From assembly GCA_031409335.1 (NCBI GenBank), contig JANNWY010000252.1:1-33812 (forward strand): a stretch of 33,812 bases of DNA, given 5' to 3'. The translations under genes were made by a program, and so were the position numbers. The stretch comes from Chthoniobacteraceae bacterium (GTDB lineage Bacteria > Verrucomicrobiota > Verrucomicrobiia > Chthoniobacterales > Chthoniobacteraceae). The notes below the pieces were generated by a model, which searched no databases, had not been told where the DNA came from, and saw only the letters and a list, made by a program, of their open reading frames with translations. Position 1 is the first letter of the stretch. Each line of letters opens with the position of its first letter. This document shows, piece after piece, positions 1-33,812 of this stretch.

Positions 1-91
1 AGATCGCCTCCGGCGTGTGCCCGTGCTCCGCTATCAGTTCATCCAGCGCTTTGTTCGTTTTCTCTTCTTCTTTGCTTTTTGCTTTTCTCAC
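1..91 (-). CDS. IS256-family transposase, N-terminal part (truncated by window edge)
   Basis: GTG at 91: VRKAKSKEEEKTNKALDELIAEHGHTPEAI..., matching the 'LDELL....TPE.I' N-terminus typical of IS256 transposases. Not in the ORF track because it is incomplete. Confidence 0.65.
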   Translation of the reverse strand, partial: MRKAKSKEEEKTNKALDELIAEHGHTPEAI

Positions 92-141
92 TCGTTTGTG
101 TCCTCTCTTTTGCCGGGTCACACAAACTTTCTGATAGGTCC
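1..141 (-). mobile_element. IS256-family insertion sequence, left end (runs off window)
   Basis: Minus strand from 141 reads GGACCTATCAGAAAGTTTGTGTGA, resembling IS256-family terminal IRs. It is followed by an SD-like AGAGGA and a GTG-start ORF, and it interrupts the cas2 start. Confidence 0.72.
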
Positions 142-175
142 ATCCCATACGAAACGGACTCTTCTTCTCAATCAC
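142..175 (-). pseudogene. cas2: cas2 5' stub interrupted by the IS
   Basis: GTG at 175 overlaps the cas1 stop (GTGA) and gives MIEKKSPFRMG(W), like the type II Cas2 N-terminus 'S.(F/Y)RMGW..V.FDLP'. The IS end follows immediately. Confidence 0.7.
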
Positions 176-1053
176 AACTCCGGCACCCAAAAGGGCTCCA
201 CCGACTTCGCGCTATAGCTCCGCGCCATCGACGACGCCACCGAATCAATCGCATCCATGAGCTTCAGCGAATACCGCGCGTGCGCCACGCGCTGCTCGCG
301 CAGTTCCGTCCCCACCTTCTTCGCCCAAGCCTTCATCCCCACCTCCGGCTCCGCCATGAACTCCGCCAGCATCATATCCACCAGCGGACGAAACGGCTCC
401 ATCAGATCGAAAACCAGCGGCGTCGAGCGATACCGCGGCTTGTGATTTACCCCCAGCGCCGGCGTCAACCCGTGGATCAGGAGACTCCGGTGGCACAGCG
501 CCCCGAGCACCGTGTAGCCATAGTTCAGCATCTGGTTCGGGGCCGAGTCCTCCTTCCGGTCGCGACTCGTCGCCGCCCAGCCGATCGCGGGAAAATACAA
601 CTGCCAGTAACGCCGCGCACAATTCCCCTCATCGATCGGCCCGCCTTTCAGCGCCAGTTCCAGGTGCGGGCTGTGCAGTTGCTTCCGTTCCAGCACCCGC
701 TGCTGATTCACCGTCTTGCCGCGCAGGAGCCGCTGCCACAGCCGCTCATTCAGCCGCTTCGGCTGCGACACCTGATGCAGAAACGCCCGCTGATCGATCA
801 CCCGCCCGAGCGGAGCCGTCACCCCGCACGGCTGGTAAGATTCATTGCAGTGCAAAATGATCCCATCCGTCTCCAGCACCGCCGAGATGAAATTCGACGT
901 CAGCGTCACCCCGCGCGCTGCGATGATCACTGCCCGCATATCCTCATGCGGCAGCCTCCGCTCCGTCTTATCCTGCCCCCGGCAGACGATGAACCCCTGC
1001 TCCTTCGCGAGCGTCGCCCCGTGCTGAAAGACGTGGAGGATGTGAAAGCTCAT
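172..1053 (-). CDS. cas1: Type II CRISPR-associated endonuclease Cas1
   Basis: 293 aa; motifs DEGNCARRYW, PNQMLNYGYTVL, LGVNH, LVFDLMEPFRP. The catalytic E/H/E residues appear intact. Confidence 0.95.
   Translation of the reverse strand: MSFHILHVFQHGATLAKEQGFIVCRGQDKTERRLPHEDMRAVIIAARGVTLTSNFISAVLETDGIILHCNESYQPCGVTAPLGRVIDQRAFLHQVSQPKRLNERLWQRLLRGKTVNQQRVLERKQLHSPHLELALKGGPIDEGNCARRYWQLYFPAIGWAATSRDRKEDSAPNQMLNYGYTVLGALCHRSLLIHGLTPALGVNHKPRYRSTPLVFDLMEPFRPLVDMMLAEFMAEPEVGMKAWAKKVGTELREQRVAHARYSLKLMDAIDSVASSMARSYSAKSVEPFWVPEL
994..1053 (-). repeat. First 60 bp of cas1; direct-repeat partner of 1847..1906
   Basis: 57/60 identical to 1847..1906 by direct comparison. Confidence 0.95.
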
Positions 1054-1142
1054 AGTCGCGCGAGTGCGTCATCCGTCCAGTCAATCGGGTCTGCTTGCCG
1101 TATCGTTCTCGGATCGCCTTGCCGTGTACCGCTTCATACCCA

Positions 1143-1415
1143 TCAGCGATAGATGGCGTGCGACCCGATGTCCACGCTCACGACGATGTCGCCATCCAGG
1201 TAAAAGACCGCGCGCAAGTCCGCCTCCACCCACACCGAATGGATCGTGCGCCCGAACCGCACCGACAGCCCATGAATCTTATGCGTGCGCAGTCGCGGGT
1301 CGAAAGGGTCGGCCTTGAAAATCGCGAACGCCCGCAAAGCGGATTCCTTCTGCCCCGCCGTCAGCTTCCCGAGCGCCTTCCGGAAAGCAGGAGTCGTCTG
1401 AAAGCGATACTTCAC
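1143..1415 (-). CDS. RelE/YafQ-superfamily toxin (mRNA interferase)
   Basis: 90 aa; 'F.TTPAFRKAL..L', 'DPFDPRLRTHKI', 'DLRAVF' and C-terminal 'DIGSHAIY'. Start overlaps the upstream gene's stop (GTGA). Confidence 0.85.
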   Translation of the reverse strand: MKYRFQTTPAFRKALGKLTAGQKESALRAFAIFKADPFDPRLRTHKIHGLSVRFGRTIHSVWVEADLRAVFYLDGDIVVSVDIGSHAIYR

Positions 1416-1600
1416 GGACGCTCCAAATCCCGCAGCGCCTCATCCAGCTCGATCAATTCCCCACGCACCGCCTCCGCCATGCTCCGGCGGAAAGATTCGG
1501 GAATCTCCGCCTCCGTCATCTCGCTCAGCTTCTCCAGCAGCCAAAGTTGATCCGGCTTCGGCAGGGTTTCGATTTCGTGAAGTAGTTCGCTCGTGTTCAT
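1412..1600 (-). CDS. Cognate type II antitoxin
   Basis: 62-aa acidic protein (MNTSELLHEIETLP...W...E...RGEL) directly upstream of and overlapping the toxin. Confidence 0.75.
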   Translation of the reverse strand: MNTSELLHEIETLPKPDQLWLLEKLSEMTEAEIPESFRRSMAEAVRGELIELDEALRDLERP

Positions 1601-1638
1601 AGGTTTGGTTTTTCGCGGTCAGTAATGGGAGGTTGCTC

Positions 1639-1800
1639 TCACCGCGCAGCTTCCTCTCGCAATTCCTGCTCCTGCCCCACCGCACAACGCAAGTCGCCCG
1701 GCGTCTTCTTATCCGCCCAACCGCGCTGCTGCGGTTTGCACATCGCGCAGGCGGAGCGTTTCGGAGCCCGGTAGCGCCGCTGCGTCAGCTTCGTTTTCAT
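1639..1800 (-). CDS. Small basic protein with CxxCKP motif
   Basis: ATG at 1800: MKTKLTQRRYRAPKRSACAMCKPQQRGWADKK... (53 aa). TTGCCA lies exactly 30 nt upstream. Confidence 0.55.
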   Translation of the reverse strand: MKTKLTQRRYRAPKRSACAMCKPQQRGWADKKTPGDLRCAVGQEQELREEAAR

Positions 1801-1836
1801 GCGACTACTTCTGCCTCTTCGCGATGTCTTTGGCAA
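1801..1836 (-). promoter_or_regulatory. Putative leaderless sigma70-type promoter
   Basis: TTGCCA (1836-1831), N17, CAGAAG, N7, ATG(1800). The -10 match is weak. Confidence 0.35.
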
Positions 1837-1906
1837 ATGCGGAGTCCCCCTGCTCCTTCGCAAGCGTCGCGCCGTGCTGAAAGACGCGGAGGATGTGAAA
1901 GCTCAT
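1805..1906 (-). pseudogene. cas1: cas1 5' stub (20 codons of Cas1, then unrelated sequence)
   Basis: MSFHILRVFQHGATLAKEQG|DSAFAKDIAKRQK*. Positions 1847..1906 duplicate the cas1 start. Confidence 0.9.
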
Positions 1907-1910
1907 GGCA

Positions 1911-2537
1911 TCAATCGTCGGGTAGAAGACTCTCCGGGAGACAGAAAAGTTCGCTCGCACTGCCATCCGCGCGCACCGCCACTCGCCCATCCTCCAGCAC
2001 CCGCGTGATCACCCCCCGTAGCGAACCGCGCATCGTCTTCACCCGATCCCCCGCCTGGAATTGCGCCGAGCGCGCCAGGCTGTTGAAACTCTCCACCATC
2101 ACCGTGCGATCGAGCACACCGGTAATGAAATGCGCCACCACCGACGCCACCTCCTTGCGCCGCACAAAAGGCCAGTCGCCAAACAAAGCATTCGTCAGCG
2201 CACGTCCGATTTCCGCAAACGTATTGCCGTTGAAGAAAAGAAACGGTGCCCGCCGATGGCAGGACTTTAGGAAATCGAAAACTTCCTCCAGCGTCAGTTC
2301 CCGGCTTCCAATTTCTCCCCACTCTCGCGCAAGCGCCTCGTGAGTTTCTCGGTTAAAGCCATGCTGCGCTCCGCCTCGCGCGCAGAGTCCTCGGTTGATC
2401 TCGGTGACAGATGCCCAGTCCCGGTTTTGGAGAAAGTGGGCTCGGCTTTGTAACGGTGCTGATTCGCCGCCGCCTCCTCCAGAATGTCCTCCGTCGTCAG
2501 TTTCGCGAGAAGATCGAGTCGGAGTTTCATCAGGCAT
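1911..2537 (-). CDS. Divergent Fic/Doc-like protein with C-terminal KOW/SH3-like segment
   Basis: 'CHRRAPFLFFNGNTF' resembles a degenerate Fic/Doc loop (HPFxDGNxR). C-terminal 'FQAGDRVKTMRGSLRGVITRV' is KOW-like. SD AAAGGAG lies 6 nt before ATG 2537. Confidence 0.55.
   Translation of the reverse strand: MPDETPTRSSRETDDGGHSGGGGGESAPLQSRAHFLQNRDWASVTEINRGLCARGGAQHGFNRETHEALAREWGEIGSRELTLEEVFDFLKSCHRRAPFLFFNGNTFAEIGRALTNALFGDWPFVRRKEVASVVAHFITGVLDRTVMVESFNSLARSAQFQAGDRVKTMRGSLRGVITRVLEDGRVAVRADGSASELFCLPESLLPDD
2294..2530 (-). CDS. 78-aa helical protein nested in an alternative frame of the Fic-like gene (candidate antitoxin)
   Basis: MKLRLDLLAKLTTEDILEEAAANQHRYKAEPTFSKTG...; protein-like amphipathic composition. 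Its ATG lies 30 nt after TTGCCA. Confidence 0.5.
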   Translation of the reverse strand: MKLRLDLLAKLTTEDILEEAAANQHRYKAEPTFSKTGTGHLSPRSTEDSAREAERSMALTEKLTRRLRESGEKLEAGN

Positions 2538-2566
2538 AGCGTGCTCCTTTCCGGTACGGTTGGCAA
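2531..2566 (-). promoter_or_regulatory. Putative leaderless promoter overlapping an SD
   Basis: TTGCCA (2566-2561), N17, CACGCT, N7, ATG(2530). The spacer contains AAAGGAG. Confidence 0.45.
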
Positions 2567-2590
2567 ATGTCCAGTCTTCTCGCCTCTCCC

Positions 2591-3115
2591 CTACTTCCGC
2601 TCATTCAGCCCCGGCAGCGTCGCCACGAGCTTCATCGTCTCCATGCTCACCCGCACCACCCGCTTGAGCAGGTCCACGATGTAGCGCGGCTGCTGGTGCT
2701 CGCGCGCCCAATCGTTCGGGTCGTTGCGGATGCCGCTGTCCTTGTCCACGGTCACTTGGTAGCGCTCCATGATCCACTCGATGGCGGGCTTGCCGTTCAC
2801 CACGTAGTCGTAGGCTTCCAGCGGGATGCCGGTGAGGGTGAGGTGGCTGTTGTAGGTGATGGCCGTCTTGTCCACCTGCTTGTCCTTGCGGCCAAAGGTC
2901 ATCTTCTGCACGAGGAAATCCTTCGCCGGGTCCAGCGCCAGCGCGGCGGTGTGCTCCGCCACGGGCCACGGCTCCACGCTCTCGAAGCCGAGGTGCCAGC
3001 GCGCGAGGTCGCGGCCGGCCTGGCTGAAGCGCCGGAAGTCCGCCGTCTCCCGCGTGCAGGGGATGCGCGGCAGCATCTTCTTCAGGTCGCTGGCAAAGCG
3101 CGCCCAATACTCCGG
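2591..3115 (-). pseudogene. Type ISP (LlaGI/LlaBIII-like) RM enzyme, C-terminal fragment
   Basis: PEY.ARFASDLKKMLPRIP...AGRDLARWHL.FE...ITYNSHLTLTGIP.EAYDYVVNGKPAIEWIMERYQV..DKDSGIRNDPNDW is the characteristic Type ISP C-terminus. It has no native start. Confidence 0.88.
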
Positions 3116-3163
3116 CCAGCCAAAGCTCGTCCCTGATAACACCCCTTGCTCCGTAAATTCCAG

Positions 3164-4135
3164 TTAGCTGGACATTTTTTCTTCGGTGAGCCGTTTGCAC
3201 AAAAGTTGAAAGCAATGTTCGTCGCTGACTCCTAGAAATTTTTCTTTCAGCGCCGCATAGGCGGATTGATCGATGACTAGCTCGTGGACTTCTTCTCTTT
3301 CTTGGGTGGCAGTGAGCACCTGATCCGAAGGGGAGACTTTCATTATGGCAGCACTCAATCGGCGCGTGCCAAGTTCACCAAGGATTTGCATTAGGTTTTG
3401 CGCCGTAGGCTCCGTGACCCATACGCGAACCGTTTCGGTGTTGATGGGCTCCCCTTGAACTCGGAAATAGCAAAGGTTCTTGTCGTTCGCTGCAGGAACT
3501 TTGAAGTATGGCTGGATTTTGGTTCCCGAGCTTCCACCGGTGACAGACCAGACCTTTTGGTCGTCTTCCCCGTAAATCCAAAGGTTACGATTGCCCCTTC
3601 GTCCGCCTTCCCCCTTCTTGATTCTCTCGCTCCATACGGCCCGGTGTTTTTTGGGATTTAGGTTTTGCGCCCGTTCCTCAAAGTAAAGAAATTCGGTGAG
3701 CGAAGAATCATAGATGAGCCATCCACTCCGAAGCTCGATGGGCTTTCCATCTGAAATAGCGATGGCCTTGGTCAGCCGCTCGTCGAGCACTCTTTGGTAG
3801 CTCTTGATCACGATTCGCATCGCGTCGTCTGCGTCCGCTATGTCGGGAAGGGAAACTCGCCGAGTAAGAGCGGGATGCATCATGTAGGTGCCGCAATGCT
3901 TCTTTATAGCCTCCGACTCGGAGCACCGCATCATTTTGTGCTCAAGTGAGAGGCCCGCAGTGGTAACGTCGGCGTTCAGGTTGCTCCAGCCGAGAGAGTC
4001 TAGCCCCCGGGCTTTGCAATAGACGTGTGCCCAATCGGCTTCCTCCAATTTGCGACCCATCATGTAAGCGACGCGCGCGGCAAGTAATGATTTCGCTTTC
4101 TGAAATTCGGCTGGGGTAAAGGCAGGGAGAGTCAT
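3164..4135 (-). CDS. Putative restriction endonuclease (PD-(D/E)XK-like), partner of the m5C MTase
   Basis: 323 aa from ATG 4135, with ATGA overlap on the MTase stop; 'LEEADW...NADV......LEHK' motif; lower-GC codon usage. Confidence 0.6.
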   Translation of the reverse strand: MTLPAFTPAEFQKAKSLLAARVAYMMGRKLEEADWAHVYCKARGLDSLGWSNLNADVTTAGLSLEHKMMRCSESEAIKKHCGTYMMHPALTRRVSLPDIADADDAMRIVIKSYQRVLDERLTKAIAISDGKPIELRSGWLIYDSSLTEFLYFEERAQNLNPKKHRAVWSERIKKGEGGRRGNRNLWIYGEDDQKVWSVTGGSSGTKIQPYFKVPAANDKNLCYFRVQGEPINTETVRVWVTEPTAQNLMQILGELGTRRLSAAIMKVSPSDQVLTATQEREEVHELVIDQSAYAALKEKFLGVSDEHCFQLLCKRLTEEKMSS

Positions 4136-5520
4136 GCGACGGTGGTGATTTTGGATTCCTCTTTGTGTATCTCTCTGCCCATTGCCGTGATGAGAGCCTC
4201 GCCGACTACACGGGCCAGCACCGGCGGCACGGCGTTCCCGATCTGAAATGCGCGCTCCATTCGCGTCCCGTAAAGATACCAATTATCGGGGAACGTCTGG
4301 AGCCGCATCAGCTCCAGATCCGTCAGGTATTCATGCTCCACAAAAACGGGCGGAGTGTCGCCTTGGCGACGGCCCAGCGTGTGCCATTGCTGCCGGGCAA
4401 GCTGTGCCTCCGGCACACCAAAAGGCGCGAGGGCTAGCTTCGCGCCCTGATGTGCGCCGATGGTAGGGGATGGTCTGTTTAGGCTCCAAGTCACGGGCTC
4501 ATTGTGCGGGCGGACCACATTTTTCACCCAAAGGACTGCGTCTTTTCCCAATTTTCCGTATTTCCAATGACCTCTTGGCCAAAGCGCCTCTCCCATCTTG
4601 CACCACGGCTCTAGCTCATCGAAATCAAAGAGCGTTGCTTCAGTATCCGCGCGAGATTTCCCGTGAGTGGGATGAGGCCACTCAAAACTCTCGGCATCAC
4701 GAGAGCCGACGATCAATAGCCGCTCCCGTTGTTGGGGTGCCCCGAAATCGGCAGCATTCAGCATTCTATGGCGGCAATCGTAACCGATCTGTGTGAACTC
4801 ATTGAGGATGATATCCAAGCTCCCACCCGCTTTGTCTTGCCATGTAATCGAGGTGTTATCCGCTGCGCAGCGATAACAAGGCAGCGCGCTTTTCTCTCCG
4901 GCTTGCAAAGCCTCCCAATCATCGAAATTCACGAAGCTGGTCTTGCGGCAACTGCTGCAATACAGGTGAGCAATGGGTGCTTTGGTAAGGGTGAGTCCTT
5001 TGACGTTCTCAAAGAGGAACCAGCGGGGGCGGATTTCATCAACGATGCGGACAAAATCTTTGAACAGCCGTCCAGTATTCGTGTTCACCGCCTCGCGTTT
5101 CCCGGCGCGGCTAAACGGCTGGCAGGGAGGCCCTCCGGCAATCAAATCAATCCCGCCCTTCTTCGTGCCTGCCATTTCCAAAACTTCCGATGAGGGTAAA
5201 TCCCGGATGTCTCGTTCGACGATTTTTGCTTTCTGAAGATAGACCCGGCTAGCGAGGCCAGACTGCAAGCGAGAGCGAAGGTCATCGGCAAGACAGTCAG
5301 GCGTTCCTTTGTAGCACCGCTGTCCCATTTGCGTTCCAAACCAAGCCTCGAACTCATGCGGGGCAAGGCGACTGAGCACTTGATTCTGTCGCAATGTTTC
5401 ACAGGCGTGTGGACCGAATTCATTTGCCACCAGCGTTTCAAACCCCGCTTGCTCAAGCCCTAAATCTAATCCACCAGCACCGGTGAAAAGTGAAATCAAG
5501 GAATGCGGCCTCTGTTTCAT
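4132..5520 (-). CDS. DNA (cytosine-5)-methyltransferase
   Basis: Motifs I (SLFTGAGGLDLG), IV (GGPPCQPFS), VI (FENVKG), VIII (QQRER), IX (RLQTFPD) and X (QIGNAVPP). Confidence 0.95.
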   Translation of the reverse strand: MKQRPHSLISLFTGAGGLDLGLEQAGFETLVANEFGPHACETLRQNQVLSRLAPHEFEAWFGTQMGQRCYKGTPDCLADDLRSRLQSGLASRVYLQKAKIVERDIRDLPSSEVLEMAGTKKGGIDLIAGGPPCQPFSRAGKREAVNTNTGRLFKDFVRIVDEIRPRWFLFENVKGLTLTKAPIAHLYCSSCRKTSFVNFDDWEALQAGEKSALPCYRCAADNTSITWQDKAGGSLDIILNEFTQIGYDCRHRMLNAADFGAPQQRERLLIVGSRDAESFEWPHPTHGKSRADTEATLFDFDELEPWCKMGEALWPRGHWKYGKLGKDAVLWVKNVVRPHNEPVTWSLNRPSPTIGAHQGAKLALAPFGVPEAQLARQQWHTLGRRQGDTPPVFVEHEYLTDLELMRLQTFPDNWYLYGTRMERAFQIGNAVPPVLARVVGEALITAMGREIHKEESKITTVA

Positions 5521-5564
5521 GTCGTTTTAGTGAGGGGGGTAGCGGAACCAGAGAAGTCGGCAAG

Positions 5565-6718
5565 AGCTTTCACGTAGAGGCACTTTTTTCCCCGGAGGAA
5601 ATCGCATCGTGGACCTTCACGAAATGGCTCTCGTCCTCGCCGCTGATGGTGACGCCCGTGGTGCGGTGGGCCTCGTCGCAGATGATGAGATCGAAGTCCG
5701 GCAGCCCCGCCTTCTGCGCCTCGGCCACCGCGGCGATGGACTGGTAGGTGGAGAAGACCACCGTCATCTGCGCGGGCGTCTTCTTTTTCTCCGCCATGCT
5801 CTGCACGGCGCGATGCTGCTTCACGATCTGCCGCGCGGAAGTCGTGGCGGGAAAGGCGAGGTCGATCGTGGTGATGTCCGCGCTGTCGTCGTCGGTCTTG
5901 GTGTGCTTCTTGCCGATATTCGCATCGGAGCAGACGGCGAGGCTGTGGAGCGGGCGCGTGGATTCCGCCGTCCATTCGCGCAAGCTCTGCGAAAGCAGGG
6001 AGAGCGACGGCACGAGGAAAAGGATGTGCCCCGTGGGTGCCATGCGCTCGGCGATGCAGAGCGAGGTGAAGGTCTTCCCCGTGCCGCAGGCCATGATGAG
6101 CTTGCCACGGTCGGCAACGGCGAGGCCGGCGAGCACATCCTTGCTCGCCTCGTCCTGATGCGGCCTCGGCTTCTTCCGCGCGCGGAGGCCAAGGTCTTGC
6201 GGGCGCTTGAGGTCGAACTTCGACCAGTCAATCGGGCTTTCGTCGAGGTCCTGGACGCGCAGACGGGAGACGGGCTTGGATTGGCTGACGAGCGCGTGCT
6301 CGGCATTCGGCCCCCATTTGTCCGCCGTGGAGACGATGATGCACGAGGTGAAGAGCGTCTTTCCCGAAGCGGTGAAGAAGGAATCCAAGTCCGCCTTCGA
6401 GAGCGTGTGATCCGGCAGGTAGAACTTGCACTGGATGGCGCAGAATTCGCCCGTGGCGCGCTCCTCCGCCACGATGTCTATGCCCACGTCGCCGACGGCT
6501 CCTTTGCGCGGGAATTCATTCCACATCCAGACGCGGGAGAATCGCTCCACGTAGATCGGATCGAGTTCGAGATAGCGGCAGATGAGGCGCTCGAAGCGGT
6601 CGCCAAGATCGCGGTTCGAGGAAGCCTCCTCGCGAAACTGCGCGAGGATGGTGTGGATGGTCTGCTTCCCGCCGGAACCGGAATGCTGCTCTGTCGCTGG
6701 GGGCTTTCCTTTGCTCAT
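5565..6718 (-). pseudogene. Type ISP RM enzyme, N-terminal fragment (Mrr-like nuclease plus start of SF2 helicase)
   Basis: GDRFERL, DVGIDIVA...AIQCKFY, PRPHQ, MACGTGKT, DEAHRTTG. A 1-bp frameshift at ~5604 is followed by degenerate 'DFLRGKKCLYVKA' (cf. KRLYMTATP), then homology ends. Confidence 0.9.
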
Positions 6719-6754
6719 CGCGCGTCCTCTATCGGAACGTGCGATGAATGGCAC
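6719..6754 (-). promoter_or_regulatory. Putative promoter/RBS of the Type ISP gene
   Basis: GTGCCA (6754-6749), N17, TAGAGG, N7, ATG(6718). GAGG could alternatively be an SD. Confidence 0.3.
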
Positions 6755-6848
6755 GGGGGAAATGCGGGGGCGGGGCGGCGATCGTTTTTTCGCGCACGGC
6801 TTCGCCGATGGAGGCTTTGCCGAGGTCGAAGGACCAGATGGTTTTCAT
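6729..6848 (-). pseudogene. cas9: cas9 5' stub (RuvC-I motif only)
   Basis: ATG 6848: MKTIWSFDLGKASIGEAVR matches RuvC-I 'hhDhGxxShGxA', then unrelated sequence and a stop at codon 40. Same strand as, and upstream of, the type II cas1-cas2. Confidence 0.8.
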
Positions 6849-7123
6849 AGTGGGATGCCTGCCTTGAGTTGCTCTAGATTCATACCTGATGATTGGGGTT
6901 CGCCGGAAGGAGAACAGCTTCGGGGCGGCGGGGCGAGGCAGGCGGCGGAAGAGCCGGGGCCGTTCGCGGAAGACGCGCGGTTTGTGCCCGACCCGCCGCC
7001 AGCTCACTGCGGAGCTGGACAGCGTGAGCAGAAAGGGGTCGCTTTTAAGATGACGCTCTCATGCTGATGAGCAAACCGATGAATGCAGCTTGAAGGTCAC
7101 CGATTCCCTGGCGGGCGCGAAAT

Positions 7124-7978
7124 CTACTTCGCCACGACGACCTTCAGTTTCCGCGAGGAGATACGGAAGGTGACGGGGAGTTTCGTGACGACTTCGCCAT
7201 CGACTTCGACGGGCACGTCGTCCGCGCTGGAGACGGCGACGCGTTTGGTTTGGAAGTAATCCACGTCGGCGAGGCCGGTGTGGTTTCCCATGAGGATGGT
7301 GCCGAGGTAACGCGCGATGTCGAGGTAGCCGAGGTTTTTGAAGATGAGGACGTCGAGCTTGCCGTCGTCGATCCGGGCGTCCTTGAAAAATGCGACGGGG
7401 CCGCCGTAGTAGCGGCCATTGCCGATGAGGACGAAGGAGCCTTCGCGGCGGTGGCCGTCGTGCTCGACGATGAGCTTGGGCGGCGGGCGCGCGGCGATTT
7501 GCGCGGCGGAGATGACGTAGCTGAGCGGGCCGAAGTTTTTTTTGAAACTGCGGCTGGTGGCTTGCACGACTTGGGCATCGAGGCCGACGCCGGCGAGCTG
7601 CACGAAATACTGGTCGTTCGCGCGGACGAGATCGATGCGGCGGGTGTGGCCTGCCTGGATGATTTCCCACGCTTTCGGGAGGTTGTTCGGGATGCCGAGT
7701 TCGGCGGCGAAGACGTTCATGGTGCCGACGGGCAGGATGCCGAGGGCGATGTCGGAGCCGGCGATGCCGTTGACGACTTCATTGATCGTGCCATCGCCTC
7801 CGGCCGCGACGACGGTGGCGAAACCCTGCGCGACTGCCCACCCGGCGATGCTGCGCGCGTCGCCCGGCGCGGAAGTGGTCTGCACGGTGGCCGCGGGTAA
7901 ATCGCGGATTTTCTCCCAAGTCCCGCCGGCGCGTTCGCTGCGGGCGGCGGGGTTCAGGATGACGAGGATTTTCTCCAT
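7124..7978 (-). CDS. Diacylglycerol/lipid kinase, YegS/DagK family
   Basis: ILNPAA, AAGGDGTINEVVNG, LPVGTMNVFA, GVGLDA, NGRYYGG, VEVDGE. Confidence 0.92.
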   Translation of the reverse strand: MEKILVILNPAARSERAGGTWEKIRDLPAATVQTTSAPGDARSIAGWAVAQGFATVVAAGGDGTINEVVNGIAGSDIALGILPVGTMNVFAAELGIPNNLPKAWEIIQAGHTRRIDLVRANDQYFVQLAGVGLDAQVVQATSRSFKKNFGPLSYVISAAQIAARPPPKLIVEHDGHRREGSFVLIGNGRYYGGPVAFFKDARIDDGKLDVLIFKNLGYLDIARYLGTILMGNHTGLADVDYFQTKRVAVSSADDVPVEVDGEVVTKLPVTFRISSRKLKVVVAK

Positions 7979-8034
7979 GGGTGCAGCGGGCATTCGGCCT
8001 TTTCTTTCGAGGTTCGGTGACTACTTTCTGCGCC

Positions 8035-9555
8035 GTGAAACGACATTCCAAGGTGATTCTCGTCGTCCTCGCCGTGCTGCTCGCGATCGTCGGGATCGCG
8101 CTGCTCGGCGCGAAAACCTATGTCGAATCGACGAGCACGCGCAATCGCATCGAGGCGCAACTGGGCCGCGTGCTCGGGCTGCCGCTGGCGATTTCCGAAG
8201 TGAGTCTGTGGCCGTGGAGCGGCTTGAAAATCAGTGGCGTGAGCGTGCCGGGGGATGACGGGAATTTCCTCGAGGGCGCGACCTTCCGCGCGCGCTGCCG
8301 CTTTGTGCCGCTGCTCCAGCGGCGGCTGGAGATTTACGGTCTGCGCGCGGAGAATCCGAGGATCGTGTGGCGCGAGGGCGCGGATGGAAAATGGACGCTG
8401 CCGCAACGGGTGAAGGCGACCGCGGATGAGCCGAACGAGCTATCGGAAGCGCCAAAGGAAGGTGGATCGAAGGAGAAAAAGTCCGAGGGATTTCAGGTGA
8501 CGGTCGATGGCTTGAAGATCGCCAACGCGGCGATCGAGCTTTTGAACAAGGAGAAGAAATCGGTGGTGAAGCTGGTCGGCGTGAACATCGACTACGGCGT
8601 GCTGACGCCGGAGCGCGTGGAGGGAACGCTGCGGATCGACCGCGTGCAATGGAGCGCGCTCGCGATCACGCAGGTGCAGGCGCCTTTCAAATACACGCCG
8701 GACGCGGTGACGCTGACGCCGCTGGAGGGCACGGTCGCGGGTGGCGCGCTGAAGGGTTCGCTGAGCCTCCAGCCGAAAGTGCAGGGCATCCCTTTCAACG
8801 CCGATCTGAAGCTGACGGCGGCAGATGTGGGCAAGCTGATGAACGAAACGGGCTGGGCGCCGAATCAGTTTTTCGGACGCATCGACGGCTTTGTGGAGAT
8901 GCACGGAACGGTGCGGCGGCTGGTGAAGGTGGAGGGAAAAGGCGCGCTTTCGCTGAGGGGCGCGGAGATCAAGGGCTTTGAGTTTTTCAAGACGATCTCG
9001 GAAGGGTTGCACATCCCGGAACTGGCGGATTTGCGCCTCGGGGATTCGTCCACAGAGATCCGGCTCGGGGATGAAAAAGTGTTCATCGACTCGCTCGCGC
9101 TGAATTCGCCCGCGGTGAAAGTGCTCGCGAGCGGGCTTGTGCGCTTGAACGGCCGGATCACGGTGGATGCGCGGCTGGCGCTGGCGGAGGGGACGATCAG
9201 GCAGTTGCCGGATTTCGTGCGGGAATTCGTGGCGAATGTGAACGGCGAAAACGGCATCGACTTCAAAGTCGGCGGCACACTTTCCAAACCGAAAACCGAT
9301 CTGCTCGACAAGGTGAGCGGCAAGCGCGCGCTGAGCCAGGCGGTGGATGTGGTGGGGAATCTTTTCGGCGATCGAAAAAAGAAGGACGACAAAAAGAAGG
9401 AGAAAAAGACCGAGACCGCGAAAGCGACGCCGCCCCCTCTGCCCGCGCTCGATCCGACGGCGACGACGGTCGTCCCGCCGGCTGATGCGCCGCCGACTTT
9501 GCCGACGCTGCCGACCCCCCCGGCTCCGCCAGCATCCGAGCCGCCGCTGCCGTGA
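8035..9555 (+). CDS. AsmA-family protein
   Basis: N-terminal TM anchor, beta-rich body, C-terminal 'FKVGGTLSKPK' and a Pro-rich tail. GTG start inferred. Confidence 0.75.
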   Translation: MKRHSKVILVVLAVLLAIVGIALLGAKTYVESTSTRNRIEAQLGRVLGLPLAISEVSLWPWSGLKISGVSVPGDDGNFLEGATFRARCRFVPLLQRRLEIYGLRAENPRIVWREGADGKWTLPQRVKATADEPNELSEAPKEGGSKEKKSEGFQVTVDGLKIANAAIELLNKEKKSVVKLVGVNIDYGVLTPERVEGTLRIDRVQWSALAITQVQAPFKYTPDAVTLTPLEGTVAGGALKGSLSLQPKVQGIPFNADLKLTAADVGKLMNETGWAPNQFFGRIDGFVEMHGTVRRLVKVEGKGALSLRGAEIKGFEFFKTISEGLHIPELADLRLGDSSTEIRLGDEKVFIDSLALNSPAVKVLASGLVRLNGRITVDARLALAEGTIRQLPDFVREFVANVNGENGIDFKVGGTLSKPKTDLLDKVSGKRALSQAVDVVGNLFGDRKKKDDKKKEKKTETAKATPPPLPALDPTATTVVPPADAPPTLPTLPTPPAPPASEPPLP

Positions 9556-10109
9556 GGATCGTCGCGGGGACCGCGGGCGGACTCGAAATCGCCACGCCAA
9601 AAACGGATCTGCGGCCCACGATGGATCGCGTGCGCGGGGCGATCTTTTCGAGCCTCGGGGAATTCATCGCCGGCGCGCGCGTGCTCGATCTTTTCGCCGG
9701 TTCCGGCGGACTCGGCATCGAGGCGCTGAGCCGCGGCGCCACTGCCGCGGTCTTCGTGGAAAACGACCGTCGCGCCACGGCGACGATCGAGAAGAATCTC
9801 GCGCACACGCGGCTCACCGGGACGATTCACACGCTCGATATTTTCAGCTATCTCGACCGGCTCGCGGGCGTTGCGTCGTTCGATGCGATCTTTGCCGATC
9901 CGCCGTATGCGAAGAAACCCGGCGAGCGGGATTTCGCGCCGGAACTTTTGCGGAGCGAATCGCTGCGCCGCGCGCTGAAACCGGGCGGCATCTTCATCCT
10001 CGAACATCTGCCGCACGCCACGTTCGAGACCAGTCCCGAATGGGAATTGATCCGCGACAAACGCTACGGCGCGACGGCGGTGGCGTTTCTCCGAGTTGCG
10101 GCGGCGTAA
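9552..10109 (+). CDS. rsmD: 16S rRNA m2G966 methyltransferase RsmD
   Basis: MRIVAG, LRPTMDRVR, LDLFAGSGGLGIEALSRGA, FADPPY. Confidence 0.95.
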   Translation: MRIVAGTAGGLEIATPKTDLRPTMDRVRGAIFSSLGEFIAGARVLDLFAGSGGLGIEALSRGATAAVFVENDRRATATIEKNLAHTRLTGTIHTLDIFSYLDRLAGVASFDAIFADPPYAKKPGERDFAPELLRSESLRRALKPGGIFILEHLPHATFETSPEWELIRDKRYGATAVAFLRVAAA

Positions 10110-10178
10110 AGCGCAAGGGCTTGGGACTGCATCGCTTTTTCCCTTGCCCGCGCGGGACTCGTGGCAAGGCTGTGCGCC

Positions 10179-11483
10179 ATGCGTCGCTCCTCCAGAATTG
10201 CCGTTTGTTTTCTGCTCGTTTCCGCCACTGCCGCGCTGGCGCAGCTCCCGGTCGCCGAGCCGCCGCGCGGTTGGAAGACGGCGGAGGGGCAGCCATTTCA
10301 GGGGACGCTGCAAAATTTCGATGGGACGACCGCGTTTTTCCGAATGCCAAATGGCAGGCCCGCGCAATCGCCCGCGGCGAAATTGAGCGCGGACGATCAG
10401 CAGTATCTTGCCGAATGGCAGAAGCGGCAGCCGATCAAGAACGACACGCCCGCCACCGTCGGAGTGGACCCGGCGACGATGAAAACCGAGGTGGTGAGCG
10501 AGGACGCGGCGGCGGAAAAATACGTGTACCGCACGGCGCATTTCGAGTTCGAGTCGCAGGGGAAATTCACGCCGTCGCTGCTGCGCGAGGTGGCGCGGGA
10601 TTTCGAGGCGACCTATGAATTGCTGCGCGTGCTGCCTTGGAATATCGAGCCGAAGCCGCCGTCGGGAAACTTCTTCCGCGCGCGGCTGCTGAAAGATCGC
10701 GCGGCCTACCTGACGGCGGGCGGCGTGGCAAACAGCTCCGGAATTTACAGCTCGCGGACGGAGACGTTTCTGGTGCCTTTTGAAAGCATCGGCGTGAAGA
10801 CGCTCGGCAAGAGTTTCTCGAAAAGCGGCGACTACGATTCGAGCACGATGGTGCATGAGTTGACGCATCAGATGATGCATTTCTGGCTCGATCTCCTGCC
10901 GCAGTGGATGGTGGAAGGCACCGCGGAATACACCAGCAATCTGCCGCTGCGCACCGGTCGTTTCAGCGTCTCCCGCGCAAAGACGGGGCTGAAGGATTAC
11001 ACGGATTTTTTGAAGAAGCGCGCGGTCGGCGGAATGCCCGAGCCGTATCCGCTGGAGAAACTTTTTAACATCAGCAACGAAGAATGGATGGAGACGCTGC
11101 AGCAGGATCCGACTTCGTCGCACCGCCTTTATTTCACGTCCTATCTGCTCGTGTACTATTTCATGCACCTCGACGGGAAAGGCGATGCGCAGCGTGTCCT
11201 GCGTTATTTCCGCGAAATGCGCGATCAGCGGAAGCAGATGGAGGCGTATGGCACGGCGATGGAGGCGTTTTTCAAACAGCCCGGAGTGACCAAAAGCGAA
11301 GACGGGCGCTACACGTGGCCGAGCAGCGTGAAGCATCCGGCAAAGCCGGATTTCATCGCGTCGCCGACGGGCCGGGCCGATCTGCAAAAGCGCACTCTGG
11401 CGATGCTGCTCGATGGCCGGAGTGACGACGAGTTGATGAAGCAGATTCGATCGGCGTACCGGGGGCTGGGGATCAAGCTGTGA
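10179..11483 (+). CDS. Secreted SHD1-domain protein with gluzincin-like (DUF1570-type) peptidase domain
   Basis: Signal peptide; SHD1-like 'RGWKTAEG...KLSADDQQYL'; HELTH...WMVEGTAEY. Confidence 0.7.
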   Translation: MRRSSRIAVCFLLVSATAALAQLPVAEPPRGWKTAEGQPFQGTLQNFDGTTAFFRMPNGRPAQSPAAKLSADDQQYLAEWQKRQPIKNDTPATVGVDPATMKTEVVSEDAAAEKYVYRTAHFEFESQGKFTPSLLREVARDFEATYELLRVLPWNIEPKPPSGNFFRARLLKDRAAYLTAGGVANSSGIYSSRTETFLVPFESIGVKTLGKSFSKSGDYDSSTMVHELTHQMMHFWLDLLPQWMVEGTAEYTSNLPLRTGRFSVSRAKTGLKDYTDFLKKRAVGGMPEPYPLEKLFNISNEEWMETLQQDPTSSHRLYFTSYLLVYYFMHLDGKGDAQRVLRYFREMRDQRKQMEAYGTAMEAFFKQPGVTKSEDGRYTWPSSVKHPAKPDFIASPTGRADLQKRTLAMLLDGRSDDELMKQIRSAYRGLGIKL

Positions 11484-12853
11484 AGCGCGGAGCGTGGTGC
11501 CTTCCCTGGCTGATTTTAACGGCTGCGGTTTCTGCCGCGGACTGGCCGGAATTCATGGGGCCGACGCGCGATCAAGTTTCGGCGGAGACGGGATTGATTG
11601 ATGCGTTTCCCGAAAATGGGCCGCGGCTCGCGTGGGAAAAAACGGTCGGCAAGGGCTACAGCGCGCCTTCGGTGCGGGGGGATTTGCTCGTGGTGCATCA
11701 TCGCATCGGGAAGGAGGAAATCGTCGAAGCGTGCGATGCACAGACCGGCGCGACGCGCTGGCGACAGGCGTATCCGAGCGATTACGAAGACCCATTTGGC
11801 TACAACAACGGGCCGCGTTGCGCGCCGCTGCTGACGGCGGATCGCTGCTACACTTTCGGCGCGGAAGGCGTGCTGCTGTGCGTGGAACTCGCGACGGGGA
11901 AGCCGGTGTGGCGGCGCGAGACGCAGAAGGATTTTGAAGTGCCGGATGCTTTCTTCGGAGTCGGGAGTTCGCCGATTTTGGAAGATGGAAAGCTGATCGT
12001 GCAAGTCGGCGCGCAGCCGAATTCGGGAGTGGTCGCGTTCGACGCGGCGACGGGGAAAACGGTGTGGGAGAATGTCGGCGAAAAATCATGGACCGGCGTG
12101 GCGATGACGGGCTGGCCGGGCGAGCGCACGGTCGTGTGGAATCGCGCCGATCCCGTTTTCGACAAGCAGGCGAGCTATTGCACGCCGGTCGCCGCGACGA
12201 TTCACGGCCAGCGGCACATCCTCGTGGTGACGCGCCAGGGGCTCGTGTCGCTCGATCCGAAAACGGGCGCGGTAAACTTTTCGTTTTGGTTTCGCGCGCG
12301 GCAAAACGACACCGTCAACGCGATGACGCCAGTCGTCAGCGGCGATACGATTTTCATTTCGACGGCGTATTTCAAAAACGGATCGGTGCTGCTACGCGTG
12401 AAGCCGGATGGGAAATCGGTGGAGGAAATCTGGCGCGGCCTGCAACTCGAGATGCATTGGACGCGACCGGTTTTGAAAGACGGCCACCTGTTCGCATTCA
12501 GCGGGCGCAACGAGCCGGACGCGCGATTCCGCAGCGTGGAATTGGCGACGGGGAAACTGAAATGGGATCGCCAAGAAGGCTGGCCGAATGGCGGCCACGG
12601 CCGGGTCCGGCGCGGGAATGAGCCAAAGGTGTTTGGCCGCGGATCGGCGATTCTCGCCGATGGAAAATTGATCGCGCTCGGCGAGGCGGGATTGCTCGGA
12701 CTTTTCAAAACAAACTCCGAAACGCTGGAGGAACTGAGCCGCTGGCAAGTCCCGCAACTCGGCTACCCCTGCTGGGCCGCGCCGGTGCTGGCGAACCGGC
12801 TGCTCTATCTTCGCGATGAGGATCGGGTGGTTTGTTACGATTTCGCGAAGTAA
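11480..12853 (+). CDS. PQQ-like beta-propeller (BamB-like) protein
   Basis: Signal peptide, ADWPEFMGP, GYSAP, repeated 'D..TG...W' blades, 'WAAPVLA...LYLRD'. Confidence 0.88.
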   Translation: MKRGAWCLPWLILTAAVSAADWPEFMGPTRDQVSAETGLIDAFPENGPRLAWEKTVGKGYSAPSVRGDLLVVHHRIGKEEIVEACDAQTGATRWRQAYPSDYEDPFGYNNGPRCAPLLTADRCYTFGAEGVLLCVELATGKPVWRRETQKDFEVPDAFFGVGSSPILEDGKLIVQVGAQPNSGVVAFDAATGKTVWENVGEKSWTGVAMTGWPGERTVVWNRADPVFDKQASYCTPVAATIHGQRHILVVTRQGLVSLDPKTGAVNFSFWFRARQNDTVNAMTPVVSGDTIFISTAYFKNGSVLLRVKPDGKSVEEIWRGLQLEMHWTRPVLKDGHLFAFSGRNEPDARFRSVELATGKLKWDRQEGWPNGGHGRVRRGNEPKVFGRGSAILADGKLIALGEAGLLGLFKTNSETLEELSRWQVPQLGYPCWAAPVLANRLLYLRDEDRVVCYDFAK

Positions 12854-12908
12854 TCTGCGGTTGGAAAACCACATCGCCTTCACGCGTTTCCGGGTTATAT
12901 CGAGTGCC

Positions 12909-14501
12909 ATGATTTGCCCGACCATTTTCGTCATCGCACTCTTGAGCGCCGGCAGCCTTTTCGCAGCACAGCCGGGAAATCCGGGCAAAGCCAAAGGCGA
13001 CAAGGCTGCGAAACATCGCGCGGCGCAGACTGCGTTGTTTGGCGGGCTCATTCCGACGATTCATTTTGAAATCGCGGAGGAGGAAATGAAGGCGCTTCAG
13101 GACGATCCACGTCGTTACGTCGAAGGGCGGATGACTGCGGATGGCAAGGTTTTCAAAGGAGTGGCGCTGAAGCTCAAAGGCGCGTCGGGAAGTTTTCAGC
13201 CGGTCGATCAGAAGCCGGCGTGGACGGTGAATCTCGACAAATTCAAGGGTGGGGACCGGTTTCACGGACTGACGAAATTTCACCTGAACAACGCGAAAGA
13301 AGACCCTTCATTTCTGCATCAGGTTTTGTGCGGCGAAATGGCGCGGGCGGCGGGTGTGCCGGCGATCCGCTGCACGCACGCGCTGGTGAAGCTGAACGAG
13401 CGCGACCTCGGGCTCTACGTGCTGACCGAGGGCTACACGAAGGATTTTCTGGCGCAGCATTTCAAAGATCCGGACGGCGACCTTTACGAGAGCGGTTTCA
13501 TCAAGGACATCGACGAGGAATTGACGAAGGATGAGGGCGACAAAAATGATTTCCGCGCGATCGAGCAATTGATCGCCGCGAGCCGCGAAGGGAACGATGC
13601 GGATCGCTGGCAGCGGCTGGGAAAGATTCTGGATTGCGATCGTTTCGCGTCGTTCCTCGCTATCGAGGCGCTGCTTGGCGTGGGCGATGGCTACGACTTT
13701 GGGAAAAACAACTACCGCATTTATCACGACCCGGTGACGAAGCTGCTTTCCTTCATGCCACACGGGATGGATGAGCCGCTGGGGGACGTGCATTTTGAAA
13801 TCCAGCGCGGACCGGGAAGCATGGTGGGCAGAGCGTTCGTCGGTTGCGCGGAAGGGCGCGCGCTCTACCGCGAGCGGGTCGCGACGATTTATGAAAAGGT
13901 CTTTGCCAAGCGCGACTGGCCGGGACGCGCGGCGGCGGTGGCGGCGAAAGTGAACGCGGCTGTCGCGGGTCGCGATGCGGCGTTTGCGAAGGAGCTGGCA
14001 GCGCGAATGGAAGCGGTGCGGAAAACGGTCGGGCTGCGCGTGCAGGAGATCGGAGCGCAGCTCGCGAACATGCCGGAGCCGCTCACTTTCGACAAAGCAG
14101 GCGCGGCGCGACTAACGAAAGGCTGGGGTGCGAGGAACGAGGACGGCGCGAAGCTGGAGCACTTCAATGGCGACGGTCCCGCGTGCCTGCGGATCTCCGC
14201 CGAGGGTGAGACGCAGGCTTCGTGGCGGGCCGGCGCGGCGCTGGCTCCGGGCCGCTATCGCTTCGAGGCGCGGATGAAGACGGTCGGCATCGAGGGCGAC
14301 GGCGCGGGCCTGCGAATCTCGGGTCGGGACCCGGAAGGCGAGTGGGTGCGCGGCGATTCGGACTGGCGCGCGGTGAAGTATGAATTCGACGTGTCCGAGG
14401 ATGGCGGCGAGGTCGTGCTCGTGGCGGAATTGCGGGCGAAAAAGGGCGAGGCGCGTTTTGCGCTCGATTCGATGCGTCTGGTCCGGCTGGCGCGGCGATG
14501 A
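12909..14501 (+). CDS. CotH-family kinase with C-terminal carbohydrate-binding-like domain
   Basis: Signal peptide; KLKGASGSF, FHGLTKFHLNN, LGLYV, DGY...NNYRIY, PHGMD. Confidence 0.85.
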   Translation: MICPTIFVIALLSAGSLFAAQPGNPGKAKGDKAAKHRAAQTALFGGLIPTIHFEIAEEEMKALQDDPRRYVEGRMTADGKVFKGVALKLKGASGSFQPVDQKPAWTVNLDKFKGGDRFHGLTKFHLNNAKEDPSFLHQVLCGEMARAAGVPAIRCTHALVKLNERDLGLYVLTEGYTKDFLAQHFKDPDGDLYESGFIKDIDEELTKDEGDKNDFRAIEQLIAASREGNDADRWQRLGKILDCDRFASFLAIEALLGVGDGYDFGKNNYRIYHDPVTKLLSFMPHGMDEPLGDVHFEIQRGPGSMVGRAFVGCAEGRALYRERVATIYEKVFAKRDWPGRAAAVAAKVNAAVAGRDAAFAKELAARMEAVRKTVGLRVQEIGAQLANMPEPLTFDKAGAARLTKGWGARNEDGAKLEHFNGDGPACLRISAEGETQASWRAGAALAPGRYRFEARMKTVGIEGDGAGLRISGRDPEGEWVRGDSDWRAVKYEFDVSEDGGEVVLVAELRAKKGEARFALDSMRLVRLARR

Positions 14502-14586
14502 ATTCGTCCCAGTGCCTTCGCTAAGATTCCGTCATGGCTTGGATTGAGGTCAGCATATGGAGAAATTTCACCGCCGAACCGGTGCG

Positions 14587-16230
14587 ATGAGAACGCTGCA
14601 ATACTTTTTCGTCCTGCTCGCGATCGCGGGTGCGCTGGTATTCCTCGCGCCATACGTGGATTCCGAGCCAGTGCGCGCCGAAGTCGCGCCGACTACCAAG
14701 GCGTCCAAGGCGTCCAAGGCGTCCAAGGCGGAAAAACAAAAAACGCTTGGGGAAAACTTCTGGAGCGGGCCGTTTCCATCGGTCGAGATTTCATTCGAGC
14801 CGGAGGAGTGGGAATTCCTGCAACGCGACAATCGCCGCTACTGCAAGGCCACGCTGGTCGAGGGCACGAAGACTTACAAGGCGGTGGCGCTGAAACTCAA
14901 AGGCTCTGCGGGCAGCTTTCAGGGTCCCGATGGAAAGCCAGGGCTGACGATCAATTTCGACATCTACAAAGGCGGCGACCCATTCCACGGACTGCGCAAG
15001 ATTCACTTCAACAACGGGGCGCAGGACGGGACGTATTTGTTCGAGCAAATCGCCGGGGAAATCGCGCGGAAGGCGGGCGTGCCGGCGTCGCGTTGCTCGC
15101 ACGGATTCGTGAAATTTCAGGGGCGCGATCTCGGGCTCTACGTCGTCAAAGAGGCGTTCACGAAGGAGTTTTTGTCCGCGTTTTACAAGAACGTGGACGG
15201 CGATCTTTTCGACGGCGGGTTTGTCCGCGGGATTGACGAAAACTCCGAAAAAGATTCGGGAGATCCGAAAGACAAGGCGGCGATCAAGGAACTCATAGCC
15301 GCGTGCAACGAGGGTGATAACGCGAAGCGTTGGGAGCGGCTCGGGAAGATTCTCGATGTGGACCTTTTCGCGTCGTATTTCGCGATGGAGGCGATCCTCT
15401 GCCACTGGGATGGATACAGCTTCAATAGCAACAACTACCGGTTCTACTGCGATCCCGATTCGAAGAAGTTTTCGTTCTTCCTACACGGGATGGATCAGAC
15501 ATTTGGCGATGTGAATTTTTCCATCCGCGGCGATTCGGGGGCGTTGGTCAGCAGTGCATTCATGCGCTGCCCGGAAGGCGCGAAACTTTACAAGGCGAAG
15601 CTCCTGACGATCTACGAAAACGTGTTGAAACCGATCGACTGGAGCGCGCGAGTGACGGAGCTAGGCGGGAAGGTCCGCGAAGCGCTGGAGAAAAGAAATC
15701 CGCAGTCCGGCAAGGACTACGCCAGGCAGATCAGCAGCGTGCGCGACCGGGTGGCGCAGCGGATCGCAAACGTCGGCAAGATGCTGGGCGACATGCCGAA
15801 ACCGTTTGAGTTTGATGCCAAGGGCATCGCGAAAATCCCGAAAGACTGGCGCACGGAAGGGGACGCCGCGCAGATGGAAGAGCGGAATGACGAGGGCACG
15901 CCGTCCTTTTATCTCCGTGCCGATGGCGACACGAACGGGTCGTGGCGGCGGATGGTGGTCCTGGAACCTGGCGAATATCGCTTCGAGGCCAGGCTGCGGA
16001 CGAAGGGCGTGGTCGCCTCGCAGGGCTCGTCGGGAGAAGGCGCGGGGCTGCGGATTTCAGGGTCGAGCCGCAGCGGTGTGAACGCGCTGTCCGGTGACGC
16101 TGCGTGGCAGAATGTGGCCTATCCCTTTACCGCGAGCGGCGGTGAAATCATGCTCGTCATGGAGCTGCGCGCGGCGAAAGGCGAGCTGTGGTGCGAGAAG
16201 GGCTCGGTGCAAATCGTCCGCGTGAAGTAG
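14587..16230 (+). CDS. CotH-family kinase, tandem paralogue
   Basis: N-terminal hydrophobic segment; KLKGSAGSF, FHGLRKIHFNN, HWDGY...NNYRFY, HGMDQ; same C-terminal domain as the upstream gene. Confidence 0.85.
   Translation: MRTLQYFFVLLAIAGALVFLAPYVDSEPVRAEVAPTTKASKASKASKAEKQKTLGENFWSGPFPSVEISFEPEEWEFLQRDNRRYCKATLVEGTKTYKAVALKLKGSAGSFQGPDGKPGLTINFDIYKGGDPFHGLRKIHFNNGAQDGTYLFEQIAGEIARKAGVPASRCSHGFVKFQGRDLGLYVVKEAFTKEFLSAFYKNVDGDLFDGGFVRGIDENSEKDSGDPKDKAAIKELIAACNEGDNAKRWERLGKILDVDLFASYFAMEAILCHWDGYSFNSNNYRFYCDPDSKKFSFFLHGMDQTFGDVNFSIRGDSGALVSSAFMRCPEGAKLYKAKLLTIYENVLKPIDWSARVTELGGKVREALEKRNPQSGKDYARQISSVRDRVAQRIANVGKMLGDMPKPFEFDAKGIAKIPKDWRTEGDAAQMEERNDEGTPSFYLRADGDTNGSWRRMVVLEPGEYRFEARLRTKGVVASQGSSGEGAGLRISGSSRSGVNALSGDAAWQNVAYPFTASGGEIMLVMELRAAKGELWCEKGSVQIVRVK
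14696..14730 (+). repeat. 9-bp tandem repeat (CCAAGGCGT) x ~3.9, encoding KAS repeats
   Basis: Read directly from the sequence. Confidence 0.95.
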
Positions 16231-16287
16231 GGAGAAAAATGGGCGTCGCGCTGCCGCCGTTTTTGGCGGGCGGTCTTCCACGAATGG

Positions 16288-19032
16288 TCAGTTGATCAGT
16301 TGAAACTCCGGCAGATTTACGATCGCCCACAACAGGTCGGCGATGGATTCCGCCTTGGGCTGCTGCCCTAAAAGCTCGAGCGCGATCTGGCGTTCGGCAT
16401 CGGATGGGTCGCGGCTGAGGGACTCGCCGTAAAGGCGGGTGATCCATCCCCCGGGATCGGGCGTGGCATTGGCAGTGAGTTTCGCTGCGGCGTTTTGCAG
16501 GCGGGAGTCGAGCGTCGCGCCGTTGGTGAGTTCGAGCGCCTGCATCGTCGTCGCCGCGCTGGCGCGGGCTGGGATGATGACTTCGCGGTTTGGCCGGTCG
16601 AGCGCGACTTGCAGCGGATCGGCGGCGAGCAGCGCCGCGCGGATTTTTCCGACGTTCGCGGCGGTGCCAACCGCGGGGCTGAGTTGCGCGTCGAATTCGA
16701 TCGGCATGTTTGCGAAATCCTTGCGCGAGATGGGCTGGAGGCCGGGGCCTTCATCGACCGGCGCGATGCCTCCCGCCAGGGCTTTCACCGTCGTCCAATT
16801 CGTGTCGTTGAAATTCACCGTGCTCCACGCGCCCTCGGGATTGCGCTGCACGCGCCACGTTTCATCCGTAGCGATTTCCATCACTTCCGGCAGCGCGCCG
16901 CGCACATAAAAAGCGAGGCCGCTCTGTTTGTTCAGATGCTCTGTCGAGGCGGGATACTGCTTCCGCTCGGTGTCATTCATCCCTTTTTCGGTGTGACTCG
17001 ACACGTCGATGGAAATCACATTTTCACCCGCGACGAGCAGCGGTTGCAAATTGTAGATCGCGATCCGACCGCCGCGGAAACCATCACGCTGGATCGACTT
17101 CGCCGGCTTCCCATTGATGTGAAGCTCAAAGCCCTGGCTCGCCAGCAGCGCCGCGTAGGCTTCGGCGGGGACCGTCGGGAGCGAGAATTTTTTTCGGAAA
17201 ACCACCTTGTGCCGTCCGGTGGATTTCGATGCCGCCGCCGCTTTCATCTGCTCCTGTGCCGCGCCCATCGCCGCCGCCGCCTGCTCCAACGCCACCCGCG
17301 CAGGCTCGATCGCCACGCCACCTTTTGCCACCACGTCCTCCATTAATTTCTGCGCAGCCGTCAGCTTGACGGCCGTATCCGCCGCACCACTTCGCGCTGC
17401 CCGCGCCGCATCGCGCTGCGGCCCGAGTTCCACCGCTTCTTCGGTCCACACCCACCGCGGCATCTTCACATCGCCCACCAGTCCGTTCGCGAGAAAATCA
17501 AACTCCAGCGACGACGGCAGCCGGTTCCACTGCCCGCTGATCGCACTGATCGCGTCGCTGAATTGCTCCGCCGTCATCCGGCGCGTGAGCGGCCCGCGAA
17601 ACACAAACTCCTCCTTTTCCCCCGGCCCCTCGACGGCCGGCAATTGATACGCGCGCGACGTGCAGATCGTCTCCAGCGTCCGCTTCACATCATGGCCATT
17701 CTTCGCAAAATCCTCCGCCAGCCAGTCCAGCAAATCGCGATCCCACGCCGCGCGATCCATGTCATCGAGTGGCTCCACCAGGCCGCGCCCGAGCAGGCGC
17801 GCCCACAGACGATTCACCAGCGTGCGCGCCATCCGGCCATCGGCGGGGCTCGTCACGATCTCCGCCAGCCGTTTCATCCGCTCCGCTTTCGACGCGCCCG
17901 CATCCATCGCGCCGATCTCCGGGTAGAGAAAACGCAGCGCCGCTTGCTTGCCCGTCGGCTTGTCGCAATGCACCAGCTCCAGCGGCTCGTCCGCATACAC
18001 CGCCGCGAGCCCATACGCATCCGCGAGCGACCAGTCGTTCACGAAACTGTCGTGGCACGACGCGCACTTCAGGTTCACGCCGAGGAAAACCTGCGACACA
18101 TTTTGCGCCGCCTGCATCGGCGGCAGCATCGAGGCGTTCACATTTCCCCGCCAAATGATCCCCCGCGTAAAACCCTCGCTCGCCTTCCCCGGATTGACGA
18201 GCTGCGCGACGAAACGATCGTACGGCAAATTCCCAATCAACGCGCCATACAGCCAGCCACTGATCTGCTTCCGCCCTCCGTCGATAAATCCGACTCCTTT
18301 GTAGTCGTTGCGCAAAAGATCGTTCCAAAAAGTCAGCCAGTGATCCGCATAATTCCGCCGGTCGCCCAACAAGGCCCGCACCAGTTTTGCGCGTTTGTCC
18401 GGCGCGGAGTCGTTCGCAAATTCATCCAACTGCGCCGCCGTCGGCACTAGCCCGATCGTGTCCAGATAGACGCGGCGCGCAAACCCGCGATCACTGACCG
18501 GCTCCGATGGCGCGACCTGATGCGCGGCAAAATAGGGCGCGAGCAAACGGTCGATCGGATTCGCCGCGCCGTCCGCGAGCGCCACCGCGCGGGGATGCAG
18601 ATTCTCCGGCGGCGGCTTCGCAAAAGTCACATTCGCCGGCCACGCCGCGCCCTGGTCGATCCAAGCGCGCAGCAGCCCCACCTGCTCCGCCGTCCACCGC
18701 GTCCCCTTCTTCGGCATCACATTTTCCGGATCGATCCCCGCCACCAACTCCACCACATAACTCGCCGCACTTTTCCCGACGACCGCCCCCGCCCCCGTCT
18801 CCCCGCCTTTCAAAAACGCCTCGCGCGTCTCCAGCGAAAACCCGCCCTTGTCCTTCCCCTTCGCATGACACTTCACACACGCCGCCTCAAACATCGGCTG
18901 AATATCCTTCACAAAATCCACCGTCCGTCCCGCCGCCGACGGGAGCTTCGCTTGATCTTCCAGCGACAAATCGGCGCGTCCCGCGCTCAGCAGCGTGCAA
19001 GTGACGATGGCGAAAACCAGAGATGATTTCAT
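16288..19032 (-). CDS. PSD1 / planctomycete cytochrome c domain protein (PSCyt1-DUF1549-DUF1553)
   Basis: Signal peptide; CVKCH; WIDQGA; RRVYLD.IG; CASCHD; VNRLWARLLGRGLV; RRMTAEQF.D; QALELTN. Confidence 0.9.
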   Translation of the reverse strand: MKSSLVFAIVTCTLLSAGRADLSLEDQAKLPSAAGRTVDFVKDIQPMFEAACVKCHAKGKDKGGFSLETREAFLKGGETGAGAVVGKSAASYVVELVAGIDPENVMPKKGTRWTAEQVGLLRAWIDQGAAWPANVTFAKPPPENLHPRAVALADGAANPIDRLLAPYFAAHQVAPSEPVSDRGFARRVYLDTIGLVPTAAQLDEFANDSAPDKRAKLVRALLGDRRNYADHWLTFWNDLLRNDYKGVGFIDGGRKQISGWLYGALIGNLPYDRFVAQLVNPGKASEGFTRGIIWRGNVNASMLPPMQAAQNVSQVFLGVNLKCASCHDSFVNDWSLADAYGLAAVYADEPLELVHCDKPTGKQAALRFLYPEIGAMDAGASKAERMKRLAEIVTSPADGRMARTLVNRLWARLLGRGLVEPLDDMDRAAWDRDLLDWLAEDFAKNGHDVKRTLETICTSRAYQLPAVEGPGEKEEFVFRGPLTRRMTAEQFSDAISAISGQWNRLPSSLEFDFLANGLVGDVKMPRWVWTEEAVELGPQRDAARAARSGAADTAVKLTAAQKLMEDVVAKGGVAIEPARVALEQAAAAMGAAQEQMKAAAASKSTGRHKVVFRKKFSLPTVPAEAYAALLASQGFELHINGKPAKSIQRDGFRGGRIAIYNLQPLLVAGENVISIDVSSHTEKGMNDTERKQYPASTEHLNKQSGLAFYVRGALPEVMEIATDETWRVQRNPEGAWSTVNFNDTNWTTVKALAGGIAPVDEGPGLQPISRKDFANMPIEFDAQLSPAVGTAANVGKIRAALLAADPLQVALDRPNREVIIPARASAATTMQALELTNGATLDSRLQNAAAKLTANATPDPGGWITRLYGESLSRDPSDAERQIALELLGQQPKAESIADLLWAIVNLPEFQLIN

Positions 19033-19146
19033 TGCGCGAAAGCTAAACCATATCCGCGCGGTTAGCTCACTGGAAATCCATGCCGTGATCGCGCGCGGCG
19101 GACGATCTCCTTGCACCATGCGAGCGGCGGCGGTTCTCTCTCCCTC

Positions 19147-19992
19147 ATGCCATTCGACTCAACGAAGATCCGCCGCGTGCTCTGGCGGCTCGCGCTTCCA
19201 CTGATCTGCGCCTACTTTCTCGCCCTCGTGGGCTGTGCCGCTTTCCAACGCAAAATGCTTTATTTCCCATCGCGGGCTGCCGAGGCAACGCTCTTCGGCC
19301 ATGCGCGCGGCGAGTCGATCGAGCCGTGGCGCGATGAATCCCGCACACTCATCGGCTGGCAGCAGCGAAGCGGGCAGCGTCCGCTCAAAGCGCGCTTTCT
19401 CGTCTTCCACGGCAACGCTGGCTACGCGCTGCACCGCGTGCATTACGCGACGAATCTCGCGCGCACCATCGACTGCGATATCCACATCCTCGAATATCCT
19501 GGTTACGGCAGTCGCAGCGGCGAGCCCAGTCAGACGACTTTGCTCGATGCTGGCGAGCAGGCCCTGCGGCTTTTGCAAAAGGAAAGCTCCGCACCGGTGT
19601 TCATCGTCGGCGAATCCATCGGCAGCGGAGTCGCCGCTGGAGTCGCCGCGCGCGCCCCGGAGCTAGTCTCCGGCCTCATCCTCATCACCCCGCTCAGCCG
19701 TCTTACCGATGTCGCTTCCCATCATTTTCCATTTCTGCCCGTGCGCCTGCTGCTGCGGGATCGCTACCCGGCCATCGAGTGGCTCACAAAATATCATGGT
19801 CCGCTGGCTGTAACCGTTGCTGAAAACGACGAAGTCATTCCGAATCGATTCGGACGCGATTTACACGATAATTACGCTGGCCGGAAGCGGCTGTGGGTGA
19901 AAGCGGGAATGCACAACACCATCCACGATTCGCTCGATTCGAAATGGTGGAAAGAGGTCGTGGAGTTTGTGGTGGAGAAGAATTCACCGTGA
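19147..19992 (+). CDS. Alpha/beta hydrolase (ABHD13/YfhR-like)
   Basis: FQRKMLYFP, FHGNAG, EYPGYG, GESIG, DEVIP, GMHN. Confidence 0.88.
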   Translation: MPFDSTKIRRVLWRLALPLICAYFLALVGCAAFQRKMLYFPSRAAEATLFGHARGESIEPWRDESRTLIGWQQRSGQRPLKARFLVFHGNAGYALHRVHYATNLARTIDCDIHILEYPGYGSRSGEPSQTTLLDAGEQALRLLQKESSAPVFIVGESIGSGVAAGVAARAPELVSGLILITPLSRLTDVASHHFPFLPVRLLLRDRYPAIEWLTKYHGPLAVTVAENDEVIPNRFGRDLHDNYAGRKRLWVKAGMHNTIHDSLDSKWWKEVVEFVVEKNSP

Positions 19993-20109
19993 CTCCCGTT
20001 TCGCCGCGCCTTGCTGCAATTTTGCCCTGAGTGGGGAGTTGCGGAGCGTGGGGCGGATGCGGCAAAGTGCGCGCTCCACTTTCAAAACACCTCCACTCTT
20101 TCAAAACAT

Positions 20110-20841
20110 ATGGGACGCCAATGGCTCCAAGCTAAACGTGAAGTCGCCGGCCTGAAAAAAGGCCAGATGGTCGGCAAACTCGTCAAAGAAATCATGGTCG
20201 CCGCGAAGCTCGGCGGTCCGGAGCCGGACGGGAACGCGCGGCTTTTCGCGGCGATCGAAAAAGCGCGGCGCGCTTCGGTGACACGCGATGTCATTGAGCG
20301 CGCGACCAAGAAGGGCGCAGGAATTGGCGATGACAAGCTCGTGCTGGAGCACGTCGTCTTCGAGGGTTACGCGCCGCACAAAATCGCAGTCATCGTCGAA
20401 GTGATGACCGACAACAACAACCGCACCGCGCCGGAGATGCGGTTGCTTTTCAAAAAGGGCCAACTCGGCACGCCGGGGAGTAACAAGTTCCTCTTCGACC
20501 ACGTTGGCCTCGTCGAAGCGCATCATCCCGACGCCGCCACCGATCTCGAAGGCGCGGCGATCGAAGCGGGTGCGAATGAAGTCGAGCCGCTCGCCCACGC
20601 ACAAAACGACGACATCCCCGACGGCGTCGCCGGCGGACGTTTCATCACCGAGCGCACCGCCACGGCAGCAGTTTCAAAATGGCTCGCGCAAAACGGCTGG
20701 ACCGTCGTGACCAGCGAACTCGGCTACGTGCCGAAACAATGCCCCACCCTCACCGACGAGCACATGCAGGAAGTCGGCGAGTTTCTGCAAAGCCTCGAAG
20801 ACAACGACGACGTGCATCGCGTCTGGGCGGCGATCAAGTAA
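20110..20841 (+). CDS. yebC: YebC/PmpR family protein
   Basis: KLVKEIMVAAKLGG, EGYAP, TDNNNRT, LEDNDDVHRV. Confidence 0.92.
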   Translation: MGRQWLQAKREVAGLKKGQMVGKLVKEIMVAAKLGGPEPDGNARLFAAIEKARRASVTRDVIERATKKGAGIGDDKLVLEHVVFEGYAPHKIAVIVEVMTDNNNRTAPEMRLLFKKGQLGTPGSNKFLFDHVGLVEAHHPDAATDLEGAAIEAGANEVEPLAHAQNDDIPDGVAGGRFITERTATAAVSKWLAQNGWTVVTSELGYVPKQCPTLTDEHMQEVGEFLQSLEDNDDVHRVWAAIK

Positions 20842-20949
20842 GGTGGATGGCGTCGCTCCGCGCGCCATGAGTTCCGAGTGCCGAAGGCTCCTCTCTCCCC
20901 GAGGCGCAGTTGCGCTCTGGCTGGCATGGCGTGCGGAGCGACGCCATCC
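20842..20949. repeat. REP doublet (REPIN-like), family A
   Basis: 25-bp inverted arms 20845-20869 / 20925-20949 (GGATGGCGTCGCTCCGCGCGCCATG, 1 mismatch). Same family as 25600..25705. Confidence 0.88.
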
Positions 20950-20954
20950 GAAGC

Positions 20955-22262
20955 TCACTTCGGCAGATCGAAGCTCATCGTGATGGGCTTTCCGTCGTTT
21001 TGAAATGTGGACTGCAACTCAAAGCCGTCCGCTTTTGGCACATAGATGAACGAGCGGCCAGTCACGGTATCGCGGGATTGACCGACGACTTCGGGACCAG
21101 ACTCAAACACCGCGAGCCCGACTCTCATCATCTCGCGGGAAATTCTAGCGCGCTGCAATGAGCGCCTGATTGACCGATGCGCGTCCATCAAAGGGACCGC
21201 GATTGGGTGCTCGGAAATATGTTCGGGACTGAATTGTTCCATCCATGCGTCGAATTGCGCGTCCGGCCATGACATCACTTCAAATATCTGCCCCTGCACT
21301 TTTTGAACAAAGTCCATTTCCGCGGTGAACTTTGCGGGGTCCCGAAAAATCGCTGCTGCCCGCGCCCTACGCTTCACCGAATTGGGGTCGCCCTCGTCAC
21401 CGAAGTCCAAGCCAATTTGTTCAAGTGAGTCCAACAGCTTGCTTCTCTCGTCAGCCGTTTGTGCGATGTATTTTTCGTAGGAACTGCGATGAATCGCGAC
21501 TTCCCCCGCCAACGCATTTTACAAGTCGCGATCAACGTTTGACTCGGCCAAAAATGCTGAGGCTTTTGCCCTTGCGATGTCATTGAATTCGGCTGCGTGT
21601 TCCCGAAAGAAACCGGTGGACCAACCTTCAATGCCCACACTCAGGATATGTGCAATGAGTGTATCAGAAGTGTGGTGCCCAAGCGGTGAAAGCACTGCGA
21701 TGTCGTCAACCGCACCCTCCTGATCGATGGTAAAACGATAGTTCGCGCTCCAAACGGCGACTTTGGCGAGGCCAAGAGCTTTGCTCGAATGCGGCGACCC
21801 CCTATCCACGCTTGGCTCACCGAGTCCCCAGTCACAGTAATCCGCCTTCGCCGCTCGCCGCAGCAATTGCATGATCGGCTGGATTTTCTCGAACAACGCT
21901 GCCGCTTGATCCGCATCCACTTTTTCCTTGGGATTTAGCATTTTTCTCTCTTCGACACCGAGCGCGTCGTAGAGCGCGAACGCATCCTTGTAAAAAGTCG
22001 AGGCATCCACCCCGGTGCGCTCGGCGCGTGGCGCATCGCGATCCTCGAAGTCGGGCGCCGGCTCCACAGTTTTGCGCGCGGCTGCGTTCGCGGAAATGCT
22101 CCCGCTTTCCAAAACTTTCGCGCTCGCGGGCGGCAGCGTCCGCGCTCCATTCCACACCTGCCACACCACGCAAAAAATACCGAGCAATCCGACCACGCCC
22201 GCCACAATCCAACCATGCCAGCGGGTTGGAAAACTTCGGGAGATTCGATCGTGCGGTTTCAC
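20955..22262 (-). pseudogene. Membrane-anchored hypothetical protein split by one in-frame TAA (21519-21521)
   Basis: ORFs 21519..22262 and 20955..21512 are in the same frame: ...NVDRDL*NALAGEVAIH...; N-terminal TM helix. Confidence 0.7.
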
Positions 22263-22426
22263 GGAAGAGCAGACAAACAGGTTTCGCTGCGTGGTCTAAA
22301 TTTCCAACCGTCGAATGTCGATAGCGCGGCTTCGGCTTGCCCGGCGGGGAGAATCTGATTTCTGTCGGGCCATGTCACCCAGCACACCCGCCGCAGTTTC
22401 TCCGCCTGCCCTTGGGTGAGCGCATC

Positions 22427-23395
22427 GTGACTTCATCGCCCGCGCCGAAATACGTCGCCGTGCTCGATCCGCTCCGCGGTCTCGCCGCGCTCGCGGTCGC
22501 GGTGTTTCATTTCACCAATAACGGCTGGCTGCCCGAAGGCCACTGGCTGAAAAGCCTCGGCTTTCACGGGCATCACGGCGTGCGGACTTTCTTTGTGATT
22601 TCCGGCTTTGTCGTGCCGTACGCGATGTGGCTTGGCGGCTATTCGTTGAAAACTTTCGCGCCCTTCCTGGCGCGGCGGTTCGTGCGGATTTACCCGCCGT
22701 ATCTCGCGAGCGCTTTCTTCATCGCGACGACGCATTTCGCCTCCGGCGTCCATCCGCTCGGCGCACTCGATCTCGCGAGTCACCTGCTTTTTCTGAATGA
22801 ACTCCTCGGTCTCCCGTGGCTCATGGACATCTACTGGACGCTCGCGCTGGAAGTGCAGTTTTACCTTCTCGCCGCGCTGCTGTGGCCGCTGCTAGGCTCG
22901 CGAAAAACGTGGCTTTTCATCGGCACAGCGGTCGCCGCCGTCACGATCGGGATCGTGTGGGATCACGACCACTGCCTGCCGCGAATGATCGCGTATTTCC
23001 TGCTCGGCATCGCACTCTTCCGGCAGCACGCGGGCATCGACAAGCCGCTTGCGAGTGCCGCGTTCTTCGCCGCATTCGCGAGCGTCGTTTGGTGGAAAGA
23101 CGGCACCGTCGCACTCGTCGCCGCTCTACTACCAGTCGGTGCGAAATTCGTGATCCACACCGTCTCCAAACCTGCGCAGTTCCTCGGCAAAATCTCGTAT
23201 TCGCTCTACCTCTTTCACCTTGTCGCCGGAGCCGCATTTCTCTCCGCGCTCGCGCCATATGTCGTCGCGCCGACCGCGCGCTGCTGGATGATCGCACCCG
23301 CACTCGCGCTATCCGTCCTCGCCGCATGGCTCGCGTATCGCCTCATCGAAGCTCCCGCGATTCGCTGGTCAAAACGCTTTCCGTATCACGCGTAG
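22427..23395 (+). CDS. Acyltransferase family 3 (OafA-like)
   Basis: LDPLRGLAALAV..FH, FFVISGF, RRFVRIYPPY, WTLALEVQFY, LGKISYSLYLFH, IEAP. Start is approximate. Confidence 0.92.
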   Translation: MTSSPAPKYVAVLDPLRGLAALAVAVFHFTNNGWLPEGHWLKSLGFHGHHGVRTFFVISGFVVPYAMWLGGYSLKTFAPFLARRFVRIYPPYLASAFFIATTHFASGVHPLGALDLASHLLFLNELLGLPWLMDIYWTLALEVQFYLLAALLWPLLGSRKTWLFIGTAVAAVTIGIVWDHDHCLPRMIAYFLLGIALFRQHAGIDKPLASAAFFAAFASVVWWKDGTVALVAALLPVGAKFVIHTVSKPAQFLGKISYSLYLFHLVAGAAFLSALAPYVVAPTARCWMIAPALALSVLAAWLAYRLIEAPAIRWSKRFPYHA

Positions 23396-23402
23396 CGACT
23401 GG

Positions 23403-25331
23403 CTACTTCACCGCCGCGCCGTTGAGCTGGAGATAGGTGTAATCCTTCAGCGCCCGCTCGTAACTCGCGAGCAGCTTCATCGCTTCGCTCGGCTTCAACC
23501 GGTCGCGCTTGATCGCTTCGTCCACCTGCGCCTTCACCTGCCGGGCGAGATTGCCTTCGTTCCACTGCGTCATCCCGAGCACTTCGGCGATCGTGCTGCC
23601 GGCAATGGTTTCCTCGATGTACCAGCCGCTCTCCTCGTCTTCATCGAGGAAGACGTGCGCCTCATTCACGCGCCCGAAAAGATTGTGCAAATCACCCATG
23701 ATGTCCTGATACGCACCCATCAAAAAGAAGCCCAGATAGTAAGGCTCGCCCGACACCAGCTTGTGCAGCGGCAGCGTGTCCTTCACGTCCTGCAGGTCGA
23801 TGAATTTGCTCACCTTCCCGTCGCTGTCGCAGGTGATATCGACCAGCGTCCCGTTTCGCTCCGGGTAAGTATCCAGCCGATGCACCGGCATCACCGGGAA
23901 AAGCTGGCCGAGCGCCCAGTGATCGAGCAGCGATTGGAAGACCGAGAAGTTGCACACGTATTGATCGCCGAGCGCGACCTCGAGTTCCTTCACCTCATCC
24001 GGGATGTATTTCATCCCTTTGCAAAACTCCACGATCAGATGCGCGATCTGCCAGTAGATCGTCTCGATCTTCGCCTTGCTCTCCAGCTCCAGCAGCCCGA
24101 GGTCGAACATCGACTGCGCCTGCTCCTTGATCTGTTGCGCATCGTGCAGCGTCTCCATGCGGTTCTGCCGCGTCATGTTTTTTTGCAGCTCCAGCATATC
24201 CGCCAGCAGCTTGGGATCGCCCTCCGTCGCGTCGATCGCGATCGGTGCCTTGTCTTTCTCGATCGAGCCAAACGCCTCGACGATCAGCACCGAATGATGC
24301 GCCACGATCGCGCGTCCGCTTTCACTCACGATCGCCGGATGCGCGACCTTCTCCGAGTCGCAGACCTCCATGATGTTATAGACAATGTCGCGCGCGTATT
24401 CGTGCAGCGAGTAGTTCGTCGAGCTATCGAACGCCGTCCGCGATCCATCGTAATCCACGCCGAGCCCGCCGCCGACATCGAGGTATTCCAGCGCATGCCC
24501 CATCTTCGCAATCTTCGCATAAAACCGCGCCGCCTCGCGCACCGCGCGTTTGATCGTGCCGATATCGGGCACCTGTGATCCCACATGGAAATGCACCAGC
24601 TTCAAAACATGCGCGAGCCCCGCTTCTTTCAGCGCAATGCTGGCCGCCACCAAATCCGCCGTGCTCAGTCCAAATTTCGCATTCTCCCCACCGCTCGTCG
24701 CCCACTTCCCCGCGCCCTTCGCCGCGAGCCGCACGCGCACGCCGATCATCGGCTCGACGCCCACTTCCTTCGACACCTGCAGGATCAGCGACAACTCCTC
24801 CAGCTTCTCCACGACCATGATTACCTTCTTCCCCAGCTTGCTCCCCATCAGCGCATTTTGGACAAAAAGCGCGTCCTTGTATCCGTTGCAAATGATCAGC
24901 GACTCCGGATCCGTATGCACCGCGAGCGCCGCCAGCAGCTCCGGCTTGCTCCCCGCTTCGATCCCAAAATGGTAAGCCTTCCCCGCGTCCATGATCTCCT
25001 CCACCACCTCGCGCAGTTGGTTCACCTTGATCGGGAAAACGCCGCGATACGTATTCCGATATTCGTATTTCTCGATCGCCGCGTGGAACGCCTTGTTGAT
25101 CGTCTCCACCCGATGCCGCAGCAAATCCTGAAAGCGCAGCACCATCGGAAAACCGAGCCCATATTCGCTCTGCGCCTCCGCAATCAGCTCCATGATGTCG
25201 ATCGGCGTCTTCGGATTCTGCGTCGGGCACACCTGCACATTCCCGCGCTCATTGATGGAAAAATAGTCGAGGCCCCAACGGTCAACGTTGTAGAGAGAAA
25301 CGGCGGCGGGAATGTCCCAAGGTTGCTGCAT
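23403..25331 (-). CDS. speA: Biosynthetic arginine decarboxylase
   Basis: FPIKVNQ (PLP lysine), EAGSKPEL, CNGYKD, HFHVGSQ, DVGGGLGVDYDG, DITCDSDG, GAYQDIMGDLHNLFG. TTGCTT-N17-TACATC-N6 precedes ATG 25331. Confidence 0.96.
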   Translation of the reverse strand: MQQPWDIPAAVSLYNVDRWGLDYFSINERGNVQVCPTQNPKTPIDIMELIAEAQSEYGLGFPMVLRFQDLLRHRVETINKAFHAAIEKYEYRNTYRGVFPIKVNQLREVVEEIMDAGKAYHFGIEAGSKPELLAALAVHTDPESLIICNGYKDALFVQNALMGSKLGKKVIMVVEKLEELSLILQVSKEVGVEPMIGVRVRLAAKGAGKWATSGGENAKFGLSTADLVAASIALKEAGLAHVLKLVHFHVGSQVPDIGTIKRAVREAARFYAKIAKMGHALEYLDVGGGLGVDYDGSRTAFDSSTNYSLHEYARDIVYNIMEVCDSEKVAHPAIVSESGRAIVAHHSVLIVEAFGSIEKDKAPIAIDATEGDPKLLADMLELQKNMTRQNRMETLHDAQQIKEQAQSMFDLGLLELESKAKIETIYWQIAHLIVEFCKGMKYIPDEVKELEVALGDQYVCNFSVFQSLLDHWALGQLFPVMPVHRLDTYPERNGTLVDITCDSDGKVSKFIDLQDVKDTLPLHKLVSGEPYYLGFFLMGAYQDIMGDLHNLFGRVNEAHVFLDEDEESGWYIEETIAGSTIAEVLGMTQWNEGNLARQVKAQVDEAIKRDRLKPSEAMKLLASYERALKDYTYLQLNGAAVK

Positions 25332-25452
25332 CGCGCGGATGTAAGGCCCACCGGTTTTGAAAGCAATCGGCGTATCGCGAAATTTCACGCCTTTTACCGG
25401 GCGGTGAACACGCGCCGGATTCACCTCACGATCTTCGTGTGTTTAGGAGGAG

Positions 25453-25525
<73 letters not shown>

Positions 25526-25541
25526 GTCCCCAAGGGCGGGA

Positions 25542-25569
25542 AGAATGCCCTACCGCTTTGTGAACGCAA
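25542..25569 (-). promoter_or_regulatory. Putative tRNA promoter
   Basis: TTGCGT-N16-CATTCT followed by a GC-rich discriminator, typical of stable-RNA promoters. Confidence 0.5.
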
Positions 25570-25599
25570 GCGGTTTTCCCGGCAGCGGAAAAACAACAT

Positions 25600-25705
25600 G
25601 GTGGATGGCGTCGCTCCGTCGCGCCATGGCCCAAACCGCGCAGCTCAAATCTTTGAAGTGCCTTTGGCGAGTGGACCATGGCGCGATGGAGCGACGCCGT
25701 CCACC
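25600..25705. repeat. REP doublet (REPIN-like), family A
   Basis: 30-bp inverted arms 25600-25629 / 25676-25705 (GGTGGATGGCGTCGCTCCGTCGCGCCATGG, 2 mismatches). Confidence 0.9.
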
Positions 25706-25711
25706 GGCGTA

Positions 25712-27571
25712 TTAGTGCGTCACCTTCACGCGCAGATAGCGCGAAGCGGTCGTGGGCGAAATGTCCACGGTGTCGCGCACTTCCACGGTCTTGAGTCCGG
25801 GCGTCGCGTCATCGCCGCCGACGTAGCCGGGGCCGGTGGTGACGCCGCCGAGCGTGCTCGCGGCCACGGTCGTCCACGGGCCGGCGGGGCTGTCGGCGGC
25901 TTGCACTTCGAGCGTCACGTCGTTGCGCGCCGGGTCGCGCGTGAAGAACATCCGCAGCCGTTCGCCTTCGGCGTAAAGGTGGCGCTCGGCGGGCGGCGGC
26001 AGGCTCGGCGCGGTGGGAGAAAGGTTCAGCGCGTATTCGGCGAGGTGGACGAGGCCGTCGAAGTCGGTGTCGCCGAGGTCGGGGGCGTTGGCGTCGCCGA
26101 GCTGAGCGAGCTTCCATTGCGGGAACGGTAACGGGAAAGTGGTCACCTGCTCGATCAGCCCTGAACTGCCGTTATTGTAGCCGTTCGCCACACGACCGCG
26201 GGCACGAAGTGAGCCTCCAGCCGGGAGATCCAGGCCGGTGAGTTCCCAACCACCGGCGATCCGCGTGCCAGTGCCGAGAAGAGTCCAAATGCTCCCGCCA
26301 TTGGTGGACAGGTCGAAGGTAACTTGCGAAACCTCTGGCCCTGCTCCGCCACGCAGCCATTGTACCCGGGTCGCGTCAGGCGCACTTAGGCTTTGTATCG
26401 CGGCGTCGTTATTCAAACGGGCGATGTCGTTGCGCAGCGTGCCGTTGATCTGGTTGAAGTAGCCACCCAGCACGATCTTTCCGTCGGCCTGCACTCCCAC
26501 ACCATAGATGCCCAAGTCTGAACCAGTCCCGGGATTAAACGTGGTCGTGCCCTCAAGAGTGCCATCGGCATTGAGCCTCGCGATGCGGTTGCGTACCATA
26601 CCGTTCCACTCAGTGAATTCCCCGCCGAGCACGATTTTCCCGTCGGCCTGTACCCCAACACTATAGATTACGTTGTTCGGACCAATTCCTGGATTGAAGG
26701 TTACGGTGCTCTCAAGACTCCCGTTCACATTGAGAAGGGCGATCTTGTTGCGTGTCGTACCGTTAATCTGGTTGAATTGACCACCAAGCAAGATCTTCCC
26801 GTCCGCCTTCACCGCCACGGTGCGGACTTCATTATCCGCGCCCGAGCCGGGATTGAAGGTGGCTGTGCTTTCAAGACTGCCGTCCGCATTAAGCCGGGCG
26901 ATGTAGCTGCGCCGTGAGTTGTTGATCTCTGTGAAGCGACCGCCGAGCAGAATCTTCCCGTTCGCCTGCAATGCCACGCTATAGACGGAGTCATTTGCGC
27001 CTGAGCCGGGATTGAAGGTAGCCGTGCTCTCAAGGCTGCCGTTCGCGTTGAGCCGGGCGATATAATTGTTCCCCGTGCCGTTGAACACGAAGAAGGCACC
27101 GCCGATCACGATCTTCCGGTCGGGCTGTACTGCTACGCTAAAGACAGTTCTGTTCGCGTTGGTGCCGGGATTGAAGGTAGCCGTGCTCTCAAGACTGCCA
27201 TCGGCATTCAGACGGGCGATGAAATTGCGCGGCTGGCCGTTGATAAAGGTGAAGTTGCCGCCGAGCAGAATTTTTCCATCCGCCTGCACCGCGACACTGT
27301 AGACGTAGCCATTCGAAGTCGCGTTGAAGGTCGCATCCACGCTTCCATCCACATTGAGCCGCGCCAGATTTGCGTGCGTAGCGCCGCCAACTTTGGGGAA
27401 AAGTCCCCCAATGATCATCCGACCATCCGGTTGTGTCGCCAAGGCATGCACGCTGCCGTAGGTAACGTTGGGATCATAGCTGACATCTAGCGTCCCCACC
27501 GATTGTGCGCGCAGCGGGACGGCGAGAGCAAATACGCAAACCACCATGAGCGGGAGTAAGTTTGTTTTCAT
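25712..27571 (-). CDS. Secreted delta-60-repeat (DUF5122) beta-propeller protein
   Basis: Signal peptide; seven ~53-aa 'TFNPG...V.SVAVQ.DGKILLGG.F...IARLN.DG' units with 159-bp DNA periodicity; C-terminal 'DTDFDG...EYAL' module. Confidence 0.9.
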   Translation of the reverse strand: MKTNLLPLMVVCVFALAVPLRAQSVGTLDVSYDPNVTYGSVHALATQPDGRMIIGGLFPKVGGATHANLARLNVDGSVDATFNATSNGYVYSVAVQADGKILLGGNFTFINGQPRNFIARLNADGSLESTATFNPGTNANRTVFSVAVQPDRKIVIGGAFFVFNGTGNNYIARLNANGSLESTATFNPGSGANDSVYSVALQANGKILLGGRFTEINNSRRSYIARLNADGSLESTATFNPGSGADNEVRTVAVKADGKILLGGQFNQINGTTRNKIALLNVNGSLESTVTFNPGIGPNNVIYSVGVQADGKIVLGGEFTEWNGMVRNRIARLNADGTLEGTTTFNPGTGSDLGIYGVGVQADGKIVLGGYFNQINGTLRNDIARLNNDAAIQSLSAPDATRVQWLRGGAGPEVSQVTFDLSTNGGSIWTLLGTGTRIAGGWELTGLDLPAGGSLRARGRVANGYNNGSSGLIEQVTTFPLPFPQWKLAQLGDANAPDLGDTDFDGLVHLAEYALNLSPTAPSLPPPAERHLYAEGERLRMFFTRDPARNDVTLEVQAADSPAGPWTTVAASTLGGVTTGPGYVGGDDATPGLKTVEVRDTVDISPTTASRYLRVKVTH

Positions 27572-27700
27572 GGGGAGATCGGCGGCGGCGGACGCAGGGC
27601 GCAGACGCCGGAGATTCCATCGGACAAATCAATCCGTCAATGGTTCGCTGCCGTCTGGCGACTTATATTGAAGGGGGTAAATGGTTCCCCTCTTTTCCCG

Positions 27701-29158
27701 TCAGGCAATCAAATCGCGGATGATCTTCCCATGCACATCCGTGAGCCGGAAATCGCGGCCTGCGTAGTGATACGTGAATTTCTCGTGATCGAAGCCGAGG
27801 AGCGCGAGGAGCGTGGCGTGGAGGTCGTGGACGTGGACTGGGTTTGTCGCGGCTTTGAAGCCGAAGTCGTCGGTGCTGCCATAGACGGTGCCGCCTTTCA
27901 CGCCGCCTCCGGCGAGCCACATCGTGAAGCCGTGGTTGTTGTGATCGCGTCCGTTGATTTTGCCCTGATTCGAGCCGGGCGTGGGCATTTCGACCGTCGG
28001 AGTGCGTCCGAATTCGCCGCCCCAGATGACGAGCGTTTCTTCGAGCATTCCGCGCTGTTTCAGATCTTTCAAAAGCGCGCCGATGGCCTGGTCGCATTCG
28101 CCCGCGAGGCGGCGGTGGTTGACTTCGATGTCGTCGTGGCTGTCCCACGGCTGTCCTTCGCCGTGCCAGACTTGGATGAAGCGGACGCCGCGTTCGGCGA
28201 GGCGGCGGGCGATGAGGATTTGGCGGGCCTGCGTGCCGGGACCGTAGGCGTCGCGGATGTGCTGAGGCTCCTGGGTGATGTCGAAGGCGTCGGCGGCGTC
28301 CATCTGCATGCGGTAGCCGAGTTCGAAGGACTGGATGCGCGATTCGAGTTGCGCGTCGTTTTGGCGGCGGCGCTGGTGTTCGACGTTCAGCGTGCGGAGA
28401 AGATCGAGCTGCTCGCGTTGTTCGCGGCTGCTGACGCTGGTGTTGCGGATGTTCTCGATGAGCTTGTCGATCGCGGTGTGCTTGGTGTCGATGTAGGTGC
28501 CTTGATAGACGCCGGGGAGAAAGCCGGACTGCCAGTTCTGCGATTCCTGGATCGGGTAGCCGCCGGGACACATGGCGATGAAGCCGGGCATGTTTTGATT
28601 CAGGCTGCCGAGCCCGTACGTGACCCACGAACCAAAGCTGGGCCTGATCTGGCGGGCTTCGCCGCAATTCATCAGCAGCAACGATGGCTCATGATTTGGC
28701 ACATCGGCGCGCATGGAGCGGATGACGCAGATGTCGTCGATCGACTCCGCGGTTTTCGCGAAAAGCTCGCTGACCTCGATACCGCTCTGGCCGTATTTTT
28801 TGAAAGTGAACGGTGATTTGTAGGCGCTGCCGGTTTTCCGTTCGGTGGCGAAATGGATCGGGATTTCCTTGCCGTGAAATTTCGTCAGCTCGGGCTTGGG
28901 ATCGAACGTGTCCACGTGCGATGGCCCGCCGTTCATGAAGAGCTGGATGACGCGTTTCACTTTCGAGGGAAACTGCGGCGGCTTGACCGTGAGCGGATTC
29001 ACCGTGCCGGCTTCGCCAGCGCGTGCGGAGAAGATGCCCGTCTCACCCATGATCGTGCCGAGCGCGAGCGCACCCATGCCCATGCCGCAGCGGTGCAGAA
29101 AGTCGCGTCGCGTGAAGAAACGGTCTTCGGCGCGCGGTGAATGGGAATGCTCGGACAT
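27701..29158 (-). CDS. DUF1501 family protein with Tat-like signal
   Basis: TRRDFL, LFMNGGPSHVDTFDPKP, ARRLAERGVRF, WDSH, WGGEFGRTP, GRDHN. Confidence 0.92.
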   Translation of the reverse strand: MSEHSHSPRAEDRFFTRRDFLHRCGMGMGALALGTIMGETGIFSARAGEAGTVNPLTVKPPQFPSKVKRVIQLFMNGGPSHVDTFDPKPELTKFHGKEIPIHFATERKTGSAYKSPFTFKKYGQSGIEVSELFAKTAESIDDICVIRSMRADVPNHEPSLLLMNCGEARQIRPSFGSWVTYGLGSLNQNMPGFIAMCPGGYPIQESQNWQSGFLPGVYQGTYIDTKHTAIDKLIENIRNTSVSSREQREQLDLLRTLNVEHQRRRQNDAQLESRIQSFELGYRMQMDAADAFDITQEPQHIRDAYGPGTQARQILIARRLAERGVRFIQVWHGEGQPWDSHDDIEVNHRRLAGECDQAIGALLKDLKQRGMLEETLVIWGGEFGRTPTVEMPTPGSNQGKINGRDHNNHGFTMWLAGGGVKGGTVYGSTDDFGFKAATNPVHVHDLHATLLALLGFDHEKFTYHYAGRDFRLTDVHGKIIRDLIA

Positions 29159-29214
29159 GGCGTAAATTGTTACGCCAATATCAAGCCCGGCGATGCCGCA
29201 ATCTTAGCGCGCGC

Positions 29215-29293
29215 AAAGTAGGCGAGGTTTGCAACCTCGCGCGGACGAGCGTTGGCGATGCGGCAGCGAGAGGTTGCAAACCTCGCCTACTTT
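29215..29293. repeat. GTAG-family REP doublet, family B
   Basis: AAAGTAGGCGAGGTTTGCAACCTCGC ... GAGGTTGCAAACCTCGCCTACTTT: a GTAG tetranucleotide plus internal palindrome, arranged as an inverted pair. Confidence 0.88.
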
Positions 29294-29672
29294 AGCGCCG
29301 TCTCCGCGCCGAGAATGCGCGCGGCCTGATCGGCGTCGCGGTCCGTTCGCAGATCGGCGCGGCGTCATTCAGCAGGCGCTGCCAGTGGCGGTCGATCGTT
29401 TCCGCCGCGGGATGCACGCCATCGGCAACGACGACGTGGCCGCCGGTCCAGCCGAGCATTTCAAACAGCGCGGCTTCCCCGGTGAGCTCGCCGATTTCCG
29501 CGTGAACCACCTGCCCGCGTGAAAAATAGATGCGCCCGCATTTTCCCTCGCTCGCGACCTGCACCGCGCGGGTGGCCTGGACGGTGCATTCCATCTGGAT
29601 CAAATCGACCAGCGAGGCGCTGCCGAAAGTTCCGGTGAAGGTCGGTGACAGATTGACGGTTGCGGTTTGCAT
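29292..29672 (-). CDS. DUF4388 (PatA-N-like) domain protein
   Basis: F.G......LVDLIQM...GRIYFSRGQVVHAE.GELTGEAALFEMLGW..G. Confidence 0.8.
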   Translation of the reverse strand: MQTATVNLSPTFTGTFGSASLVDLIQMECTVQATRAVQVASEGKCGRIYFSRGQVVHAEIGELTGEAALFEMLGWTGGHVVVADGVHPAAETIDRHWQRLLNDAAPICERTATPIRPRAFSARRRR

Positions 29673-29918
29673 GAATGTTTTGGCCCAAGTCGGATTTCGT
29701 GTGCTTCCGCGCAGGCTCATGTCGATGTGCGCTGCGCGTCCGCTCCCGGATGCCGATGACATTAGCAAGGGTGATGCCGTGGCCTGGCGTCATCCACCGC
29801 GCGGCGGCAGTATTTACAGTTGCGCGATTGATTATGGAAAATCACGGCTCTCCGGCACGCGGCTCGCTTCCCCTCCGAGCCACGGACGCGGTCGAATGCG
29901 GACGCATCCCTAACGAAC

Positions 29919-30533
29919 ATGATATCATCGCCACCGCCACCACCTGCCGCGCACGCTCAGCCGTTCAGTCCGCTGACGAATCCGAATCTGAGCGCCACGC
30001 TGCGTCTCGAGTACGATGCGCTGGTGAGCGACATGCGCCGGGCGGAGGAATTGTGCGCGGAGTTTCAGCGCCAGCTCGCCGGGAAGGCGAATGAGGTCAA
30101 TGAATTCAAGGATCTGTTTGCGAAGACGCAGAGCGATCTCTTTCAACTGCAGGACAGCATCATCGAACTGCGCGAGGAGCGGCACCGCCTGGCAAATGAA
30201 GCGATGCGCGCCGCGGCGCTGGCGCGAAAACTCGCGCAAGTGACTGCCGAGCGCGATGGCTTGATTGCCGAGCTGGAGCTGGCCAAACAACCCGCGCCCG
30301 CGCCACTCGCCGTCACCGAAGCGGCCCCGCAGGCTGAAGAAGAATCGGGTGTGAAAGCCGTGGTGTCCGACATGTGGCGGACGCTGGAGCGGCTCCAGAC
30401 GATCCTCGATTCGGAAGCGATTTGCGGGGAAAAATCGTGGAGCCCCGGCGGCAACGAGCGCCACCACAACGCGCCGCTTTTGCCACAAGCGCTCACCGCT
30501 TCACCCGCGCCTGCACAAACCGCGCGGACCTGA
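29919..30533 (+). CDS. Hypothetical coiled-coil protein
   Basis: Long heptad-rich E/L/A/Q segment; host-like codon usage. Confidence 0.65.
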   Translation: MISSPPPPPAAHAQPFSPLTNPNLSATLRLEYDALVSDMRRAEELCAEFQRQLAGKANEVNEFKDLFAKTQSDLFQLQDSIIELREERHRLANEAMRAAALARKLAQVTAERDGLIAELELAKQPAPAPLAVTEAAPQAEEESGVKAVVSDMWRTLERLQTILDSEAICGEKSWSPGGNERHHNAPLLPQALTASPAPAQTART

Positions 30534-31239
30534 AAAGCCAGCGCATCATCTCGTTGCCGGCCTGATACGGATAGGTCGTCAGCCACCGCCGCGAGGAACG
30601 CGCCTTGCCGGTCTTGCCAGTCTGGATCGACGAGCGAAAACCTGCCTCGGTCTGCGAGCACGGGAACGGGAGAATGTACGCGCCCTTGAGCCCGAAGCAC
30701 CATTCGCGATCGACCGCGTGATCGAACGGCAGCCACATCGGCAGCAGCCCCGCGACGAACGCCCGCGCCGCCGCGCGATCGACCACGTAAGCGCCCGCGC
30801 CTTTCACCCGAGCGAGGCTGATGCACAGCCGAAAATCGCCCGGCAGCGTGCCCACCGTGAGCGGCTGGCCCGTGCCCAGCCCGGAAACGCGAAGCACGTT
30901 CCAATGTCGCGCGTGATCCAGCGCGCTCTCGATTGCCGCGCGAAAATCCGGGCCGGGCACGATGTCGTCCTCGCAGATCAGGCCATGCGTGTCAGCCGTT
31001 TCGAGAAATGCGCGCATCGCCGCGACGTGGCTGAGGTAGCAGCCGATTTCGCGCGGATTCGTAGCGCGCCCGTGGCGGCGGCGGAAGCGCGTTTCGTGAA
31101 ATTCGGGGATCGGCAATCGCAGCGCCGCGCCATCCACGGCGGGGACGCGGACGACGGGGATTTGCGCCTGCGCAAAACGCGCGGTGATCGCGTTCCAACG
31201 ATCCGCCGCGGAATCGAGATTCAGGATGAACGCCTTCAA
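30493..31239 (-). CDS. Glycosyltransferase family 25
   Basis: TTG start overlapping the MFS stop; ILNLD...DRW, PAVDG, EIGCYLSH, ICEDD, AYVV....A. Confidence 0.88.
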   Translation of the reverse strand: MKAFILNLDSAADRWNAITARFAQAQIPVVRVPAVDGAALRLPIPEFHETRFRRRHGRATNPREIGCYLSHVAAMRAFLETADTHGLICEDDIVPGPDFRAAIESALDHARHWNVLRVSGLGTGQPLTVGTLPGDFRLCISLARVKGAGAYVVDRAAARAFVAGLLPMWLPFDHAVDREWCFGLKGAYILPFPCSQTEAGFRSSIQTGKTGKARSSRRWLTTYPYQAGNEMMRWLFRSARFVQARVKR

Positions 31240-32525
31240 GCCAGGTCGTCGGATGGTTCGGAAAGAAAAAAGGAAACCGTGATCGCGATGACGAGCAGGA
31301 AGCTGGCGTAAAAGAGCGCGTGGCGGAAATCGCCGACCTTCGCAAACAGCCCGAAGAACACCGTGCCCGCCGCGGCGGCGATGCGCCCGATATTGTAGCA
31401 AAAGCCCGCGCCGGTCGTGCGCAGGAGCGTGGGAAAGAGCGGCGGCAGATACATCGTGAAAAGTCCAAACACGCCGGAGAAAAAGCCGACCGCGGGAAAC
31501 CAAAAATACGCGAGCGCCTGCCAGCCGTGCGGCACGATGAACGCGCCCTGCATCGCGAGGAAAAGCCCGGCGAACATCGCCATCAGGGCGCGCCGGTAGC
31601 CAAACGTCCGCGCCAGCCAGCCGGCGAAAAAGTTGCCTACAATCGACACGCCGATGATGAGGAAGAATGCCTTGCTCACGAGCTGCTCCCGCGCCGGCAC
31701 CGCCCACGCCGCGAGTTCCGGGAGATTCCGCAGATGCTGCGCGTGCCAAAACATGAACGCCCACCACGCCGAGAGCGCCGCGCCGCAGACGCAGATCGTC
31801 AGCAGCGTCGTGCGCAGGATTTCCGGGCCAAACAAATCGCGCATTCGCGGTTCGCGATCCTTCGCGGCCGCTTTCGCCGCGCGCCATTCATCAGGCTCCG
31901 GCACGTTTCGCCGAATCCAAAAAACCAGGAACGCCGGGAGCACTCCCGCGAGGAAAACCCAGCGCGGATCGTAGGTCTGATTCGTTCGGGAAAAAAACTC
32001 GGCCACACCCCAGACAGTCACGCACGCGAAGAGCACGCCGATATTCACGCCCGTCTGCAACACCGCGGCGATCCAGGGACGCCACGTTTTCGGCCACGTC
32101 TCCGACAGCAGCGCGGAGCCCACGGCCCATTCGCCGCCGATGCCGAGCGCGGCGAGAAAGCGGAAGATCAGCAACTGCCACCACGTCTGCGCGAAGAATG
32201 AAAGCCCGGTGAAAGTCGCATACATCAGGATCGTGAGACTGAGCGCGCGACTGCGCCCAAGCCAGTCCCCCACCCTGCCAAAAAATCCGCCACCGAGCGC
32301 CCAGCCAACGAGAAACGCCGCCTGAATCCACGAGCTTTTCTCTTTCACGAGCGGATCGGAATTGCTCGCGACCTGCAAAAGCTGCGCGACAAACGGCGCG
32401 GCAACCAGCGTGTAAAGATGCATGTCGAGCCCGTCGAAAAGCCAGCCGAGCCACGCGGCGATGCCGGATTTCCACTGGCGTGGTGAAAGATCGCGGAGGG
32501 TTTGCGCTTCGGTGGGGGTCTGCAT
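31236..32525 (-). CDS. MFS transporter (SHS/NanT-like)
   Basis: WLGWLFDGLD, GRVGDWLGR, LGIGGEW...LLSETWP, LFPT.LRTTG.GFCYNIGR; about 12 hydrophobic segments. Confidence 0.9.
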   Translation of the reverse strand: MQTPTEAQTLRDLSPRQWKSGIAAWLGWLFDGLDMHLYTLVAAPFVAQLLQVASNSDPLVKEKSSWIQAAFLVGWALGGGFFGRVGDWLGRSRALSLTILMYATFTGLSFFAQTWWQLLIFRFLAALGIGGEWAVGSALLSETWPKTWRPWIAAVLQTGVNIGVLFACVTVWGVAEFFSRTNQTYDPRWVFLAGVLPAFLVFWIRRNVPEPDEWRAAKAAAKDREPRMRDLFGPEILRTTLLTICVCGAALSAWWAFMFWHAQHLRNLPELAAWAVPAREQLVSKAFFLIIGVSIVGNFFAGWLARTFGYRRALMAMFAGLFLAMQGAFIVPHGWQALAYFWFPAVGFFSGVFGLFTMYLPPLFPTLLRTTGAGFCYNIGRIAAAAGTVFFGLFAKVGDFRHALFYASFLLVIAITVSFFLSEPSDDLA

Positions 32526-32567
32526 TTGCGTGGTTCTACGCGATGCGGGCCGCGCGCGTCACGCCGC

Positions 32568-32596
32568 TTGTCGCCGCCGCGTCTTCATCTTAGCTT
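32568..32596 (+). promoter_or_regulatory. Putative thrS promoter
   Basis: TTGTCG-N17-TAGCTT, 13 nt before the ATG. Confidence 0.45.
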
Positions 32597-32609
32597 CGCG
32601 ACCCATTTT

Positions 32610-33812
32610 ATGTCCGACGAACGCCAGACCCTCGATCAACGCCACCAGATGACCGACCTCGAACGGCTCCGCCACAGCGCGGCGCATGTGCTGGCCACGG
32701 CGATCCTCCGCATCTGGCCCGAAGCGCAATTCGCCGCCGGGCCGCCGGTGGAGAATGGGTTTTATTACGACCTCGACATGCCGCACCGCATCTCGACCGA
32801 CGATTTCGCGAAGATCGAGGAGGAGATGAAAAAGGAGATCAAGGCCAACCACGTTTTCGAGAAAACCATCGTCTCGCGGGAGGAAGCCATCGCGCTCGCG
32901 GAAAGCGGGCGGCTCGGCGGGCTGGGCGAGCGGCCGGGTAATGTCTCGAAGTTTAAGATCGGGAATTTGCAGGACATCCCCGAGGGCGAAGCCATCTCGC
33001 TGTTTAAGAACGGCGACTTCCTCGATCTCTGCGCCGGGCCGCACGTCATGCGCACGGGGAATATCGGCGCGTTCCGGCTGACCCATGTCGCGAGCGCCTA
33101 CTACAAGGGCGACGAAAAGAACCCGCAGCTCCAGCGCATCTACGGCACGGCCTTTAAGAACAAGACGGAGATGGAGGCTTACTTCACGATGCTGGAGGAG
33201 GCGAAAAAGCGCGATCACCGCAAGCTCGGCAAGGAGCTGGAGTTATTCTGCTTCGACGACGACGTTGGCCCCGGACTCCCGCTCTGGCTCCCGCGCGGTA
33301 CGGTGTTGATCGAGGAGCTGGAGAAGTTAGCTAAAGAAACTGAGTTCGCTGGCGGCTATGATCGTGTTAGGACGCCGCACTTAGCGCGGGAGAACATGTA
33401 TCTAACTAGCGGGCACTTGCCTTATTACGCGGAGTCGATGTTCCCGCCGATGCAGATGAAGCTTGATGTAGAAGAAGAGCGCCAACTGAGTAGGATAGAT
33501 GCAGAAATCGAGGCAGGGTCGAAACAGCTAAAGGATTGGGAATTGATTTTCTCCACAATGAAGATGGAGGAAGCTGCGCAAGAACATCGGGATCGTCGGG
33601 ATCGCTTAGAGAATCTGAAGGTCCAAGCGGCAGCGCACAGAAGCAAGAGGGATGAGATACTTGCTCGAAATCGCTACTACCTCAAAGCCATGAACTGCCC
33701 GCACCACCACAAGCTCTTCGGAGCGGTGCCGCGCAGTTATCGCGACTTACCCCTTCGCCTCGCCGAGTACGGGACGTGTTATCGCTACGAGCAGAGCGGC
33801 GAACTCTTCGGC
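32610..33812 (+). CDS. thrS: Threonine--tRNA ligase (partial, runs off window)
   Basis: Own translation: LRHSAAHVLA, GFYYD, DLCAGPHV, LQRIYGTAF, KRDHRKLG, SGHL..Y...MF, LKAMNCPHH, SYRDLPLRLAEYG.CYRYEQSG. Confidence 0.97.
   Translation, partial: MSDERQTLDQRHQMTDLERLRHSAAHVLATAILRIWPEAQFAAGPPVENGFYYDLDMPHRISTDDFAKIEEEMKKEIKANHVFEKTIVSREEAIALAESGRLGGLGERPGNVSKFKIGNLQDIPEGEAISLFKNGDFLDLCAGPHVMRTGNIGAFRLTHVASAYYKGDEKNPQLQRIYGTAFKNKTEMEAYFTMLEEAKKRDHRKLGKELELFCFDDDVGPGLPLWLPRGTVLIEELEKLAKETEFAGGYDRVRTPHLARENMYLTSGHLPYYAESMFPPMQMKLDVEEERQLSRIDAEIEAGSKQLKDWELIFSTMKMEEAAQEHRDRRDRLENLKVQAAAHRSKRDEILARNRYYLKAMNCPHHHKLFGAVPRSYRDLPLRLAEYGTCYRYEQSGELFG

Follow-up and report, generated by a model that had tools for sequence, protein, structure and literature searches.

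The window, by which we mean the whole 33,812-nt stretch of DNA analyzed here, comes from a sediment bacterium and carries a dead CRISPR-Cas locus of type II-C, with genes that have been overwritten piecewise. A truncated start of cas1 in this locus is one arm of a duplication, with the intact cas1 lying downstream, and similar gene-end stubs recur throughout the genome. On balance we favor the reading that these stubs were left by recombination with DNA of diverged relatives, anchored by homology and independent of an integrase, either as single-crossover insertion-duplication or as homology-facilitated illegitimate recombination (HFIR).

The overwritten CRISPR-Cas locus

All parts of the locus lie co-oriented on the minus strand, in the order cas9 start, Type ISP 5′ part, m5C methylase with a 318-aa ORF, Type ISP 3′ part, orf208, cas1 stub, toxin–antitoxin-like pair, cas1, cas2 stub and an IS256-type element. 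Positions of the features are as follows.

7124..7993, minus strand: lipid kinase gene (DAGK_cat and YegS_C in Pfam), a conserved chromosomal neighbor
6792..6848, minus strand: cas9 stub, codons 1–19 (RuvC-I block), MKTIWSFDLGKASIGEAVR, by nucleotide match to cas9 starts of relatives
5568..6791, minus strand: Type ISP 5′ remnant (Mrr-like nuclease and first helicase lobe), including its own upstream ~125 nt
3123..5567, minus strand: Type II RM-like cassette in the Type ISP gap (methylase 5520-4132 and ORF 4120/4282-3164)
2591..3122, minus strand: Type ISP 3′ remnant (C-terminal specificity domain; ORF 3142-2591)
1911..2537, minus strand: orf208, a conserved 208-aa protein (1300 homologues of ~208 aa)
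2294..2530, minus strand: second gene within orf208, +1 frame, 78 aa (MKLRLDLL...), by open-frame conservation
1847..1906, minus strand: cas1 stub, displaced codons 1–20, contiguous with orf208 (57/60 nt against 1053-994)
1639..1800, minus strand: CxxC ORF, 53 aa, starting 4 nt past the stop of the cas1-stub reading frame
1412..1600, minus strand: likely antitoxin, 62 aa, judged by position; 4-nt overlap with the toxin gene
1143..1415, minus strand: likely RelE/YafQ-type toxin, 90 aa, from sub-significant profile and PDB matches
994..1053, minus strand: direct-repeat copy within intact cas1, codons 1–20 (60/60 nt against cas1 of the relative L019)
172..1053, minus strand: intact type II cas1, 293 aa (PF01867, E 1.7e-32; TIGR03639 cas1_NMENI, E 3e-42, above cut-off)
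140..175, minus strand: cas2 stub, first 12 codons, VIEKKSPFRMGW, with no difference from the start of L012 cas2
1..141, minus strand: end of an IS, with the first ~45 codons of an IS256/Mutator-family transposase gene; a repeat that cuts cas2 and breaks the contig

These parts and their order agree with the original prediction, as does its statement that integrase genes and good inverted repeats are missing. No gap between ORFs larger than ~130 nt is left in the locus to hold an integrase, profile searches detect no integrase domain among ORFs of the window or of the genome-wide cassettes described below, and the best inverted repeat in the window is 38 nt long at 71%.

The assembly is a metagenome bin of 326 contigs, 98% complete with 3% contamination, and the same samples contain variant contigs from related strains, which speaks for an assembly chimera of co-occurring strains. 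However, all junctions are bridged with 0 differences by Logan contigs from runs X1 and X2, made with a different assembler (998-2393, 1758-2730, 3076-6110, 6549-7529 and 112-897). The cas1 stub region is spanned by the X2 contig 998-2393 and the X1 contig 1758-2730, and the 3035-nt contig 3076-6110, spanning the RM-like insert, is present in both runs, one of which is possibly the source sample of the bin. With these contigs a chimera is hardly credible, and we reject it.

The cas9 stub is 98% identical to intact cas9 of L019 and L012 over their first 57 nt; in L011 the same identity is found over a 56-57-nt block starting a few bases further in. The block has blastn matches at cas9 starts in 37 of the 80 relatives' loci (80-98% identical) and 61 tblastn matches. 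Since the stub covers just this stretch, whose nucleotide sequence is highly conserved among relatives, its 57 nt are no length signature, and the ~57-60 nt common to the cas9 and cas1 stubs, predicted to be meaningful, are a coincidence: stubs in the genome range from 45 to 667 nt. From codon 20 to its end cas9 has been replaced by a Type ISP restriction gene. Its last ~5 nt are found at 2572..2576 (minus strand), with the stop TGA changed to TGG, and homology with L019 resumes there. L019, the closest relative, retains the arrangement intact cas9 (1173 aa)-orf208-cas1, and run X5 contains loose ends of a cas9-containing allele, so the expected cas9-bearing forms do exist. The cas9 stub has no second copy and is thus a replacement remnant rather than a duplication arm; the two stubs, originally treated as independent cases of one kind, are different things. 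This counts against a common origin, and the cas9 stub may have arisen otherwise than the cas1 stub.

A tblastn search with L019 Cas9 finds no Cas9 body anywhere in the 98%-complete assembly. The sole HNH_4 match in the genome is an unrelated 226-aa ORF and was rejected as Cas9. Cas2 has no Pfam match in the genome, and a blastn search with the L012 repeat region finds nothing there; as the contig ends in an IS, missing parts may lie in unassembled DNA. In a tblastn search, residues 1-13 of L012 Cas2 match window positions 178-140 at 100%, with no other match in the genome; homology with L011 and L012 ends at 139, and an X5 contig continues as intact cas2. The terminal repeat 1-141 is 100% identical to the ends of contigs C67, C179 and C128 and 91% identical to C96:14412-14550, where the full copy encodes a transposase (Transposase_mut, E 3e-123).

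The Type ISP gene survives as two ends only, and a single polypeptide combining nuclease, helicase, N6-methylase and target-recognition domain is absent from the locus. The 5′ ORF (6754-5570) contains Mrr_cat_2 and ResIII domains (Pfam), aligns to LlaBIII residues 12-361 of 1578 and to PADLOC model positions 3-353 of 1646, and carries a frameshift by 1-nt deletion near 5604. The 3′ part (Type_ISP_C, E 3e-47) corresponds to LlaBIII 1420-1573 and to positions 1464-1639 of the same PADLOC model; window positions 3116-2624 match a gene of the genome G172 (9052-9547) at 87%. That genome has a collinear full-length Type ISP gene, of which the middle 3.3 kb are missing from the window and replaced by the m5C-methylase cassette. 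The methylase (5520-4132) is well supported, as predicted (PF00145, E 1e-58; TIGR00675, E 1e-50; PADLOC MTase_II, E 1e-70). The adjoining co-oriented ORF (4120/4282-3164; 318-372 aa) is real, but its predicted nuclease identity found no backing: the 318-aa form has no match in Pfam, NCBIfam, PADLOC or PDB sequences. It is a candidate endonuclease, the sole lead being an ESM-Atlas cluster at 0.92, 22% of whose members carry RE_NgoFVII_C.

The proposed serial replacement therefore holds in its nesting, with a cas9 footprint containing Type ISP and Type ISP containing a Type II RM, as the unbroken forms in L019 and G172 attest; the replacements may have taken place here, or the block may have come in as one piece. 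In the latter case the cas9 start, the Type ISP remnants around the RM insert and orf208 would have been put together elsewhere and imported by one recombination, with the cas9 start and orf208/cas1 as arms, a possibility that we regard as doubtful. The conservation of the 57-nt cas9 block across 37 relatives would provide such an arm, the window and L019 have unrelated DNA ahead of the cas9 ATG, and none of the four same-genus genomes has a CRISPR allele beside the lipid kinase gene. Synteny with these genomes stops at the lipid kinase stop codon, and the gene, which had been proposed as an anchor for finding other alleles, failed in this role. Against import as one block, the composite is found in no other genome or contig. 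Type ISP N-part matches occur in 20 of 301 genomes of the order, the window's own included, and three inspected in detail (G129, G172 and G234) have long or full-length Type ISP genes without the RM insert. In addition, the GC content of the RM-like insert (0.53-0.59) is below that of the flanking Type ISP remnants (0.62-0.65), suggesting separate histories.

Gene-end stubs at cas1 and elsewhere

The intact Cas1 shares 97% amino acid identity with that of L019. The first 120 nt of its gene match L019 at 119/120, whereas later 60-nt windows vary from 48/54 to 58/60, a mosaic expected from recombination at the gene start. The stub matches L019 at 57/60 nt and lies inside a 730-nt block 93.4% identical to L019.

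Between the two copies, the two small overlapping ORFs are likely a RelE-type toxin–antitoxin pair. The 90-aa toxin candidate gives matches below significance to YafQ_toxin (E 0.15), ParE_like (E 0.17) and, over its full length, to Helicobacter pylori RelE/YafQ-type structures (PDB 4ls4/1z8m/4ltt, E 0.12-0.18). A homologue in L080 is 50% identical and has the same antitoxin-first order. The 62-aa antitoxin candidate has no family match in Pfam, NCBIfam or PADLOC, and profile searches assign no family to the CxxC ORF, the 5′ half of which is shared by contigs of X1-X3 that diverge at 1692.

Nothing sets the cas1 stub apart. The genome's other cas1, of type I-E (Cse1 match), also has a stub, 179 nt long at 92.7%, which flanks a DUF2281 and PIN pair, and the same scars are present at lepA, mutL and many other genes, which contradicts the idea of a special cassette slot. 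Isolated short-range repeat pairs number 67 in the genome: nine are internal protein repeats, one is the window's own, and the other 57 lie in 50 regions. Cargo of toxin–antitoxin (TA), RM or nuclease type occurs in 17 of these 50 further regions and accounts for 24 of 106 cargo ORFs, although the genome-wide gene calls are crude (ORF length and GC3) and 11 pairs have no assigned ORF. Recurrence of gene-end stubs around such cargo had been predicted, as had different cassettes at cas1 in relatives: three of the 80 (L013, L042 and L037) have cas1 stubs of their own, with other lengths and other cargo. Flanking repeats are also found at 20 of 80 orf208 loci, or 16 of the 51 evaluable.

Differences between repeat copies fall 146/116/298 on the three codon positions. 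Silent changes account for 13/13 at lepA and for 9/9, 9/9, 7/8 and 3/4 at orf208 loci. Among the 18 TA-type regions (window included) no pair is more than 94.6% identical, among orf208 loci no flanking pair exceeds 95.6%, and of all 67 pairs only two short non-genic ones (45-49 nt, C107 and C295) exceed 97.2%. Because the differences are mostly silent and near-identical genic pairs are missing, the copies look like alleles of different lineages and may stem from a donor and a recipient. The same pattern would appear if the copies were identical at insertion and the live gene was later swapped for another allele.

We hypothesize the following course for the cas1 stub and its genome-wide counterparts. 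A donor strain would carry the cargo directly beside the same conserved gene; a fragment comprising the cargo and the gene end would enter the cell and integrate by one-sided homology. It could be re-circularised and inserted by a single RecA crossover (Campbell-type insertion-duplication), or it could undergo HFIR, with one end homologous and the other joined illegitimately inside the gene. Both routes would produce the layout stub, cargo, intact gene, with a different allele in each copy. Cargo that is addictive or defensive, such as toxin pairs, RM systems or nucleases, would tend to be retained, its loss via the flanking repeats being punished. The cas9 and Type ISP replacements, which lack a duplication, may be illegitimate or one-sided events of the same general kind. 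An integrase-independent, homology-anchored route, as originally suggested, remains the best explanation.

Some points count against this course. The contigs analyzed show no donor, no empty and filled site from the same population and no circular intermediate. A 60-nt arm at 95% is short for a RecA crossover, experimental duplications being 109-950 bp, and 16 repeat-flanked loci among the 51 evaluable for orf208 are many for an uncommon side pathway. A double crossover is expected to be far commoner, but it leaves no scar. In 3′-end cases the repeat edge lies 0-4 nt from the stop codon in 5 of 11, and an in-frame ATG precedes all four 3′ stubs inspected; neither feature is predicted by the model.

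Such precise edges touch on another explanation, in which the cassettes are small site-specific integrative elements carrying a replacement gene end, moved in trans by a recombinase encoded elsewhere, with the inner repeat edge as attachment core. A displaced stub, cargo and a reconstituted gene with mostly silent differences are the layout expected of them, several repeat edges fall at exact ORF ends, and orf208 recurs at cas1 starts and mutL ends. Yet no integrase is encoded in or beside the cassettes, cargos share no sequence and no motif at their ends or junctions, and repeat length varies at one target (54, 60, 74, 83 and 129 nt at cas1; 36-125 nt at mutL). We consider this explanation unlikely.

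Lower still we place the idea that the repeats are long target-site duplications. Staggered breaks spaced 45-600 nt from each other, or template switching during replication, would have created identical copies that have since diverged. One layout for unrelated cargos at many unrelated genes would fit a property of the insertion process itself. However, young events should then be ~100% identical, and no such pair exists; the silent bias at lepA and at the two 9/9 orf208 loci is unexpected for a decaying dead copy. To our knowledge, no bacterial mechanism yields duplications so long and variable. We return, then, to one-sided recombination with DNA of related strains, likely of an ordinary sort rather than a new kind of mobile element.

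The orf208 cassette family

The most novel item is a by-product of this analysis: a cassette family of 1,300 members in which two genes overlap. The original prediction described orf208 as a dual-coded Fic-like module, and its dual coding is confirmed. The +1 frame is open in 74 of 74 evaluable metagenome loci and free of stops in 67 of 68 unique homologues, against 4.15 stops on average where this frame continues downstream; third-position entropy is 0.73 in the overlap versus 1.5 outside.

The Fic part of the description fares less well. Homologues share an invariant CH..APF...NGNTF...GR pattern, and the AF2 model (pLDDT 79-82) predicts a Doc/Fic-like helical domain at residues ~28-158 followed by a KOW/Tudor-like barrel at 160-208. 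In VIA, the modeled helical domain aligns best with Doc (3dd7_A; Z 6.3, rmsd 3.8, 111 of 123 residues aligned), and Fic/Doc proteins fill 12 of the top 20 rows at Z 4.3-6.3, values that are common for helical models according to the tool; the barrel matches KOW at Z 8.3. Foldseek gives nothing at E <= 0.001, with Phd-Doc at ranks 3-4 (prob 0.35-0.38), and Pfam Fic (PF02661) has no match in orf208 even at E 5. In the catalytic motif, which we take to be HxFx(D/E)GN(G/K)R, the orf208 counterpart APFLFFNGNTF places F, T and F at the His, Gly/Lys and Arg positions when aligned by eye. The predicted structure thus lends weak support to a Fic/Doc-like fold, and orf208 matches neither the Fic motif nor the Pfam profile.

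More boldly, one may speculate that Verrucomicrobiota addiction and defence cassettes, including this overlapping-frame Doc-like family, land on conserved host gene ends by a dedicated integrase-free insertion-duplication, preferring the cas1 start and the mutL end, and that the stubs, some of which have a start codon themselves, are functional and expressed. If this were true, selfish cassettes would actively colonise and erode CRISPR loci, but we think it rather improbable.

Comparison with known systems

Insertion-duplication and HFIR have reportedly been studied in Acinetobacter, S. pneumoniae and P. stutzeri (cited in PMC3240628 and PMC5361080) as well as in E. coli. An E. coli conjugation study supplied DNA homologous to the target on one side and obtained 60 integrants. 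In 56 of them the DNA had been re-circularised and inserted by single crossover, duplicating 109-950 bp of the target, and HFIR accounted for 4 of 60 (PMC3240628). As described there, the events resemble ours in their one-sided homology, in the lack of an integrase and in the partial target duplicate flanking foreign DNA, with one intact and one truncated copy (PMC3240628). Here, in contrast, we deduce the process from scars left in wild genomes, some duplicates are as short as 45-60 nt, the copies are 3-13% diverged, and cargo is enriched for toxin–antitoxin, RM and nuclease genes.

Relative to the Type ISP enzymes LlaGI and LlaBIII (PDB 5ffj, 4xqk), the remnants cover ~360 residues at the beginning and ~155 at the end, whereas ~1,060 residues are missing (rest of the helicase, coupler, methylase and most of the target-recognition domain) and the N-terminal remnant is frameshifted. 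The orf208 cassette resembles Phd-Doc/Fic modules in the best alignment of its helical domain with Doc and in being a small module with a second small protein. Unlike them, it has its partner gene within the toxin-like gene in another frame and a KOW/Tudor-like C-terminal domain, and it departs from the Fic profile and motif.

The e14 element and phage 21 in E. coli icd are integrative elements that reconstitute their target gene; they carry an integrase gene and integrate at a fixed core site. They likewise leave a displaced gene-end fragment and a replacement end differing mainly at silent sites, but no integrase and no shared core were found here.

Rhs, CDI and T6SS effector-immunity arrays undergo serial in-place replacement that leaves orphaned gene ends, and the reports propose conserved-anchor recombination, through circular intermediates or HFIR, without an integrase (Jackson 2009, PMC2935791; Kirchberger 2017, PMC5361080). 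Serial replacement, orphaned gene ends and an integrase-free anchor route are thus points of likeness with the locus described here. The arrays, however, displace 3′ toxin tips of one gene family, whereas here unrelated defence genes replace one another within a CRISPR operon, and housekeeping genes provide anchors with their 5′ as well as their 3′ ends.

Remnants of a type II-C locus and the genes that replaced it

Contig C252, of which the window is the whole, belongs to a metagenome bin of 7.9 Mb (326 contigs, 98% complete, 3% contamination). Cas1 relatives place the window among Chthoniobacter-like Verrucomicrobiota, the nearest of them being L019 (Cas1 97% identical), a contig of 6.2 kb from a Chthoniobacter sp. 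MAG. The minus strand carries every gene between positions 7993 and 1; stubs are short, truncated gene ends.

Features of the window, in order along the minus strand
7993–7124, minus: lipid kinase (DAGK_cat and YegS_C)
6848–6792, minus: cas9 stub, 19 codons (match to the cas9 start of L019)
6754–5570, minus: ORF of the Type ISP N-terminal part (Mrr_cat_2 and ResIII)
5520–4132, minus: m5C methylase (PF00145, E 1e-58)
ending at 3164, minus: ORF of 318–372 aa (ORF layout)
3142–2591, minus: Type ISP C-terminal part (Type_ISP_C, E 3e-47)
2537–1911, minus: orf208, 208 aa (ORF and homologues)
1906–1847, minus: cas1 stub, 20 codons (57/60 identical to the cas1 start)
1800–1639, minus: CxxC ORF, 53 aa (ORF layout)
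1600–1412 and 1415–1143, minus: ORFs of 62 aa and 90 aa with a 4-nt overlap (ORF layout)
1053–172, minus: intact cas1 (TIGR03639, E 3e-42)
175–140, minus: cas2 stub, 12 codons (equal to the first 12 codons of Cas2 in the relative L012)
1–141, minus: terminal repeat common to other contig ends

The terminal repeat is 100% identical to three other contig ends and 91% identical to an internal copy on contig C96, whose ORF encodes a Mutator/IS256-family transposase (E 3e-123). Pfam, NCBIfam, PADLOC and PDB sequence searches assigned no family to the 318-aa ORF. At position 1692, contigs of three sequencing runs (X1–X3) share the right side of the window (the 5′ half of the CxxC ORF) and differ leftward; they may represent a related allele with other cargo behind the same stub. 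A homologue (50% aa identity) of the window's putative RelE-like toxin, the 90-aa ORF, is found in a single relative, L080 (2497–4078), between 291-nt direct repeats (97.6%) overlapping a 166-aa ORF that, by our own reading of the sequence, resembles a GxxExxY/PDDEXK_3-type gene.

Among the sampled words, 97% fall in two runs of one freshwater-sediment study, one of them being a possible source sample. Logan contigs of these two runs, produced by another assembler, match the window with 0 differences over 112–897, 998–2393, 1758–2730, 3076–6110 and 6549–7529. Every junction is thus bridged, by assembled contigs rather than raw reads. A run of a second study (X5) displays loose ends, with an intact cas2 past position 139 and a cas9 3′ end past 2555, and several runs contain contigs that begin with the cas9 start and then become unlike the window, as expected of other cas9 genes (30-letter consensus ends). 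Related strains therefore carry unbroken alleles.

The cas9-containing allele anticipated from the stub is present in L019, which possesses the gene order cas9 (1173 aa)–orf208–cas1. It matches the window in cas9 nt 1–57 (98%), in a 730-nt block (93.4%) that starts 5 nt ahead of the cas9 stop, spans orf208 and ends at cas1 nt 60, and in cas1 (90.7%), indicating that window 6791–2577 replaces cas9 from codon 20 to the penultimate codon. The cas9 stub corresponds to the RuvC-I motif block, with 80–98% nucleotide identity in 37 of 80 relatives; 5′ of the cas9 ATG, the window and L019 are unrelated. The lipid kinase, proposed as another anchor for finding such alleles, led to no CRISPR allele: an AsmA-like gene and the kinase are common to four same-genus genomes, synteny ends at the kinase stop codon, and other DNA, with no CRISPR, lies beside the kinase in all four.

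Both Type ISP parts map to opposite ends of one 1646-position PADLOC model, and LlaBIII residues 12–361 and 1420–1573 match the N and C parts, respectively. Another genome, G172, encodes a collinear Type ISP gene in which the counterparts of window 6667–5604 and 3116–2624 are 3.3 kb apart. The insert within Type ISP (approximately 5567–3123) has a GC content of 0.53–0.59 versus 0.62–0.65 in the Type ISP remnants, and the N remnant is frameshifted near 5604 by a 1-nt deletion. Neither the cas9 nor the Type ISP event left a duplication; both are replacements, which may have happened in place. All that the nesting shows is that the RM cassette entered a Type ISP gene which was until then complete. 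Neither a working type II-C system nor a working Type ISP enzyme is left, the locus consisting of remnants of each. The remainder of cas2, the cas9 body and a II-C array were not found in the assembly. With a bin 98% complete and a contig terminated by an IS, their loss is not proven.

orf208 and the gene embedded in it

The gene orf208 has 1300 homologues of approximately 208 aa, and the 120 listed cover 92–100% of the query; the family possesses an invariant segment CH..APF...NGNTF...GR. A +1-frame ORF (MKLRLDLL..., 78–85 codons; window 2294–2530, minus strand) begins 7 nt past the orf208 ATG. This frame is open in 74/74 evaluable metagenome loci and stop-free in 67 of 68 unique homologues. 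Farther down orf208 the same frame contains 4.15 stops on average, and in no homologue is the +2 frame open. At third codon positions, entropy measures 0.73 for codons 26–80 and 1.5 for codons 81–205. The open +1 frame and the halved silent-site variation bear out the dual coding originally predicted for a Fic-like module, and the region comprises two conserved overlapping genes. Two adjacent genes or a frameshift, as hinted by GC3, were considered and rejected given the coverage of the listed homologues and the constraint on both frames. We also rejected an origin of orf208 as a Cas9 C-terminal remnant, since L019 holds an intact cas9 plus orf208.

The Fic-like assignment is tentative. In the AlphaFold models (pLDDT 79 and 82), seven helices are followed by a barrel at the C terminus that matches KOW/Tudor domains (Z 8.3). 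For the predicted helical domain, Doc is the best structural match (Z 6.3, 111 residues), and Fic/Doc proteins occupy 12 of the top 20 rows, in a Z range common for helical models. Foldseek searches with both models gave nothing significant, orf208 has no match to Pfam Fic, and what we take to be the catalytic positions of the Fic motif are not retained.

Among 80 metagenome loci of orf208 homologues, part of which are near-duplicates, cas1 lies directly downstream of the orf208 cassette in six (L171, L182, L216, L228, L233 and L237). Their Cas1 proteins share 27–33% identity with that of the window in five cases and 67% in L228. Upstream of the cassette, L228 carries a clear cas9, and L171, L182, L216 and L233 a weakly cas9-like stretch (23–27% identity). 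The gene also adjoins cas1 in L019 and L042. Its position directly upstream of cas1 is much more frequent than random placement would predict. In at least 4 of the 80 loci the cassette follows mutL and is itself followed by a mutL 3′ stub. In L178, L223, L196 and L197, all four inspected 3′ stubs located 3′ of the orf208 homologue (the mutL end and others) stand behind an in-frame ATG and 4–8 new codons, and nearly all their differences from the live copy are silent.

We consider orf208 and its embedded gene a candidate TA pair with an embedded antitoxin, or else a candidate CRISPR-linked accessory. Among the literature matches listed, none described a dual-coded Doc-like cassette, a II-C accessory gene in Verrucomicrobia or TA cassettes in cas loci, which is not proof of absence in print. 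This family, large and nameless, in which one gene encloses a conserved gene of 78 codons, is a by-product of the analysis that may matter more than the locus itself.

Duplicated gene ends across the genome

The 60-nt direct repeat formed by the cas1 stub and the cas1 start is the sole such pair on contig C252. A DGR-like template/variable repeat was rejected for it: its 3 mismatches show no adenine specificity, and no reverse transcriptase is present. The only other cas1 of the genome (G000) belongs to a type I-E operon on contig C301 (Cse1 E 2e-62; Cas1 matches), where a DUF2281 + PIN toxin pair is located between cas6e and cas1 (G000:C301:27152–28376). On either side of this pair lies a copy of a 179-nt repeat (92.7%), which takes in the initial ~54 codons of cas1 plus 15 nt ahead of them, as seen in the assembly alone.

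Self-comparison of each contig (≥87% identity, 45–700 nt, 250–6000 nt apart) yielded 117 short-range direct-repeat pairs genome-wide, including 67 isolated ones. Nine isolated pairs are internal to one ORF and one is the window's own; the other 57 merge into 50 regions. Eleven of the 67 have no assigned ORF. Pfam searches on 106 cargo ORFs of the 50 regions assigned 24 of them, spread over 17 regions, to TA, restriction or nuclease-type families; we sorted the families ourselves, and the underlying gene calls are crude. They include PIN (6 ORFs), ParE, Phd/RelB with MNT-HEPN and HNH, HNH, DUF433 + DUF5615, an Eco57I-type methylase with a BsuBI/PstI endonuclease, AAA_21, Uma2, UPF0175, HEPN, MazF and DUF4143; other regions hold paralogue pairs or ordinary genes.

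Gene ends are duplicated at the 5′ as well as the 3′ side. The final 194 nt of lepA are duplicated (G000:C325:56132–61932; 93.3%) with 13 differences, and between the copies lies a gene for a 1599-aa PATR/PEP-CTERM surface protein on the opposite strand. A complete Type II RM pair (Eco57I-type methylase and BsuBI/PstI endonuclease; G000:C99:2358–5085) is enclosed by the 3′ end of a 621-aa gene and a 45-nt duplicate of it. In other genomes, 3 of 80 Cas1-anchored loci possess cas1 stubs of their own: L013 (129 nt; cargo DUF4160 + DUF2442), L042 (74 nt; cargo an orf208 homologue) and L037 (18 codons; cargo 23S_rRNA_IVP).

Gene-end stubs beside TA/RM cargo thus recur as originally predicted, in 17 further regions of the genome and, with other cassettes, at the cas1 of relatives. 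A characteristic stub of ~60 nt and a special slot were not upheld, the stub pattern being general across the genome.

Divergence between copies and a proposed route of import

Differences between copies are distributed over codon positions as 146/116/298, with 283 silent and 277 replacing (hosts ≥100 aa). In the lepA pair, every one of the 13 differences is a silent third-position change. Silent and replacing differences number 2 and 1 in the type II cas1 pair and 7 and 3 in the I-E cas1 pair, and four orf208 loci inspected have silent fractions of 9/9, 9/9, 7/8 and 3/4. This silent bias is unlike the free decay of a dead copy. Repeats born identical should include young, near-identical pairs; in the TA/defence-cargo regions (n = 18, window included) no pair exceeds 94.6% identity, in orf208 loci none exceeds 95.6%, and identities over 97.2% are confined, in the full set of 67, to two short non-genic pairs (45–49 nt; C107 and C295). 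A comparison of 20 cargos revealed no common sequence or end motif. The intact cas1 is identical to that of L019 at 119/120 positions in nt 1–120, and later 60-nt windows range from 48/54 to 58/60; the cas1 start is a recombination mosaic.

We propose that the donor DNA would come from a diverged relative and carry the cargo with the adjoining end of a shared gene, leaving homology on one side only. Import by one-sided homology fits the data, and both the description and the general integrase-independent mechanism of the original prediction hold. In E. coli, according to PMC3240628, DNA with one-sided homology enters mostly by re-circularisation and one RecA-dependent crossover; the target was duplicated by 109–950 bp in 56/60 clones, and 4/60 arose by homology-facilitated illegitimate recombination. 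Addictive cargo would become enriched if its loss via the flanking repeats is punished, a step that we infer.

Flanking repeats occur in 16 of 51 evaluable orf208 loci, and in 5 of 11 3′-end cases the repeat edges lie 0–4 nt from the stop codon. The model leaves three points unexplained: this repeat frequency, which is high for a side route, the stop-codon edges and the ATG before 3′ stubs.

The locus is a clear, well-resolved record of defence-locus turnover: other defence genes and addiction genes took a CRISPR system apart, and unbroken alleles in relatives permit comparison. Together, the 17 further regions, both cas1 genes and the stubs of relatives form a data set on integrase-free gene gain in uncultured bacteria. 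The TA/restriction enrichment raises the question of why addictive genes dominate insertions between unstable repeats.

The stub architecture itself belongs to an already known type of recombination scar. Published proposals follow the same reasoning for Rhs loci, where orphan tips would arise via circular intermediates (PMC2935791), and for the immunity-gene arrays of T6SS loci (PMC5361080).
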